This document shows positions 1 through 64,000 of a DNA stretch of 64,000 nt, piece by piece. Source of the DNA: Acidobacteriota bacterium (GTDB lineage Bacteria; Acidobacteriota; UBA6911; RPQK01; JAJDTT01). The position numbers and the translations under genes were made by a program. The DNA is taken from contig OZ253580.1 of the NCBI GenBank assembly GCA_965263035.1, positions 4,736,001 through 4,800,000 on the forward strand, written 5' to 3'. The notes below the pieces were generated by a model. That model did not search any database. It saw only the letters and a list, made by a program, of their open reading frames with translations, and was not told the DNA's origin. The first letter of the stretch is position 1. Each line of letters opens with the position of its first letter.

Positions 1-111
1 CCCAGCATGATTCCGGACGGCGAGCACGTGCTGGCGGCGTACTACACCACGTTCAGGGATGGAAACTCCCATATCGAGCTCGCCCGTCTGCGCGTGGAAA
101 CGGGCGTCTGA
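1..111 (+). CDS. 3' end of a gene entering the window (possibly sialidase/BNR-like propeller protein)
   Basis: Frame 1 open from base 1 to TGA at 109-111: PSMIPDGEHVLAAYYTTFRDGNSHIELARLRVETGV; product guess is weak. Confidence 0.4.
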   Translation, partial: PSMIPDGEHVLAAYYTTFRDGNSHIELARLRVETGV

Positions 112-139
112 ACGGCCCATCCGGAGGCCGCGGCGTTTC

Positions 140-167
140 TTGACGAGCCTTCGCCGGAGCGTATAGT
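140..167 (+). promoter_or_regulatory. Putative sigma70-type promoter
   Basis: TTGACG-N16-TATAGT about 50 bp upstream of the CDS at 216. Confidence 0.5.
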
Positions 168-215
168 CTCGTCCCATTCAGTCGTTTTAAATTTCACCGT
201 ATCGAGACAAGACAG

Positions 216-2936
216 GTGATGATCCGCTTCCTGACAGCTGCCTGGAGCCGGTGCACGGGGATCGCCGTTGGGATTGCTGTGGCGCTGTCGCTCGGTTGGG
301 CCCCGGCGCACTTGCCGGGGCAGGCTTCGCCGCGGACGGCGCCAGGTGGTGAATTCCAGGTCCAGTTGTTCGAGGATCTGCCTGCCGACTGGCACCAGGA
401 ATGGTCGTTTCAAGGACTCAAGCCCTCCTTGAGTTGGACGACGCCCGTCTTGGGATTGAATGGTCTCCCCGGGCGGATCTCCCCGGCGGGGATGACCATG
501 CCGCGGAACCGGCCCTTCGCTCTGACGATCCAGGGCAGCCTGCACCTGCCGGGAGGCGAATATGAGTTCCGTCTCCGGAGCCGCATGCACGGCCGCTTCT
601 TTGTCGACGACCGTTTGCTCATCCAGTCCGAGCCCCCAAAACCAAAGGACCTGACCCTGGAGGAGATCGCGGCCAAGGAGGCGGCCGACAAGAAAGTCCG
701 GGACGAAGCGGCCCAGAAGGAAGCCGAGGCCCAGGCGCGGCAGGATCTGCTGCGGCAGAGGTTGGAAGATGCGCTGCTGGAGCAGAACGAAGAGACCCAG
801 AAGGCCGTTGCGGCGGATCTCGAGAAGGCGAACCGGCGCCAGAAGGGTGAGCTGTCCGATACTGAACCTCCTGCCCGGATACAGGAGTCGGCAACCCGTG
901 TGCCGCTGGAATCGGGACGTTATCGCCTGAGGATCGAGCTGACGGGCGAGCGGTTGGATCGGGAGGTTTCCATCGTCTACCGGAGGGGAGAGGAGGAGCC
1001 GCGCCTGCTGAGTCTGGGGGATCGCATCCCCTTCACCGAGAGCGGGTGGGACCAGTGGAACCAAGCCGAATCCCGGCGGAACCGGGAGCTGGAGGACGCG
1101 GTTCGGAAGCCGCGGTTGGCGAGCTGGGAGGAGTATTGGCAGCAGCGGCATCTGGAGCAGGCTCGCGCCGTTGCCGCATCCAGAAAACCAGTGGATGTCG
1201 AGCCGGCCGCCGGCATGTCCGAGTTCAACCTCATCGACCGTTTTCTCGGCGCCAGAATGGCCGCCCATGAGGTGGCGCCGGCCCCCCTAACCAACGATTA
1301 CGAGTTCGTCCGCCGGATCTATGTCGACGTCTGGGGCCTGATCCCCACCTGGGAGCAGGTCCGGGAATTCGTCAATGATTCGCAGCCCGGCAAGCGGAAC
1401 CTGCTCATCGATCGCCTTCTGGCGGACGACGGCTGGGCCGACCCCTGGGTCGGCTACTGGCAGGACCTGCTGGGAGAGAACGCCAAGCTCTACGGCGGCG
1501 TCCCGCACTCCACCGGCCCCTTCAAGGAGTGGATTCACCGGAGTTTCGTGGAGGATCGGGGATACGACCGGTTCGCCACCGAGCTTCTGCTCATGGAGGG
1601 CACTCCCGAACAGCAGGGAACGATTGGCTTTCAGCAATCCTTCGGCAGCGACGTTCCCATGGCCGAGAAGGCCCACGTGATTTCCCAGGCGTTCATGGGC
1701 GCCACCATGAAATGCGCCCGCTGCCACGACTCCCCGCTGAATCGTTACCGGCAGCGCGACCTCTTCGGGATCGCCGCCATGTTACAGGGGGAGCCGGTGG
1801 CCATACCGGAGACCAGCAGCGTCGGCGTGGTCCCGGGACGGCGCAAGCCGGCAGTTCCCATCACCAACAAGCCGGGGGACCGGATCCCCCCGTCGTTCGT
1901 CTTCGACCGCGGACGCGACCCCGCTCGGGTCGGTCCGGATGCGCGGGCTCATCGGGAAGCTCTGGCGGCATGGATGGCGTCCCAGCACCGGTTCGCCCAG
2001 GTGGGAGTCAACCGCATCTGGCAGCGGTTCATGGGCCGGGGCTTGGTCCACCCCATCGACGACTGGGACTCGCCGTCTGAAGTTTCCCATCCTGGATTGC
2101 TCGACTATCTGACCGAGGAATTCATCGGGAGTGGCTATAGTGTCCGGCATGTCCAGGAACTGATTCTCAAGTCCCACGCCTATCAGAGGCACAGGGACCA
2201 GAACCTCGCCGAATTGCGAGACGCTGCCGGCCAACCTTTTTTTGCAGCTCCAGGAGCCCGGCGAATGCGTGCTGAGGAGATCGTCGATTCGCTCCACCTG
2301 ACGGTGCGCAGGCCGTTCAAGAGCGAGCGCATCGCCTACCAGAAGGTGGACTACGGAATCCCGAAACGCACTTGGCAGATCGTCTCCCTGTCCAACGAGG
2401 AGGACGTGGCGGTCCTGGCCAAGCCGTTGTTGCAGGAGATCATCACGCTGGCCAAGGCCTTCGGTTGGCGGGACCAGCGCCCGAACCCGTTGAGTGTGCG
2501 AAATGACGATCCTCATGCCTTGCAGCCCCTGGCCCTGGCCAACGGGGATTTGATGCACCGTCTGGTCAAGCTCACCGACCGTTCGTATTACACGGAACTC
2601 TCGAGAGAAGCCGGCACGCTGGACCAATACGGAAACCGGTTGTTCCTAAACACCCTGTCGAGGCCCCCCACCGAGCGGGAAAAGAGCTGGCTCCGGAACG
2701 AGCTCGGAGCCCTCTGGAGCCGGAGACTCGTTCCCCGCGAGCTTCGGGAGGCGAGAAGGGAAGAGGCTGGAGTCGAGGCGGTGACGGTGACCGACTCCAT
2801 CGCGGCCCATCAGTACATCCTGCGGGTCCGGCAAGGGGAGCCCGCCACGACGGCCCTGACGCCGGCCTGGCGCCGGAATGCGGAGAAGGTGTTGTGGGCC
2901 GTGCTCAACTCCCCGGAGTTCATTTTCCTGCCCTAG
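216..2936 (+). CDS. Secreted DUF1549/DUF1553 (PSD1/PSCyt-type) protein with N-terminal PA14-like region
   Basis: Signal peptide; NLIDRF...DYEFVRRIYVDVWGLIPT, CARCHD, VNRIWQRFMGRGLVHPIDD, HPGLLDYL, C-terminal WAVLNSPEFIF. Confidence 0.9.
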   Translation: MMIRFLTAAWSRCTGIAVGIAVALSLGWAPAHLPGQASPRTAPGGEFQVQLFEDLPADWHQEWSFQGLKPSLSWTTPVLGLNGLPGRISPAGMTMPRNRPFALTIQGSLHLPGGEYEFRLRSRMHGRFFVDDRLLIQSEPPKPKDLTLEEIAAKEAADKKVRDEAAQKEAEAQARQDLLRQRLEDALLEQNEETQKAVAADLEKANRRQKGELSDTEPPARIQESATRVPLESGRYRLRIELTGERLDREVSIVYRRGEEEPRLLSLGDRIPFTESGWDQWNQAESRRNRELEDAVRKPRLASWEEYWQQRHLEQARAVAASRKPVDVEPAAGMSEFNLIDRFLGARMAAHEVAPAPLTNDYEFVRRIYVDVWGLIPTWEQVREFVNDSQPGKRNLLIDRLLADDGWADPWVGYWQDLLGENAKLYGGVPHSTGPFKEWIHRSFVEDRGYDRFATELLLMEGTPEQQGTIGFQQSFGSDVPMAEKAHVISQAFMGATMKCARCHDSPLNRYRQRDLFGIAAMLQGEPVAIPETSSVGVVPGRRKPAVPITNKPGDRIPPSFVFDRGRDPARVGPDARAHREALAAWMASQHRFAQVGVNRIWQRFMGRGLVHPIDDWDSPSEVSHPGLLDYLTEEFIGSGYSVRHVQELILKSHAYQRHRDQNLAELRDAAGQPFFAAPGARRMRAEEIVDSLHLTVRRPFKSERIAYQKVDYGIPKRTWQIVSLSNEEDVAVLAKPLLQEIITLAKAFGWRDQRPNPLSVRNDDPHALQPLALANGDLMHRLVKLTDRSYYTELSREAGTLDQYGNRLFLNTLSRPPTEREKSWLRNELGALWSRRLVPRELREARREEAGVEAVTVTDSIAAHQYILRVRQGEPATTALTPAWRRNAEKVLWAVLNSPEFIFLP

Positions 2937-3096
2937 GAGCCTGCGCCGCAGAAATTGATCTACTGCGAAAGTGGTAAAATCGGTCCATATTTCCCCGATT
3001 TCTCGGCGAATAGAACAACTATGCACCTCAAAATCGAGAAAATCCGGCCTCGATTCCCCACTTTCTCGCTACGATCATTTCTACCGCGCAGACTCC
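2936..3096. mobile_element. MITE family 1, copy 1 (161 bp, ~20-bp imperfect TIR GGAGYCTGCGC..., TA duplication)
   Basis: Reverse complement of the near-identical copies at 22014..22174 and 56836..56996; TA at 2934-2935 and 3097-3098. Confidence 0.9.
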
Positions 3097-3109
3097 TAGG
3101 AGAGACGTC

Positions 3110-4450
3110 ATGAAACATTCCAGGTCCCAGATGTATCGACGAGAGTTCCTCGGAACCACTGCGAGACTCGGCGCTGGCCTGGGGGCCTCCTCCGTTGCAG
3201 GAAATCTCCTCTCGGCAGCGGCGGCCGCCGCTGGAAGGACCGGAGCCGACTCCAAGACACGGCCGGGAGCGACCGCCGACACCTGCATCTTCGTCTGGCT
3301 GGCGGGGGGCACGTGTCATGTCGACACCTTCGACCCCAAACTCAAGGGGAACGGCCAGGAGATCGCGGGAAGCTACTACAACCCCATCGAGACCAGCGTG
3401 CCGGGTATCCGGGTTTGCGAGCACCTGCCCCGGGTCGCGGAGCGAATGGACCGCTTCGCCTTCGTGCGGTCGCTGAACCACCAGTTCACGGAACACACCC
3501 AGGCGGTCAACTTCGTACACACGGGCCGGGTGGCCAGCGGGACCATCGTCTACCCCTCCATCGGCTCCATCGTGTCCCACCAGCTGGGCGGATTCGATCC
3601 CAAGGCGCCGGCCTACGTGGTGGTGGGCAACCCCATGCAGCCGCGGGGACCGGGATTTCTGGGGGGCAAGTACAATTTCGTCTATCTGTCCGACACGGAG
3701 GCCGGTCCATCCGGGCTCCGGCTGCCCGACGGCGTTTCGGCTCAACAGTATGAGGAGTGGACCCGGACGCTGAAGAGCTTCTCCGAGCCCTATCTGGACA
3801 AGCACGCCGGCAGCCCCATGGTTCAGGCCTACGCTTCCGTCATGGACCGGGGCTTCGAAATGATGAGCCCGAAGTTCCAGAGCGCCTTCTCGGTGAAGGA
3901 CGAACCGGCGGAACTGCGCGAGGCCTACGGGAAGGAGTTCGGGCAGAGGCTGTTGTTGTCGCGGCGTCTGGTGGAGAACGGAATTCGATTCGTCGAGTGT
4001 TCGTTCAATCTGCACTTCATCAACGGCTATGGGTGGGACGCCCATGCCTTCGCCCAGAAGCGGGTCCACCTGTTGATCCGGCAACTCGACCAGGGCTTGT
4101 CCGCGCTGGTGGAAGATCTGGAACGGCGGCGCCTGCTGGACCGGACGTTGGTCGTAGTGGCGACGGAATTCGGGCGCCCGCCCGAATTCGACGGACAGGG
4201 TGGGAGAGGACACCAGTCCGCCGCCTACTCCGCCGTGCTGTTCGGAGGCGGGGTCCGGGGCGGACAGGCCATCGGGGCCACCGACGAACTGGGCCGGGAG
4301 ATCGTGGAGCGCCCCGTCTCCGTCCCCGACCTGCATGCCACGATCCATCGGGCATTGGGAGTCGATCCCGAAGAGCCTCTCATGACTCCCGGCGGCCGGC
4401 CGGTCCCCATCACGGATTTCGGCCAGCCGGTCGAAGAACTGTTCAGTTGA
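3110..4450 (+). CDS. DUF1501 domain protein (Tat-like signal)
   Basis: YRREFL twin-arginine motif; CIFVWLAGGTCHVDTFDPK, ATEFGRPP, DLHATIHRALGVDP. Confidence 0.92.
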   Translation: MKHSRSQMYRREFLGTTARLGAGLGASSVAGNLLSAAAAAAGRTGADSKTRPGATADTCIFVWLAGGTCHVDTFDPKLKGNGQEIAGSYYNPIETSVPGIRVCEHLPRVAERMDRFAFVRSLNHQFTEHTQAVNFVHTGRVASGTIVYPSIGSIVSHQLGGFDPKAPAYVVVGNPMQPRGPGFLGGKYNFVYLSDTEAGPSGLRLPDGVSAQQYEEWTRTLKSFSEPYLDKHAGSPMVQAYASVMDRGFEMMSPKFQSAFSVKDEPAELREAYGKEFGQRLLLSRRLVENGIRFVECSFNLHFINGYGWDAHAFAQKRVHLLIRQLDQGLSALVEDLERRRLLDRTLVVVATEFGRPPEFDGQGGRGHQSAAYSAVLFGGGVRGGQAIGATDELGREIVERPVSVPDLHATIHRALGVDPEEPLMTPGGRPVPITDFGQPVEELFS

Positions 4451-4732
4451 AAAATCAAATACAGATGCTTGGATCGGACTCGCTCCATCATGTCATATTG
4501 CGTTGCCGTCGAATTCCGGACGCCGCTTCACCTTGCCAGCAAGTTACGGGTGAGCGTATTTCTTGACGAAGTCGTCCGTGAGCGTGTTCATAATCTAGTC
4601 TAGGCTGCGCCATGGGGAGAGCGAACTTGGTTACCATCGGACAGGCATCGCCACCATGGCGTAGAGTCGTGAATCGAAGAGCGGGAAGTAATCTGACCGT
4701 ACCCGCACCCGTACCCGTACCCCGTCCCCAAG

Positions 4733-7700
4733 TCAGCTCGGTAATTTCGCAACACGTTTGGGTTTCTCGGCTACCATCCTCCAGGACTGACCGCAGAGGA
4801 TCCATTTGGTAGCAACGCGGAACGGATTTTCGATCGGCAACACCCGGTAGCAATTGTCATCGACTTTTTCGACGATGTAGAGATACCAGGACTTCTTCGT
4901 CTGCCCAGCCGCCGCTTCGAACGCTTTGCGTACTTGTGCGCGGCTCAACTCCACGACCTCGTCTTCGACCCATAGACACCCTTTGCCCTTCACCTCGATC
5001 AGCCGGACCGCCTTGGTCTCCGGGTCGACGCTGCGGATGTCCCAGCCTGCCTGATGACGGTCGCCAAGCTCCGGCTTGCGGCCGGACTCCAGCTCGTATC
5101 GCGCGGCAACTTTTCGGTACACCTCGTCTCCAAGATCTGCGCCAGAGCTTCCACCCGTTCTCGCGGTCCTGCTCGCGTCGTCATTTTCATTGCCTAGCGC
5201 AATCTCCCCCTTCAACGAATTCTTCAACTGATCTGCGAGGGCGTTCTGTCTGGCAAGGGCCCTGCTTTTCGTATAGGAGCTGTTCGTGGAACCCGACTTG
5301 TCACGTTGGGAGCTATTGGTCGTACTGGTTCGGGTACGTGCCGCCGAGGCGTTGCCAGGCGGATCCGACTTGTCACGTTTGGAGTCACCGGCACTACGCG
5401 CCTGACGAGCCGCCCCATTCCCGCCCGACGGCTTTTCCTCTTTCGGTTTGACGGCATTCGAGGTTTGGATCGGGCCATTATTCGTGACGGATGCTTCCTC
5501 ATTGTCCAATTCGCTCTGGAACATCGCCGGCAACTCGAAGTTCGGAGTGAAAGAGCGCTGGAATTTGTCCGCAGCCAATATGAAATCGGATTCGTTGCCG
5601 ATCGTTCCCAACATTCCGGTAAGATCCGCTGCGAGGTCCCCGCGCTGGACAAAGGAGAAGTGGCGCAGTAGCTCCTTGGCCGCGTCGGCTTGGAACTGGA
5701 CCGGACGGCCCGAGATGGTCAGAGTTCCCTTGTCCAATCGCGCGTTCACCGGCACCTGCTCAGGGGAAGCGCTTCCGATACTGACCTCAAGGGCAAGTTT
5801 ACGAACGCGGAACAGTCGCAATCCCGTTCCGGCTTTGGTTCCCGTCTCGTCTCTTTCCTCACGCCCTTGCCTCCGAACCCACCCGAGAAGCTCGCAGATG
5901 AGATCGAACCTGGAACCCCAGTCACTATCAACTGGCAATGTTTCACCTTCGCTCCATTCCATAGTGACGGATGAAGATAAACGCGGCAGGCTAATCGCTT
6001 TCGCTACGCGAAGCTGGTCAGATCGGGAATTACCGAGGTGCCCACTCGTGGCTGTTCGCAAGCGGTCCTGGCTGGGATAGAAACGCCTATCTTCGAGGTC
6101 GTCGTAGTAGATATCGTCGGTCTCCGCCAAGACAATCCATTCCCGATTCGAGAAAACCGCTGCCTCCGACACGGCCGTTTCCCACTGCGCGGAGAGTGAC
6201 GGGTCCTTGGTGCGGTCCTCCAGGCAGTAGCCAAACGCGGTCGGGAGGACATCGCGCACCTCGTTCGCTAAGCCATGAGGCGACAATCGTGCCCGTTTCC
6301 AGACATCCTCTATGTAATCTAACGCTTGGCGCCCCGTGGTCGTCTCCGGGAACTCATAGGGGAAATCGGGGTGTTCCAACTCCCCTCGTAGCAGTTCTTC
6401 AATATGGTCCAGTGGGACGATCCAGCCACCGAGCGCGCCCCGAAGACGACCGCCGACCCGCTGGACGATCCGATCGAGCGGAACACGGCCGTTGTGGTTC
6501 GATGGAACCGTAAGTTCCTGTAAAACCTGCTCAAAAAGAAGCCAGTCTTCGTCCGTTGTGATCTGTTCGCGGCAATCGAGAAGAAGTTGCGCAAGCTCTT
6601 CCGCATCTAGTTGGGACCCCATCGCCGAGAGTCTGCACAGAGACGTGGCTTCGGGAATCGCGGAACCGAATTCCACCCCTTCCCGCTCCATCGCGATTAC
6701 GAGATCGGATAACAGATTTGAGACGGGTGCGTCTTCTCGCGCTGGATCAGGCTGCGGAAGGACATCCTGTGGACGCCTGAGTTCCCCGTCTTTGCAGGGG
6801 ACCCACGCGAGCTTGGAGAGCTTGACCACCCAAACGCTCGGGGCCGTTCCCGGTAGTTTGTAGGGGGTGAAGTATGTGTACGAGGATTTACGCTGTCCAT
6901 TGCCCCGCAGGGCGTGGAATCCGTCCTCGAGCCAGGAGGCAACCGCCGCACGCAGTTCTTCGGGTTGGCCCGGGTCTGGAAGATTGGGCTCAATGTCGAA
7001 GTCGATCAAGGTGTAGCCGCTGTTGTTGGATTCACCGATCGAGTCAATCTCGACACCGAGGAATTCCGCGACCTGCTCGCGATTCCATCGGCTGGCATAG
7101 TCCCTTAGTTCCCTCACTTTGAGCCCACCTTTGGCGCCGGCCTTTTCAAGGAAAGCTCGCCATTCACGGGTGTCCGCGCCCTTGGGATCCTTTTCCAGGT
7201 AGGTTGCGGAGATTACTGGTGTCGCTGGAAACAAGCGCCGCCGGTCCCGGCCGTGTTCGACGTAGGGATCGGCTAGAAGCGCCTCGCCAACCGGTACTCC
7301 TATCGGATCGTTTTCCGAGGCCACGAGCACACAGGTGAGTAGATCGGCACGATTGCGGTGCTTCGCCCAGTGTCCAAACGGCGCGAGCAGCGACCAATCT
7401 GGATTCGGCGATGACGGCAGGGCGCTCATGGCATTCTCGACAACTTCTTGGAGGCCGATGCTTCGGGCGTGTTTCACGATCCAACTCCAAGCTCGAGTCA
7501 GATTTCCCTGTTGCCATTCCTTCGCTTCTTTCGATGCCCCTTGGCGGAGCGCGTTGGTCCATGTTGCCGGCAGGCGGTTCGCCTCCGGAATGAACGGCTT
7601 GATGAACTTGAGCGCTTCGGACCCGCCCGGCTCATGATCGGCGGGAAGTGACTCTCGCAGGAACAATGCGCCGTCTACGGGGAACCATTCTCTCCTCTCC

Positions 7701-9301
7701 GATCGGACGCATGGGAGGTTCGCTTGTCGCCATTCGGTTCGAGAAAACAATTCTTCAACGGCGGCCCACAGTCGGAATAGCAGCCGTGGATGTTCCTCTT
7801 TCTCGCCGGGAAGCGTTGTCCACCAAGTCTCCAAGCCACCCTGCCATACGCGTTCCAAGTCTCGGGGAGACATTTCGGCGAGAAGACCAATCCGGCGTAG
7901 TAGTTTCAAACCATAGGGTCCAAGCAATTCATTCCTGAGTACGGAGCCTTGCAGGAGAACCGAGGGCCGTAACGCTGGTTGCTCGGCGAAAGCCTCCGCA
8001 AGGGGCGCGGGCGGGACAATGGTGTCGCTAGGCTTCGTGAACTCCAACGTACAGGCTTCCATGGTCCACACGGGCAACACCGCCGCGCCTTCGAGACAGT
8101 CTCGCAGCCTGGACAGCCAGGGCTCATCGGCAAGGCTCTCTTCAAGGCTACTCGTCTCGGTTGAAGGCGGCGTCAGTGCCTTGAACGCCGCTCCAACGGC
8201 AACTGGTTCGGAGAACGTACCGGCGACCCAAATGAGGAAGCTCGCCACTACATCTGCGATTCGGAGGACGATTTCGCGCTGCCAAGCGTTGTCTTCGATT
8301 TCTCGGAGACCGCTCCGGGATATATTCAGCAGCCAGTCGGCGTTGATGTGAAGGCCAATCGGCAGGGTGACCTGTGTGGGGAGGGTCGCGTAGACACGTC
8401 CTCTGCCCTGAGGCGTCGGTATTCCGTCGTTGTCCCGCGGCAGCACGCCCAGCACACAACGCGGTCGGGCCGCTGCCTCATACACCTTCTCCCCCTCCTC
8501 CACTCCAGGCCGGATTCTCCGGTGTTCGAGAAGACAGGCAATTGCTTTGCCGGACGGCTCGAACCGCACAGGAAAGAGCTGCCAGAGCAGGTTCTCATCA
8601 TCGGAGAGGGCGGTCGTCTCCTTGCTCCCATCAGGTTCCTCGTTGATACTCAAATCCCACACGCGGTCGTTTACCTCTAGGCGCTCCAGACCGGACGCCG
8701 CCAAGATGGCAAGCGGTGTCGCGTCATCGTCGGAGAGGAAGTGAGCCAAGTCGGAAGCCAGGTCCGATCCGGTATTCGTTCGTCGGAGTGTCTCGAAACG
8801 GGTCGTGAATCCGGGGTCGGGGTCCGGGATCGCGTCGTCCCAGATCGGAATCACTGCTCCCAAGAGGTCGGGCTGAACGTCTCCATACTTCTCACCTATG
8901 ACTTGGTCGATTTTGAAGCGGAAGGTCCAGCCCCACCCGGAAATGCGCGCCTCTTGGAACCGCAAGAATATACTCTTGAAACCGATCCCCATGAAGCCGA
9001 CGGTCGTTGCGCCTTTGGTCGATCGGAATACTTTCGAGAGTCCCTGGACATCATTTTTGTCGAGCACACAGAGTCCGTCATGCTGGAAGATGAGGCCATC
9101 GCCGTCTTCCGCCACGCGAATCGCAATGGAGCGCGCACCGGCGTCCAGAGCATTCTGGACGAGTTCGAAGACGTAGGTCCAACGATGTTCGAAGGTCAGC
9201 TCGAATGCGCGCAGGGTCCCGCGACCATCCGGCGTGTCGTAGAAATCTCCGTTTTCACGCGCCAGATTCTCCACGAAGGCTCTTCGACCGGCATCGTCCA
9301 A
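4733..9301 (-). CDS. Sacsin-type GHKL ATPase fused to C-terminal DUF3883 (NO VEIN-like) PD-(D/E)xK nuclease; candidate defence protein
   Basis: ELVQNALDA, QHDG, STK..VGFMGIGFKSIF at the N-terminus; GWDIRS...LIEVKG at the C-terminus; 1522 aa. Confidence 0.85.
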   Translation of the reverse strand: MDDAGRRAFVENLARENGDFYDTPDGRGTLRAFELTFEHRWTYVFELVQNALDAGARSIAIRVAEDGDGLIFQHDGLCVLDKNDVQGLSKVFRSTKGATTVGFMGIGFKSIFLRFQEARISGWGWTFRFKIDQVIGEKYGDVQPDLLGAVIPIWDDAIPDPDPGFTTRFETLRRTNTGSDLASDLAHFLSDDDATPLAILAASGLERLEVNDRVWDLSINEEPDGSKETTALSDDENLLWQLFPVRFEPSGKAIACLLEHRRIRPGVEEGEKVYEAAARPRCVLGVLPRDNDGIPTPQGRGRVYATLPTQVTLPIGLHINADWLLNISRSGLREIEDNAWQREIVLRIADVVASFLIWVAGTFSEPVAVGAAFKALTPPSTETSSLEESLADEPWLSRLRDCLEGAAVLPVWTMEACTLEFTKPSDTIVPPAPLAEAFAEQPALRPSVLLQGSVLRNELLGPYGLKLLRRIGLLAEMSPRDLERVWQGGLETWWTTLPGEKEEHPRLLFRLWAAVEELFSRTEWRQANLPCVRSERREWFPVDGALFLRESLPADHEPGGSEALKFIKPFIPEANRLPATWTNALRQGASKEAKEWQQGNLTRAWSWIVKHARSIGLQEVVENAMSALPSSPNPDWSLLAPFGHWAKHRNRADLLTCVLVASENDPIGVPVGEALLADPYVEHGRDRRRLFPATPVISATYLEKDPKGADTREWRAFLEKAGAKGGLKVRELRDYASRWNREQVAEFLGVEIDSIGESNNSGYTLIDFDIEPNLPDPGQPEELRAAVASWLEDGFHALRGNGQRKSSYTYFTPYKLPGTAPSVWVVKLSKLAWVPCKDGELRRPQDVLPQPDPAREDAPVSNLLSDLVIAMEREGVEFGSAIPEATSLCRLSAMGSQLDAEELAQLLLDCREQITTDEDWLLFEQVLQELTVPSNHNGRVPLDRIVQRVGGRLRGALGGWIVPLDHIEELLRGELEHPDFPYEFPETTTGRQALDYIEDVWKRARLSPHGLANEVRDVLPTAFGYCLEDRTKDPSLSAQWETAVSEAAVFSNREWIVLAETDDIYYDDLEDRRFYPSQDRLRTATSGHLGNSRSDQLRVAKAISLPRLSSSVTMEWSEGETLPVDSDWGSRFDLICELLGWVRRQGREERDETGTKAGTGLRLFRVRKLALEVSIGSASPEQVPVNARLDKGTLTISGRPVQFQADAAKELLRHFSFVQRGDLAADLTGMLGTIGNESDFILAADKFQRSFTPNFELPAMFQSELDNEEASVTNNGPIQTSNAVKPKEEKPSGGNGAARQARSAGDSKRDKSDPPGNASAARTRTSTTNSSQRDKSGSTNSSYTKSRALARQNALADQLKNSLKGEIALGNENDDASRTARTGGSSGADLGDEVYRKVAARYELESGRKPELGDRHQAGWDIRSVDPETKAVRLIEVKGKGCLWVEDEVVELSRAQVRKAFEAAAGQTKKSWYLYIVEKVDDNCYRVLPIENPFRVATKWILCGQSWRMVAEKPKRVAKLPS

Positions 9302-9339
9302 TTGGCTTTCTCCCTATATGTAGGGTCCGTACTGAAAAC

Positions 9340-9594
9340 ACTCGATTGTCGAATGAACGTCCCGAACGTGGCGAGCGAAATCACCGCTGGGCGTTGCTCT
9401 TTCCACTTAAGGTGGTCACGGTCACCCGAGACGGTGAGTTCGGCGCGATGAACACGAGCCAAGGCTATCAGATAGTCGTCATGTGAGCCGCAAATCAGGG
9501 AAGAGATCACGTAAGCGTCAGGAACGATGACTGTGAATTCCTCCAACGTCTTGACGTAGAGGACGGCGGTCGATCGCTCGATCCAACGACGCAT
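9340..9594 (-). pseudogene. Truncated, degenerate PIN-domain toxin
   Basis: DDYLIALARVHRAELTVSGDRDHL resembles the PIN C-terminal DD...SGD.DLL motif; N-terminal half and normal stop are missing; boundaries approximate. Confidence 0.6.
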
Positions 9595-10248
9595 TCCCGC
9601 ACGAAGTATTCTGAGGAGAACCGCACCGCCATTCCCAGAACATCGTCAACCTGCTTTCAGCCCACCCCCGCATCTCAAGCCGCCTTGAACTGATTCCAGC
9701 CCAGCCTCTCCGAATTCGCCTTTACGACGGGCGATTTACCGCAGGCCACTGAGGGGATCGGCTGGCAGTGCATTTGGTGCGAACACGCCTAACGAAAGGT
9801 CTTCCTACGGGGAATAGACGAACGAGTCGAGCAGTGCGGCGCGCATGGACCACAGCGTTCGCTCGATTTCATCCTCGGGCTCGTCCACGTCGAACCACGG
9901 TTGCTGATACAGTTCGTCGAGCAGACGGCCATAGTTCTTCGCAACGGCAAGGTCTCGTCGACCCACCCGGGGTAAAAAATTCTTTATCGGCTTATTCGCT
10001 GCTCCGTTGATGGAGACGATTCTGTCCGGACGGGCAAGCACAAGGAGCCGAGTGGCCACGCCGATACTGAATCCGTCTTCCTTCGTGATGTCTTCAACCG
10101 CGTGTACGGCTACACCCGGGAATTCACTTGCGGAGGCATCGATGACTTTGTTTACAGCCTCTTTGATTCTTTCCCGAATCTCTTTATTTTTTTGTGTTGA
10201 TTCAAGAAATACGTGGGGATTATATACGAAAGTGCCGAAACCTGAGCA

Positions 10249-10431
10249 TTAACGCCGGTTCCGTGGCCGGTCTATCCATCTGATATTCACGGGCTGGACC
10301 AATGCACGGGCCAGCTCCTCGAAGTCTGCTTCCACGCGCATATCCTGTTCCAGTTCGGCCTTGGTCGGTTGGTAGGAATCCTTGACCAGTTCGATGGTGG
10401 GATGTTGGGGATTGTGTCTGGGTTTCTTCAT
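10249..10431 (-). CDS. Small 60-aa hypothetical protein inside the IS1595 end
   Basis: ATGA overlap with the upstream passenger ORF; ends 8 bp before the TIR; YQPTKAELEQDMRVEADFEELARALVQPV. Confidence 0.65.
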   Translation of the reverse strand: MKKPRHNPQHPTIELVKDSYQPTKAELEQDMRVEADFEELARALVQPVNIRWIDRPRNRR

Positions 10432-10933
10432 GCGGCCCTCGGCATCCTAGGTTGCTTCCCCTCAAAGGAGTCTTCCGGCGTGTAGATTTGAATCTTGGGC
10501 AGGTCCATGAAGCGTCCGGCGTTGACGGCGGCATTTCTCATGCCGTTGGTCACTCTGTCTCGAAAGCAGGTGAAGATGCCGAGATCAGCTCCGGCCTGTT
10601 GACGTGCGCCGTTGAAGGCTTGGACGTGTCCGGGATTGGTAGAGCCGCCTTTGACCTGAGAAACGATGTCAATGAACCGGCCCTTGCGGACCGGGAGCCG
10701 TCCCACGCCGTCAATTCCGCCATCCCGTCTCTGGATTCGGTTCGGCTCCATACCGTCCACCAGAGCAGCAGCCCACCTCTCAAACCGGAATTTATCGATG
10801 CCGGCAAGCTCCTGAGCGTGTGTGATGGTATGGGGAAGGCCAATGTATTGGGTGTGTTCCCAACGGATTCATCCGGGACATCCTCCCGCATGACTTCAAG
10901 GTTGTCTCCAAAGATCAGTCGATTTTCGTTCAA
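10428..10933 (-). pseudogene. Internally deleted DNA methyltransferase with Mrr-like C-terminal domain (IS passenger)
   Basis: N-terminus NRLIFGDNLEVMREDVPDESV joined out of frame to YIGLPHTITHAQELAGIDKFRFERWAA...DGGIDG...VSQVKGG; no DPPF/Y or FxGxG motif remains. Confidence 0.8.
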
Positions 10934-11880
10934 CCCACCAAATCCTTGTAACGCAGCCGCTTTCCCACCATCCGGTCAGCGACCAGGGCCATTTGATCCA
11001 ACGTGTCCATGCGCCTTAGGTTGTGACGTGCGGCAAACTCTCCAACGTATCGGTCGGTGTGCTGTTCCGAGAAGTGGTGAAAGGTTCCGTGGTAACTCCG
11101 CTTCAACATGGACCAGAATGATTCGGCTCCGTTGGTGTGGCAGTTGCCTTTGACGTACTCCTGAAGAGAATGTCTGACCGTCTCGTGATGGACAAGCCGG
11201 CCGTAAGAGGTTGAATCGTCCGTGTAGATCTTGGCATCTTCTCCCACGTGCTCCAAGACGAAACGGGAGAGGGTTTCAGACTTGGTGTCAGGGACGACTC
11301 GGGCCGACACTTGGTTGGAGGGGCGATCTTTGACGGCAGCCACGGCCGTCTTTCCAACGGCTCCACGTCCCTCCAGTTTGGCGCGTTTGGCCTTCGGCAT
11401 ATGCTTCCGCTTTCCGCCGAGATACGCCTCGTCAGCCTCGACCGGGCCGGAGAACAGGGCCATTCCAGTCAGGTTCAGACCTTTCCGTATCCGGTGAGCA
11501 AGGTGCCAAGCCGTCTTCTGTGTTACGTCCAGGTCACGATGCAGCTTCATGGAGGAAACGCTCTTGAGGCTGGTAGTAAGGAGGTAGGTCGCAAGCAACC
11601 AAGTCTGATAGCCGAGTTTGGAGGACTGCATAACCGTCCCGACCCGGACGCTGAACCGCTTGCCGCAATCGCGGCAACGATACGGCATGGAAGGATGCTT
11701 GGCTCCGGTCTGGACGTTGGTAGAGCCGCAATGGACGCAACAGACTTCCTCCGGCCACCGCTGCTTTATGAACCATTCCTCAGCGGCTTTATCGTCGGGA
11801 AATCTCTTGAAGAATCCGCGCAGTGAAAGTCCCTCTCGGAACGCCTTTCCGGGTGCCTTGTTCCGTGTCTCGTAACTCAT
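10930..11880 (-). CDS. IS1595-family DDE transposase
   Basis: Zn ribbon CVHCGS...YRCRDCGKRFSV; VEADEAY, IYTDD, HTNGAESFWSMLKR; SD AGGAG before ATG 11880. Confidence 0.95.
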   Translation of the reverse strand: MSYETRNKAPGKAFREGLSLRGFFKRFPDDKAAEEWFIKQRWPEEVCCVHCGSTNVQTGAKHPSMPYRCRDCGKRFSVRVGTVMQSSKLGYQTWLLATYLLTTSLKSVSSMKLHRDLDVTQKTAWHLAHRIRKGLNLTGMALFSGPVEADEAYLGGKRKHMPKAKRAKLEGRGAVGKTAVAAVKDRPSNQVSARVVPDTKSETLSRFVLEHVGEDAKIYTDDSTSYGRLVHHETVRHSLQEYVKGNCHTNGAESFWSMLKRSYHGTFHHFSEQHTDRYVGEFAARHNLRRMDTLDQMALVADRMVGKRLRYKDLVG

Positions 11881-11905
11881 TGCAGTCTCCTGACTTACAA
11901 GACAT

Positions 11906-11934
11906 ATTCTATAGGAAAGTTCCGGGATTGTCAA
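11906..11934 (-). promoter_or_regulatory. Sigma70 promoter of the IS1595 transposase
   Basis: TTGACA-N17-TAGAAT between the TIR and the start codon. Confidence 0.75.
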
Positions 11935-12859
11935 CCCCTACGGGCAACCTTTTCGGCACTTTCGTATATAATCCCCAAATACGTTCTTAGCGATCCCGGC
12001 ACCCTTCATGGTTCCAAGCAGGCCGGAATCCAGACTGCCGTCAACGTACAAACCCAGAAGAATTCGGGCGTCCTCCTTGGGCAACTCAGACCAGTTTTTC
12101 CTCCTTGCGATGGAAAGTCCTCTTTCTATGGTATGGACCCAGCTTCGAGTCTTGCCGAATACGGACCATTTACACTTGTGATGTTTATCCCACTCATGAT
12201 TGTTCCACCATTCCTGGCATCGAGAGAGAGCTTTGACAAATCCAGACCAGTCTCTCGCTTGCCTGATGTAATCGAGCCGGTCGTCGTCTTCGAGCTTCAG
12301 CGCGCCGATCAGTGTTTTGAAAGACGACGACGGGCGATTGAGAGTCCAGCGTCTGCGGTAGTCTTCGATAGCATTCGGTGTCAACTCGCGGCATTCACGC
12401 CATCGACTTTCGAACCAACGTGAGGCGTCCTCGCCGTCGCTGGTCTCGTGAACGACCTCCTCATTGCTCGCGAAACCAGCTCGGGTGAAGTTCGCGCTAC
12501 CGATCCAGGCGCGTGACTTGCGAGTCTCCCGGAAAATAAGGACCTTTGGGTGGAACAGTTTTCTGCAGCCAACACCGAGGCGAAGCGTCCCGATTTCGTT
12601 CAGCCGGGCAAGAGCATCGGGTTCCGTGGCATTGCCGGACGTACCGACGATGGCGCGAATCTTCGCGCCCCTCTTTCGGGCGGCGCATAGCATGTCCAAC
12701 GCAGGCCCCGAAGTTGCCCATGCGGTGGCTATATCGATTTGTTCCGCGAAACGCAGGTTTTCCTCGAATTGTCGCAAGAGTTGATCGGTGGTCAAAAACA
12801 TTTGTTGAACATAACCTGCAATTCCCAATCCACCAACTTCCGACAGCCGATGTCGACGC

Positions 12860-14569
12860 CTACCAGAAGACGACGAACAGCAGCCAGCAGGCCACCACCA
12901 GGTAGAGTCCGATCCAGAGTTCGGGTCTCAGTCTCCAGGGCAGCGAGCCGCTTGGCGGAACCGGGAAGGGATAGCGGGGCTTGGAGGGGGCCTGAAGCAG
13001 GGTCTTCTGGAGCCAGGTTCCCTCCAGGACCTTGAGACGGCTTCCCATGAGAGACTTGAGATCCCGATCCGATTCCTTCCGGCTGTAGAGGAGCCCTTCC
13101 AGCTCCTCGTCCGTGGCCGGTCCCCGGAACAGGGTGATGATCCACGACGCGACCACCATCACCGCCGCCGGCAGGCACAGGTTCCACAGATAGGCCCACC
13201 AGAGGTTGGTGTACCAGTAGGGCAGAGGCCACTCGTAGTATTCCCCGATCAGTGCCGAGAAGCCGTAGAGCAGCCCCGCCACCAGCCCCATGGACCCGGT
13301 GGCCCGGTGGACCCGGGTGAAGACTCCCATGAGAATGACGGTCATGAGAGGCACGGCGATGGCGCCGGCCAGTCTCAGATAGAAGGCCACCATTCCCGAT
13401 TGGAGAAAGGGGACGTAGACGAAACCCAGGGCGATGATGATGGGGACCGCGATCTTTCCGACCCGCGTGTAGTGGTCGTCGGTGGCATTGCGCACCAGGA
13501 AGCGGGCGTAGACGTCCCGGACGAAGAGACTGGAGATCCCCATGCCGATGGAAGCGAAGGTCGAGTACCCGGCCGCCACCAGGCCGGCCAGAACCAGGCC
13601 CACGAGTCCGGCCGGCAGATACTCCCGGACCAGCATGGGATAGGCGGAGTCGATGATCTCCAGCCCTGGAAAGTGAGCCCGCGCCAGGGGTCCCAGGCTG
13701 ACGTTGAACCAGAGGCAGACGGCCGTGATCACGCTGGCCAGCACCGCGCCCATCTTGAAGTCCCATTCCGACCGGGCGCCCAGGAACCGGATGGCCTCGT
13801 ACTGGTTGATGACGGCGTAGGTGACCAGCACCACCACCAGCCCGAAGACCATGAGGATCGGAGTGGCGCCCTCGGGAGTGTAGCCTCCCACGTGCAGCAG
13901 TTCGCCGGGCAGGGACTCGTCCACCTGCGCCAGTTTCTCCGTGAGCCCGCTCATGCCGCCGGTGCTGAACCAGACCACTCCCCAGAGCACCATGGAAGAG
14001 ACGATCATGGCGACGGCCTGAAGGGCGTTGGTGATGACGTCCGACTCCAATCCGCCGGTCACCACATAGACCACGGCCGTGGCCGCCACCAGGACCACCA
14101 CCGCCCAGCTCCAGGTGGCGCTGAGCTCGCCGATGATGTTCAGGACCAGGTAGAGGGAGAAGAAGATGTTGCCCACCACGTTGGTGCGGGACTGGATGTT
14201 GATGAAGACGGCCAGGATCCGGGTGAGGGGGCCGAACCGGAATTCGAGCCACTCGGCGTTGGTGTAAACGCCGGAGCGGTACATGGGAATGATGACGAAG
14301 CAACTGAGTACGAACCAGCCGACGGTGATACCCAGCCACCACTGGGTGAGCTGGGAGAGGCCGAAACGGTAGGCACCGCCGGCGATGGCCACGTAGTCGC
14401 CGCTGTCCACTGCGGTTGAGAAGGCCGAGAGTCCCACCGCCCACCAGGGCAGTGACTTGGCGGCCAAGTACCAGTCGAAGCTCTTCCGGATGCCTTTGAA
14501 GGTGACGAGGCCGTAGAGGACGATGCCCAGGTTGACGACCACGACCAGCAGCCAGTCTACAAGGGTCAT
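12860..14569 (-). CDS. Sodium:solute symporter (SSS) family transporter
   Basis: Many TM helices; YLAAKSLPWWAVGLS, TNAEWLEFRFG, GGLESDVITNALQ, LPAGLVGLVLAGLVAA. Confidence 0.92.
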   Translation of the reverse strand: MTLVDWLLVVVVNLGIVLYGLVTFKGIRKSFDWYLAAKSLPWWAVGLSAFSTAVDSGDYVAIAGGAYRFGLSQLTQWWLGITVGWFVLSCFVIIPMYRSGVYTNAEWLEFRFGPLTRILAVFINIQSRTNVVGNIFFSLYLVLNIIGELSATWSWAVVVLVAATAVVYVVTGGLESDVITNALQAVAMIVSSMVLWGVVWFSTGGMSGLTEKLAQVDESLPGELLHVGGYTPEGATPILMVFGLVVVLVTYAVINQYEAIRFLGARSEWDFKMGAVLASVITAVCLWFNVSLGPLARAHFPGLEIIDSAYPMLVREYLPAGLVGLVLAGLVAAGYSTFASIGMGISSLFVRDVYARFLVRNATDDHYTRVGKIAVPIIIALGFVYVPFLQSGMVAFYLRLAGAIAVPLMTVILMGVFTRVHRATGSMGLVAGLLYGFSALIGEYYEWPLPYWYTNLWWAYLWNLCLPAAVMVVASWIITLFRGPATDEELEGLLYSRKESDRDLKSLMGSRLKVLEGTWLQKTLLQAPSKPRYPFPVPPSGSLPWRLRPELWIGLYLVVACWLLFVVFW

Positions 14570-14650
14570 GGAGTCCTCTCGGTCATGGTGCAGAAGAATA
14601 GCAGAGATCGGGGCGACTGCCTTGCGGTGGCACCCGATCCCGGAGATGCA

Positions 14651-15016
14651 TCATGGTCTGCGGGTGGGGAGCCGCAGGATGACGATGGGAATCACCACCG
14701 CCACCGCGAACAGGGGCGCCAGCAGCCACGGGTTCGACACCCGGTAGGCCGACCATCCCACGGTGGCCCAGAGGATCAGGACGGTCAGGATCTTGGTCCG
14801 GAGCGGCAGGCCCCGTTTCTCGCGATAGTCGCGAATGTACTCCCCGGTCCAGCGGTGGTTCATCAGCCAACGGTAGAGGCGGGGGGAACTGCGGACGTAG
14901 CAGGCGGCGGCCAGCAGCAGGAAAGGGGTGGTGGGCAGCAGGGGCAGGAAGATGCCGGCGATCCCCAGCGCCACCGAAACGCTCCCGGCGACGACAAGAA
15001 GGGATCGGATCAACAT
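14651..15016 (-). CDS. ybaN: YbaN/DUF454 family inner membrane protein
   Basis: GIFLPLLPTTPFLLLAAACYVRSSPRLYRWL; start placed at ATG 15016 because the longer ORF runs through a REP. Confidence 0.88.
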   Translation of the reverse strand: MLIRSLLVVAGSVSVALGIAGIFLPLLPTTPFLLLAAACYVRSSPRLYRWLMNHRWTGEYIRDYREKRGLPLRTKILTVLILWATVGWSAYRVSNPWLLAPLFAVAVVIPIVILRLPTRRP

Positions 15017-15041
15017 CTCACTTGCGCCAAAACGGCGCCGT

Positions 15042-15086
15042 GGAGGGGCGACATCCTTGTCGCCCATTTTGGAAAGGCGCCACTCC
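15042..15086. repeat. REP-like palindrome plus inverted half-copy
   Basis: GGAG-GGGCGACATCCTTGTCGCCC (15042..15065) and GGAAAGGCGCCACTCC (15071..15086). Confidence 0.7.
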
Positions 15087-15095
15087 GAGACCACC

Positions 15096-15950
15096 TCAAA
15101 AGTAAGTAATCAGACCGATCGACACACTGGTGCCACCGGCGGTCACACTCGCGGGAACGTTCACTCTCACGTCCTGGAACGGTGTGGTCCAGCGTTCATT
15201 TCCAGACTTCGGGCGACGCACTTCCGCGCGAAACCCGATGTGGTCGCCGAGCATTTTTTCCACCCCGGCGCCGGCCACCCAGCCCCTGAAATCCTGGTCT
15301 CGGGATTCCGTTCCCGGTGTGAACTCGCCGGCTGAACACGGGATGGGATTCAGGCAGCCGTCGAAATGAGTCGTGAACTCCGCTTCAACGAGGCGGATAC
15401 CTGCGAGCCCGTAAACGCGCAGGTCCCAGAAATTCAGCGGGCCGGGGCTGCCACCCAGCTTGAACGTGACGCCGTAGCTCCTTTTTTTCTCGAATGACCA
15501 TTGGTCCGGCCAGCTCTCTCCAAGCTGATTGCGGCCAGGGGACGATCCTATCCCCGGCAATTGGCCGTCCACCGTGCCCCGGGGCAACTCGACGTCGAAC
15601 TCGGCGCTCACGAAGAAGCCGGTTCCGGGAAAGGGCAGGTGATAGCCGGCCACGAAACCGATTCCATAAGTCAGGGATTTGGACGAATCCTGGTCCTGAA
15701 AAATCTGGCCGGCCAGCGACGCAGGAACCAGAGTGCTCGGGTCGGTGTTGTCCACGGTCTTCTCGAACGTGACGTCGAGATAATCCAGGGGGGCCGTGAC
15801 GCCGACATAGAAGCCCCGGTCCGCAGCAGACGCCGGAATCATCTGAGCAAAGAAGGTCAGGAGCACGCTGACCGAAGCTGCGGCCAACCGCCGACGGATC
15901 GGGTTTCGGGTGTACTGCTTGGGTCGAACCGATTTGTTCATTCTTGTCAC
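15096..15950 (-). CDS. Outer-membrane beta-barrel protein (opacity/Omp25-like)
   Basis: Signal peptide; GFYVG, VAGYHL, GWVAGAGVE, FRAEV; ends in LITYF. Confidence 0.8.
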   Translation of the reverse strand: MTRMNKSVRPKQYTRNPIRRRLAAASVSVLLTFFAQMIPASAADRGFYVGVTAPLDYLDVTFEKTVDNTDPSTLVPASLAGQIFQDQDSSKSLTYGIGFVAGYHLPFPGTGFFVSAEFDVELPRGTVDGQLPGIGSSPGRNQLGESWPDQWSFEKKRSYGVTFKLGGSPGPLNFWDLRVYGLAGIRLVEAEFTTHFDGCLNPIPCSAGEFTPGTESRDQDFRGWVAGAGVEKMLGDHIGFRAEVRRPKSGNERWTTPFQDVRVNVPASVTAGGTSVSIGLITYF

Positions 15951-16059
15951 TCCATTCAGATCAGATCGTACGTGGGCTGGAGTATGCGAAGTGTAATCAA
16001 AGCCCCTGTCACCGGGACCGATCTGATCAGATGAGGGCCAGCCGGAGTCTGTGATCGCT

Positions 16060-16860
16060 CTACTGTCCGAAACGGTAAATCAGACCGAATCGGATGATGC
16101 CCAGCTGGTTTCGCACGTCGTAAGGGCAGGGACGACGGGGGTTTCCCGGCCCGCACCGGTTGTTCCCGGAGTGGTTGACGGTATGGGTGCTCCACCCGAA
16201 GTCCAGAAACGAACCCTCCACGCGCAGCATCCAGGCACCGGGCAGCGGAGCCTCGATGCCGGCCCCGATCACCGGACCCAGATCGGTCGAGCTGTCGCGA
16301 AAGGAATCATCCGGGTCGGTATGGGGAAGAATGTCTCGGGCCGAATCGATATCGGTGACGAAATTCGTGATTCTGCTGACTGCAGCGCCAACGGTGGCGA
16401 ATGCCGTCGCCCCGCCGACGGGTAGCTCGAAGCCGACACGTCCCGTGGCGATCCACCGGATGTCGGAACCGGCCGTCTCGTCCAACCCTGCGGGATCGAG
16501 CCGGTTCGATCTTCCGGACAGGTTGCCGAACGTGCCGTCGAATTCGATCCGGAGCCGGACACCACCGAGGCCGACCTTCGTCCCCAAGAGCGCGCCGGCG
16601 ACGAACCGGTTGTCGCCGTAGTCAAGCGTGTATCCTGGTTGTCCCCAGTTCGCGAAACCCTCGATGTCGACGATCTGGTTGCCCATCAGGCCGGAGCCGA
16701 TAAAAATTCCGGTGTAGGTCCTTGCCTCATCGGATACGGATTCGTTGCCGCCGGCGCTGAGCGGCTTGCCGGTCATGAATACACACAGCGCTATTACGGC
16801 GAGGATCAAATCACACCATGGGATGCTGGACCTGTGGGCCGGCCGGTGACTGTGTTGCAT
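16060..16860 (-). CDS. Outer-membrane beta-barrel protein (Omp25/RopB-like)
   Basis: YTGIFIG, WIATGRVG, VIGAGIE, LRVEGSFLDFG, IRFGLIYRF. Confidence 0.82.
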   Translation of the reverse strand: MQHSHRPAHRSSIPWCDLILAVIALCVFMTGKPLSAGGNESVSDEARTYTGIFIGSGLMGNQIVDIEGFANWGQPGYTLDYGDNRFVAGALLGTKVGLGGVRLRIEFDGTFGNLSGRSNRLDPAGLDETAGSDIRWIATGRVGFELPVGGATAFATVGAAVSRITNFVTDIDSARDILPHTDPDDSFRDSSTDLGPVIGAGIEAPLPGAWMLRVEGSFLDFGWSTHTVNHSGNNRCGPGNPRRPCPYDVRNQLGIIRFGLIYRFGQ

Positions 16861-16917
16861 GGCTTTCTTTCAGGGGGCTAGAATCCGTGTGAATTATGCC
16901 TCACCAGGGGGACCATC

Positions 16918-17757
16918 ATGACCAATGAGAAGAGCAGGAAGATGGCAGGCAAGCGCGTCCTGGTCACGGGAGCGGGAACCGGGATTGGACGGGGTATTGC
17001 CCTGGAGTTCGCCGCGGAGGGCGCCGCGGTCGTGCTGCACTACTGTCACAGCAGCGCCGGGTGTAAGTCTGCCGTGGAGGAGATCCACAACTCAGGCGGG
17101 CGAGCCTGGGCGGTGGGCGCCGATTTCCGGCGGGTGGAGTCGGTCCAGAGCTTGGCGGCACAATCAGTGGAGTTGCTGGGCGGAATTGACGTGCTGGTCA
17201 ACAACTCCGGCGTGACGGCGAACAGCCCGTTCGAGGAGACCACGCCCCACCACTTCGACACCCTCTTCGACATCAACTTCAAGGCCATGTTCTTTCTGAC
17301 CCAGGCGGTTCTGCCGGCAATGGTCGAACAGGAGGGGGGCGCGGTCATCAATCTGACCTCGGTCCATGCCTATGCGGGACTGGTCGAGCACTCGGTCTAC
17401 GCTGCCACCAAAGGAGCCATCGTGGCGTTCACTCGCGAGGTCTCGTTGGAGTTGATCCAGAAAGGGGTGCGGGTCAACGCTATCGCACCCGGCTGGATCC
17501 GGGTCCCGAACCAGGACAAGGTGTTGGGAGAGAACTTCGACTGGGAAGCGGCCGAGAAGACGCTGCCCGCCGGTTTCATCGGCACTCCCAGAGACATCGG
17601 CCGTCTGGCCGTCTTCCTGGCTTCCGAGGATTCGCGCTACATCGTGGGGCAGACGATGGTCATCGACGGGGGGCAACTGGCCATCATGCCCAACACCGGG
17701 GATTTCCGCGGTCACCGCCGGTTCCGGTTCGGCGAGGAATACGTGGGAATTCCCTGA
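16918..17757 (+). CDS. SDR family oxidoreductase
   Basis: TGAGTGIG, LVNNSG, YAATK, VRVNAIAPG. Confidence 0.95.
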   Translation: MTNEKSRKMAGKRVLVTGAGTGIGRGIALEFAAEGAAVVLHYCHSSAGCKSAVEEIHNSGGRAWAVGADFRRVESVQSLAAQSVELLGGIDVLVNNSGVTANSPFEETTPHHFDTLFDINFKAMFFLTQAVLPAMVEQEGGAVINLTSVHAYAGLVEHSVYAATKGAIVAFTREVSLELIQKGVRVNAIAPGWIRVPNQDKVLGENFDWEAAEKTLPAGFIGTPRDIGRLAVFLASEDSRYIVGQTMVIDGGQLAIMPNTGDFRGHRRFRFGEEYVGIP

Positions 17758-17777
17758 CTCCGGCGCGGTTTCGGAAT

Positions 17778-18665
17778 TCAGAGCCCGATGCGGGACCGGA
17801 ACTCGGGCACGCCGGCGGGACCGGGCCTGAGGACGATGAGGGCGCCGGCCGCCGGTCCCAGATCCTTGTCTTCCGGATGAGTGCCGGTGGTGACGTAGAG
17901 ATCCGAAAGATCTCTTCCTCCGAACGCCACGCTGGCAGTGAACTTGGCCGGGAGCTCGATGGTCCGCTTCCGCTTGCCGGTGGGACCGAACTGGAGCACC
18001 CTCCCGCCCATGGCCATGGCGATCCAGAGGTTATGCTCACTGTCCAGCGTCATGCCGTCAGCGTATCCGTCCACAGCCGGATCCAAGCGCAGAAACGCCC
18101 GGCGCCGGCTGAGGGCGCCGGTCCGGATATCGTAGTCGAATTCCCAGACGACGTTGTCCAGGGAGTCGATGAAGAAGAAGTGGCCGAGGTCGGAGGTGAA
18201 GGCCATTCCATTGGGGATCCCCAGCCCCTCCAGGACCACTTCGTACGATCCGTCCCGGTCCAGCCGGTAGAGTCGCCCCTGTTTCCGTTCCAGGTCTCCG
18301 AAGGGCATGGAGCCGGCGAAGACCCGGCCTACGGGGTCCGCAATGACGTCGTTGAAGCGCCGGTCGGCTTCGGCCGGGATGTGGTCCAGGAGCATGCGCG
18401 CAATCCTGCCCGCCCGCCAGACCGCCACCGTTCCCCGGTCCATGAAAAGCAGTAGCGAGCCGTCGGCCTGGAGCGTCATCCCGCCCACGATCCGTCCCTC
18501 GTAGCAGAGGTGGCTCCTGCCGCTCGCGGGTTCGTACCAGTAGAGCCGGCTCGCCAGGATGTCGGTCCAGTAGAGCCTTTCCACATCGGGGTGCCAGACC
18601 GGCCCTTCACCGACCGTGCAACGGAGGTCGGCAGCGATTTGGAATTCAGGGGACTTTCGGGTCAT
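17778..18665 (-). CDS. SMP-30/gluconolactonase family protein
   Basis: VGEGPVW, RFNDVIADPVGR, IPNGMAF, ADGMTLD, VAFGG. Confidence 0.95.
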   Translation of the reverse strand: MTRKSPEFQIAADLRCTVGEGPVWHPDVERLYWTDILASRLYWYEPASGRSHLCYEGRIVGGMTLQADGSLLLFMDRGTVAVWRAGRIARMLLDHIPAEADRRFNDVIADPVGRVFAGSMPFGDLERKQGRLYRLDRDGSYEVVLEGLGIPNGMAFTSDLGHFFFIDSLDNVVWEFDYDIRTGALSRRRAFLRLDPAVDGYADGMTLDSEHNLWIAMAMGGRVLQFGPTGKRKRTIELPAKFTASVAFGGRDLSDLYVTTGTHPEDKDLGPAAGALIVLRPGPAGVPEFRSRIGL

Positions 18666-18689
18666 TGGATCCGTTCCTTAGAGACAGGC

Positions 18690-19844
18690 TCAATACCGGC
18701 CGTACTCCCTTCCGGCCTCTGCAAACACCTGGATGTTTCCGGGAGCCGAATCCATGATCTGCCCGGTCGACCGCAGAACGTAGCGGCCACCGCCCCCGGC
18801 CGCGTCGATACAGCGTTTTACCTCGTCTCGGACCTCCTCGGGCTTACCGTTCGACAGGATGCGTTCGTTGAAGCCTCCGTTGAGAGTGATCCGGTCCCCG
18901 ACCCGGCGTTTGGACTCGGCCAGGTCGAAGTCGCCTGAGGAGGTCTTGGGAGTCAGCGTCTCCAGGGAATGGGCGCCGGTGTCGGCCATGTCCTCGATGA
19001 ACGCCTGACCGCAGCCGCAGTTGTGATAGCTGACCAGAAGCCCCGCCTCCTTGGCCGCTTCCACGACGGCCTTGTCGTAGGGGTACATGAACCGCCGGAA
19101 CTGCTGGGGAGAAAACCCGATTCCGGCCCACGACTGATCGTAGAGAATGGAGTGGACTCCGGTGGCGGCCAGATGGCGAACCCGCCGGATGGCACGATCG
19201 CGGAGGAACTCGGAGAACTTCTCCACGAATCCCGGTTGGTCGATGAGATCGCAGGCCATGGTCACGAGTCCCCGCATGTTGGCCGCCTCTCCCCAGATTC
19301 CGATGAAGCAGTGCATCCAGAAGGCCCGATCGCCGCCGGCGTCCACCATGGATTTCAGCTTCTCCTGGTTCAAGCTCTCCGGCTCCGGCAGATAGCGGAT
19401 GCAGAGGTCCAGGTCGCGCTCGTTCTTGACGGCCGGCTCCACCTCGGCCACCTGCCCCTCGCCCATGCGGTAGCTCCAAGTGACGGGTCCTTCCGGAGTG
19501 GTCGCCGTGAACCGGTGCGTGCGAAAGTTTCGGCCGTCCTCTTCTTGAACCTCCTCCCGGACCCGCCAGGTTTCCAGCGCCTCTTCCGGCCAGCTGTAGA
19601 GCAACCGGGGGTACCGGTGCATGGAGAACCGGCGCTCGTCCGGGGTCACCAGCACCGGATCCAATCCCAGGCCTTCCTGGATCCGAACCATCGTCAGCGG
19701 GTCGTTCACCAGCTCCTCCAGGACGGCGCGGGGTCCCTTCCCGGTGAGTTGGCGCAGGAGCGGCATGCCGAGCCAGGCGCAGATGGGGACCCGGTCGGTG
19801 GGTCGGCCGGTATAGGCGGCTTCGAATCGCTCGCGGGTGTTCAT
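18690..19844 (-). CDS. Uroporphyrinogen decarboxylase-like (MtaA/CmuA-type) protein
   Basis: MNTRERF...DRVPI, FSPQQFRRF, YHNCG, GDRITLNGG. Confidence 0.85.
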   Translation of the reverse strand: MNTRERFEAAYTGRPTDRVPICAWLGMPLLRQLTGKGPRAVLEELVNDPLTMVRIQEGLGLDPVLVTPDERRFSMHRYPRLLYSWPEEALETWRVREEVQEEDGRNFRTHRFTATTPEGPVTWSYRMGEGQVAEVEPAVKNERDLDLCIRYLPEPESLNQEKLKSMVDAGGDRAFWMHCFIGIWGEAANMRGLVTMACDLIDQPGFVEKFSEFLRDRAIRRVRHLAATGVHSILYDQSWAGIGFSPQQFRRFMYPYDKAVVEAAKEAGLLVSYHNCGCGQAFIEDMADTGAHSLETLTPKTSSGDFDLAESKRRVGDRITLNGGFNERILSNGKPEEVRDEVKRCIDAAGGGGRYVLRSTGQIMDSAPGNIQVFAEAGREYGRY

Positions 19845-20136
19845 GGGTGCTCCGAACCTCGCACAACCGGCAGAAATAGCGGCTGGCGAGGACGCTCATG
19901 GTATTCAATGTTACGGGCTTGGGCAAACGGGCAATGCGGCGCCCGAAAACGCAGTTTCGACCGGCCCGGATCCGCACGCTGGGAAATCAATCGTCTCGGC
20001 CTTGTGCTATCATTCATACTATTGAACCGCAATGGTTAGGTGGATGCGGGCTGTCCGGCGTTTCTGCAAAGGATCTCCTGTCTTGCAGTTGACGAAATCC
20101 CAATCTTTGAAATCTGTTTCCCGGACCGTTACCCCG

Positions 20137-22014
20137 ATGATTCTGCTGGTTGCCGCCATTCTCCTGATCTCTCCACTGCAGGCCGCCAAGGAGGCTCTGC
20201 CGAGCGAACCCCGGGCCCTCTACATCTATCCGGTGGGAGGACAGCGCGGATCCGCTGCGGAGGTGCAGATCGAGGGGCAGACGCTGCAAGGAACCTATGC
20301 CGTCTGGACCGACTGCCAGTCGCTGCGCGGTCGAGTGACGCGGATCGACGAGATCGATGTCCCTGAAGAGCAAGGCGCGGCGGCTCCGGCGGACTCTTTG
20401 AGCCATCGGGTCACCGTGGAAGTGGAGATCGCATCCACCGCTGCTCTGGGGGGGCATTCGCTCCGGCTGGTGTCGCCAAGGGGTGTCTCCGACCCCGTTC
20501 CGTTCCGAGTGAGCTCGGAACTGGAGCCGGTGATCAGAGAGGATTCGAGCCAGACCGGATCCGGCAAGCCGACCCGGGGCCAAGCCGTCGACTATCCGGT
20601 GGCTGTCAACGGACGGATCGGCAGGGCGGTGGGTGGCGAGGTCGACTACTACAGCTTCGATGTGGACGCGGGCCGCGAGCTCTATTTCGAGGTCTTCTTC
20701 CCGGGCATTGGCGCGCCGCTCCCCCCCAAGATGCTGCTGTATCTGTATCGGCACGAACCGAGTTGGGTGGACCCGCATCGCCTCCGGAGATTGGCATTCA
20801 ATGACGACCCCGTCGTTAACGAAGCCGGATTGTTTGCCGAGCACGGAACGGTTCACAAGGCGAGCTTGAAGCATCGATTCGTCGATTCGGGACGATATCT
20901 GATCGCGGTCAAGGGCTTCGACGACCGGGGCGGACCCCATTGGGTCTACCAACTTCGAATCGTCGACGCCACGGGTCAGGAGATCTCCGGCGACGTTCGC
21001 TCCTGGCCGCGGGCACATTCCGATCCGCACGCGTGGTACGAACGGAGGTTCCAAGCACATCTCTCCCCGGATCGCCTGCGGGAGATTGGGAAGCGAACCG
21101 TTCTCAGGGCTGGCGAGTCTCAGGCGCCATGGGGAGCTGCCGGATCGGCCGCGTCCTCGGGCTCGGGCCGGGTGTCTGACGCGACGGGACCGACTCCGGC
21201 GCCTGAAGCCATCCGGACCGCTTCCACCCATCGGATCGCTGGGAGTTCCGAGAGTGGCCGGGAATCGGCCCTGGTGACGCTACCCGCAATTGTCGAGGGT
21301 GTCATCGATCGTCCGGGCAAGGCTGACCGAGTCAGGTTCCAGGCCAGCGCAGGGCAGGCCGTGGCAGTGGAAGTGGAAACCCCCCGCGATGCAGTCCCCG
21401 TCTTTGTTCCTTGGGTTCAGGTTCTGGACGGGAACCAGGAGGTGGTCTTCAGCGCCATCTACAATCGGGTCACCGGCAACAACGTCATGCTGTTTCGGGA
21501 GCTCGAATCCAAGATGGTCTATACCTTCGACCGGGATGGAGAATTCACTCTGCAGATTCGCGAGTTGACGACCGGCCATGCGGGGTCCGGCTTCGCCTAC
21601 CGCGTGTTGATCCGGCCCCAGATCCCTCACGTCGGGCAGTTGAAGGTGGAGCCGGAGCACCTCAACCTCGCGCCGGGCCAAGCCAAGCAGCTGACCGTGA
21701 CGGTGGAACGCGAAGAGCAGTTCGACGGTGAAGTTGCTCTCGCCGTCGACGGTCTGCCGGAAGGTGTGCACGCCTACGCGACGGCGGTTCCGGAGGCGGA
21801 ACGCCCCCCCGCCTTCGACGAATCCGAGAAACACATGTTCCGTCCCGAGACCCAGAAGGTCTCCATCACGCTGATGGCCGAGGACGGAGCCTCGACTACG
21901 AGACTGCCCCGCGTCGTGCGAGTCAGAGCCCGGGCCATCGTGGGCGGGAAAACGGGACCCCTGATCCCGGTGGGCGACATCCCATTGATGGTGGTGGCGC
22001 CTCCCTCGTCGTAG
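20137..22014 (+). CDS. Secreted PPC (pre-peptidase C-terminal) domain protein of DUF1553/DUF1501 clusters
   Basis: IYPVGGQRGS, PVAVNGRIG...VDYYSF, VEGVIDRPGKADRVRF; start uncertain (ORF open from 20032). Confidence 0.8.
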   Translation: MILLVAAILLISPLQAAKEALPSEPRALYIYPVGGQRGSAAEVQIEGQTLQGTYAVWTDCQSLRGRVTRIDEIDVPEEQGAAAPADSLSHRVTVEVEIASTAALGGHSLRLVSPRGVSDPVPFRVSSELEPVIREDSSQTGSGKPTRGQAVDYPVAVNGRIGRAVGGEVDYYSFDVDAGRELYFEVFFPGIGAPLPPKMLLYLYRHEPSWVDPHRLRRLAFNDDPVVNEAGLFAEHGTVHKASLKHRFVDSGRYLIAVKGFDDRGGPHWVYQLRIVDATGQEISGDVRSWPRAHSDPHAWYERRFQAHLSPDRLREIGKRTVLRAGESQAPWGAAGSAASSGSGRVSDATGPTPAPEAIRTASTHRIAGSSESGRESALVTLPAIVEGVIDRPGKADRVRFQASAGQAVAVEVETPRDAVPVFVPWVQVLDGNQEVVFSAIYNRVTGNNVMLFRELESKMVYTFDRDGEFTLQIRELTTGHAGSGFAYRVLIRPQIPHVGQLKVEPEHLNLAPGQAKQLTVTVEREEQFDGEVALAVDGLPEGVHAYATAVPEAERPPAFDESEKHMFRPETQKVSITLMAEDGASTTRLPRVVRVRARAIVGGKTGPLIPVGDIPLMVVAPPSS

Positions 22015-22174
22015 GAGTCTGCGCGGCAGAAATGATCGTAGCGAGAAAGTGGGGAATCGAGGCCAGATTTTCCCGATTTGGAGGTGTATAGTCGTTCTAT
22101 TCGCCGAGAAATCGGGGAAATATGGACCGATTCTACCGCTTTCGCAGTAGATCAATTTCTGCCGCGCAGGCTCC
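22014..22174. mobile_element. MITE family 1, copy 2
   Basis: GGAGTCTGCGCG...CGCGCAGGCTCC flanked by TA; near-identical to copies 1 and 3. Confidence 0.9.
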
Positions 22175-22208
22175 TAGCCGGCGGCGATCCTGACGGAGAA
22201 AGGATGCC

Positions 22209-24728
22209 TTGATCAGATCGTTCCTGACCTCTATCGCTCCCCTCTTGCTCGGTCTTTCCGTAGCTCACGGGAGCCATGCAATGCCTCCGGTTCCGAGCCA
22301 CGAGCCGGCGTTGCTCTCGGCTCGGATTTTTCCCGAATCGGCCATACTTCGGGAGAAGGGAGCCTCGCAACGGTTCCTCGTGATCGGCACGTTTGCCGAC
22401 GGCCTGGAGCGGGATCTGACTTCGGCCAGCCGTTTCTACCTCGACGACTCCAGCCTCGCGGGGGTCAGCGAGGCGGGCCGGGTCATGGCGCTGGCCGATG
22501 GCGAGACCGAGTTGGAAGCCGAGATTCAGGGACACAAACTCAGAGCCGCCGTTCGGGTCTTGGACTCGGAACGGGAGCCCCCGCTGAGCTTCGAGCGCGC
22601 CGTCTCTCCCGTTCTCACCAAGAACGGCTGCAACGACAGCGGCTGTCACGGCGGCGTCAAGGGAAGAGGCGGCTTCAAGTTGTCGCTCAACTCCCTGAAT
22701 CCTCCCGAGGACTACAACTGGATCGTCAAGGGGGGCGTCTACCACGTGCTTTCGCCAGAGGCAGGCGAGCCGATGGTGCCGCGGATCGATCTGGCCGCGC
22801 CGGCCGAGAGCCTTCTGCTGAAGAAGCCGACCATGGAAATCCCCCATGGAGGCGGGCCCCGCTTCGAGACGGATTCCCAGGAATACGAGACGATCCTGAA
22901 CTGGGTCTCCAACGGCGCGCCCTTTGAGGCGAAAGGGGACGTCGACGTTCCACGGATCGAGGAGGTGTCGGTCTACCCCGAGGAAATCGTCCTGGACCAG
23001 AAGGGAGTCCATCGCCTGGCGGTCACGGCCAGGTTGTCCGACGGCCGGACCCGGGATATCAGCGATGAGGTTCGCTACGAATCCCAGAACCGGGCCGTCG
23101 TCAAAGTGGACGCCGCCGGCGTGGTCACCGCTGTGAAGACCGGTGAGACCAACGTCCTGGTTCGAGCCGCCGGCCATACGGTTCACGCCCGCATCGGTGT
23201 CATCGCCGAGCCCATTGTCGATTACCCGGACGTCCCCGAGTGGAACTTCATCGACCGGCACGTCATCGCCAAGCTGAAACGGTTTCACCTGATCCCGTCG
23301 GAGCTCTCGGACGACTCGGAGTTCCTGCGGAGGGTCTGTCTGGATGTCATCGGCACTCTGCCGCCGCCCAACCGAGTCCGCGAATTCCTGGAGGATTCCG
23401 ATCCGGACAAGCGAAACAAGCTGATCCAGATTCTGCTGGATTCGCCGGAATATGTGGACTTCTGGACCTTCCGCTTTTCCGACCTTCTTCGGGTGGTGCA
23501 GGGACCCAACTACAGCCAGCTCTACTGGGAGTGGATTCGAACCAGCGTCGCGTCCGACAAACCGTACGATCAGATGGCCCGGGAGCGTCTGAACGCCCAG
23601 GGCCGGGACCGGCCGTCAAGGCACTACTTCGAGAACAACTCGCAGCCGGAAAGGATCCTCTCCGAGGAGCTTCGCGTGTACACGGGGCGGCGCTTCGACT
23701 GCGCCCAGTGCCACGACCATCCCTTCGAGCCCTGGTCCCAGGATCAGTTCTGGGGGCTGGCCGCCTTCTTCGGAAACCTCGACTTCATCGGCTATTACGA
23801 CATGGCCTTCGACAACCCGGCCGGGGGGTATGGAGACAAGGGAAAGGCGGGGCCGTTGAAGCATCCCCGAAAGAAGACCGTGGTCCACCCGGAATTCCTG
23901 GATGGGACCCCGTTGCCGGAGGAGTTGAGACCGAACCAGCGCCGGGAACTGGCCAAGTGGCTCACCTCTCATCCCTACTTTTCCGAAGCCTTCGTCAATC
24001 GGGTCTGGGGGTACTTTTTCGGGAGGGGGATCGTCGATCCGGTGGACGATTTCAAAGCCTCCAATCCAGCGACTCACCCGGAGTTGCTCAACGCCTTGGC
24101 CGCCGACTTCCGGGAGAACGGACACGACCTCAAACGCCTGATTCGGTTGATCGTCCAATCCAGGACCTATCAACTGTCGAGCCAGCCCAACCAGAACAAC
24201 CGGGATGATCGGTTCAACTACTCTCATTACCTGCCGAGACCCCTGGAAGCGGAGGTGCTCCTGGACGCCATTTCCCAAGTGGCCGGTGTTCCCGAAGTCT
24301 TTCACGAAAAACCGGAGTCGCCGGGCGGGCAGCCTCCGGATGGGACCCGGGCCATCCAGCTGAAGGCTCCGGTGCGTTATTTCTCCCATTTTCTGGACCT
24401 TTACGGGCGCCCCATGCGGTACGCGCTGCCGGAGCGGGACGCCGGTCCCAGTGTCTCGCAGGCCCTGCATCTCTACGCCGGGAAGACATACACTGAAAAA
24501 CTGACCCGGGACGGCGGAAGAATCAGCCGGTTGCTCCAGGATGAGATGGGCCAAGGAAAAATCATCGAAGAACTCTATCTGGCGTCATTGTCCCGTTTGC
24601 CCACCGGCGACGAGAAAGATCAGTTGGAAGGAGTGCTGGCAGGAATCACCAAGCTGGATCGGAAGCAGAGGTTTGCCGATCTGACCTGGGCATTGCTCAC
24701 ATCCAGGGAGTTTGCGTATAACCATTGA
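22209..24728 (+). CDS. DUF1549/DUF1553 protein with Ig-like domains
   Basis: GCNDSGCHG..KGRGGFKLSL, FLRRVCLDVIGTLP, CAQCHDHPF, VNRVWGYFFGRGIVDPVDD, SREFAYNH. Confidence 0.93.
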   Translation: MIRSFLTSIAPLLLGLSVAHGSHAMPPVPSHEPALLSARIFPESAILREKGASQRFLVIGTFADGLERDLTSASRFYLDDSSLAGVSEAGRVMALADGETELEAEIQGHKLRAAVRVLDSEREPPLSFERAVSPVLTKNGCNDSGCHGGVKGRGGFKLSLNSLNPPEDYNWIVKGGVYHVLSPEAGEPMVPRIDLAAPAESLLLKKPTMEIPHGGGPRFETDSQEYETILNWVSNGAPFEAKGDVDVPRIEEVSVYPEEIVLDQKGVHRLAVTARLSDGRTRDISDEVRYESQNRAVVKVDAAGVVTAVKTGETNVLVRAAGHTVHARIGVIAEPIVDYPDVPEWNFIDRHVIAKLKRFHLIPSELSDDSEFLRRVCLDVIGTLPPPNRVREFLEDSDPDKRNKLIQILLDSPEYVDFWTFRFSDLLRVVQGPNYSQLYWEWIRTSVASDKPYDQMARERLNAQGRDRPSRHYFENNSQPERILSEELRVYTGRRFDCAQCHDHPFEPWSQDQFWGLAAFFGNLDFIGYYDMAFDNPAGGYGDKGKAGPLKHPRKKTVVHPEFLDGTPLPEELRPNQRRELAKWLTSHPYFSEAFVNRVWGYFFGRGIVDPVDDFKASNPATHPELLNALAADFRENGHDLKRLIRLIVQSRTYQLSSQPNQNNRDDRFNYSHYLPRPLEAEVLLDAISQVAGVPEVFHEKPESPGGQPPDGTRAIQLKAPVRYFSHFLDLYGRPMRYALPERDAGPSVSQALHLYAGKTYTEKLTRDGGRISRLLQDEMGQGKIIEELYLASLSRLPTGDEKDQLEGVLAGITKLDRKQRFADLTWALLTSREFAYNH

Positions 24729-24778
24729 CGGACCCACAGGCCCTTCTTGGGTCTGGATCGTGGAGGTGTTGGACTCGG

Positions 24779-26131
24779 ATGAAGAAAGTCGGTTGTCTGA
24801 CCTGTACCGAAGAGGAACTAGGTAGGCGGGATTTCCTGCGGGTGGGCTCGGTGGGCGCCCTCGGCCTCAGCCTGAGCCAGATTCTGCAGTGGGAAAGCCT
24901 GATGGCGAGCTCGGCCGCGCCGGCGGTTCGTGCCAAGAAGGCGGAGGCCTGCATCCTACTTTGGCTGGGGGGTGGTCCCAGTCAGATGGACACCTGGGAC
25001 CCTAAACCCACCAACAGCGCCTTCAAACCCATCGCCACCAATGTCGACGGCATCCAGGTCTCGGAGATCCTCCCCCTGACCGCCCGGCACATGGACAAGC
25101 TCTCCATCGTTCGGTCCATGCACACCGAGGAGAACAATCACCCTCAGGGACACCACTACGTCCTCACCGGGCACCGCCCCAACGCCGTCGACAAGTTTCC
25201 CAGCTTCCCTTCCATCATCACCAAGGAACTGGGACCCCGGGGCGAGGTGCCGCCCCATGTCCTCTGTCCCGGCTGGGACTCGGCCGATGCCAAGCGCTAC
25301 AACGATCTGTTTCGTTCCGCTTTCCTGGGCGCCGCCTACGATCCCATGATCCTGGCGGACCGGGGAGAGAAGGGGATCGACGTCACGGATCTGGTCCTGC
25401 CCCAGTCCTTTCCGGTGGAGAGCCTGGAGAACCGCAGTTCCTTTCTCAAGATCGTGGATCGTCACTACCGCCAGAAGGTGGAATTGGCCGAGTTCTCCAA
25501 CATGGACGGCTTCCGCGAGCAGGCTCTGCAGATGATCCTGTCTCCCGCGGTGCGGGACGCCTTCGATCTTTCTCGCGAGCCGGAAAAGATGAAGGAAGCC
25601 TACGGCAAACACAAGTTCGGGCAGAGTGTCCTGCTGGCCCGGCGTCTGGTGGAAGCCGGCAGCCGCTTCGTGACCGCCAACGGCTACAGCCACAACGTCT
25701 GGGACACGCACGGCGACAACGACGCGAAACACCGGGACGAGTTGGTGCCGCCCCTGGATCGGGCGCTTTCGACCCTGATGGAGGACCTGCACCAGAGAGG
25801 CCTCCTGGAGACGACCGTGGTCCTGGTGATGGGCGAGTTCGGCCGGACGCCCCACCTGAATCCGAACAACGGACGCGACCACTGGCCCGAATGCTGGTCG
25901 CTGGCCCTCGGTGGCGGAGGCATCCGTGGAGGTCAAGTGGTCGGCGCCAGCGACGAACGCGGCGGGTACGTGGCCGAGCGCATGGTCACCATGGGAGACC
26001 TGCACGCCACCATCTACAAGGCCCTGGGGATCGACTGGAACAAGGAATTGATGAGCCCCACGGGCCGCCCCGTCAAGATTGCCAACTCCATCGACGACCT
26101 GACCGGAGTCCCGCTCAAGGAGTTGGTCTGA
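24779..26131 (+). CDS. DUF1501 domain protein (Tat-like signal)
   Basis: GRRDFL; CILLWLGGGPSQMDTWDPKP, WDTH, GEFGRTP, GRDHW; start uncertain (24725 or 24779). Confidence 0.92.
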   Translation: MKKVGCLTCTEEELGRRDFLRVGSVGALGLSLSQILQWESLMASSAAPAVRAKKAEACILLWLGGGPSQMDTWDPKPTNSAFKPIATNVDGIQVSEILPLTARHMDKLSIVRSMHTEENNHPQGHHYVLTGHRPNAVDKFPSFPSIITKELGPRGEVPPHVLCPGWDSADAKRYNDLFRSAFLGAAYDPMILADRGEKGIDVTDLVLPQSFPVESLENRSSFLKIVDRHYRQKVELAEFSNMDGFREQALQMILSPAVRDAFDLSREPEKMKEAYGKHKFGQSVLLARRLVEAGSRFVTANGYSHNVWDTHGDNDAKHRDELVPPLDRALSTLMEDLHQRGLLETTVVLVMGEFGRTPHLNPNNGRDHWPECWSLALGGGGIRGGQVVGASDERGGYVAERMVTMGDLHATIYKALGIDWNKELMSPTGRPVKIANSIDDLTGVPLKELV

Positions 26132-27171
26132 GCCGGTCCGAAATCCCGTTCTCTCGGGTCTCTCCAACTCGATCCGGAGACCGGTTCAGGCGCCGAGACC
26201 TGCTGCTGGGCGGGTCCGCCTCGGCGGCCGCACTGGTATCCGCGTGCACCCGGGCCGAGCCTGACGGGCAGCGGGAAGAGATCCGAATCTCCTTCGTCGG
26301 AGCGGTGCTCAACAACCCCTTCTGGGACCAGATAGCCCGGGGCGCCCGGGCCGCCGGCCGGGATCTGGCCGGGACGGCCGTGACCTATTCCGCGCCCGAA
26401 GAGTTCAGTCTGGCCAATATCAGCGCGCTGATCCATGGAGTGATCGCCGGGTCTCCGGACGGCATCGCCATCGACTACCGGGGACGGGAATTCGAGGAGG
26501 TCACCCGGCTGGCCCTGGATCGCGGAATCGCCATCCAGTTCTTCAACAACTTCCAGGGGTTCGATTCCGGAGATCCCAGGATCGTGCGGCTGTCGGAGAC
26601 GGCGGTTGGTCTGGACAAGATGGAGGCCGCTCGCCGGAGCGGGGAAGCGTTTCTCGAACATCTGAAGCCCGACGATCCCGTGGTTCTGTTCAACGGACTC
26701 CCGGACTCTCCGGAGCACCTGGTCATCCAGAACGCCTATCTCAAGGTATTCGCCGAAGCCGGCTGGACCCGGGAGCGGATCGAGCTGTTTCCGGTGGGAT
26801 TGGATCCGGCCCAGAACTTTCAGCTCATGAAGGTCTACCTGACGGCGCACCCCGGGACCCGCGGCATCGTCTGCTGGGATTCGCTGACGGGATCGGCGGC
26901 GGCCCGGGCCAAGGCGGACGTGGGACTGGACATCCCGGTCTTGAGCTGGAATCTGGATTCGATCACCCTGCGAAGTGTGAGGGAGGGGGCTCTGACCCTG
27001 ACTCTGAGCCAACAGCCGTACCTCCAAGCCTACTATGCGGTGGTCGCTCTCTACCTCAAGCTCAGGCACGGAGTCCTGGAAACGCCGTTCGTCGATCCGG
27101 GCCGGCTGCTCGTGGACCGATCCAACATCGACCAGGTGGAAGATCTGTTCAATCGGGGAGTCCTGGGATAG
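26128..27171 (+). CDS. Sugar ABC transporter substrate-binding lipoprotein (RbsB-like), probable CTG start
   Basis: FRRRDLL Tat motif, VSAC lipobox, NNPFWDQIARGA, SQQPYLQAY; SD AAGGAG at 26117-26122. Confidence 0.82.
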   Translation: MSRSEIPFSRVSPTRSGDRFRRRDLLLGGSASAAALVSACTRAEPDGQREEIRISFVGAVLNNPFWDQIARGARAAGRDLAGTAVTYSAPEEFSLANISALIHGVIAGSPDGIAIDYRGREFEEVTRLALDRGIAIQFFNNFQGFDSGDPRIVRLSETAVGLDKMEAARRSGEAFLEHLKPDDPVVLFNGLPDSPEHLVIQNAYLKVFAEAGWTRERIELFPVGLDPAQNFQLMKVYLTAHPGTRGIVCWDSLTGSAAARAKADVGLDIPVLSWNLDSITLRSVREGALTLTLSQQPYLQAYYAVVALYLKLRHGVLETPFVDPGRLLVDRSNIDQVEDLFNRGVLG

Positions 27172-27331
27172 GGCAATAAGAGAAATCAACAAAAACAACT
27201 ATAAAATTATATACGCAACTAACTGCATAAGTATGTACAACTATATGCAAGTATTCAAATAGCAATATATAATATACATAAATAAATAAGTCTGAATTCA
27301 AATATAAACCTTCATATATGGGAATTGGGAA

Positions 27332-28327
27332 GTGAATAGGGTGAGTCGCTTCCTGATGCGGGGCCTCCGGCGTCCCGAGTCGGGTCCCCTCGTGGGCTTG
27401 CTGGCTCTGGGACTCCTGTTCGAGATCCTCTCGGGCGGCAAGTTCCTGACCTTCCCCCAGCTGAGCGCTCTGGCCGCTCTCTCGGCCTCGCTGGGCATGG
27501 TGGCCCTGGGCGTGACCCTGCTCATGATCAGCGGGGAGTTCGACCTCTCCGTCTCTCAGACCTTCGCCTTGGCGCCTATCGTCATGGGCCGCCTGATCAC
27601 CGATCTGGACTGGCCGGCGGCTGCTGCCCTTGGGTTGGCGCTGGCGGCCGTGCTGCTGGTGGGTCTGATCAACGGTTTGTTGACCACGCTGGCCCGAATC
27701 CCTTCGCTGATCGTGACCCTGGGGATGTTGTTCGCCGTCACCAGCCTGAATCGGATCCTGGCCGGCGGCTATCCGGTTCAGGTCTATGGCCTGGAGAGTC
27801 CGCTGATCCGCCTCATGGGAGAGGACGTTCCGGCCACGCCCGTTGGCGCCCCCTTTCTCTGGATGTTGTCCGTGGCGGCCATTCTCTGGTTTGTCCTGGA
27901 GCGGATCGGCTACGGAAACTGGACCCGGGCCGCCGGGCACTCGGGTGGAAGCGTGGCCCGAGCCATGGGTGTGCCCGTCGCCAGAGTCAAGCTGACCAAC
28001 TTTGCCCTGTGCGCGGGGCTGGCAGGATTGGCGGGCTGTCTTCAGCTGGCGGATTTCGGGTCGTCCGGCGTGAGTTCGGGAGAAAACTCCAACCTGCTGG
28101 CCATCGTGGCCGTAGTCATGGGGGGCACCTCTCTCTTCGGGGTTCGCGGAACCATTCTGGGGACGCTGCTGGGGACCCTGATCCTGGGCGCGCTCAAGAC
28201 CGGACTGATCCTGGTGGGGACCAGGGGCGAATACTACACGGGGCTGATCGGCGTCCTGCTGTTGGTTGTGGCGGTGATCAACGCCCGAGCGGAGTCAGTA
28301 CGCCGCGGGGGTGAGAACAGCTCGTGA
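27332..28327 (+). CDS. Sugar ABC transporter permease (RbsC-like)
   Basis: ISGEFDLSV, IPSLIVTLG, AVVMGGTSLFG. Confidence 0.95.
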   Translation: MNRVSRFLMRGLRRPESGPLVGLLALGLLFEILSGGKFLTFPQLSALAALSASLGMVALGVTLLMISGEFDLSVSQTFALAPIVMGRLITDLDWPAAAALGLALAAVLLVGLINGLLTTLARIPSLIVTLGMLFAVTSLNRILAGGYPVQVYGLESPLIRLMGEDVPATPVGAPFLWMLSVAAILWFVLERIGYGNWTRAAGHSGGSVARAMGVPVARVKLTNFALCAGLAGLAGCLQLADFGSSGVSSGENSNLLAIVAVVMGGTSLFGVRGTILGTLLGTLILGALKTGLILVGTRGEYYTGLIGVLLLVVAVINARAESVRRGGENSS

Positions 28328-29106
28328 ACAGCCCAGTGGGATCCCCCCAACCGGTCGTGGAATTGATGGAGGTGTCCAAGGCCTACGGCGAAGTGGAGGT
28401 GCTGGGAAACGTCACTCTCAGCCTGGGCGCCGGGGAAGTGGTGGCGCTGGTCGGAGACAACGGGGCCGGCAAGTCCACGCTGGTCAAGATCGTCAGCGGT
28501 TATCTGAGGCCGACCTCGGGAAGGCTGGTCGTGGGGGGCCGGGAGGTCCGGTTTGCATCCCCCCGGGAAGCCCGCCGGTGCGGGATCGAGACCGTCTATC
28601 AGGATCTGGCCATCATCGGCCAGCTGAGCCTGTGGCGGAACTTCTTCCTGGGTCAGGAAATGAGGAGAAAGTGGCTCGGCGTGAGGGTCCTGGACCGGAA
28701 CGCCATGAGAAGGATCTGTCTCGAACGGCTCCGCGATTTCGGCTTGGAGAGTGTCCGCTCGCCGGACCAGCTGGCGGCGTCCCTGTCGGGAGGGGAGCGC
28801 CAGACCCTCGCCATCGCCAGGTCGGTCCACTTCGAATCGCGACTGCTGATACTGGACGAGCCGGTGGCCTCACTTTCCGTACGGGAGGTCCGCCGGGTTC
28901 ACGACACCATTGACCAGGCCAGGAACCGGGGGTTGGGCATCCTCTACATCGACCACAACATGAATCACGTGGTTCCCGTAGCCGACCGGATCGCCGTCCT
29001 GGAGCGGGGCCGCCTCAAGACGGTGGTGCACAGGGGTGAGGTGAGCGCCGCCGACCTGAACGACCTGCTGGCCCGAGAAGCGGGAGCGGCGGTTTCCAAC
29101 CGCTGA
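28324..29106 (+). CDS. Sugar ABC transporter ATP-binding protein
   Basis: Walker A GDNGAGKST, LSGGE signature, LILDEP. Confidence 0.95.
   Translation: MNSPVGSPQPVVELMEVSKAYGEVEVLGNVTLSLGAGEVVALVGDNGAGKSTLVKIVSGYLRPTSGRLVVGGREVRFASPREARRCGIETVYQDLAIIGQLSLWRNFFLGQEMRRKWLGVRVLDRNAMRRICLERLRDFGLESVRSPDQLAASLSGGERQTLAIARSVHFESRLLILDEPVASLSVREVRRVHDTIDQARNRGLGILYIDHNMNHVVPVADRIAVLERGRLKTVVHRGEVSAADLNDLLAREAGAAVSNR
29083..29103 (+). repeat. REP copy forming the 3' end of the ABC ATPase gene
   Basis: GGAGCGGCGGTTTCCAACCGC, 21-nt match to the reverse complement of 52582..52602. Confidence 0.8.
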
Positions 29107-29536
29107 ACAGGAGTATCCATGTTGCAAGTGGTGGGTGCTAATCGGTGTTTCCATCCCGTGTCGTTAGTACGTGATCTGTCCGGTCCAAAGGGCACAGGGT
29201 TAGGAGGAGCGTTCTTCCGCCGGAGGTGAGGCGGAGATCGAGCTGGATCCAGCGGGCGCCGTGCAGGGGGCGATGAGTGGACGGATCAACTGGATCGAGG
29301 GACCTGAGATCGTCGACGTCAGTCCTCCGGGAGGTCCGGATACGCCCTGGGGAGCGTCGGGTCAAGCCTCCGGCTCCTCCGCTTCGCTGCGACCCTTCGG
29401 GTGACCCGGCGCTCCCCAGGGCGTGAAGAGCTTTCATGGCCGTAAGCAAGCTTCCGGCCAGACTTGACCGGAAGTTCGACAGACGGCCATCAGGGGGTCC
29501 ACACGCTCCCTTTCCTCACGGGGTCTCTCCGTGGCC

Positions 29537-30485
29537 TCAGAAGGTCGCTCGGGGCGCTACGGGCAACCAGGTGCGGTCCTGCCGGACGAGGGTGTTGGCC
29601 AGGACGATAAGCTTGCGCATGACGGCGACGAGGGCCACCTTGCCGGGCTTTCCGCGCTCGCTCAGCCTCCGGTACACCTCGGCCAAGTCGGGGTTCCAGC
29701 GCAGGGTGGACACGGCCGGCATGTACAGGAGCCGTCGCGCCCGCGCCCGTCCGCCCCGGATGAAGGCCCGGCCCTGCCAAGCCCCCGACTCGCGCGGAAC
29801 GGCGGCCAACCCGGCCAGACTGGCGGCGGCCTTGCCGCTGAGGGCGCCCAGCTCGGGCATCTCGGCCAGCAGACCGGCGGCGGTGGTGGCCGCGATCCCC
29901 GGGATGGAGGTGAGGATCTCCAACTTGCGGGCCCGCGCCTCGTCGGCCGCAATCAGCGTCTGCAATTTGCGGTCGATGGCGCGCAGGTGGCGCTCGAACA
30001 TGTTGATCTGGATCTGGTTCTGCTGTTTGAGCAGGGGTTCGCGGAGCTGTCGGCGGCGGTTGAGCGTGGCCGTGCGCTGGCGCATCAGCGCGTCCCGGGA
30101 CGTCTGCAGATCCTGGAGCCGGCGTTGCGTTTTGGACGGCACCTGGGTCCGGCGCGGCTCCAGCGTGGCGGCCAGCTGGGCCAGTTTCCGAGCGTCTACG
30201 GCGTCGGTCTTGGCGCGGCTCCCGGTCGCCTCGGCGAAGCGCCGCGCCTGCCAGGGGTTCACCTTCGCCAGCGGCAGCTTCGCTTTGGACAGCGCTTCCT
30301 CGAGGTCCCGGTGGTAGGGGCCGGTGGCCTCGTACGCGACGCACTCGACCGGAGTTCCGATCCAATCGATCAGCGCCCGGAAGCCGGCCGGGTCATTGTC
30401 GAACTGGGCGGAATGGCCGTCGGCCAGCCGGTGCGCGTCCAGGTGCGCTTTCGAGATGTCGATGTCTAGCGGTATGCTGTTTCAT
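29537..30485 (-). pseudogene. IS110 DEDD recombinase, frameshifted near codon 6
   Basis: DIDISKAHLD, YEATGPYH, AKTDAVDA, SIPGI, ESG, KVALVAVMRKL continuous from 30469; the SD-preceded ATG at 30485 is one base out of frame. Confidence 0.88.
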
Positions 30486-30486
30486 C

Positions 30487-30650
30487 TTTCCTGTCTCCTG
30501 TGCTTGTCATTCGGGCCTTGATGCCCTTGTATCCATTCAGGACATCGGGAAAGACGGTGGCCGACCTGACTGCTTTTCGGTTCGCAAAAGTCCGCGGCGG
30601 TACGGTCCAGCCACCGCCGTCCGGGTCGCTCATGAGCGACCCGGACGGCC
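30487..30650 (-). ncRNA. IS110 bridge RNA (5' hairpin, target-binding loop, donor-binding loop)
   Basis: 34-bp palindrome 30616..30649; guides ACCGCCGC, CAGG, ATGGATAC and GACAAG match the element's own target and donor junctions; ends approximate. Confidence 0.85.
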
Positions 30651-30667
30651 CCATTTAAACAGACAAG

Positions 30668-30772
30668 CGGCGGTTTCCAACCGCCGACTTCCCGAGCAAC
30701 CACCGCCCGACCAGCCCGCGGGCGCACGACGGAATGGGCGTGCCGGAATGGGCGACTGGAAATCGTCCCTCC
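30668..30772. repeat. REP doublet (BIME-like), left unit split by IS110
   Basis: CGGCGGTTTCCAACCGCC (30668..30685) and inverted GGGCGACTGGAAATCGTCCCTCC (30750..30772); same arrangement as 52509..52602. Confidence 0.8.
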
Positions 30773-30800
30773 AAGTCGCCCCTGGATTTTTCTCAGAGGT

Positions 30801-31601
30801 TCAATACGGCAGCAACCCGCCTTCGACGTTCATGGCGCTGGACGTGATGTAATCGGCGTCGTCAGAGCAGAGGAACGCCACCACGTTGGCCATGTCCTCC
30901 GGTTGCTGAATCCGGCCCAGGGGAATGCTGCCCACGGCTCCCGCCTTGATCGAGCCCTCGGGAACGTCCAGGATCCTGGCGGTCTCACGATCGATCAGGT
31001 CCCACATGGGAGTGTCGATGATGCCGCCGCAGATGCTGTTGACCAGGATCTGGTGGTCTGACAGCTCCAGACCCAGTTGCTTTCCGAAGCCGATCGCGGC
31101 GTGCTTGCTGGCGGCATAGGCCCCTAACGGGGTGTTCTTCCCCGGCGCGATCTTTCCGGCCCCCGAAGCGTTGATGATGATCCGCCCCCCGTGGCCTTGC
31201 CGGATCATCTGCCGAGCCGCAGCAGTGCAACAAAGGAAGACGCCCTTGGCGTTGACGGCCATCAGGCGGTCCCAGCTCGCTTCGTCGGTGTCGATCAGGC
31301 GTGCGACGATGCCGATCCCGGCATTGGCCACCAGGATGTCCAGCTTGCCGAAGGCTTCTACCGTCGCGGCAATCATGGCGTCGACGTCGCCGGATCGCGT
31401 CACGTCCGCCTGCAGACCCACGGCCTCCCCGCCCGCGGACCGAATCTCCGCCGCTGTCGACTCGGCGCCGTCCCGGTCAATGTCCGCCACCCCCACCCGG
31501 GCCCCTTCCCGGGCCAGACGCAGGGCAATGGCCCGGCCGATGCTGCGTCCGGCGCCGGTGACCAACGCTGTTTTCCCCTCGATTTCCGGATATCTGGCCA
31601 T
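30801..31601 (-). CDS. SDR family oxidoreductase
   Basis: TGAGRSIG, LVANAG, YAASK. Confidence 0.95.
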   Translation of the reverse strand: MARYPEIEGKTALVTGAGRSIGRAIALRLAREGARVGVADIDRDGAESTAAEIRSAGGEAVGLQADVTRSGDVDAMIAATVEAFGKLDILVANAGIGIVARLIDTDEASWDRLMAVNAKGVFLCCTAAARQMIRQGHGGRIIINASGAGKIAPGKNTPLGAYAASKHAAIGFGKQLGLELSDHQILVNSICGGIIDTPMWDLIDRETARILDVPEGSIKAGAVGSIPLGRIQQPEDMANVVAFLCSDDADYITSSAMNVEGGLLPY

Positions 31602-31644
31602 GGTGATCCGCTCCCCCGTCCGTGTTTCGGCCCGAGTCCCCTCT

Positions 31645-32106
31645 TCAGTCGGTGAACTCCATCAATTCCAGCACGAATCCATCCGGGTCCTTGAAGAAGA
31701 CGACCTTGAGCGCACCGTATTCCCACTCGTCTCCCAAGTCGAAAACAACCGGTTCGGAGACGAATTCCACTCCCGCTTCAGTGAGCTCGCGATAGGCTCG
31801 ATCCATATCCTTCACGCCAAAGCAGAAGTGCCCCTGGTTGGACATGCCCAGAACGGCGTTGGAGGGTTCTCCCGCGGGGTCGATGTAAAGCTGCAGGTCC
31901 ACCAGAATGCCGGGTGTTTCCGGAATGGCCAGTCGGACCACTTGCATCACCACGCCTTCCTTGGCCGCCATCTTGGAGATCATCTCCCCTTCCAACAGGT
32001 GCCGCTCGATCTCCTTGAAACCGAGCACGTCGCAGTAGAAACGGAGTGAGCGGTCCAGATCGCTGACGGTGACCGCGACGTGATCCAGATTCCTTACCCA
32101 ATTCAT
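31645..32106 (-). CDS. VOC/glyoxalase family protein
   Basis: LDHVAVTVSDLDRSLRFY, GHFCFGV, FFKDPDGFVLELME; SD AGGAGG before ATG 32106. Confidence 0.92.
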   Translation of the reverse strand: MNWVRNLDHVAVTVSDLDRSLRFYCDVLGFKEIERHLLEGEMISKMAAKEGVVMQVVRLAIPETPGILVDLQLYIDPAGEPSNAVLGMSNQGHFCFGVKDMDRAYRELTEAGVEFVSEPVVFDLGDEWEYGALKVVFFKDPDGFVLELMEFTD

Positions 32107-32387
32107 GCCAATCCTCCTGGTTGGAAACTCGTTTCGATCAGATCCGTGAGTCGCTCGGCCGGGACTCGGCGGACCGGCCGTCCTATTCCTTAGGAACGGG
32201 CCGATTATCAGTGACAAATGGAATTCAGATCAAGTCGGGTGCATGGTGCCATTGCCGCAGGGCGTTTTCGAGGCAGGAGGATAGGAACTCACTCCCAAGA
32301 GAGCAAAAAAACAGCCAGAATGAGCACGTTTCCCCGAAATTAGACCCCTCTGTGTTCAAGTCAGCCTCAGACAGGTCGAACGTCCTA

Positions 32388-33497
32388 TCAATCGCTCGAA
32401 TTCCCCGACTGAACCCGTATCATGTCCGACAAACGCACCTGCTCTGCATCGGCGCCACGGTGCAACATCACAATGTGGTCCGGTTCCGACATGAACCAAG
32501 CGAAGGAACTCCATGCCAACTCACTCACCGAGCCCTTGAACGCTGTGTCGTCCCGATCTGAGTAGGCTGTCACGAACGCCACTTGCTCCTCGCGGAACCC
32601 CGCTTCCGTCGCAATCGCCATTAACGATGTGAGCCGCGCCTCACTCACCGGCCCGGCCGTCGCAACAACCTCCACAAACACCAACAGAGGCTCGGTCGGT
32701 CCGAGGTCCACCAAGATAAGGTCCGGTAAATTCCGGTCTGGCTGGATCGTTAGGCCGATGGCCTGTGCCAGTTGGTCATCCCGCGCAACTACCTGATTTC
32801 GGCTCTCGCTCAGCCAGATCACACCCGGCTGTTCAAGGAAACGCGGCGCAAAATCTTCGACCACGGCTCTTGAGATCACAGAACTCGGCCCGGGCTCCAT
32901 ATGGCGGGTTTCCCCGCTCGGGAACGTCACAAGCACTCCTACCTGGCGGGCCACAGCGCCTCGGCGCACAATCGCCACCCGCGCCAATGCGCCCGCGGAC
33001 AGGTTTGTCGACTGCCATTCCTCGATTGCTGCTTGCAGCGCCTGTCCCGTCAAGCCGGAATCGAACAGAGATGCGAATTCCTCAGCCAATGCATAGCGCG
33101 GACGCGGCGACGTCGTCGGAAGCCCTTCGCGCTCCTTCACTGCGCCCATTCGCACCAATCCCTCGCGCAACGTCTCATCACGGATCGGCTCACGTGTATT
33201 CACTGCATACCACCGCCCCCCGATATTGCCTGCGGATGCGCGCATCGACTCCTTCAACCAGGCCTCCCGGTCCGCATCTTCTGCCAATGTCGCCTGCGCG
33301 TCAGTCATCCGTGTCACTTGATCCGGTCGGAGCCAGCACTCCGCACCCTCGACAGCACCGATGTACAGCATGACAAATACCGTCTTCGCCGCGATCTCAC
33401 GGGTTACGTAATTTCGATTCGCTGTTCCATGGGGAAAAATCGTCCGCAGCCGTTCATGGATATCGGGTACTGGCAACAACGGCGGTAATGGCATCAC
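32388..33497 (-). CDS. BsuBI/PstI-family type II restriction endonuclease
   Basis: YAVNTREPIRDETL, PTTSPRPRY, GPSSVISRAVVEDFAPRF, LPDLILVD...FVEVVATAGPV. Confidence 0.88.
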   Translation of the reverse strand: MMPLPPLLPVPDIHERLRTIFPHGTANRNYVTREIAAKTVFVMLYIGAVEGAECWLRPDQVTRMTDAQATLAEDADREAWLKESMRASAGNIGGRWYAVNTREPIRDETLREGLVRMGAVKEREGLPTTSPRPRYALAEEFASLFDSGLTGQALQAAIEEWQSTNLSAGALARVAIVRRGAVARQVGVLVTFPSGETRHMEPGPSSVISRAVVEDFAPRFLEQPGVIWLSESRNQVVARDDQLAQAIGLTIQPDRNLPDLILVDLGPTEPLLVFVEVVATAGPVSEARLTSLMAIATEAGFREEQVAFVTAYSDRDDTAFKGSVSELAWSSFAWFMSEPDHIVMLHRGADAEQVRLSDMIRVQSGNSSD

Positions 33498-35395
33498 CCG
33501 GTCCCGCTGATGTACAGACGTTCCACTGCACGTTCCAGCGTCTCGCGCGTCACACGTTTCTTCATCAGCCGCTCAATTTTCTTTATGTCTCCCGGTGGCG
33601 GCAACGGCAGCGCTCCTAGCTCATAGGCCGACACCGCGACGCTGCCGTTGATGCATCGGAATACCTGATCGACCACGTTGCTATTCAACAGAACGGCCAA
33701 CGCCGCCGGCGCCACGCGCGGAGTGCCGTTGAGCGGCTTGATCATGTTCAGGTGATTCTCGATAACGACCGCGCCATGGTCCTCGATGAACGTTGCCGGC
33801 AGTTCCGCCGCAATTAAGCGCCGGCATTGTTCCTTCGCTGTCGTCCTTTGCAACAACACGCACGGGAAATCTGTCACCACCCAGAATTCGTTTGTTCTCG
33901 GCTCGAAATAAGGCTTGTGATTTCGCTTTTCCGCCCGGAACTTGAACACACCTTCCGATCGAACCGATTCCGCCCACACCAACGGATAACGCCCCTTACC
34001 GGGTCGGTCCCGCAGACTCGGCTTGTGCCGGTTCCAGACCAGTGGTCCCGTGCTCACTTTGTAGCCATAATCGGCCAATCGGTACGGCAACATACCTGCC
34101 TGACTCACCAGCGCGTTCTGTGCTTCGGTTCGCGGCATCAGCCATGGCTGATCCGGGTTTTCAGGCAAGTTGAATGTCCCTGCTGTGGTCGCTTTGATCG
34201 AGCCGTCCGGCCCCTCTGAGAGGTGGTGAACTCTTCCGACACCTGGATCGCCACCGCGTTGATACGTCGCCAACAGCGCTTCCTGCAACACATCAGCAAA
34301 GACACCCTTGCGCTTCCCGATGAAGTCAATGCTCACCGGCGGCGCTTCCCGGCCAAGCAGACCGCGGAGCGCCTTGAAATACTCACCAGCAAGGAAGCTT
34401 GTCGGAGTCACGTATGCAATGACCCCGCCCGGCCGCGTGAAGCGAAGCGCCAAGTCAGTGAATACGCCATAGAGGTTCGCATGTCCAAAGAGGCTGCGGC
34501 GAAACTTCTCACGCAACTCCGGCGACAGCGTGATGCGTCCGTAAGGAGGATTACCGACCACCAGTTCAAAGCCTTTGCCCACGGGCGCCTGCTCGAGGCT
34601 GTCGCACACTCGCACAACGGAATGCAGACGTGTCCCTGCCTCGCTGCATAGGTCTCCGAGCGTCACATCGAGGAACACTTGCGATATCCAAGCCGCAAAC
34701 GGGTCCCGCTCGAACCCGCTCAATCGGCGCTGAATGTTCTTGAGCGCGATCTTGGGGCTGCTCTCTTTATGGCTTTCTGCCATCCGTCGTGCCACCGGCG
34801 CCAGGAATGCACCCGCGCCACAGGCTGGGTCGAGCACTCTCGCTGAACGCCAATCGACACCGGCCTCCGTCGCCATGTCCAGCAGCCGCTCGCACAGCGC
34901 CGGCGGGGTGTAATAGGCTCCCAACCGCGCCCGGAACCTGGCCGGCATCATTCCGGTGTACAGCACTCCAATCATGTAGCTGGCGTCCAGGACATCCAAC
35001 CCGGCCGCAGCCCTTCCGATGCTCTCCGCTTGATCGTCGGCCTCCGCCGGTACTGAAGAGACACCGATGTCCGTAGGCAGTTCGCACAACGACCAATCAC
35101 GACCGGACACCGCCTGGAGTTCTTTCCAATAGGCAGACACCACGCCAAATACGACCGCCCGCGCAAAGTCCAGCCTATTTTCATCCTTGACAGAGGACGC
35201 GAGCTTTCTGGCACTCAATGATCCGTCTTTCACAATTTCCCGGGCTGATGTTTCCGGGATCCCCCGTGCATCTTCAATCAGGTTCATCGATGTTGTAGCC
35301 ACGATGCCTCGATCATTGACTGGTGTCCCAACCAAACCAGAAAAACCGTTGTTTTTCGGGGAGGGTTGACGACTCTCTGCAATAGCGGTCCTCAT
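33494..35395 (-). CDS. Gamma-class N6-adenine DNA methyltransferase (Eco57I/BsuBI-like), cognate of the adjacent REase
   Basis: GAYYTPP, VLDPACGAGAF, VVGNPPY, NLYGVF, ENHLN; start uncertain. Confidence 0.93.
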   Translation of the reverse strand: MRTAIAESRQPSPKNNGFSGLVGTPVNDRGIVATTSMNLIEDARGIPETSAREIVKDGSLSARKLASSVKDENRLDFARAVVFGVVSAYWKELQAVSGRDWSLCELPTDIGVSSVPAEADDQAESIGRAAAGLDVLDASYMIGVLYTGMMPARFRARLGAYYTPPALCERLLDMATEAGVDWRSARVLDPACGAGAFLAPVARRMAESHKESSPKIALKNIQRRLSGFERDPFAAWISQVFLDVTLGDLCSEAGTRLHSVVRVCDSLEQAPVGKGFELVVGNPPYGRITLSPELREKFRRSLFGHANLYGVFTDLALRFTRPGGVIAYVTPTSFLAGEYFKALRGLLGREAPPVSIDFIGKRKGVFADVLQEALLATYQRGGDPGVGRVHHLSEGPDGSIKATTAGTFNLPENPDQPWLMPRTEAQNALVSQAGMLPYRLADYGYKVSTGPLVWNRHKPSLRDRPGKGRYPLVWAESVRSEGVFKFRAEKRNHKPYFEPRTNEFWVVTDFPCVLLQRTTAKEQCRRLIAAELPATFIEDHGAVVIENHLNMIKPLNGTPRVAPAALAVLLNSNVVDQVFRCINGSVAVSAYELGALPLPPPGDIKKIERLMKKRVTRETLERAVERLYISGTG

Positions 35396-35505
35396 GATTG
35401 ACGGATTCGCGATGTTTGGCTGCCGCTGGGTTCCCCGATCAGTCGAGACGCACTCGACCGCAGTCTTGCACCAACATGCTACCGAAGCCGCCTGACCTCA
35501 TCCTG

Positions 35506-35648
35506 GGCGAAAGTCGTCACGGCATTCGACCGGGCTTGCGTCGTGTCGGACGGTATTGCTCTTCGGTCACATTCACCCGGAATGTGCCCTCGTCGCGCCT
35601 TGTCTGGCAGGTGCATCCCGGGTTGTATTGCCTTGCACGACTTTCACC
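35506..35648. mobile_element. MITE-like family 2, copy A
   Basis: Ends GGCGAAAGTCGT...ACGACTTTCACC are inverted repeats; colinear with 56689..56833. Confidence 0.7.
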
Positions 35649-35673
35649 GGCGGACTGCTTATACTCCTCCTCC

Positions 35674-37017
35674 ATGGTACGCACACACTACCTCTACCTC
35701 GTGGCCCTGGTGGCGGCCGTCGGTGGATTCATCTTCGGATACGACCTTTCCATCATCGCCGGCGCCAGCCTCTTCCTGAAGGAAGAGTTCGCCCTGAGCC
35801 CGTTCTGGCTGGGATTTGCCGTCAGCAGCGCCGTCATCGGGTGCATCATCGGGCCGCTGTTCGGAGGCGGTCTCACCGATCGTTGGGGTAGAAAGAAGAC
35901 TCTCTTCTTTTGCGCGATCCTGTTCGGAGTCTCGGCCATCGGGACGGCGCTGCCCCGGACCATGACGGAGTTCTATATCTTCCGGATCGTGGGCGGAATC
36001 GGCGTGGGCTTGGCCTCCATCATCTCCCCCATGTACATCGCCGAGGTGGCGCCGGCCCGGATGCGGGGACGGCTGGTTCTGGTCAACCAGGTGGCCATCG
36101 TGGTCGGTTCGTTGTCCTCCATCATCGTCTCCTACTATCTCTCTCTGATCGGATCCTGGCGTTGGATGTTCGCGTCCGAGCTGGTGCCCATCGTGATTCT
36201 GCTGGTGGGCCTGGCCTTCATCCCCGAAAGCCCCAGGTGGTTCGCCCAGGTGAATCGGAAGGAGGAAGCCCGGGACGTGCTGACCCGGATCGGCGGCAGC
36301 GCGTACGCCGCGGCGGAGTTGGAGGAGATCGCCCGGTCGTTGAGAAAGAAGATGGGTAGCTTCCGGGACCTGCTCCGGCCCGGTATGAGGACCGCGCTGT
36401 TCATCGCCCTGACCCTCGCCGTCCTGCAGCAGTTGAGCGGGACCAGTCCTCTGCTGTTCCACACTCCCCTCATCTTTCAGCGGGCGGGGTTCGAGAACAT
36501 TTCCGACGCCATTCTGCAGTCCATCATCGTCAACGTCTGGAACCTGACCTGGACCTGCATCGGACTCTGGGCCGTGGATCGTTACGGCAGGCGCCCGCTG
36601 CTGATGGCAGGAACCTCCGCCATGGCGGTGGGCTTCCTGCTCATGGGCATCTTCTTTTACTACGATCTGGCCGGGATCTTTCTCCTGCTCACCATGTTTC
36701 TGGTGGTGGGCGGCTACGTGATCAGCCTGGCGCCTCTGGCCTGGTTGATCATGTCCGAGATCTTTCCCACGCATCTGCGGGCCAAGGCCATGCGGGTGGC
36801 GGCGCTGGGCCTCTGGGTGTCGGCCTATCTGGGCGCTCAGTTGTTGCCCCCCATGATGTCCTACTTCAAGGAGAGCCTGGGCACCGAAGCGCACGCGTTT
36901 TGGATCTTCATGGCCGTCTGTATCTTTGCCGTCGTATTCGGATGGAAAATGGTCCCCGAGACCAAGGGCCGGTCCCTGGAAGAGATCGGCCGGTCGTGGA
37001 CCCGGAACCTGAAATAG
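35674..37017 (+). CDS. Sugar porter family MFS transporter
   Basis: GGFIFGYD, DRWGRK, PMYIAEVAP..RGRL, PESPRW, DRYGRR, SEIFP, PETKG. Confidence 0.96.
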   Translation: MVRTHYLYLVALVAAVGGFIFGYDLSIIAGASLFLKEEFALSPFWLGFAVSSAVIGCIIGPLFGGGLTDRWGRKKTLFFCAILFGVSAIGTALPRTMTEFYIFRIVGGIGVGLASIISPMYIAEVAPARMRGRLVLVNQVAIVVGSLSSIIVSYYLSLIGSWRWMFASELVPIVILLVGLAFIPESPRWFAQVNRKEEARDVLTRIGGSAYAAAELEEIARSLRKKMGSFRDLLRPGMRTALFIALTLAVLQQLSGTSPLLFHTPLIFQRAGFENISDAILQSIIVNVWNLTWTCIGLWAVDRYGRRPLLMAGTSAMAVGFLLMGIFFYYDLAGIFLLLTMFLVVGGYVISLAPLAWLIMSEIFPTHLRAKAMRVAALGLWVSAYLGAQLLPPMMSYFKESLGTEAHAFWIFMAVCIFAVVFGWKMVPETKGRSLEEIGRSWTRNLK

Positions 37018-37054
37018 CCTCGCAAGAGGTCCCGTCCCTGCCGGAGGCTGGAAC

Positions 37055-38302
37055 ATGTTCTTCAACCAGGCGAGGGCCAGAACCTTCATGCAGGAGTGCG
37101 GTCTCGACGCACTTGTCGCCGCCTCCCATCTGAGCATCACCTATTTCACCGGTTATTTCTGCTGGCTGGACCCCACCATTCGGGGCTATATGCTGCAGCC
37201 GGGAGCCCCGGCCAGCCTGGCGCTTCCCGGTTACGCGGTCTTTCCGTTGGAGGGGGAGCCGGCGCTGGTGCTCAATCCTCTCTTCGCCGTCAACGGTGCG
37301 GACCTCTGGGTCCGCGACCTCCATGTCTTCGGCGCCTCGGGCGTGGACGGAACCCTCACCTCCGACGTGCTGCCGGACAATTACCGCCGGATCCACGACC
37401 TGTTGCTGGAGCCGCCGCGGGCGTCCAGCTCCCTGGAGGCGTTGGTGCGCATCCTGGAAGCCAGGGGCCTGACCGAGGGACGGCTCGGCGTGGAGTTGGA
37501 AGGCCTGACAACGGACCGGAAGGAAGAGCTGGCCCAGGCACTTCCAGGAGCCGCCCTGCTCGACGCATCGAACCTGATCCGACTGATCCGGATGGTCAAG
37601 AACGATTACGAAATCGACCTGCTGACCCAATCGGCAGCCATCAATGAGCAGGCGGGGATGCAGGTCCTTTCGGAAGCGCGACCGGGAACGACCCTGGGAG
37701 AAATGAATGACCGTTACCGGGTCCTGGCGGCCCGGGAGGGCGCCGACTTCGATCACTTCTGTATCGGATTGGGCGGGCTCGGCATGGCGACCGAACCGGA
37801 CTACGCCCTGGGCGAAGACGACGTCATGATGGTGGACTTCGGTTGCATCTACCGGCGTTGCTTCTCGGACACCGGGACCACCCTGGCCCTGAAGGAGCTG
37901 CCCGATCCCCTGATGCGCCGGTTCGAAGCGGTTCGGGACTGTGTTGCGGCGGGGGTGGATGCGATGCGGCCCGGCGTCCGCTGTTCGGCCGTGAGAGGGG
38001 CCATGTGGCAGGTGCTGGAAGAGTTGGGATTGACCGCTTCCTATCCCCATGGCCACGGGGTCGGTCTTGACGTGCGGGACTATCCCACCGTTGTGGCCGA
38101 CAATGGCTTGCGGGTGAGCGACGACTGCATCGACGTGGCCTCGGACATGCCCTTGGAAGAGGACATGGTCCTGAACCTGGAGGCGTCCATGTTCCTCCCG
38201 GGAGTCGGTTCGCTGCAGATGGAGCATTCCCTGGTGGTCACCGCAGACGGATGCCGCAATCTTGTGCCCCAGGATCGATCGCGGCCATTCATACTCCGTT
38301 GA
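37055..38302 (+). CDS. Xaa-Pro peptidase (M24) family protein
   Basis: IRMVKNDYEI, VDFG...SDTGTT, HGHGVGL, LNLE. Confidence 0.9.
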   Translation: MFFNQARARTFMQECGLDALVAASHLSITYFTGYFCWLDPTIRGYMLQPGAPASLALPGYAVFPLEGEPALVLNPLFAVNGADLWVRDLHVFGASGVDGTLTSDVLPDNYRRIHDLLLEPPRASSSLEALVRILEARGLTEGRLGVELEGLTTDRKEELAQALPGAALLDASNLIRLIRMVKNDYEIDLLTQSAAINEQAGMQVLSEARPGTTLGEMNDRYRVLAAREGADFDHFCIGLGGLGMATEPDYALGEDDVMMVDFGCIYRRCFSDTGTTLALKELPDPLMRRFEAVRDCVAAGVDAMRPGVRCSAVRGAMWQVLEELGLTASYPHGHGVGLDVRDYPTVVADNGLRVSDDCIDVASDMPLEEDMVLNLEASMFLPGVGSLQMEHSLVVTADGCRNLVPQDRSRPFILR

Positions 38303-38333
38303 GGGTCCGTGTCCAGTCGACGGCAACAAAAGG

Positions 38334-39107
38334 GTGGCTGAACCCCTCGATCCCCACACGGCCGGGGAGATCCGAAAGCGAAGCCGAACCTTCTTCGAAG
38401 AGGAGCTGGATCGCTACAACGACGTATCCCCGCCATCCATCCAGGATGACGACCGGACCCGGCGACTGCTCGAATCGTTGCCGGTGTCATCCGAGGCCAA
38501 GCTGATCGACATCGGCTGCGGCACCGGCATCGTCGCATCACACTTGAGACGACTCTACCCGCAAGCGGACGTGTGCGGCATCGATATTTCTCCCAGGGTC
38601 ACGGCCAGAGCCAAGGAATTGGACCGCACCGGGAGCATCGATTTCGTCGTGGCGACGGAGTCGGAACTCCCGTTCCCCGACTCCGTGTTCGACTCTGCCG
38701 TGTGCCGATTCTCGCTCCACCACTATCCCGACTTGGCCGCCCACTTCCGGGAGGTTCGCAGGATTCTCAAAACCGGTGGAATCTATCTGATCGTCGAGGT
38801 TCTTCCCGAGGCCGGCCCGTTTCAGGCGATGCTGAATGACGTGTTTGCCGCCGCGGAGCGGGAATCGACCGGCCACGTGGCCTACTATTCGCTGGAGGAT
38901 TACAAGGAACTGCTTCCGCACGCGAAGCTGAAGTTACGGTCGGTCCGGCCCTTCCCCCTCCAATTGAAGATGGGCAAATATCTGACCCACTGCCGAGAGA
39001 TCCGGAAGACGCCGGCGTCCTTCCAGAAACGGATCTCGTTTGAGGAAAGGGACGACTGGTTTTCAGTCCGACTGCCAGCGGCGGGACTGTATGCCGAAGC
39101 CGAGTGA
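38334..39107 (+). CDS. Class I SAM-dependent methyltransferase
   Basis: LIDIGCGTG, GIDIS, LPFPDSVFD, RILKTGG; start uncertain. Confidence 0.9.
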   Translation: MAEPLDPHTAGEIRKRSRTFFEEELDRYNDVSPPSIQDDDRTRRLLESLPVSSEAKLIDIGCGTGIVASHLRRLYPQADVCGIDISPRVTARAKELDRTGSIDFVVATESELPFPDSVFDSAVCRFSLHHYPDLAAHFREVRRILKTGGIYLIVEVLPEAGPFQAMLNDVFAAAERESTGHVAYYSLEDYKELLPHAKLKLRSVRPFPLQLKMGKYLTHCREIRKTPASFQKRISFEERDDWFSVRLPAAGLYAEAE

Positions 39108-39168
39108 GAAGCCGCCACGCCTGGAAGTCAGCGACGACGGCCGGGAGGGACCGCCGGCTCGGTGCTCG

Positions 39169-40149
39169 TCACTGATCGATACGGTACAGGGGCTCCAGTC
39201 CCGCCGCGATCCGGTCCAGGTTCTCGGCCGCGCACGCCGCCCGCTTGCGCGAGGTGCCGTCGGTGACCCCGGCGATGTGGGGTGTGGTCACCGCATTCGG
39301 CAATCGGAAGATGGCTGAGGAAAGATCGGGCGGTTCCTGGCTGTAGACGTCGATCCCGGCGCCCCCAATCCAGCCTTCCACCAGGGCCTGCTCCAGAGCC
39401 GCCTCGTCCACCAATTCTCCGCGGGACACGTTGACCAGGAATGCGGTGGACTTCATCAGCTTCAGCCGGCGGGTGTCGATGACGTGCCGGGTCTCCTGGT
39501 TGAGATGCAGATGCAGGGAGACGACGTCCGATTGGGCGATGACGTCGTCCATGTCGGACGGTTTCCCGGCGAACTCCAGCCCCAGCTCGCTCACCTCATC
39601 CGCACCGATGTCGCGAATGTCGATGGCGAGAGTCTTCATCCCGAAGCCCGGAGCGCGTTTCGCCAGCTCGATACCGCTGGCCCCCAAGCCGAGAATACCC
39701 AGTTTCCACCCGACCATCTCGGCGCCGAGCGGCTTGTAGAGTTCGCCGCCGGCCAGGATCTCCTTCGATTCCTGGTACCTGCGGGCCAGCATCAGAATGA
39801 ACATCATGGCGCAGTCGGCCAGGGCCACGGCGCTGAAGGCTCCGGGGCAATTGGAAACCGGCATGCCCTTGGCCTTCCAGTATTCGAGGTCGAAGTGGTC
39901 GAACCCGGTCCCCAGGACCTGCCAATGACGGACCTTGCCGGCCGCGGCCAGATCGACCATCTCCCGGGTTCCCACCGATCCGCCGTGATCGATGACGGCA
40001 TCGATGCCTTCGAACTGCGGGGCCAGGGGCTGCTCGTAGTCGGCGATGCGCAGGTCGTGATTCTTCGTCACGGCGCTGACCAGGTCGGTTCCCCAGCGCT
40101 CGAACAAATCGGGTAGGGGCAGGAACAGCACCTTCAGTCTTTCACTCAT
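39169..40149 (-). CDS. D-2-hydroxyacid dehydrogenase family protein
   Basis: GTGFDHFD, GILGLGASG, LVNVSRG, IDVYSQEP, TPHIAG. Confidence 0.95.
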   Translation of the reverse strand: MSERLKVLFLPLPDLFERWGTDLVSAVTKNHDLRIADYEQPLAPQFEGIDAVIDHGGSVGTREMVDLAAAGKVRHWQVLGTGFDHFDLEYWKAKGMPVSNCPGAFSAVALADCAMMFILMLARRYQESKEILAGGELYKPLGAEMVGWKLGILGLGASGIELAKRAPGFGMKTLAIDIRDIGADEVSELGLEFAGKPSDMDDVIAQSDVVSLHLHLNQETRHVIDTRRLKLMKSTAFLVNVSRGELVDEAALEQALVEGWIGGAGIDVYSQEPPDLSSAIFRLPNAVTTPHIAGVTDGTSRKRAACAAENLDRIAAGLEPLYRIDQ

Positions 40150-40213
40150 CTTTCGGTCCTCTTCTCAGTGGGTCGCCTGACTTCCATTCGCGGGGTAGAC
40201 TACTAAAGCGTTT

Positions 40214-42016
40214 ATGACCGCTCAAGGAGGGGACCTGTCCCAATCGAACGTTGTGGCGCCGCCGAGGACTCGAATCGTCAATTCAGGGCGGTGCCGGTCT
40301 TTTGCGGCACTGGTCCTGCTCACTGCCCTCGATCTTCCCGCCGAATCGAATTTCGGGCCGGACCTCTTCAGCGACCAGGCTCAGGCAGTCGGAATCGATT
40401 TCGTGCACTTCAACGGGATGTCGGGAGAGAAGTACTACTGTGAGATGGTGGGATCGGGCGGCGCCCTGTTCGATTACGACAACGACGGAGACCTGGACCT
40501 CTATATCGTCCAGGGCAACATGTTGGGGCCGGAAAAGACGCTGAAGGACTCCCTCTTTCCGCCGCGGGTCCCGTTGCCTCCGAGAGACCGTCTGTATCGA
40601 AACGACCTGGAGCTCCCGGCAGACGCGAGCCGGAACCTGCGCTTCACCGACGTGACCGGGGAGAGCGGCATCGAGGCCACCGGATACGGCATGGGAGCGG
40701 CGGCGGCCGACGTCGACAACGACGGCTGGATCGACCTCTTCGTGACCAACTTCGGGCGGAACCAGCTGTTTCGCAACAACGGGGACGGCAGCTTCAGCGA
40801 GGCCGCGTTACCGGGAGAGGCCACGCCCCGCTGGAGCGTCAGCGCGGCATTCCTGGACTACGACCGCGACGGGTGGCTCGACCTCTTTGTCGGCAACTAC
40901 GTCAACTTCAGCTTCTCCCACACCAAGGGCTGTTTCGGTTCGACGGGACGTGTCGACTATTGCGGGCCGCTCAGTTACGAGCCGGTCCCGGACCAGTTGT
41001 TTCGCAACCGGGGAGACGGGACCTTTGAGGGTGCATCAGGCGCTTCCCAGATCGCCCGCCAATACAACGGTTCCCTGGGGGTGGTCACGGCCGACTTCAA
41101 CCTGGACGGGTGGATCGACCTCTACGTGGCCAACGACCAGCGGCCCAATCACCTCTGGATGAATCAGAAGGACGGGACCTTCAGCAACGAGGCGTTACTG
41201 GCCGGCTGCGCCTTCAACAAGGATGGGAAGGCGGAGTCGAGCATGGGCGTGGACGCGGCGGACTTCGACAACGACGGCGACGAAGACCTGTTCATGACTC
41301 ATCTTCTGAACGAGACCAACACGCTCTATCGAAACGACGGCACCGGCTGGTTCGAGGACCACTCCTCGGGTACCCGGCTCGCCCCCCCCAGCGTCCCCTT
41401 CACCGGATTCGGAACGGCCTTTCTGGACTACGACAACGATGGCTGGCTGGACGTCCTGGCTCTGAACGGACATGTCTCCACCCTCGAGGTCCTGGCCAGG
41501 GACAATGACCCCTACCCGCTTCATCAGCCCAATCAACTCTTCCGCAACCTGAACGGGGAACGGTTCGAGGACGTGACCGGTGGGGCCGGCCGGGTCTTCG
41601 AGCTCTCGGAAGTGAGCCGGGGCGGGGCCTTCGGGGATGTGGACAATGACGGCGACACGGATGTCCTGGTGGTCAACAACAACGGCCGGGCGCGACTGTT
41701 GATCAACCAGATGGGCCAGCGGCGCCATTGGCTGGGACTACGAATGTTGGACCGGCGGCTCAAAAGGGACCTGTTGGGCACTCGGGTGGGTGTATTCCTG
41801 CCCGGGGGACGGACCCTCTGGCGCCGGGTCCGGACCGACGGGAGTTTCGCCTCGTCCAACGATCCCAGGCTGCTCTTCGGACTCGGAGACGAGACGCGGG
41901 TGTCGAAGGTCCGCGCCCATTGGACAGACGGAACCGTGGAGGAATGGAGCGGCCTACCCATCGACCGATATACGGTTCTCTATCGAGGTACCGGAAAAGC
42001 GGTGACGAACCGATGA
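40214..42016 (+). CDS. CRTAC1/ASPIC-UnbV family FG-GAP protein 1
   Basis: Repeated DxDNDGxxDL motifs; C-terminal GSFASSNDPRLLFGLG. Confidence 0.93.
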   Translation: MTAQGGDLSQSNVVAPPRTRIVNSGRCRSFAALVLLTALDLPAESNFGPDLFSDQAQAVGIDFVHFNGMSGEKYYCEMVGSGGALFDYDNDGDLDLYIVQGNMLGPEKTLKDSLFPPRVPLPPRDRLYRNDLELPADASRNLRFTDVTGESGIEATGYGMGAAAADVDNDGWIDLFVTNFGRNQLFRNNGDGSFSEAALPGEATPRWSVSAAFLDYDRDGWLDLFVGNYVNFSFSHTKGCFGSTGRVDYCGPLSYEPVPDQLFRNRGDGTFEGASGASQIARQYNGSLGVVTADFNLDGWIDLYVANDQRPNHLWMNQKDGTFSNEALLAGCAFNKDGKAESSMGVDAADFDNDGDEDLFMTHLLNETNTLYRNDGTGWFEDHSSGTRLAPPSVPFTGFGTAFLDYDNDGWLDVLALNGHVSTLEVLARDNDPYPLHQPNQLFRNLNGERFEDVTGGAGRVFELSEVSRGGAFGDVDNDGDTDVLVVNNNGRARLLINQMGQRRHWLGLRMLDRRLKRDLLGTRVGVFLPGGRTLWRRVRTDGSFASSNDPRLLFGLGDETRVSKVRAHWTDGTVEEWSGLPIDRYTVLYRGTGKAVTNR

Positions 42017-43874
42017 GCCGGGGAATGAGACGACGCCGAGCGCAGGGAGACCGGCGGACGCCCGTTGCAGGCGCGGGTCTTCTGATTCTGAGCCTGTTTT
42101 TCATGTCAGGTGTCGTGTTCTCCGCCCCCGGCATCTTTACCGACCAGGCTCAGGCGGTGGGAATCGATTTCGTGCACTTCAACGGGATGTCGGGGGAAAA
42201 GTACTACTGTGAGGTGGTGGGACCGGGCGGCGCCCTGTTCGATTACGACAACGACGGAGATCTGGACCTCTATATTGTCCAGGGCAACATGCTGGGGCCG
42301 GAAAAGACTCTGAAGGACTCGCTCTTCCCGCCGCGGGTCCCCTTGCCGCCGAGCGACCGCTTGTATCGAAACGACCTGGAGGTCCGGGCGGACGGGAGCC
42401 GGGTCCTGCGCTTCACCGACGTCACCGGGGAGAGCGGCATCGAGGCCACCGGATACGGCATGGGTGCGGCGGCGGCCGATGTCGACAACGACGGCTGGAT
42501 CGACCTCTACGTGACCAACTTCGGGCGGAATCAGCTGTTTCGAAACAACGGGAACGGCAGCTTCAGCGAGGCCGCATTGCCGGGAGAGGCCGCGCCCCGC
42601 TGGAGCGTCAGCGCGGCGTTCCTGGACTACGACCGCGACGGTTGGCTCGATCTCTTCGTCGGCAACTACGTCAACTTCAGCTTCTCCTATACCAAGGACT
42701 GTTTCGGTGCGACGGGGCGCGTCGACTATTGCGGCCCCCTCAGCTATGAGGCCGTCCCGGATCAGTTGTTTCGGAATCGGGGAGACGGGACGTTCCAGGA
42801 CGTATCGGCTTCCTCCCAGATCGCCCGCCAATACAACGGTTCCCTGGGGGTGGTCGCGGCCGACTTCAACCAGGACGGCTGGATCGACCTCTACGTGGCC
42901 AACGACCAGCGGCCCAATCATCTCTGGATGAATCAGAAAGACGGCACCTTCAGCAATGAGGCGTTGCTGGCCGGCTGCGCCTTCAACAAGGACGGGAAGG
43001 CGGAGTCGAGCATGGGCGTGGATGCCGCCGACTTCGACAACGACGGCGACGAAGATCTGTTCATGACGCATCTCCTGAACGAGACCAACACGCTCTATCG
43101 GAACGACGGCACCGGCTGGTTCGAGGACCAGTCCTCGGGGACCCTGCTCGCGTCCCCCAGCGTCCCCTTCACCGGATGGGGAACGGCCTTTCTGGACTAC
43201 GACAACGACGGCTGGCTGGACGTCCTGGCGTTGAACGGCCATGTCGACACCCTCGAGGCCCTGGCCAAGATCAATGACCCCTACCCGCTTCATCAGCGCA
43301 ATCAGCTCTTCCGCAACTTGGACGGGGGACGGTTCGAGGACGTGACCGGTGGGGCCGGACGGGTTTTCGAACTCTCGGAAGTGAGCCGGGGCGGGGCCTT
43401 CGGAGATGTGGACAACGACGGCGACACGGATGTCCTGGTGGTCAACAATAACGGCCGGGTGCGGCTTTTGATCAACCAGATCGGCCAGCGGCGTCATTGG
43501 CTGGGATTGCGGTTGTTGGATCGGCGGCTCAAGAGGGACCTGCTGGGCACTCGAGTGGGGGTATTCCTCCCCGCAGGGCGGACCCTCTGGCGCCGCGTCC
43601 GGACCGACGGGAGTTTCGCTTCGTCCAACGATCCCAGGTTGATCTTCGGACTCGGAGACGAGACGCGGGTGTTGAAGGTCCGCGCCTATTGGCCGGACGG
43701 AACTGAGGAGGAATGGAGCGGTCTGTCCATCGACCGATATACGGTTCTTTATCGGGGCAGCGGAGAAGCGGTGACGAACCGATGAGCAGGCGGACGGGAC
43801 GACGGCGGTTCTCGGAAGACCGGCAAAGGCGGGACGCGACGGCGGTTCTGCTGATTCTGGGCTTGATCTCCATG
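40372..43874 (+). repeat. Tandem duplication with 1769-bp period
   Basis: 40372..42019 aligns without offset change to 42141..43788 at high identity; weaker similarity continues for 31 codons into the next gene. Confidence 0.9.
42013..43785 (+). CDS. CRTAC1/ASPIC-UnbV family FG-GAP protein 2 (recent paralog of protein 1)
   Basis: ATGA overlap at 42013-42016; near-identical mature sequence. Confidence 0.93.
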   Translation: MSRGMRRRRAQGDRRTPVAGAGLLILSLFFMSGVVFSAPGIFTDQAQAVGIDFVHFNGMSGEKYYCEVVGPGGALFDYDNDGDLDLYIVQGNMLGPEKTLKDSLFPPRVPLPPSDRLYRNDLEVRADGSRVLRFTDVTGESGIEATGYGMGAAAADVDNDGWIDLYVTNFGRNQLFRNNGNGSFSEAALPGEAAPRWSVSAAFLDYDRDGWLDLFVGNYVNFSFSYTKDCFGATGRVDYCGPLSYEAVPDQLFRNRGDGTFQDVSASSQIARQYNGSLGVVAADFNQDGWIDLYVANDQRPNHLWMNQKDGTFSNEALLAGCAFNKDGKAESSMGVDAADFDNDGDEDLFMTHLLNETNTLYRNDGTGWFEDQSSGTLLASPSVPFTGWGTAFLDYDNDGWLDVLALNGHVDTLEALAKINDPYPLHQRNQLFRNLDGGRFEDVTGGAGRVFELSEVSRGGAFGDVDNDGDTDVLVVNNNGRVRLLINQIGQRRHWLGLRLLDRRLKRDLLGTRVGVFLPAGRTLWRRVRTDGSFASSNDPRLIFGLGDETRVLKVRAYWPDGTEEEWSGLSIDRYTVLYRGSGEAVTNR

Positions 43875-45266
43875 GTCCGCTTCGTGAACCCGGCGCCAAT
43901 CGAGAAGCTTCCTCCCGTGCCGGACCTGACTTCTTGGAAGGATGAGTTCGACGCCACGGCGTGGGAACAGATCGAGGCGGCGGTGAACCGACTGCGCTCG
44001 GAGCCCAAGGCCGCGGAGGCCAACGGCCGGCTGGGCATGATTCTCCATGCCCATGAGCGGTACAAGCTGGCGGAGCCGCTTTATCTCAGGTCTCACCTGT
44101 TGGCCCCCGATCATTACCCCTGGGCCTACTACCTGGGAGTCGTCCGGGTCCCGCTGGGACAGCTGGAGGGCGCCGCGGCCGGGTTTCGTCAGGCCGTGGC
44201 CCTCAAGCCGGACGACCTCCCGGCGCGCCTTGCGCTGGCGGACGTTCTCCGCGAGCTGGGCCAGTCGGATGAAAGCCGCGAGGCGTACGAACGGATCATC
44301 CGGGACCACCCCGGCTCGCCTGTGGCCCATTATGGTCTGGGGCGGGTCCACGCCGGGACAGGCGATCTGCAAGGGGCGGTCAAACACTTACGGAAGGCGT
44401 GCGAGTTGTTTCCTGAATTCGGGGCCAGTCACTACGCTATCGGTCTGGCCTATCGGAACCTGGGCGAGGGGGCCAAGATGCAGGAGCATCTCGTCCGGTT
44501 CCGGCAAAGCTCGACCCAGGAGCCTCCCCGTCAGGACCCGTTGCTGGACGCGATCGAGTCACTCGGTTCCAGAGCCGCCTGGTACCTGGAGAAGGGGATC
44601 GCCCTTCGCGACCAAGGAGATTTCCGAGCCGCAGCGGCCGCTTTCCAAAAGGCCCTGGAAATCGACCCGGATCACTCGGTGGTCCACGGGAATCTCTCCT
44701 CCTTGTACGTTGTATTGGGTGACGCGGCAAAGGTGGAGGAACACTACCGCAAGGCGGTGGCCATCGACCCGGGCATGTACAAGACGCACTACAACTTCGG
44801 CATGTTCCTGGGCATGTCCGGCCGCAAGAGGGAGGCCGAGGAGATGCTGAGAAAGGCTCTGGCAATCAATCCCTATCACTCCCTGAGTCACAACAACCTG
44901 GGATACCTGCTGGCGCAGCAGGGCCAAGCCGAAGAAGCAGCACGGCATTTCCGTCTGGCCATCCAGTACGAGCCCAATTTCCATCTCCCCCACTTCAATC
45001 TGGCCCGCCTGCTCATGACCCAGGGAAAGCCCGCCGAAGCGGTTCGGCACCTGGAGAAGACGCTGGAGCCGGAAGATGAGGGCACGCCCGTGTACCTGCA
45101 CACCCTGGCCCTGGCCTGGATCCAATTGAAACAGTTTCAGAAGGCCAAGGAGGTGGCGATGAAGGCGAAGCAGCTGGCTGGTGCATCCAGGCAGCATTCC
45201 CTGCTGCGGGAAATCGAAGAACTCCTGACCCGGTTGGAGCGGGTGAGTGCGCTTGGCACCGAATAG
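43782..45266 (+). CDS. Tetratricopeptide repeat protein with N-terminal signal/anchor
   Basis: ATGA overlap; repeated AHYGLG, HYNFG, HNNLG, HFNLA TPR units. Confidence 0.93.
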   Translation: MSRRTGRRRFSEDRQRRDATAVLLILGLISMVRFVNPAPIEKLPPVPDLTSWKDEFDATAWEQIEAAVNRLRSEPKAAEANGRLGMILHAHERYKLAEPLYLRSHLLAPDHYPWAYYLGVVRVPLGQLEGAAAGFRQAVALKPDDLPARLALADVLRELGQSDESREAYERIIRDHPGSPVAHYGLGRVHAGTGDLQGAVKHLRKACELFPEFGASHYAIGLAYRNLGEGAKMQEHLVRFRQSSTQEPPRQDPLLDAIESLGSRAAWYLEKGIALRDQGDFRAAAAAFQKALEIDPDHSVVHGNLSSLYVVLGDAAKVEEHYRKAVAIDPGMYKTHYNFGMFLGMSGRKREAEEMLRKALAINPYHSLSHNNLGYLLAQQGQAEEAARHFRLAIQYEPNFHLPHFNLARLLMTQGKPAEAVRHLEKTLEPEDEGTPVYLHTLALAWIQLKQFQKAKEVAMKAKQLAGASRQHSLLREIEELLTRLERVSALGTE

Positions 45267-45279
45267 GACGAGGGTTCCG

Positions 45280-47001
45280 ATGAGCCGGTTTCTGCCCGCG
45301 TTCGTTCTGACTCTGGCCGGAATCCTGTCAGGCGGACGACTGGAGGCGGGGGAGGATTCCGTAGTCCGGGAATCGGCCCGAGAGTTGGGTCTGGACTTCC
45401 ATCATTTCATCGGCGCCACCGGAGAGTTCCATCTGCCCGAGATCATGGGCTCCGGAGTGGGGCTGTTGGACTACGACGGCGACGGTGACCTGGACGTCTA
45501 CCTGATCCAGGGAGCGATGCTTGACCCGGCCCAGACCCTCTCCCAATCTCTGTATCCGTTCCCCGGACGCCGGCCGCCCCGCAACCGCCTCTTCCGCAAT
45601 CAGTTGAAGGAGACGGGCCGGCTCGGGTTCATGGATGCGACCGGCGTCGCCGGTGTGGGACACGAGGGGTACGGGATGGGCCTGGCCGTCGGCGACTACG
45701 ACGGCGACGGCGATCTGGACCTCTATCTGACCAATTTCGGACCCAACGTGTTGTATCGGAACCGCGGCGACGGGACCTTCCAGGACGTGACGCGAAACGC
45801 CGGCGTGGACGACCCCAGGTTCAGCACCAGCGCCACCTTTCTGGACTACGACGGGGACGGCGACCTGGACCTCTACGTCGCCAACTACGTCTCCTTTACC
45901 GTCAGGGGGAACAAGGCCTGCGGCGAGACCCGCCGGGACTACTGTTCGCCCAGCGTCTACGAGCCGTTACCGGACCGGCTGTTTCGGAACCTGGGGAGCG
46001 GCAAGTTCGAAGACGCCAGCGAGGAAGCCGGACTGGGTGTCGCCTTCGGAGCCGGACTGGGCGTCATCGCGGTGGACGCCAACCGGGACCGCCGGTTGGA
46101 TCTCTACGTCGCCAATGACGGGACTCCCAATCAACTGTGGATCAACGACGGCAAGGGAGGCTTCGAGGATTTCGGGCTGATGTCGGGGGTCGCGTACAAT
46201 GCCGACGGCGTGGCGGAGGCGGGCATGGGCGTGACGGCCGCCGATTTTGACGGCGACGGCGACGAGGACATCTTCGTCACCCACAACCAGCGAGAGACCA
46301 ATACCCTCTACCTGGGCGACCTGGCCACGGGCTTCACCGACGCCACCTCTCGATTCGCGCTGGCCCAAGCGAGTGTTCCGTACACCGGATTCGGGACCCT
46401 CTGGTTCGATTACGATCTCGACGGCTGGCTGGACCTGTTTGTGGCCAACGGGGCGGTCACCGTGGATGAGAACCAGCCCTCCGATTCGGATTATCCTTAC
46501 GCCCAGAGGAACCAGCTCTTTCGGAACCACGGCCGGGGAGCGTATCGGGAGGTGGCCGCGGCTGCCGCGGGACCGGGAATGGAACTGGTCGAAGTCAGCC
46601 GGGGAGCCGCCTTCGGGGACCTGGACGACGATGGAGACGTGGATGTGGTGCTGGCGAACAACAACGGTCCGGCCCGTCTTCTGCTCAACCGGATGGCATC
46701 GGGGAGCCGCTGGCTGGGCGTGCGCCTGGAAGGCGAGAATAGCCCCTACGCCGGAATTGACCAGGCGGGCGTCGCCGTGTTGCGGGAGGGACTCCCGCCC
46801 CTCTGGCGCCGCTGCCGCACCGACGGCAGCTATTTGAGCGCCCATGACGGGCGGGTCCATTTCGGACTCGGTGCAGACGTTGAGCTCAAGGGCGTTGCCG
46901 TCGAATGGCCGGATGGCCGATGCGAGATCTGGTCCGGCATCAGTTCCGGCCGCTACGTGACGTTGCGCCGTGGTTCGGGGCAGCCTTGCGATTCCGAGTG
47001 A
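45280..47001 (+). CDS. CRTAC1/ASPIC-UnbV family FG-GAP protein 3
   Basis: DYDGDGDLD repeats; GSYLSAHDGRVHFGLG. Confidence 0.93.
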   Translation: MSRFLPAFVLTLAGILSGGRLEAGEDSVVRESARELGLDFHHFIGATGEFHLPEIMGSGVGLLDYDGDGDLDVYLIQGAMLDPAQTLSQSLYPFPGRRPPRNRLFRNQLKETGRLGFMDATGVAGVGHEGYGMGLAVGDYDGDGDLDLYLTNFGPNVLYRNRGDGTFQDVTRNAGVDDPRFSTSATFLDYDGDGDLDLYVANYVSFTVRGNKACGETRRDYCSPSVYEPLPDRLFRNLGSGKFEDASEEAGLGVAFGAGLGVIAVDANRDRRLDLYVANDGTPNQLWINDGKGGFEDFGLMSGVAYNADGVAEAGMGVTAADFDGDGDEDIFVTHNQRETNTLYLGDLATGFTDATSRFALAQASVPYTGFGTLWFDYDLDGWLDLFVANGAVTVDENQPSDSDYPYAQRNQLFRNHGRGAYREVAAAAAGPGMELVEVSRGAAFGDLDDDGDVDVVLANNNGPARLLLNRMASGSRWLGVRLEGENSPYAGIDQAGVAVLREGLPPLWRRCRTDGSYLSAHDGRVHFGLGADVELKGVAVEWPDGRCEIWSGISSGRYVTLRRGSGQPCDSE

Positions 47002-47093
47002 AGGGCCGGGTCACGGACGCACGGGACGTCTGTCGAGAACGGGAGTCGGCAGTATACTGGGACGAAAGGGGCGATAGCCGGACGAGTCGAATC

Positions 47094-49097
47094 ATGGAAA
47101 CAACGCATTTGGCCGGGAAGAAGATTTGGGAGCGGCTCTGCTTGGGCCGTTCGTGGGGCTGGTTGAAGACGGGGGTCCTGGTTCTGGTCCTGTCCGGTTG
47201 GAGCCAGGAAGCCGCTGGGCAGAAGGAAGACTCCGAGGCCGCGGCGCGAGTATTGGCTGTTCCCGGCACGGTTCTTGCGCCGGAATGGATGGAGTTTCGC
47301 AAGGAACTGCAGGTCGAAAGCAAGGACACCCTCGGCGTGTTTCACGATTTTCGGTTCTCGGACCGCGTCGAAGAGAGCGGAATCGAGTTCGTTCACCGGA
47401 TCGTGGATGACTCGGGGAAGTACTGGAAACCGGTGCACTACGACCACGGGAACGGAATCGCCGCCGCGGACGTGGACGGCGACGGGCTCGAGGACATCTA
47501 TTTCCTCAACCAGATTGGAGCCAATCAACTCTGGCGAAACCTGGGCCGGGGCCGGTTCCGGGACCTGACCGAAATGGCGGGAGTGGGCTTGGCCGACAGG
47601 ATCAGTGTGGCGGCCTCCTTCGCCGACGTCGACAACGACGGCGACGCCGACCTCTTCGTCACCACCGTGCGTCGCGGGAACGTCCTGTTCGAAAACCGGG
47701 GAAAGGGCCGGTTCCGGGACGTGACCAGGGAATCGGGCCTCGTCTACTCGGGGCACTCATCCGGAAGCGTGTTCTTCGATTACGATCGAGACGGCCTCTT
47801 GGACCTGTTCGTGACCAATGTGGGCGTGTACACCACCGACCAGGTCGGCAGGGGAGGTTACTTCGTCGGAGTGGACGATGCCTTCGGGGGGCACCTGCGG
47901 CCGGAGCGTACGGAGAAGAGCCTGCTCTACAGGAACCTGGGCAATCGCCGGTTCGAGGAGGTCTCCCAGAGACTGGGACTCGTCGATGAAGGTTGGAGCG
48001 GCGACGCCAATCCCATCGACGTCAACCGGGACGGTTGGCCCGACCTCTACGTCCTGAACATGCAGGGCAACGACGAGTACTACGAGAACGTGGAGGGCCG
48101 GAAGTTCGTCAAGAAGAGCCGGGAGCTGTTTCCCGCGACCCCTTGGGGCTCGATGGGGATCCAGGTCTTCGATTTCGACAACGACGGGCGCATGGATATC
48201 TTTCTGACCGACATGCATTCGGATATGAGCGAAAACATCCCTCCCCTCTTCGAGAAGCTCAAGTCGCAGATGCTATGGACTCCGGCACGCTTGGCCGTTC
48301 CGCGCGAGCAGAGCATCTACGGGAATGCGTTCTATCTCAACCAGGGTCAGGGCCGATTCCGGGAAGTCTCCGACCAGGTCGGCGCCGAGAACTACTGGCC
48401 CTGGGGGCTCAGCGCCGGAGATCTGAACGCCGACGGCTACATCGACGCCTTCATCGCGTCGAGCATGAACTATCCGTTTCGTTACGGGGTCAATTCCGTC
48501 CTGCTCAACGACCGGGGAAAGACCTTTCGGGACAGCGAGTTCATTCTGGGCGTGGAGCCCAGGCGCGGGAACCGTACCGCCGGACCCTGGTTCGAACTGG
48601 ACTGTGACGGCGAGGACAAGACGCATACCGGGTGCCAGGGACGAAGCGGCCGATTCACGGTCTGGGCCGCCTTGGGGACCCGGTCATCGGTGATATTCGA
48701 TTTGGATGGAGACGGCGACCAGGACATCGTCACGAACGAGTTCAACTCCGAACCGATGGTGCTGGTCAGCGATCTGGCCGAGAGAAACCGGATCCGCTAC
48801 CTGAAGGTGAAGCTGCAGGGTGGGCGCAGCAACCGGGACGGACTTGGCGCCCGGGTGACGCTGCAGGCCGGAGCCCGAAGTTATACTCGGGTCCACGACG
48901 GCAAATTGGGCTACCTCTCGCAGAGCCGGTTGCCCCTTTACTTCGGACTGGGGAACGCGAGCCTCGTAGACCGGATCGAGGTGATCTGGCCCTCTGGAGA
49001 ACGCCAAGTCGTTTCCGGACCCATCCAGGCCAACCAACAGCTGGAAGTCAAGGAACCGGCGGGCCAGGCGCCGGTTCCGAATGAGGTGAAACCATGA
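47094..49097 (+). CDS. CRTAC1/ASPIC-UnbV family FG-GAP protein 4 (divergent)
   Basis: DVDGDG and DVDNDG repeats; SNRDGLGARV, GYLSQSRLPLYFGLG; start uncertain. Confidence 0.9.
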   Translation: METTHLAGKKIWERLCLGRSWGWLKTGVLVLVLSGWSQEAAGQKEDSEAAARVLAVPGTVLAPEWMEFRKELQVESKDTLGVFHDFRFSDRVEESGIEFVHRIVDDSGKYWKPVHYDHGNGIAAADVDGDGLEDIYFLNQIGANQLWRNLGRGRFRDLTEMAGVGLADRISVAASFADVDNDGDADLFVTTVRRGNVLFENRGKGRFRDVTRESGLVYSGHSSGSVFFDYDRDGLLDLFVTNVGVYTTDQVGRGGYFVGVDDAFGGHLRPERTEKSLLYRNLGNRRFEEVSQRLGLVDEGWSGDANPIDVNRDGWPDLYVLNMQGNDEYYENVEGRKFVKKSRELFPATPWGSMGIQVFDFDNDGRMDIFLTDMHSDMSENIPPLFEKLKSQMLWTPARLAVPREQSIYGNAFYLNQGQGRFREVSDQVGAENYWPWGLSAGDLNADGYIDAFIASSMNYPFRYGVNSVLLNDRGKTFRDSEFILGVEPRRGNRTAGPWFELDCDGEDKTHTGCQGRSGRFTVWAALGTRSSVIFDLDGDGDQDIVTNEFNSEPMVLVSDLAERNRIRYLKVKLQGGRSNRDGLGARVTLQAGARSYTRVHDGKLGYLSQSRLPLYFGLGNASLVDRIEVIWPSGERQVVSGPIQANQQLEVKEPAGQAPVPNEVKP

Positions 49098-50110
49098 GCA
49101 ATAAGGTGGTGCGGCGGTGGATGGGCGTTCTGGCAGCGGCTGCGATCGTTGCGGCCGGACCGGGTTGCGGCGGTCCGTCCCAAGAGGCGCCGGAGCCCGA
49201 CGAAACTGCGGTTGAGGAAACCGCGCTTCCCAGCTTGGTGACGCAGGCGGAGCACGAGTCCACCAAGGCCAAGTTGACGGTGCAGTTCAGCGACGATTTC
49301 AACCAGGCTTACGGTCCGCCGGACCAGTTCGACCTGAAACGTTGGATCCGCTTGCCAACGGCCCGGGCGCGAATCCGGGATGGACACTGGTTGCTGGAAA
49401 TCGAGCGGGCGCCCCCTCCCGGACCCGGCGACGCCGTTCTGGGCGGTTTTGGCACGACCGGGAAATATTTCAATCCCGGATTGGCCGGGACCAACGGCGC
49501 AGAGGTGACCGTCGGCGTGTTCAGCCACGAGGACTACCCGGAGGAAATGAACAAGCCGGGACAACTGGTCCAAGCGTGGAGCATCACGCTGGGCAGTTGG
49601 CACGGGTTCGTGGGTGGCCAGAAGGACGAGGATCGGGGAGTACAGCTCCATTTCGATCTGTTGCGAGACGATGGGCTCTTCGTCTACCTGGTGCGCGGTC
49701 TCAGGCCCGATGACTTCGACAAGTATCCGAGGGACGCCTTCGGGACCGAAGAGGGCAAGAACATGACTCCCCAGGAACTCAGGGTCGCCCATGAAGCGGC
49801 CATCGAAACGGGTGGTCCCTACGTGACCGTCCCCTGCCTGGCGCTCGCCACCCGGGTTTATCGGGACCCGGCGGAGATCGACGACTTGTTGGAGCGACCT
49901 CGGCGCTGGGGAGTCTACCTGACCGACGACGCCAACACCGTCTACTGGACCCTGGACGACCAGGTGATGGACGTCTTGGACATCACCGGTTACTTCAGTT
50001 CCGGATCCAAGTCGGTGGAGGACGGCGCACTCATCACCATCATGGGAGTCGCCACGAACCAGCTCAACGTCTGGAAGATGGACGATCTGGAGTTTCGCGC
50101 GTCTCCCTGA
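49094..50110 (+). CDS. Hypothetical lipoprotein
   Basis: ATGA overlap with the upstream gene; hydrophobic stretch ending in GPGC; beta-rich body. Confidence 0.75.
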   Translation: MSNKVVRRWMGVLAAAAIVAAGPGCGGPSQEAPEPDETAVEETALPSLVTQAEHESTKAKLTVQFSDDFNQAYGPPDQFDLKRWIRLPTARARIRDGHWLLEIERAPPPGPGDAVLGGFGTTGKYFNPGLAGTNGAEVTVGVFSHEDYPEEMNKPGQLVQAWSITLGSWHGFVGGQKDEDRGVQLHFDLLRDDGLFVYLVRGLRPDDFDKYPRDAFGTEEGKNMTPQELRVAHEAAIETGGPYVTVPCLALATRVYRDPAEIDDLLERPRRWGVYLTDDANTVYWTLDDQVMDVLDITGYFSSGSKSVEDGALITIMGVATNQLNVWKMDDLEFRASP

Positions 50111-50127
50111 CGGCCGGCCGGTTCCGA

Positions 50128-51090
50128 TCAGGGGCTCGTTTCGGATCCACCCGGAGCGGAAGTGTTCACAAAGGCCTCGTCAGACCACTGGACGTTGCCG
50201 CCCTTGTCGACGATTCCTATGGCGATGGTGGAGAGGCGGAATGGACTGTCCTCTTCAGGTACCTCCAGGCACATCTCCAGGATCGTGGGCTCCTGGAAGT
50301 CCCAGGGGAAGGACGCGGTCTTTTCTCCCGTGATCTCCCGGCTGGATGGGTTGCCGGTGGGTGTCCCCTCCAGATCGAAGGCTCGGAAATGGAGTTGAGT
50401 GCCGGCAGGGGCGCTCTGTTCCGGATCGGCCGTCACCGAGGCAAGACCGAGATCCCTGCCGGCTCCGAAGACGCCGGTCAGTACTTGGCAGTCGCCATTT
50501 CCCAACCATTGCTCCGGAGCTTGTCCGGCAACCGAGAAGACCTCCTCGATCTCGCCATCCACCCGATCCTCCACCAGATAACGCCCCTGAACCTGCAGCG
50601 AGTCGGCCGAGCAGGGAGACGGGACGAACACCGAGACGGCTCCCACCACGAGTTCCCCAGAGTCGGTCGTCAAGGTCAGGATTCGGGCACCACCCATGGG
50701 CAGGGTCGTGCGGAGCAGATTGCCTTCAACCGGCTCGCCGTCGAAGAGCACGTTTGGAGCTTCGGTGCTTCCTCGATGGAAGAGCAGCGCCACGTCGCAG
50801 GACTGCGGATTCGGGTCCTGGTGCGTGAGGACAATTTCGGCGTGGGCGTTGCTCCCTCCCAAGGGGCCCATGAAGACGTGGGGAAGCACGGCCGCAGTGG
50901 CGCAAGGTTCGCCGTCCCGGAGGGAAAGACAGTAGCCGGGCTCGACCGCGCGGGCATCCTCGTCGCTGGAGGCCGTCAACGGAGAAGCGGCCATCGCCGG
51001 AAGCAGGACCACGGTGAAGCTCCAGGCCACCGCCGCATAGAGGGCACGCAGCAAGCTGATTCCTAACGGTATTGATTTCGACATTCCCAA
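50128..51090 (-). CDS. Secreted protein consisting only of the conserved six-Cys module
   Basis: Signal peptide, then YCLSLRDGEPC...GGNVQWSDEA, paralogous to the C-termini of 60373..62898 and 63018..64000. Confidence 0.85.
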   Translation of the reverse strand: MGMSKSIPLGISLLRALYAAVAWSFTVVLLPAMAASPLTASSDEDARAVEPGYCLSLRDGEPCATAAVLPHVFMGPLGGSNAHAEIVLTHQDPNPQSCDVALLFHRGSTEAPNVLFDGEPVEGNLLRTTLPMGGARILTLTTDSGELVVGAVSVFVPSPCSADSLQVQGRYLVEDRVDGEIEEVFSVAGQAPEQWLGNGDCQVLTGVFGAGRDLGLASVTADPEQSAPAGTQLHFRAFDLEGTPTGNPSSREITGEKTASFPWDFQEPTILEMCLEVPEEDSPFRLSTIAIGIVDKGGNVQWSDEAFVNTSAPGGSETSP

Positions 51091-51147
51091 CTCGGATTCC
51101 CTTCGGGGTCACCAAGTGTACAAAGAAGTTATAAACTCGGCGACTCG

Positions 51148-52506
51148 GTGAGAAACACAGGGCAGGAAATGCGTGGCAAGGACGCCAATACGGCGAAACG
51201 AAATTCAGCCCTCTCGCCATCCAATGGCCGGAGATCGGTTCGGGGGACCCGGGGGTGCGCGAGTCGCTTCACCCGCCCAATTCTTATCCTCGCGTGGTTT
51301 CTGAATTCGAGCCTGCTTCCCGGACAGGACTGGCCCGAATTTCGCGGGCCGACGGCCCAAGGGCACTCGGATGCCGTCGACCTGCCTCTGACCTGGAACG
51401 AATCCGCAAACGTCGTCTGGAAAGTGCCCATTCCCGGACAGGGATGGTCCTCGCCCGTCATGCGGGACGGCAGGATCTGGCTGACCACAGGAACCTCCGA
51501 GGGCGACTCACCGCAGGCCCGCCACTCGCTTCGCGCCCTGGGGCTCGATTTCGATTCGGGCCGTCTCCTCCACGATGTCGAGGTCTTCGCACTGGAAGGC
51601 CCCCCCTCGCTGCACACGAAGAACTCGTCGGCCTCTCCCACGCCCATCCTGGAAGAGGACCGGGTCTACGTCCATTTCGGAGACTTCGGCACGGCGGCCC
51701 TCGACTCCCGGGGCAAGATTCTCTGGAAGAGCCGGCGCCTGCGCTATGTGGAGCAGTACGGACCGGGGGCCACGCCGGCGCTCGCGGATGACCTGCTTCT
51801 GATCAGCTGCGACGGCACCGATACGCAGTTCGTGGCGGCCCTGGACAAGAACGACGGCACCGTGCGTTGGAAGACCTTGCGTGAGGACGGCGACATGGCC
51901 TACTCGACGCCTCTGGTCATCGCCGCCGCCGGCCTGCGCCAGGTGATCAGCACCGGGGCCAACCAAGCCGTCTCCTACGAACTGATCACGGGGGAGAAGC
52001 TCTGGTGGATCCGATACGTCGGCTTCTCCCAGGTTCCCCGGCCCCTCTTCGTCCACGGTCTGGTCTACCTGGTCAATCCCGCGTTGGGGAAACCCATCCT
52101 GTACGCCATTCGGCCCGACGGCCGTGGAGACGTCACCAATTCGCACGTGGTCTGGACTTGGCAGCGCGGAGTTCCCGTCACGCCTTCCCCTCTGATCGTG
52201 GGGGAAGAGATCTATTTCGTCAGCGACGGAGGAATCCTCAGCTGCCTGGACGCCAGGAAGGGGACCCTGCACTGGCGGGAACGGCTGGGAGGGAACTTCT
52301 CCGCTTCGCCCGCCTTCGCCGACGGCAAGATCTTCCTGCTCGACGAGGACGGGAAGTCGACGGTCATCCGGCCGGGGCGCAATTTCGACAAGTTGGCCGA
52401 AAACCAGTTGGACGGACGAACCCTGGCGTCCATGGCCATCGCCGGCCGATCGCTCCTGATTCGCAGCGACACTCATCTGTATAGGATCGAAAAAGCCTCC
52501 AACTGA
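51148..52506 (+). CDS. PQQ-binding-like beta-propeller protein
   Basis: DWPEFRGP, WKVPIPGQGWSSPV, ASPTP, YSTP, FSASP; true start probably downstream. Confidence 0.88.
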   Translation: MRNTGQEMRGKDANTAKRNSALSPSNGRRSVRGTRGCASRFTRPILILAWFLNSSLLPGQDWPEFRGPTAQGHSDAVDLPLTWNESANVVWKVPIPGQGWSSPVMRDGRIWLTTGTSEGDSPQARHSLRALGLDFDSGRLLHDVEVFALEGPPSLHTKNSSASPTPILEEDRVYVHFGDFGTAALDSRGKILWKSRRLRYVEQYGPGATPALADDLLLISCDGTDTQFVAALDKNDGTVRWKTLREDGDMAYSTPLVIAAAGLRQVISTGANQAVSYELITGEKLWWIRYVGFSQVPRPLFVHGLVYLVNPALGKPILYAIRPDGRGDVTNSHVVWTWQRGVPVTPSPLIVGEEIYFVSDGGILSCLDARKGTLHWRERLGGNFSASPAFADGKIFLLDEDGKSTVIRPGRNFDKLAENQLDGRTLASMAIAGRSLLIRSDTHLYRIEKASN

Positions 52507-52508
52507 TA

Positions 52509-52602
52509 GGAGGGGCGATTTCCAATCGCCCATTCCTCCGTTCCCCTGCGCGCCATTCCCCCATTCCCATTCCCGGATTCGGCGGTTGGAAACCGCCGCT
52601 CC
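52509..52602. repeat. REP doublet (BIME-like)
   Basis: GGAGGGGCGATTTCCAATCGCCC (52509..52531) and inverted GGCGGTTGGAAACCGCCGCTCC (52581..52602). Confidence 0.82.
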
Positions 52603-52734
52603 ACTCCCATCCTTTTACCTTCCGGGATTTTACCGGACTCTGGCCGGTGCGGGAGATTCTTAGTAACGTAGACGAAACTCGAAAGCAGCCGAGCCAAATC
52701 GAAATCACACCATCGCAGAGGGAGAACAGGAAAA

Positions 52735-54081
52735 ATGAACAAGCTTTCAAGGCGCGGATTCGTCGGAGCCTCACTGGCAGGGGCAGCACTCCCGACGCGT
52801 GTCTGGACTCAGAGGAGCCATCCGGTTCCGGAGGACTTCCGTCCGGTCTCGCTCCGACCGGAGATCCGGAAGGTCGTAGAAGCCTGCCGGCATGCGGCTC
52901 TGGAAGAACTGAAGCCCACCCGGAGTCAGCTGGAACGGGGTCTGGAGTTGCATTACAGCAGCTACGTCGCCGACCTCTGCGGCTGCCTCTATGTGGCGGA
53001 CCCTCTTTTTATCTGGAAGGGAGACCGTCTGAAGGGAGAGTTGGAGAGCTACCGAAACAAGCTGGAGCGGGAGGGTCTGGACCGGGAGGAGATCCAGCAG
53101 CGGGTGCTCAACAGGTGGCGGGACATGAAGGCCTTTGAATCAGCCTTCGACCCGCAATGGCGGGAGGACTACCGGAATTTGTATCGCCTGGCCGGCATGG
53201 ACCTGGCGGTGGAAGATGTCGGCCACTTCCATGAACCTAGTTTCCGCGCCGGTCTCCAGCACACGGCACGGGCCGGCTTTGTTTACGACAAGATCAAGGA
53301 CGACGCCCTGCGGGTATCAGGGGTGGACGACCTGGAAACTGCCCGGCAGAACGAACAGGTCGCCGTCCTCTTGCACCTTCATGGCGCCAACTGGTTTGCC
53401 ATGACTCCCGATCCGGTTCAAACCCTGGATCTCTTCTTCGCCCTGGGAGTCCGTGCCTCCCAGTTGACCTATCACGAGAAGAACAGCCTGGCTTCCTCAG
53501 ACGATTTCGATGGTGAGAGAGACGCAGGACTCAGCTTGCTCGGCAAGCGGGTGGTTCGCCGGATGAACCAGTTGGGAATGATCATCAATCTGGCCCACTG
53601 CGGCCACCGCTCGGGGCTCGATGCCATCGAGGCCTCAAGCGAACCGGTCATGAATGCTCACACCGGCTGCCGGGCTGTCTACGACTATTACAAGAACGAA
53701 GACGACGATTATCTTCGTACGCTGGCCCGGAATGGGGGTATCGCGGGCATGATGCCCGGATACCTGTCGCCAGATCCGGACTCGAAGTTTTCCTTCAACG
53801 CCTGGTTTCCTCACCTGGAACACGCCATCAAGGTGGCCGGCATTGACCACGTGGGCATCCCCTCGGATGTGACCTTTATGCCCAACTACCCACCCCGGCC
53901 CATGTCGTGGAGCAACTGGCCCTACTTCACGGTGGGACTGGTTTGCCGCGGATTCAGTGACGCCGAAATCCGGAAGATCATCGGCGGGAACTTCCTGCGC
54001 CTCGCCAAACAGGTGCTGGACAAGCGCCCCTGGGGTCCCTTCATATCCCGAGGCGAAGGCTACAACTGGGTGGCCACGTAG
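52735..54081 (+). CDS. Membrane dipeptidase (M19)-like amidohydrolase with Tat signal
   Basis: SRRGFV; LGVRASQLTY, GLSLLGKRVVRRMNQLGMII, GIDHVGIPSD, IRKIIGGNFLR. Confidence 0.88.
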   Translation: MNKLSRRGFVGASLAGAALPTRVWTQRSHPVPEDFRPVSLRPEIRKVVEACRHAALEELKPTRSQLERGLELHYSSYVADLCGCLYVADPLFIWKGDRLKGELESYRNKLEREGLDREEIQQRVLNRWRDMKAFESAFDPQWREDYRNLYRLAGMDLAVEDVGHFHEPSFRAGLQHTARAGFVYDKIKDDALRVSGVDDLETARQNEQVAVLLHLHGANWFAMTPDPVQTLDLFFALGVRASQLTYHEKNSLASSDDFDGERDAGLSLLGKRVVRRMNQLGMIINLAHCGHRSGLDAIEASSEPVMNAHTGCRAVYDYYKNEDDDYLRTLARNGGIAGMMPGYLSPDPDSKFSFNAWFPHLEHAIKVAGIDHVGIPSDVTFMPNYPPRPMSWSNWPYFTVGLVCRGFSDAEIRKIIGGNFLRLAKQVLDKRPWGPFISRGEGYNWVAT

Positions 54082-54108
54082 CCGCGGGCCAAGTCCAAGC
54101 AGTCCGGC

Positions 54109-55662
54109 TCAATCGGCAAAACGAAACGAAAAGAGCCTGCTCCGGTCGAGGTGGAACTTCAGCACGATGGAGCGCCCTTTCAGGCGACTGACGTCCGAGC
54201 CCTGGGTCCACTTCATGGTATGCCGCAGGCTGTCACCCTTGGCCGCCGCCGCGTTTTTCCGGCCGAATCCCTCGATCGGCGTTCCCCCGGGCTCCAGAAT
54301 CTCGACCGCGACCGACCCTTCACTGGCATCGGCATTGACTACGAGCCGCTCTCCGGACATCCGGATCGGCCTGGTGGTCAGGACTCCGTTCCCGGCATCG
54401 ATAGACACGAAACCGTCCAGGCGAAGTTTGGCCAGACCCACCTTGCCCCCCTGGACCTCATTCCGACTGGTCGACCAGTGGAGACCACTGAAGCCGACGT
54501 AGTAGATCCAGATCTCATCTTCCACCACGACCGGGTGCTGCATCACGTAGACCATGCTGCGGTCAAAGGCTTCGGGCTGGGTCCCCAGAGGCAGGAAGAC
54601 GTTTCGTCCTCCCGCGCGTTCCCAGGTCCGGCCGTCTCGGCTGAAAGCCAATTGGATGTCGACCGTGTCGAGCCAATCGGGTCCGGACCTGATCTGCCGT
54701 GAGGTCGCGGTCTCCAGTCCGGGCAACGTGTGATAGACCGCGATGAAGCCGAAGTACACGTCTTGGTATGGCATCCACTCCATGTTGTAGAACTGCTGGT
54801 TCCAAGGAGGATCTTCCCGGTCGGCACTCATGATCACACCCCGGGACTCCCATTTGAGGAAATCGTCGCTCTCGCTCTGCAGAACCTCCCGTCGCAGGAA
54901 GCTTCCCTCCGCACCCGGCCACAGTTCCTCGCGGAGATCTCGCCGGACCTTCCAGTCCGGTGGATGGTAGACAGGATTGTGCCGGGTGTGGGCGACGTAC
55001 TTGCCCAATCGAGGATCCCACATCACCGAATTTGGGCTGTCGGCCGTCGGAATCACCGGTTTGTCGGTTGCCCGCTTCCAGTGAATACCATCCGCGGAGA
55101 AGGCGACGCCGATGCCGTTGCCCGAGGATTCCAGTCCCGGAGTATCGTGCATGTGGTAGATCATCTTGTAGCGGCGCTCCGGGTCGGTTTCGACCGCGTC
55201 CTTGAAGACGCCTCCCGCAACCTCGCCCCTTCCAGCGGTGAAGACCAGGTTGTTTTCCTTGGATCCCTGGTGTTCCAGCAGGCCCAGGTTGGGCCGCTCC
55301 CAGCGCATACCATCCTTGGAGGTGGCGTAGCCGAGGAATACCTGGCTCCAGTCGTAGACGGCCGCGTCGTACCACATCTTGAAGATCTGCTCTTCGGCGT
55401 CGTAGATGACGTTCCCCATGACGACGACCAGATCCTGGCCTCCAACCTTCTGCTCCGGCTTCAGCTCGAGAACCGGATTCCCCTCGTACTTCACCGGTTG
55501 ATTCAGCACTCGATAGGCCCGTTCCATGGAGCGAATGATGGAGTCGTCAACGAACAGCTGCTTGTCGGTTCCCACATCGACCACCCGGTCGCCCGGCTCG
55601 GCCCAACCCGAGAATGCGAAGAGCGCAGCCAGGAGCGCCGTCAGCAGTAGACTCTTGATCAT
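54109..55662 (-). CDS. Secreted five-bladed beta-propeller, glycoside hydrolase (GH32/43)-like
   Basis: Signal peptide; QLFVDD, KYEGNPVL, YATSKDGMRW, SADGIHW, SRDGRTW, LRLDGFVS. Confidence 0.75.
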   Translation of the reverse strand: MIKSLLLTALLAALFAFSGWAEPGDRVVDVGTDKQLFVDDSIIRSMERAYRVLNQPVKYEGNPVLELKPEQKVGGQDLVVVMGNVIYDAEEQIFKMWYDAAVYDWSQVFLGYATSKDGMRWERPNLGLLEHQGSKENNLVFTAGRGEVAGGVFKDAVETDPERRYKMIYHMHDTPGLESSGNGIGVAFSADGIHWKRATDKPVIPTADSPNSVMWDPRLGKYVAHTRHNPVYHPPDWKVRRDLREELWPGAEGSFLRREVLQSESDDFLKWESRGVIMSADREDPPWNQQFYNMEWMPYQDVYFGFIAVYHTLPGLETATSRQIRSGPDWLDTVDIQLAFSRDGRTWERAGGRNVFLPLGTQPEAFDRSMVYVMQHPVVVEDEIWIYYVGFSGLHWSTSRNEVQGGKVGLAKLRLDGFVSIDAGNGVLTTRPIRMSGERLVVNADASEGSVAVEILEPGGTPIEGFGRKNAAAAKGDSLRHTMKWTQGSDVSRLKGRSIVLKFHLDRSRLFSFRFAD

Positions 55663-55692
55663 GGTTCCCGCTTTCCTTTCGTGAACTTGCTA

Positions 55693-55716
55693 GGAGGGGG
55701 GACATTCTTGCCCCCC
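55693..55716 (+). repeat. REP-like palindrome
   Basis: GGAGGGGGGACATTCTTGCCCCCC followed by TCTTCAT; matches the reverse complement of 62944..62975. Confidence 0.7.
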
Positions 55717-55759
55717 TCTTCATTTCCGACCTGGATGGTCTTCTCCCGCAGGTGGAGGG

Positions 55760-56665
55760 TCAGCTCGCCAGTTTTTCCGGCATCGTTTTGCGTTTCCGGA
55801 TCCGAATCGGGACCCGGAAGTTGGCATCGGCGTCCGAATCGGCCTCCGTCTCCCGAGCCAGGAAGAGGGGCACATCCTCCGCCGGGGGATTGGTTCGGTC
55901 ATGGGCCGTGGGAAAGCTGCGCATGATGATCCGCTGTTCCCGGTTCAACGTCTCGATCCACTGGGGATCGCATTGCCGCCGATCTCCCTCCCAGAGCCAG
56001 GAGGGGCAGTAACTCACGAAGATGTTCTTTCGGATCACGTCGGTCTCGTTGACGTCGACCCGGTGCCAGGTCCCGCAGTGCATCACCGTCATGCTTCCGG
56101 CAGGAACCACCAGGGGGACTTCCCCCGGGACGCTCTCGTGAGTGTAGTACAGGTCGAATTCCTGGTTTCGATGACTGCCCGGCATGTAGATGAAGTTCCC
56201 CATTCCGGCATGGGGTAGATCTGTGAGCCAAAGTCCTATGCAGAGACGCAGAGGGAGTTCCTTAGAGAATACGGCATAGGGCGTGGGCCGAGGCGAGTCC
56301 GGGTGCCACATGGACTCGTCCTTGTAGTCCCGGGGCCGGATGAAGATGTCCGAGCGGTGGAGCTTCAAGAGCTCGCCGTAGAGATCGTAGCCGTAGCCCA
56401 CGTGGCGGGAGTGATCGATGAGCTCGCCCAAAACCGGATCCGCAGCGACGCAGTGAGGCTGCCTGAAATCCTTGCCGGGAGCGTAGTTCGGATCGGAGGC
56501 GGCGACGCGATCGATGGCTTCGATGTATCGGTCCACGTCTTCCTGAGGAATGGCGTTCTCCAAGACCAGAATCCCGTTTCTCTGGAATTCTTCCCATTGA
56601 TCCGGGGCAAAACCTGGTGGAGCGATACGGTACGAATTCTCTGGCACGGGAGTCTCTCCTTCCAA
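55760..56665 (-). CDS. Phytanoyl-CoA dioxygenase (PhyH) family Fe/2OG oxygenase
   Basis: FQRNGILVL, WHPD, MPGSH, PAGSMTVMH..TWH...N...RKNI; start uncertain. Confidence 0.9.
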   Translation of the reverse strand: MEGETPVPENSYRIAPPGFAPDQWEEFQRNGILVLENAIPQEDVDRYIEAIDRVAASDPNYAPGKDFRQPHCVAADPVLGELIDHSRHVGYGYDLYGELLKLHRSDIFIRPRDYKDESMWHPDSPRPTPYAVFSKELPLRLCIGLWLTDLPHAGMGNFIYMPGSHRNQEFDLYYTHESVPGEVPLVVPAGSMTVMHCGTWHRVDVNETDVIRKNIFVSYCPSWLWEGDRRQCDPQWIETLNREQRIIMRSFPTAHDRTNPPAEDVPLFLARETEADSDADANFRVPIRIRKRKTMPEKLAS

Positions 56666-56688
56666 TTCTGGGTATCCTAGCAGCCCGT

Positions 56689-56833
56689 GGTAAAAGTCGT
56701 CGCGGCATTCGACTGGGTCTGCATCGTGCGCGGACTGCGTTGCGCCTCGGTCACATAGGGTCGAATATGCTCCCTCACCGCGCCTTGTCCGGCGGGCGCA
56801 GCCCCGGTCTCGGTGCTACGCGGGACTTTCACC
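56689..56833. mobile_element. MITE-like family 2, copy B
   Basis: GGTAAAAGTCGT...GGGACTTTCACC; colinear with 35506..35648; directly abutted by MITE family 1. Confidence 0.72.
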
Positions 56834-56835
56834 TA

Positions 56836-56996
56836 GGAGTCTGCGCGGTAGAAATGATCGTAGCGAGAAAGTGGGGAATCGAGGCCAGATTTTCTCGATT
56901 TTGAGGTGCATAGTTGTTCTATTCGCCGAGAAATCGGGGAAATATGGACCGATTCTACCGCTTTCGCAGTAGATCGATTTCTGCAGCGCAGGCTCC
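56836..56996. mobile_element. MITE family 1, copy 3
   Basis: GGAGTCTGCGCGGTAGAAAT...ATTTCTGCAGCGCAGGCTCC (17/20 inverted match), flanked by TA. Confidence 0.9.
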
Positions 56997-57037
56997 TAGG
57001 CAAGGGCGAGGGTTAACGCAAAGGTGAACGGACTCTA

Positions 57038-59677
57038 ATGTCTGGGGTTTCGCTCAAGGATCATCAAACCGGCTGGCCGCGGTATTTGGCCACCGTTGCC
57101 GTCTGGATCGTGTCCGGCTTTTTCTTTTCCTGTCAGAGCCAGTTTGATCCTTCCCCACAGGGGGACCCCAAGACAACCCACGACCCCCGTCTTTTTGAAG
57201 TATCCCGGCAGCTTCAGGTGCCGGACGGATTTCAGGTGGAACTGGTCTATTCGGTGCCGCTGGAGGAACAGGGTTCCTGGGTGGCGTTGACGCCGGATTC
57301 CGCAGGGCGGCTGATTACCGCGGATCAATTCGGGAGTCTTTACCGAGTGACGGTCGGAGCTGGAGATTCCGGTACGAAAGTCGAGAAGTTGAATCTTCCC
57401 ATCGGCCACGCCCAGGGGCTTCTCTATGCCCATGACAGCCTCTATGTCACGGTCAACCTGTATCGGACCTCGAAGGAGAAGGTTGCGCAGGGCAGTGGGT
57501 TCTATCGGGTGCTGGACACGGATGGAGACGACCGGTTCGACGAGGTCAAGCTGTTGGGGCAATTGGAGGCTGTGGACAACGAGAATGGGCATGGAGAGCA
57601 CGGGCCCCACGCCGCGGTGCTCGGTCCCGACGGTCTCATTTATCTCGTTGCGGGCAATGGCACCAAGGTTCCGGATGGTTTGGCACGATCCTCTCCGTTC
57701 AGGAATTGGGCCAACGATTTGCTGATCCCCCCCGAGCCGGGATTTGTGCCGGCCGGCTGGGTTGCCCGTACCGACGAGACGGGTTCTGTCTGGGAATTGT
57801 TTGCTGGAGGATTGCGGAACTCCTACGACCTGGCATTCAACCCCGACGGCGAGCTGTTCGCCTTCGACGCGGACAGCGAAGCAGGCATTGGCACGCCCTG
57901 GTACCGCCCCACTCGAATCAACCAGGTGGTCTCGGGAGGGGAGTATGGCTGGCGCTACGACACCGGGCGTTTGAGACCTTATGGAAAGTGGCCTGAATAC
58001 TACCCCGACAGTGTCGGCAGCGTGGTCGATATGGGGTTTGGGTCGCCGACCGGTCTCGTTTTTGGAACCGGCGCTCATTTTCCGGCCAGGTATCAGCGGG
58101 CGTTGTTCGCGTGTGATTGGGCGTCGGGGAAGATTTATGCCGTTCGCCTGAAACCGCAGGGGGCTGGTTATACGGCGACCTTCGAGCCATTCCTGACGGG
58201 GAGTGCCTTGCCCTTGACCGACGTTGTGATCAACCGGGATGGGGACATGTATTTTACGGTGGGTGGGAGGGAGTCCAAGTCGGGTCTTTTTCGAATTCGC
58301 TACCGTGGAGACGAAGTCACCGATCCGGTCGAGACCATCGCCCATCCCGCAGCCGACCGGGCACGGCGAATGCGAAGGCGCCTGGAGCAATTCCATGGTC
58401 AAAGGGATGCTCACGCGGTGGTGGAGGCGTGGCCTCATCTGGCCAGCCCCGATCGCACACTCCGCTATGCAGCGCGTGTCGCTATCGAGCATCAGAACCC
58501 TGCAGCGTGGCAGGATCGCGCACTGCGCGAGGATGACCATGTCGCGTCGATCCAGGCCATGTTGGCTTTGGCGCGAACCGGCAGGGCAGAGCTGCGGGAG
58601 GCCGTCTTGGGGAGGCTCGGCCGGCTCCCCTTGGAGCGACTTCCCGAGGATCAACTGCTGGAGGCGCTACGCGCCTACAGTCTGGCTTTTATCCGGATGG
58701 GCGGCGCACGCAAGGGATCAGGACAACGGGCCGTCAAACGGCTGGGACGGCTGTTTCCTTCCTCCAGCCGGGCGCTCAACCAGGAGCTTTGCCGGCTGCT
58801 GGTTTACCTGAAAGATCCGAGTGTCATCGACAAGTCATTGAGACTGATCGACTCTGCCGGGAGACAAGATCGGCTGTTTTATTTCGCCACCTTGAGTCAC
58901 CTCAGAGAGGGTTGGACGCTGTCACAGCGCCAAACGTACTTTCGCGCGCTGAATTATTCCCAGGGAGAGTATCTTCGTGCTGAGAAAGCATTCGGGAGGA
59001 AGGGTCTCAACAGCCGTTTCATCTACCTGATTGAGAACTTTCGGCAAACCGCCGTGGAGAGCCTCAGCGAAGGGGAAGCCACAATCCTGGAGGAGATCAT
59101 CAACGATCAACGGGCAATGACGGTGACTGACGAGGGTCCGGCCCGTGGATTTGTGGGAACTTGGCGGGTGGCCGACTTTCTGCCCCGGCTCAAGCAGGTG
59201 GAAAGCGGTCGGTCCTACGAGAGCGGCAAGTCTGCCTACCAGGCGGCAGAGTGCGCTCGATGTCATCGCTTTGGTGATCTAGGAGGCACCACGGGGCCGG
59301 ACATCACCACCGTCGGAAATCGTTTTGACGTGCAGTATCTGCTGGAATCGCTGCTCGATCCCTCCAAGGTGGTCTCCGATCGCTTCTTCAACGAGTCGAT
59401 TGAGATGGAGGATGGCGTCATCCATATTGGCCGGGTGGTTTACGACGATGGAAAACTGTTGCGGGTTCGCAGGGATCCTTTCACCCAATCGGTGACCGAA
59501 GTGGCCGCGGATCGGATTGAAACCCGCACTGTTTCGAGAATTTCGGAGATGCCTGAAGGAATGCTCGACGTTTTTACCGAGGAAGAAGTTCTGGACCTGG
59601 TCGCTTACTTGAGGTCGGGCGGAAATCCGGAAGATCCGGCATTCAACACTCTACGGCCAATCACCAAGGAGCCATGA
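57038..59677 (+). CDS. PVC-type membrane-bound dehydrogenase-like protein with c-type heme domain
   Basis: Lipobox-like FFSC; VPDGFQVELV, GEHGPH, GLRNSYD propeller; CARCH...GPDIT...LLESLLDPS...SEMPEG. Confidence 0.9.
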   Translation: MSGVSLKDHQTGWPRYLATVAVWIVSGFFFSCQSQFDPSPQGDPKTTHDPRLFEVSRQLQVPDGFQVELVYSVPLEEQGSWVALTPDSAGRLITADQFGSLYRVTVGAGDSGTKVEKLNLPIGHAQGLLYAHDSLYVTVNLYRTSKEKVAQGSGFYRVLDTDGDDRFDEVKLLGQLEAVDNENGHGEHGPHAAVLGPDGLIYLVAGNGTKVPDGLARSSPFRNWANDLLIPPEPGFVPAGWVARTDETGSVWELFAGGLRNSYDLAFNPDGELFAFDADSEAGIGTPWYRPTRINQVVSGGEYGWRYDTGRLRPYGKWPEYYPDSVGSVVDMGFGSPTGLVFGTGAHFPARYQRALFACDWASGKIYAVRLKPQGAGYTATFEPFLTGSALPLTDVVINRDGDMYFTVGGRESKSGLFRIRYRGDEVTDPVETIAHPAADRARRMRRRLEQFHGQRDAHAVVEAWPHLASPDRTLRYAARVAIEHQNPAAWQDRALREDDHVASIQAMLALARTGRAELREAVLGRLGRLPLERLPEDQLLEALRAYSLAFIRMGGARKGSGQRAVKRLGRLFPSSSRALNQELCRLLVYLKDPSVIDKSLRLIDSAGRQDRLFYFATLSHLREGWTLSQRQTYFRALNYSQGEYLRAEKAFGRKGLNSRFIYLIENFRQTAVESLSEGEATILEEIINDQRAMTVTDEGPARGFVGTWRVADFLPRLKQVESGRSYESGKSAYQAAECARCHRFGDLGGTTGPDITTVGNRFDVQYLLESLLDPSKVVSDRFFNESIEMEDGVIHIGRVVYDDGKLLRVRRDPFTQSVTEVAADRIETRTVSRISEMPEGMLDVFTEEEVLDLVAYLRSGGNPEDPAFNTLRPITKEP

Positions 59678-60303
59678 TGCGAACCCTGAAATTGCTGTTT
59701 TTGGCCGCCGGGCTTGCGGGGACCGCAGGCTGTGCGCTGCCATCGGACGACTCGCCACCCGATGGATTTACCAAGCTGTTCAACGGCCACGATCTGACCG
59801 GTTGGAAGGATGATGGCAGCGGGCACTGGCGGGCCGAGAACGGCATGATTCTTTACGACGGCGGAGGCTGGGAACCTGCACCCAAGACGGTGTTCGAGCG
59901 CAATTTGAGCACGGAAAAGGAGTACGGCGATTTCATTTTTCTCATCGATTGGAAGATTGAGAAAGACGGCAATAGTGGAATCTTTCTGCGTGGCGAGCTG
60001 CAAGTGGAGATCTGGGACAGAACGGCAGTCGTTTACTCATCTCCCCACGGGTCGGGTGGAATTGTGGGTTACACCAGCAAGGGACAAGACCCACTACGGA
60101 CAGTCGACCGTCCGCTGGGAGAGTGGAACCACTTTGAGATCCGCGTCCAGAATGAAACCGTCACCGTGCATCTCAACGACCAGCTTGTGATCGACAGGTT
60201 TGCGGCCGACTTCAAACGGGCCGAAGGCCCTATCGTTCTCCAGCATCATGGTTGGCCGCTGTGGTTCAAGAACATTTACGTCAAAGAGTTGGACGGACAT
60301 TGA
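59674..60303 (+). CDS. DUF1080 (3-keto-disaccharide hydrolase-like) lipoprotein
   Basis: TAGC lipobox; LFNGHDLTGW, GNSGIFLR, GEWNHFEI, LQHHG..LWFKNIYVKEL. Confidence 0.92.
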   Translation: MMRTLKLLFLAAGLAGTAGCALPSDDSPPDGFTKLFNGHDLTGWKDDGSGHWRAENGMILYDGGGWEPAPKTVFERNLSTEKEYGDFIFLIDWKIEKDGNSGIFLRGELQVEIWDRTAVVYSSPHGSGGIVGYTSKGQDPLRTVDRPLGEWNHFEIRVQNETVTVHLNDQLVIDRFAADFKRAEGPIVLQHHGWPLWFKNIYVKELDGH

Positions 60304-60372
60304 CGAGGGCTTACGGCAGGGACTGCTGCCGAAGTGTCGATACCTGCCCTTTCTTTCTCCCCTTCACTCATC

Positions 60373-62898
60373 TCAAGGACTGGAGTCGGAAACAGCCGAA
60401 GAATCATTCGAAGAATCAAGACGGGTAAACGCTTCGTCACTCCATTGCACGTTCCCGCCCTTTTGCACGATCCCAATGGCAATGGTGGAGAGCTCGAAGT
60501 CGCTGTTTTCTTCCGGTACGTCCAGGCACATCTCCAGGATGGTGGGTTCCTGGAAGTTCCAGGGAAAAGACGCCGCCTGTTCTCCCGTGATCTCCAAGCT
60601 GCCGGGTGATTCCGCCGTCGGATTCCCCTTCAGATCGAAGGAGCGGAAATAGAGTCGAGTGCCGGCCGGGGCGCCGCGTTCCGGCTCGGCGGTCACCGAG
60701 GCGAAACCAAGATCCCTTCCGGCGCCGAAGACGCCGGTGATGTCCTGGCAGTCCCCATCCCCCAGCCACTCACGCGGGGTCTGGCCCGAGACGGAAAATA
60801 CCTCCTGAATATCTCCGTTTGCCTCTTCCTCCACCAGGTACCGCCCTTGAACCCGCAGCGAGTCGACCGTGCAGGGCGAGCGGACGAACACGGAAACGGC
60901 TCCAACCACCAACTCCTCCGAGTCCGCCGTCAAGGTCAGGATTCGGGCTCCACCTCTGGGAACGGTAGCCTCGTACAGGTTCCCTTCAATAGGTTGTCCG
61001 TCGAACAGAATCTCCGGAGCTTCGAAGGTTCCCCGGTGAAAGAGCAGCGCCATTTCGCAGGATTGGGGATCAGGGTCCCGGTTGGTGATCAGGATTTCAG
61101 CTTCGGCGGTGTTCACCCCGAGAGGGCCCATGAAGACATGGGGCAGAACGGCTGAGGTAGCACAGGGATCGCCGTCCCACAGGGAGAGGCAGTACGGAGG
61201 GGGATAGCGCTCTTGATCGATGTCACTGGGAGGCCGCGACGATCTCACGTCGGCGACCGCTGCCGGAGATGAACCGTCGCTGTTCGAGGCCCGTAACTCG
61301 ATCGACTTGTACGCGACCTCCGTGGGGAGACCCGTCAAGGTCCACTCGATGGTCACTCCCTTGCCCGGTCTCAACCAGGTCTTGGGGATCTCCGTGCTGT
61401 CGACCAAGATCTCGAAATCGAATCCCCGAAGGCGGTACCGGTAAACGGCGGTGGGGTCGCCGGGATCGTCCCAGGTCACCTTGATCCGGTCCGGCCCGAC
61501 CCAGCGTGCGCCCAGGTTCAACACGTACAGGTCGGGCAGACGACTCAGCTCCGGAGGTACAGGTCCCGTCAATCGGTTTCCCCGAAAGCTGAACTGCCAC
61601 AGGGTGGACAGTTGCCCCAACTCGGCCGGAAAGGGACCGCTCAACCGGTTGTGCTGGAGATGCAAGAACAACAGCTCCGACAGTTGACCCAGTACAGGCG
61701 GGATGGGCCCCGTCAGCCGGTTGTGGTCGAGGTGTAAGGTGCCCAGCCGGAACAATTGGCCCAGCTCGTTCGGGATGGAGTCCGTCAGCCGGTTGTGGTC
61801 CAGGCGCAACCCTATGAGTCGGGACAGTTGGCCCAGTTCGAGCGGAATCGGACCCGTCAGGACATTGTGTTCGAGGCGCAACCATTCCAACCGGGAAAGC
61901 CGGGCCAACTCGGCCGGGATGGGCCCCGTCAGGCGGTTGTGATGGAGCCGCAGCCAATCCAGCCGGGACAGTCGGGCCAACTCGAGCGGAATCGGGCCGG
62001 TCAACTGGTTTTCACCGAGCAACAGCCATCGCAAGCGGGACAGTTCGGCGAGCTGGGGTGGGATGGGACCCGTCAGCCGGTTGCCGCCGAGCACCAGCCA
62101 TTGAAGTTGGGACAGTTGGGCGAGTTCGTTGGGTATCGGACCCGTCAGGTGGCTGTCTGGTAGGTACAATGACCGTAGTTGGGACAGTTGGCCCAGTTCC
62201 GCCGGTATCGGACCCGCCAGTTGGTTCTGGCCCAGGCTCAGGTGTTGCAAATGGGACAGTTGAGCCAGTTCTTTCGGTATCGGACCGGTCAACTGGTTGT
62301 CGCGTAGTGAAAACACCCTCAACTGGGACAATTGGACCAGTTCCTTTGGAATCGGACCCGTCAGATGGTTTTCTCCGAGTGACAACTGTTCCAATCTCTC
62401 CAGTTGGGCCAGTTCGACCGGGATTGGCCCGTTCAGTTGATTTCCGGTGAGTCCCAACGATTGCAGTCGGGTCATTTCGCCGATTTGTCGTGGAATCGGA
62501 CCCGTCAACTGGTTGTAGTAAAGGTGCAACTCCTGCAATTGGGTCAGATTTGCCAGTTCTGCTGGAATCTGGCCGGTCAACTGGGTTTCTCTGAGTTTCA
62601 AGGCCGACACTCGACTTGGCGATCCGGAGATGGTGATTCCTTGCCAGTCGGAGATTGCCAAATCGGCATCCCAGTTCAGGGAGCCGGTTCCGGCCAACTC
62701 TTCGCGCAGCCCCAACAGGACGGTACAGTCTGCGACCAAGCCGCGGTTCTTGTCCGGATCGGGTACGGCCGTGCCATCATCGCAGGCCAGCAGACGAGCA
62801 TTGCCCGTCGTGAGAAGGAGGACGAATGTGAGGCTCCACAACGAGGTGGCCCCGATGGAAGCCGGGGCTCCGTTTCGCGATAACATCGGTATACCCAT
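60373..62898 (-). CDS. Secreted plant-type leucine-rich repeat protein with Fn3-like domain and conserved six-Cys C-terminal module
   Basis: Signal peptide, Cys/Trp cap (DCTVLL...LNW...WQGI), 15 x 24-aa LxxLxLxxNxLTGPIPxEL repeats. Confidence 0.93.
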   Translation of the reverse strand: MGIPMLSRNGAPASIGATSLWSLTFVLLLTTGNARLLACDDGTAVPDPDKNRGLVADCTVLLGLREELAGTGSLNWDADLAISDWQGITISGSPSRVSALKLRETQLTGQIPAELANLTQLQELHLYYNQLTGPIPRQIGEMTRLQSLGLTGNQLNGPIPVELAQLERLEQLSLGENHLTGPIPKELVQLSQLRVFSLRDNQLTGPIPKELAQLSHLQHLSLGQNQLAGPIPAELGQLSQLRSLYLPDSHLTGPIPNELAQLSQLQWLVLGGNRLTGPIPPQLAELSRLRWLLLGENQLTGPIPLELARLSRLDWLRLHHNRLTGPIPAELARLSRLEWLRLEHNVLTGPIPLELGQLSRLIGLRLDHNRLTDSIPNELGQLFRLGTLHLDHNRLTGPIPPVLGQLSELLFLHLQHNRLSGPFPAELGQLSTLWQFSFRGNRLTGPVPPELSRLPDLYVLNLGARWVGPDRIKVTWDDPGDPTAVYRYRLRGFDFEILVDSTEIPKTWLRPGKGVTIEWTLTGLPTEVAYKSIELRASNSDGSSPAAVADVRSSRPPSDIDQERYPPPYCLSLWDGDPCATSAVLPHVFMGPLGVNTAEAEILITNRDPDPQSCEMALLFHRGTFEAPEILFDGQPIEGNLYEATVPRGGARILTLTADSEELVVGAVSVFVRSPCTVDSLRVQGRYLVEEEANGDIQEVFSVSGQTPREWLGDGDCQDITGVFGAGRDLGFASVTAEPERGAPAGTRLYFRSFDLKGNPTAESPGSLEITGEQAASFPWNFQEPTILEMCLDVPEENSDFELSTIAIGIVQKGGNVQWSDEAFTRLDSSNDSSAVSDSSP

Positions 62899-62950
62899 TG
62901 CTCAGGTTACGTTACATTTCCAGCCGCCGGTTTCGCGTCCGCGATGAAGA

Positions 62951-62976
62951 GTGGGGACAAGAATGTCCCCTCTCCC
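62951..62976 (-). repeat. REP-like palindrome
   Basis: Reverse complement GGGAGAGGGGACATTCTTGTCCCCAC. Confidence 0.7.
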
Positions 62977-63017
62977 AGTTCTTTGCGGACTTGTCATGAC
63001 TGACTCCTGATCCGAGC

Positions 63018-64000
63018 TCAACGTCCGGACTCCGACCACGCCGAGGGATTCTCCGACCCGTACCTGTCCACGACGGCTTCATCACTCCACTGCACATTGC
63101 CTCCCTTCTGGACGATTCCGATGGCGATGGTGGAAATCTGAAATTCGCTGTCCGTTCCCGGAAGCTCCAGGCACATCTCGATGATGGTGGGCTCCCGAAA
63201 GCGCCATGGAAACGAAGCGGTCTGTTCCCCGGTGATCTCCAGGCTCCTGAGCGGGTTATCCAGGGGGTTCCCTTCCAGATCGAAGGAGCGAAAAAGGAGT
63301 CGAGCGCCTTCTGGGGCTTCTCGCTGGGGATCGGTGGTCACGTAAGCGAGACCCAGATCCCGTCCGGCGCCGAAGACTCCGGTCAAGACCTGGCAGTCCC
63401 TGTCTCCCAGCCATTCCTCGGAAGATTGGCCCGAAACGGAAAAGATCTCCTGGATCTCTCCCCCCATCGGGTATTCCACCAGATAGCGTCCCTGAACCTG
63501 CAGCGAGTCGGCCGCACAGGGCGAGCGGACGAAGACCGAGACCGCGCCGACCACCAAGTCCGCCGCATCCGCCGTCAAGGTCAGGATTTGGGCTCCTCCC
63601 GTAGGAACGCTGCCTTGGAAAAGATTCCCTTCAATTGGCTGGTGGTCGAAAAGGATCTCGGGAGCATCGGACGTCCCCCGATGAAAGAGCAATGCTACAT
63701 CGCAGGCCTGTGGATCAAGACCCCGGTGGGTAATGAGTATTTCAGCTTCGGCCGTGTTCTCCCCGAGAGGCCCCATGAAGACGTGGGGAAGAACGGCTGC
63801 GGTGGCACAGGATTCCCCGTCCCACAGGGAGCGACAATAAGGTTCCGCATCCGGCTCCTGGTTCGTGTCGTCGTCCGTGTCGTCGAGAATCTCGCGCGAT
63901 TCCACCGGGGCCCGTGCCTCCCGGCCGGGACCGTCCTTGTTGATCGCCCGCACCGCGATGGTGGTGTAGCCGGCAGCGGCCGGCAGATCCGTCAATGTGG
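63018..64000 (-). CDS. 3' part of a protein ending in an Fn3-like strand plus the conserved six-Cys module (start lies beyond the window)
   Basis: LTDLP..YTTIAVRAINKDGPG then YCRSLWDGESC...GGNVQWSDEA. Confidence 0.88.
   Translation of the reverse strand, partial: TLTDLPAAAGYTTIAVRAINKDGPGREARAPVESREILDDTDDDTNQEPDAEPYCRSLWDGESCATAAVLPHVFMGPLGENTAEAEILITHRGLDPQACDVALLFHRGTSDAPEILFDHQPIEGNLFQGSVPTGGAQILTLTADAADLVVGAVSVFVRSPCAADSLQVQGRYLVEYPMGGEIQEIFSVSGQSSEEWLGDRDCQVLTGVFGAGRDLGLAYVTTDPQREAPEGARLLFRSFDLEGNPLDNPLRSLEITGEQTASFPWRFREPTIIEMCLELPGTDSEFQISTIAIGIVQKGGNVQWSDEAVVDRYGSENPSAWSESGR

Follow-up and report, generated by a model that had tools for sequence, protein, structure and literature searches.

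Location, ends and copies of the element

The window is a 64,000-nucleotide stretch of contig OZ253580.1 from an Acidobacteriota genome assembly (GCA_965263035.1), and its minus strand carries an IS110-family insertion sequence (Table 1). The element comprises a left end of 180 nt, a recombinase gene and a right end of about 423 nt, and it is inserted in a short palindromic unit (REP) that is present in many copies. Its left junction (ACCGCCG-CT-TGTC, minus strand, 30662..30674) and right junction (ATGGATA-CT-CCTG, minus strand, 29108..29120) are those given in an earlier first-pass annotation of this DNA, and every sequence reported there was found on the minus strand at the coordinates assigned to it.

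The ends are identical in 13 genomic copies detected by genome-wide comparison, and CT is present on both sides in all 12 full copies. In addition, a metatranscriptome contig from run X15 joins 29111 to 30666 with a two-base overlap; the ends are fixed because this contig skips exactly 1554 bases between those positions. The 13 copies with shared ends and this empty-site contig together place the ends beyond chance. The first-pass annotation had expected further copies to share both ends and target; the ends are indeed the same, but the sites vary, with three copies at the non-REP sequence ACCGACG-CT.

The contigs of the four runs (X15, X2, X5 and X18) show presence only; their depth is not a measure of expression, and they carry no information on transcript starts or ends. 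The circle junction ATGGATACTTGTC has no match in the assembly, and no back-joint occurs among the contigs of the four runs. X18 has zero cover over 30441..30641, and short-sided contig joints around 30686..30750, like those linking 29108/29112 to 30745, probably derive from other REP loci. The right end contains a palindromic insert that is missing from three sister copies and is found alone elsewhere in the genome.

Table 1. Features of the element and of the REP units in the window (window coordinates)
Feature	Coordinates	Strand	Remarks
IS110-family insertion sequence	29112..30665 (to 30667 with left CT)	-	1554 bp counting one CT core; 13 copies, empty-site contig
Left copy of CT core dinucleotide	30666..30667	-	Agrees with 2-base ambiguity at empty-site joint
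Right junction	29108..29120	-	Left donor (LD) ATGGATA 29114..29120; core CT 29112..29113; right target CCTG 29108..29111
-35-like hexamer TTGCAA, right end	29122..29127	-	Relatives have TTGACA, TTGCAT, TTGATT at same place
Palindromic insert, right end	29342..29424	-	About 76-83 bp; copy comparison, contig joint 29345 to 29422
Recombinase gene	29537..30485	-	Frameshifted by a single additional base near 30469 (codon 6); DEDD and Tnp domains in start-less frame
Right donor guide (RDG) GACAAG	30503..30508	-	Followed by handshake bases CA 30501..30502
Donor-loop stem-loop GGGC-AUCAAG-GCCC	30513..30526	-	Relatives GAGC/GCUC, GGGA/UCCC
Left donor guide (LDG) ATGGATAC	30529..30536	-	Matches LD7 plus first core base
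Donor-loop closing helix, 5' strand UCCUG	30538..30542	-	Pairs with CAGGA 30496..30500
Target-loop closing helices, 3' strand GGTC-G-GCCACC	30556..30566	-
CAGG (right target guide of first-pass annotation)	30565..30568	-	Second handshake base, linker A and first GG of closing helix GGUC (30563..30566)
Target-loop handshake bases UC	30568..30569	-	U able to pair with A at donor position 7
Right target guide (RTG) A-AAAGCAG, IS621-homologous register	30570..30577	-	Register fixed by relatives
Left target guide (LTG) ACCGCCGC	30594..30601	-	Matches LT7 plus first core base
Target-loop closing helices, 5' strand	30602..30615	-	GGTGGC 30610..30615, GACC 30604..30607, then linker GU
5' stem-loop of bridge RNA	30616..30649	-	34-nt palindrome; 12/12 pairs change on both sides across relatives
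-10-like hexamer TTAAAT, left end	30653..30658	-	By inspection
Left REP hairpin GGCGGTT-GGAA-AACCGCC-G	30668..30685	-	3' arm holds left target (LT) ACCGCCG 30668..30674
Second REP, unoccupied, directly right of element	29081..29104	-	Right flank CCCG; overlaps last codons of + strand ORF 28324..29106
REP, unoccupied, ACCGCCG-CT-CCAC	52580..52604	+

The recombinase gene

The gene is frameshifted, as the first pass had recognized: the ATG at 30483..30485 opens a frame of only 30 codons, and the DEDD/Tnp frame runs from residue 6 to the stop codon at 29537..29539. The frameshift is common to the window copy and copy c5835k, the other 11 of the 13 copies lacking it, and the extra base is missing from the X15, X2 and X5 contigs that cover the place. 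The window copy is non-autonomous because its recombinase is broken at codon 6. Ten sister copies have an intact gene, one example lying at genome positions 6115745..6116689, and repair of the frameshift, which had been proposed ahead of recombination assays, is unnecessary for a test because these copies are available in the same genome.

The protein of an intact sister, P0001, matches PF01548 (7e-23) and PF02371 (9.5e-19), both above cut-off, and the NCBIfam model NF033542 'IS110 family RNA-guided transposase' (208 bits, cut-off 140). The motifs GID, EAT, TDAVDA and ESG, which we take to be the catalytic motifs, are aligned and identical between P0001 and the ISCro4 and IS621 proteins. A DEDD set with a conserved serine is described in the IS621 reports (PMC11208160; PMC11208158). 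Residues 3-299 of P0001 align with the solved structures of the ISCro4 transposase (PDB 9t56, 1.7e-35), its best-scoring solved relative, and IS621 (PDB 8wt6, 3e-32), the comparison with ISCro4 covering the protein. These matches and homologies confirm the IS110-family identity. The protein cluster has 294 members, with the closest relatives in Acidobacteriota genomes assembled from metagenomes; none of the 40 members examined bears a name.

Architecture of the bridge RNA

[quoted passage not shown] Minimum-energy folds have z-scores of -4.65 and -5.08. Single-sequence folds were rejected as structures; they paired the guides with each other and did not reproduce the donor loop, and comparative analysis was therefore used.

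In an alignment of 33 distinct sequences, which was itself fitted to the structure of the model, five helices have 97.3% of cells paired, against 82.3% when shuffled and 33-52% in slid controls. Seventeen of the 31 pairs change on both sides, a number reached by none of 500 shuffles. The GACC/GGUC closing helix of the target loop becomes GAUC/GAUC in the alphaproteobacterial lineage, and the donor-loop closing helix has one pair changed on both sides in 12 distinct rows. The small stem-loop within the target loop is unconserved in sequence, and the conservation of its pairing is unclear. The CTTTT and AAAAG segments previously described as an internal stem are present and complementary, but they overlap the RTG window, and their confinement to A-type copies rules them out as a family feature.

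Several other candidates were discarded. A helix predicted by RNAalifold inside the LDG (columns 126-129 with 135-138) never varies and was dropped, as were small helices between LTG and RTG, and a 'helix' of columns 2-5 with 161-164 is the DNA-RNA match between RD and RDG. A MAFFT alignment that included the alphaproteobacterial sequences was wrong in the target loop and was replaced by the model-based alignment. Rfam returned 23 weak matches, none of them informative; every one scores far below its gathering threshold, and the majority are microRNA models placed on the two palindromes.

By inspection, TTGCAA and TTAAAT would be separated by 17 nt once the ends are joined in a circle. By analogy with IS621, the two hexamers may constitute a promoter, from which the left-end RNA would be transcribed.

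Guide sequences and their targets

Guides could be parsed in 65 of 72 elements, the exceptions being L037, L039, L075, L078, L079, L086 and L089; this second parse replaced an earlier pattern-based one that had used wrong anchors at many loci. Three of the four guide segments proposed in the first pass (LTG, LDG and RDG) match target or donor as described, but the RTG does not. The LTG ACCGCCGC, facing ACCGCCG-C, had been placed correctly, and it covaries with the flank in sisters and relatives. LT and LTG agree exactly in 48 elements out of the 59 whose left flank was parsed, and at the lineage level 40 of 42 positions match, a score reached by 2 of 720 permutations. The three copies at ACCGACG-CT carry the LTG ACCGACGC (C-type), which differs by a single base from the REP-targeting LTG. 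They lie about 40 bp inside the left end of a DDE IS, between its terminus and the start of its transposase. A second, weaker bridge-like module is present upstream in L039/L089 and L097/L103, and these elements do not enter the LTG test.

In the donor loop, the LDG AUGGAUAC faces ATGGATA-C and the RDG GACAAG is the reverse complement of CT-TGTC, both as first described. Both covary with the DNA flanks in sister copies and relatives, and RD and RDG change together in three states (TGTC/GACA, TGTA/TACA and TATC/GATA). In IS621, each right-hand guide is followed by a handshake base, which pairs with position 7 of the donor in the case of the RTG and with position 7 of the target in the case of the RDG (PMC11208160; PMC11208158). 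Here, the RTG is followed by a U, facing donor A7, in every one of the 65 parsed elements. The RDG is followed by C opposite a target G7 (the Acidobacteriota and Foliamicus lineages) or by A opposite T7 (the alphaproteobacterial lineage). The second handshake base is mostly unpaired.

In IS621 the RTG includes the core complement and is then followed by two handshake bases (PMC11208160; PMC11208158). In the homologous register, the window RTG AAAGCAG (30570..30576) makes five of seven pairs with CT-CCTGT, the two mismatches with its own site falling among the five right-target positions. At the base expected to pair with the first position of the right target there is a G-to-C difference; in sister copy c0076k the RTG reads AAAGGAG. 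The description of this copy as fully decodable was consequently an overstatement. Pairing at all seven positions is found for UCUGGAG with CT-CCAGA (L038), ACGGGAG with CT-CCCGT (L098), GAGGGAG with CT-CCCTC (L097, L103) and AUGGGAG with CT-CCCAT (L040 and two of the six B-type copies), and the alphaproteobacterial RTG CGUGAG pairs with CT-CACG. In the lineage of L031, L033, L035 and L036 (AUGUGGAG), the right flank is matched over CC only. A lineage-level RTG test is weak, with 20 of 28 positions matching and 132 of 5040 permutations reaching that score.

The genome contains four natural target-loop variants: AAAGCAG, AAAGGAG, AUGGGAG and UUGGGAG, the last with the LTG ACCGACGC. There are 10 variable columns in the 60 nt around the target loop, compared with 97 in 1559 overall; this enrichment is only modest, and some coding windows are equally variable.

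Occupied and empty REP sites

The genome has 91 occurrences of ACCGCCGCTCC, where 12 would be expected; most copies are preceded by (T)CGGCGGTTGGAA, and the REP copies in the window are located at gene ends. The earlier identification of a REP as the target is borne out. A third pattern match in the window, at 40694, is not a REP. Two other REPs in the window (right flanks CCCG and CCAC) do exist and are empty, as reported, but their emptiness is not evidence for a CAGG guide: the argument fails because, across the genome, nine ACCGCCG-CT-CCTG sites hold no copy and sites with CCCG, CCCA, CCCT, CCTC and CTCG flanks hold sister copies. There are also nine ACCGCCG-CT-GC sites in the genome, all outside a REP context and all empty.

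Comparison with known systems

IS621 of E. coli, a member of the IS110 group, is a bridge-RNA recombinase system (PMC11208160; PMC11208158). The window element resembles it in its CT core and in having a DEDD and Tnp recombinase that is homologous over its whole length. In both, the left-end RNA carries a 5' stem-loop and two loops: in the target loop, the LTG, a stem-loop and an RTG with AG at its end precede two handshake bases, and in the donor loop, an 8-nt LDG, a stem-loop and the RDG likewise precede handshake bases. The LTG is preceded by a C-G-U linker and the RTG window by a conserved G, and, by inspection, there is a -35-like hexamer in the right end and a -10-like one in the left end, as in IS621. 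Unlike IS621, the element has other guide sequences, belongs to another host phylum and is known here from sequence alone. In addition, the LTG in its lineage covers only the first core base, and the RTG pairing window extends to 7-8 nt, whereas that of wild-type IS621 has 4 nt. The right end is longer than the left, in contrast both to IS621 and to the general trend described for the IS110 group.

ISPpu10 and ISPpu9 of Pseudomonas putida are REP-targeting IS110 elements (bioRxiv 10.64898/2026.03.19.712850). They share with the present element insertion in a REP, a left target formed by the 3' arm of a hairpin with a complementary 5' extension, and many empty targets; the host and REP sequence are unrelated, and three copies here occupy a non-REP site. 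The C-type copies are like IS1111-group elements in sitting in the end of another transposable element. In that group the RNA lies in the right end; here a single LTG base separates IS-end-targeting from REP-targeting variants.

Alternative explanations

A DNA role for the left end, as protein-binding repeats or a promoter, with the protein recognizing the REP hairpin itself, would be compatible with the structured nature of REP hairpins, with the specificity that the target stem-loop is reported to add for ISPpu10 (bioRxiv 10.64898/2026.03.19.712850), and with contigs that give no transcript evidence. Such a role is extremely improbable, given that compensatory changes preserve RNA-type helices, G-U pairs included, that guides change together with flanks on the correct strand and with the correct polarity, and that the protein has homologues among the recombinases whose structures were solved together with bridge RNA. 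The original decoding of the RTG as CAGG, pairing with CCTG without the core next to a CTTTT/AAAAG stem, and hence of a copy programmed for its own site, is also very unlikely. In its favour, CAGG and the right flank are exact reverse complements, both sides of the putative stem differ between A-type and B-type copies, and in the Foliamicus lineage this register reads UGGG, facing CCCA. However, a four-base match is not by itself above chance, and CAGG does not covary with the right flank: only one of the three CAGG-bearing copies with a known right flank is at CCTG, the others being at CCTC and CTCG, and the second copy at a CCTG site carries GAGG instead. The core complement is missing from CAGG, and the bases next to it are UC where AG would be needed, whereas every guide of IS621 includes the core and its RTG leads directly into the handshake bases (PMC11208160; PMC11208158). 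The GG of CAGG belongs to the GACC/GGUC helix that compensatory change maintains. By inspection, the CAGG register fits the flank in two of eight lineages, while the AG-ended register has a complete seven-base fit in four independent lineages.

The window copy could instead be a dead relic, in which recombinase and target loop have decayed, the left-end RNA has no role and the guide matches are simply inherited. The frameshift at codon 6 is in keeping with decay, the RTG variant GCAG matches no REP-type site, and the same variant is present on the truncated copy c5835k. Nevertheless, the GCAG variant is also found in c2494k, which has an intact 315-codon gene, and the window copy is 98-99% identical to intact sisters, with its donor loop, LTG and all helices preserved (216 bits). 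The site is polymorphic in related populations, which indicates that the insertion is recent. A dead relic is regarded as rather unlikely.

Proposed mechanism and implications

With its family, ends and RNA architecture established, together with the covariation of guides and flanks, the window element is very probably an IS110-group insertion sequence with a CT core that is moved by IS621-type bridge-RNA-guided recombination, a reading drawn from sequence comparison. The target loop would present the LTG ACCGCCGC, then a 7-nt RTG window ending in AG and two handshake bases, and the donor loop would present the LDG AUGGAUAC, the RDG GACAAG and two further handshake bases. In the recombinase-RNA complex, the donor loop is predicted to pair with the joined ends of an excised circle (ATGGATA-CT-TGTC) and the target loop with a REP, along the hairpin's 3' arm and the right flank (ACCGCCG-CT-CCnnn), strand exchange taking place at CT. 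The window copy is most likely a recent, non-autonomous copy that was probably placed by the recombinase of one of the ten intact sisters. The guide for this insertion may have been its own RNA before the G-to-C change, or the RNA of a sister; action in trans and the relative order of mutation and insertion are presumed from these comparisons.

It is conceivable, although somewhat doubtful, that a single genome keeps a small library of bridge-RNA target loops on near-identical elements, that their common donor ends let each guide mobilise whichever copy is present in trans, that recombinase-dead copies such as that in the window persist as guide-only passengers, and that one variant has been retargeted to the end of a DDE IS. 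If so, the passengers would widen the range of sites open to the family, and the retargeted variant would be a case of one mobile element disabling another that is unrelated to it.

Knowledge of how bridge recombinases work is unchanged by this element. What it contributes to a family now used for genome editing is one more orthologue, uncharacterised and accompanied by guide variants that occur in nature. In practical terms, an intact recombinase is available from the sisters, together with four natural target-loop variants and their insertion sites, and pairing of the RTG extends over as many as 7-8 bases. In the C-type copies, a single natural base change in the LTG coincides with a change of target class.

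Element boundaries and genomic copies

Read on the minus strand, the insertion runs from the REP hairpin GGCGGTTGGAAACCGCCG through CT and TGTCTGTTTAAAT to CTTGCAACATGGATA, CT and CCTG, followed by a second REP. The coordinates in the first-pass annotation are all correct when checked against the window sequence. Two convergent ORFs flank the element, and the last codons of the plus-strand ORF are overlapped by the second REP. A 1187-nt contig from metatranscriptome run X15 joins 28900..29111 to 30666..30900, skipping 1554 bases with a 2-base ambiguity. This contig is an empty allele of the window insertion site, and the element ends are therefore exact and the insertion polymorphic among related populations.

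The genome, a single 6.2-Mb contig, contains 13 copies of the element and one right-end fragment. Both ends are present in 12 of the 13 (the sister copy c5835k is truncated); every copy begins with CT-TGTCTGTTTAAAT, and all 12 complete copies end with ACATGGATA-CT. The left flanks of the 13 copies are ACCGCCG (9), GCCGCCG (1) and ACCGACG (3), and the right flanks of 12 are CCTG (2), CCTC (2), CCCA (3), CCCT (3), CCCG (1) and CTCG (1). By inspection, TTGCAA at the right end and TTAAAT at the left end would lie 17 nt apart if joined as a circle, a putative promoter pair across the joined ends that resembles that of IS621; the -35-like hexamer is kept at the same place in relatives.

The right end of the window copy also carries a palindromic insert of 76-83 bp, which occurs alone at two other genomic positions. 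Three sister copies lack it, as does one X15 contig (joint 29345 to 29422). It resembles a second small unit, mobile or REP-like, carried in the IS.

An intact recombinase is encoded by 10 copies (nine of 315 aa, one of 314 aa), and one further copy has a frameshift near residue 273. In the window copy and in c5835k alike, one extra base after codon 5-6 leaves a 30-codon frame; this base is missing from the contigs of runs X15, X2 and X5 that cover the place. The window copy is non-autonomous. An intact sister protein (P0001) matches the Pfam families DEDD_Tnp_IS110 and Transposase_20, scores above the cut-off for the NCBIfam equivalog 'IS110 family RNA-guided transposase', and aligns over residues 3-299 with the recombinases of ISCro4 and IS621, whose structures are solved. 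Elsewhere in the genome, four open frames (505-558 aa) weakly resemble the recombinase in its C-terminal half, at 27-29% identity.

Coordinates of the element-associated and other genomic features
Feature	Location	Remark
Plus-strand flanking ORF	window 28324..29106	
Right-end palindromic insert	window 29342..29424	
Same insert, alone	genome 2981641..2981723	95%
Same insert, alone	genome 1959693..1959822	90%
Frames weakly like recombinase C-terminal half	genome 3359810..3360295, 4847792..4848274, 2038926..2039432, 2457632..2458114	
Weak bridge-RNA model match	genome 5242087..5242221	54.7 bits
Tandem bridge-RNA-like modules	loci L039 and L089, 1260..1476 and 1762..1940	
Tandem bridge-RNA-like modules	loci L097 and L103, upstream of 1684	
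Sister copy c2494k	genome 2494772..2496260	
DDE insertion sequence targeted by three C-type copies	locus L091, 207..1789; genome about 1999806..2001388	
Further copies of this DDE insertion sequence	genome about 146 kb, 1608 kb, 1954 kb, 2237 kb	
Repeat of ~165 bp	genome about 1125672..1125838; window about 2927..3102, 22009..22174, 56832..56996	

Predicted structure of the left-end RNA

The 180 nt from the left end to the start codon are more stable than shuffles (z = -4.65 and -5.08). Relatives fall into three groups by protein identity, namely Acidobacteriota metagenome-assembled genomes (84-94%), Candidatus Foliamicus (65-69%) and one alphaproteobacterial genome (37-44%), and a common plan is seen. 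The target half comprises a 5' stem-loop, closing helices, C-G-U, the left target guide (LTG), a small stem-loop, G-N, a 7-nt AG-ended right target guide (RTG) window, U-N and the closing helices; the donor half comprises UCCUG-A, the left donor guide (LDG), a stem-loop, the right donor guide (RDG), C-A and CAGGA. This plan agrees with the available descriptions of IS621 (PMC11208160, PMC11208158), in which the LTG (A50-U58) follows the linker C47-U49, the RTG (G77-G80, with extension 74-76) follows the linker G72-U73, the handshake bases are 81-82 and 166-167, and the LDG is 8 nt long.

A covariance model built from nine sequences with the common structure detects every one of the genome's 13 copies (214-221 bits) as well as the relatives (45-222 bits). 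Across 33 distinct rows of an alignment fitted to the structure, and thus biased in its favour, 97.3% of cells pair versus 82.3% when shuffled, and 17 of 31 pairs show changes on both sides; the observed values were reached by none of 500 shuffles, and a slid-partner control gave 33-52% pairing. A fourteenth, weak match in the genome, with no recombinase match nearby among those listed, could represent a left end that has degenerated or diverged. In some relatives two bridge-RNA-like modules lie in tandem, the upstream one weak (47 bits) and the downstream one strong, with upstream sequence identical between loci; this may reflect either nesting of elements or a left end that is composite and longer.

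Guides and target sites

Three of the four guides proposed in the first-pass annotation hold: the LTG ACCGCCGC reproduces the left flank with C added, the LDG AUGGAUAC reproduces the right-end terminus, again with C added, and the RDG GACAAG is CT-TGTC in reverse complement. These agreements are more than single-copy matches, since the LTG and RDG covary with the flanks in sister copies and relatives. The three sister copies with LTG ACCGACGC are exactly the three at ACCGACG-CT, and relatives with GUCGCCG, GCCCUCG and UUCGUGU are each located at their own guide's sequence. Right donor ends and RDGs are seen as TGTC/GACA, TGTA/TACA and TATC/GATA, and the RDG is followed by C in elements with G at target position 7 and by A in those with T there. 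Guides could be parsed in 65 of 72 elements; a left flank is available for 59, and in 48 of these the LTG and the left target are identical. Because many of the 59 are near-identical copies, a fairer figure is that for six lineages, in which 40 of 42 positions match (reached by 2 of 720 permutations).

As in the available account of ISPpu10 (10.64898/2026.03.19.712850), it is the 3' arm of the REP hairpin that serves as left target, and target hairpins are kept with different sequences in relatives (CGGCGAC...GTCGCCG, CGAGGGC...GCCCTCG). The genome contains 91 occurrences of ACCGCCGCTCC versus 12 expected, mostly as (T)CGGCGGTTGGAAACCGCCGCTCC. Empty sites include right flanks CCCG (12), CCCA (10), CCAG (9), CCTG (9) and CCTC (7), among others. 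The two empty REPs in the window, formerly taken as fitting a CAGG guide, therefore say nothing about the guide.

The available IS621 text (PMC11208160, PMC11208158) includes the core in each guide and gives a wild-type RTG of 4 nt, extendable to 7, with the handshake bases immediately after it. In all 65 parsed elements, a U opposite donor A7 follows the RTG window.

Pairing of the RTG window with the right flank
Element	RTG window	Right flank	Fit
L038	UCUGGAG	CT-CCAGA	7/7
L098	ACGGGAG	CT-CCCGT	7/7
L097 and L103	GAGGGAG	CT-CCCTC	7/7
Two B-type own copies and L040	AUGGGAG	CT-CCCAT	7/7
Alphaproteobacterial family	UCGUGAG	CT-CACGG	6/7

The RTG window of the window copy, AAAGCAG (30570..30576), makes 5 of 7 pairs with CT-CCTGT, the mismatches being right-target positions 1 and 4. 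Its sister c0076k has AAAGGAG at CT-CCTCT (6/7), and AAAGGAG on the window copy's own site would also give 6/7. The best fit of the window copy's variant would be ACCGCCG-CT-GC, which occurs at nine genomic sites, none of them in a REP and none occupied. The first-pass annotation had placed the RTG at CAGG (30565..30568), but this segment is made up of handshake base 2, a single linker base and the GG that opens GGUC, one strand of a closing helix. The helix, GGUC/GACC, reads GAUC/GAUC in the alphaproteobacterial family. We read CAGG as a chance 4-base match, because the right flank is known for three copies with CAGG, of which one is at CCTG, and the other CCTG site is occupied by a copy with GAGG. 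At lineage level the RTG agrees with the flank at 20 of 28 positions, which is only weakly significant (reached in 132 of 5040 permutations); the first two right-target bases are CC almost everywhere, and the lineage AUGUGGAG fits poorly.

The C-type copies, a target-loop variant, have a non-REP target, located some 40 bp into the left end of a different repeated element and upstream of its DDE transposase (501 aa; DUF772, DDE_Tnp_1, DDE_Tnp_1_6). Four empty copies of this end read ACCGAAG, which the C-type LTG does not match, and two read ACCGACG. The sister copy c2494k combines an A-type target loop, the type of the window copy, with a C-type-backbone protein and left-end variants, which suggests that target-loop modules are exchanged between copies by recombination. 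A separate repeat of ~165 bp, present more than 170 times in the genome (92-98% identity), with three of these copies in the window, looks like a miniature transposable element.

Distribution and assessment

Of 101 related genomes searched, own genome counted, 7 match the covariance model; within the genus, 5 of the 8 other genomes match. At 90% clustering the protein falls in a group of 294 members (NCBI, ENA and JGI), and none of the 40 examined carries a name. The window element belongs to an already known kind of system, as the first-pass annotation had it; one guide segment was placed in the wrong register, and one of the supporting arguments fails. The most interesting details are the guide variants within one genome and the apparent single-base retargeting to the end of another insertion sequence.
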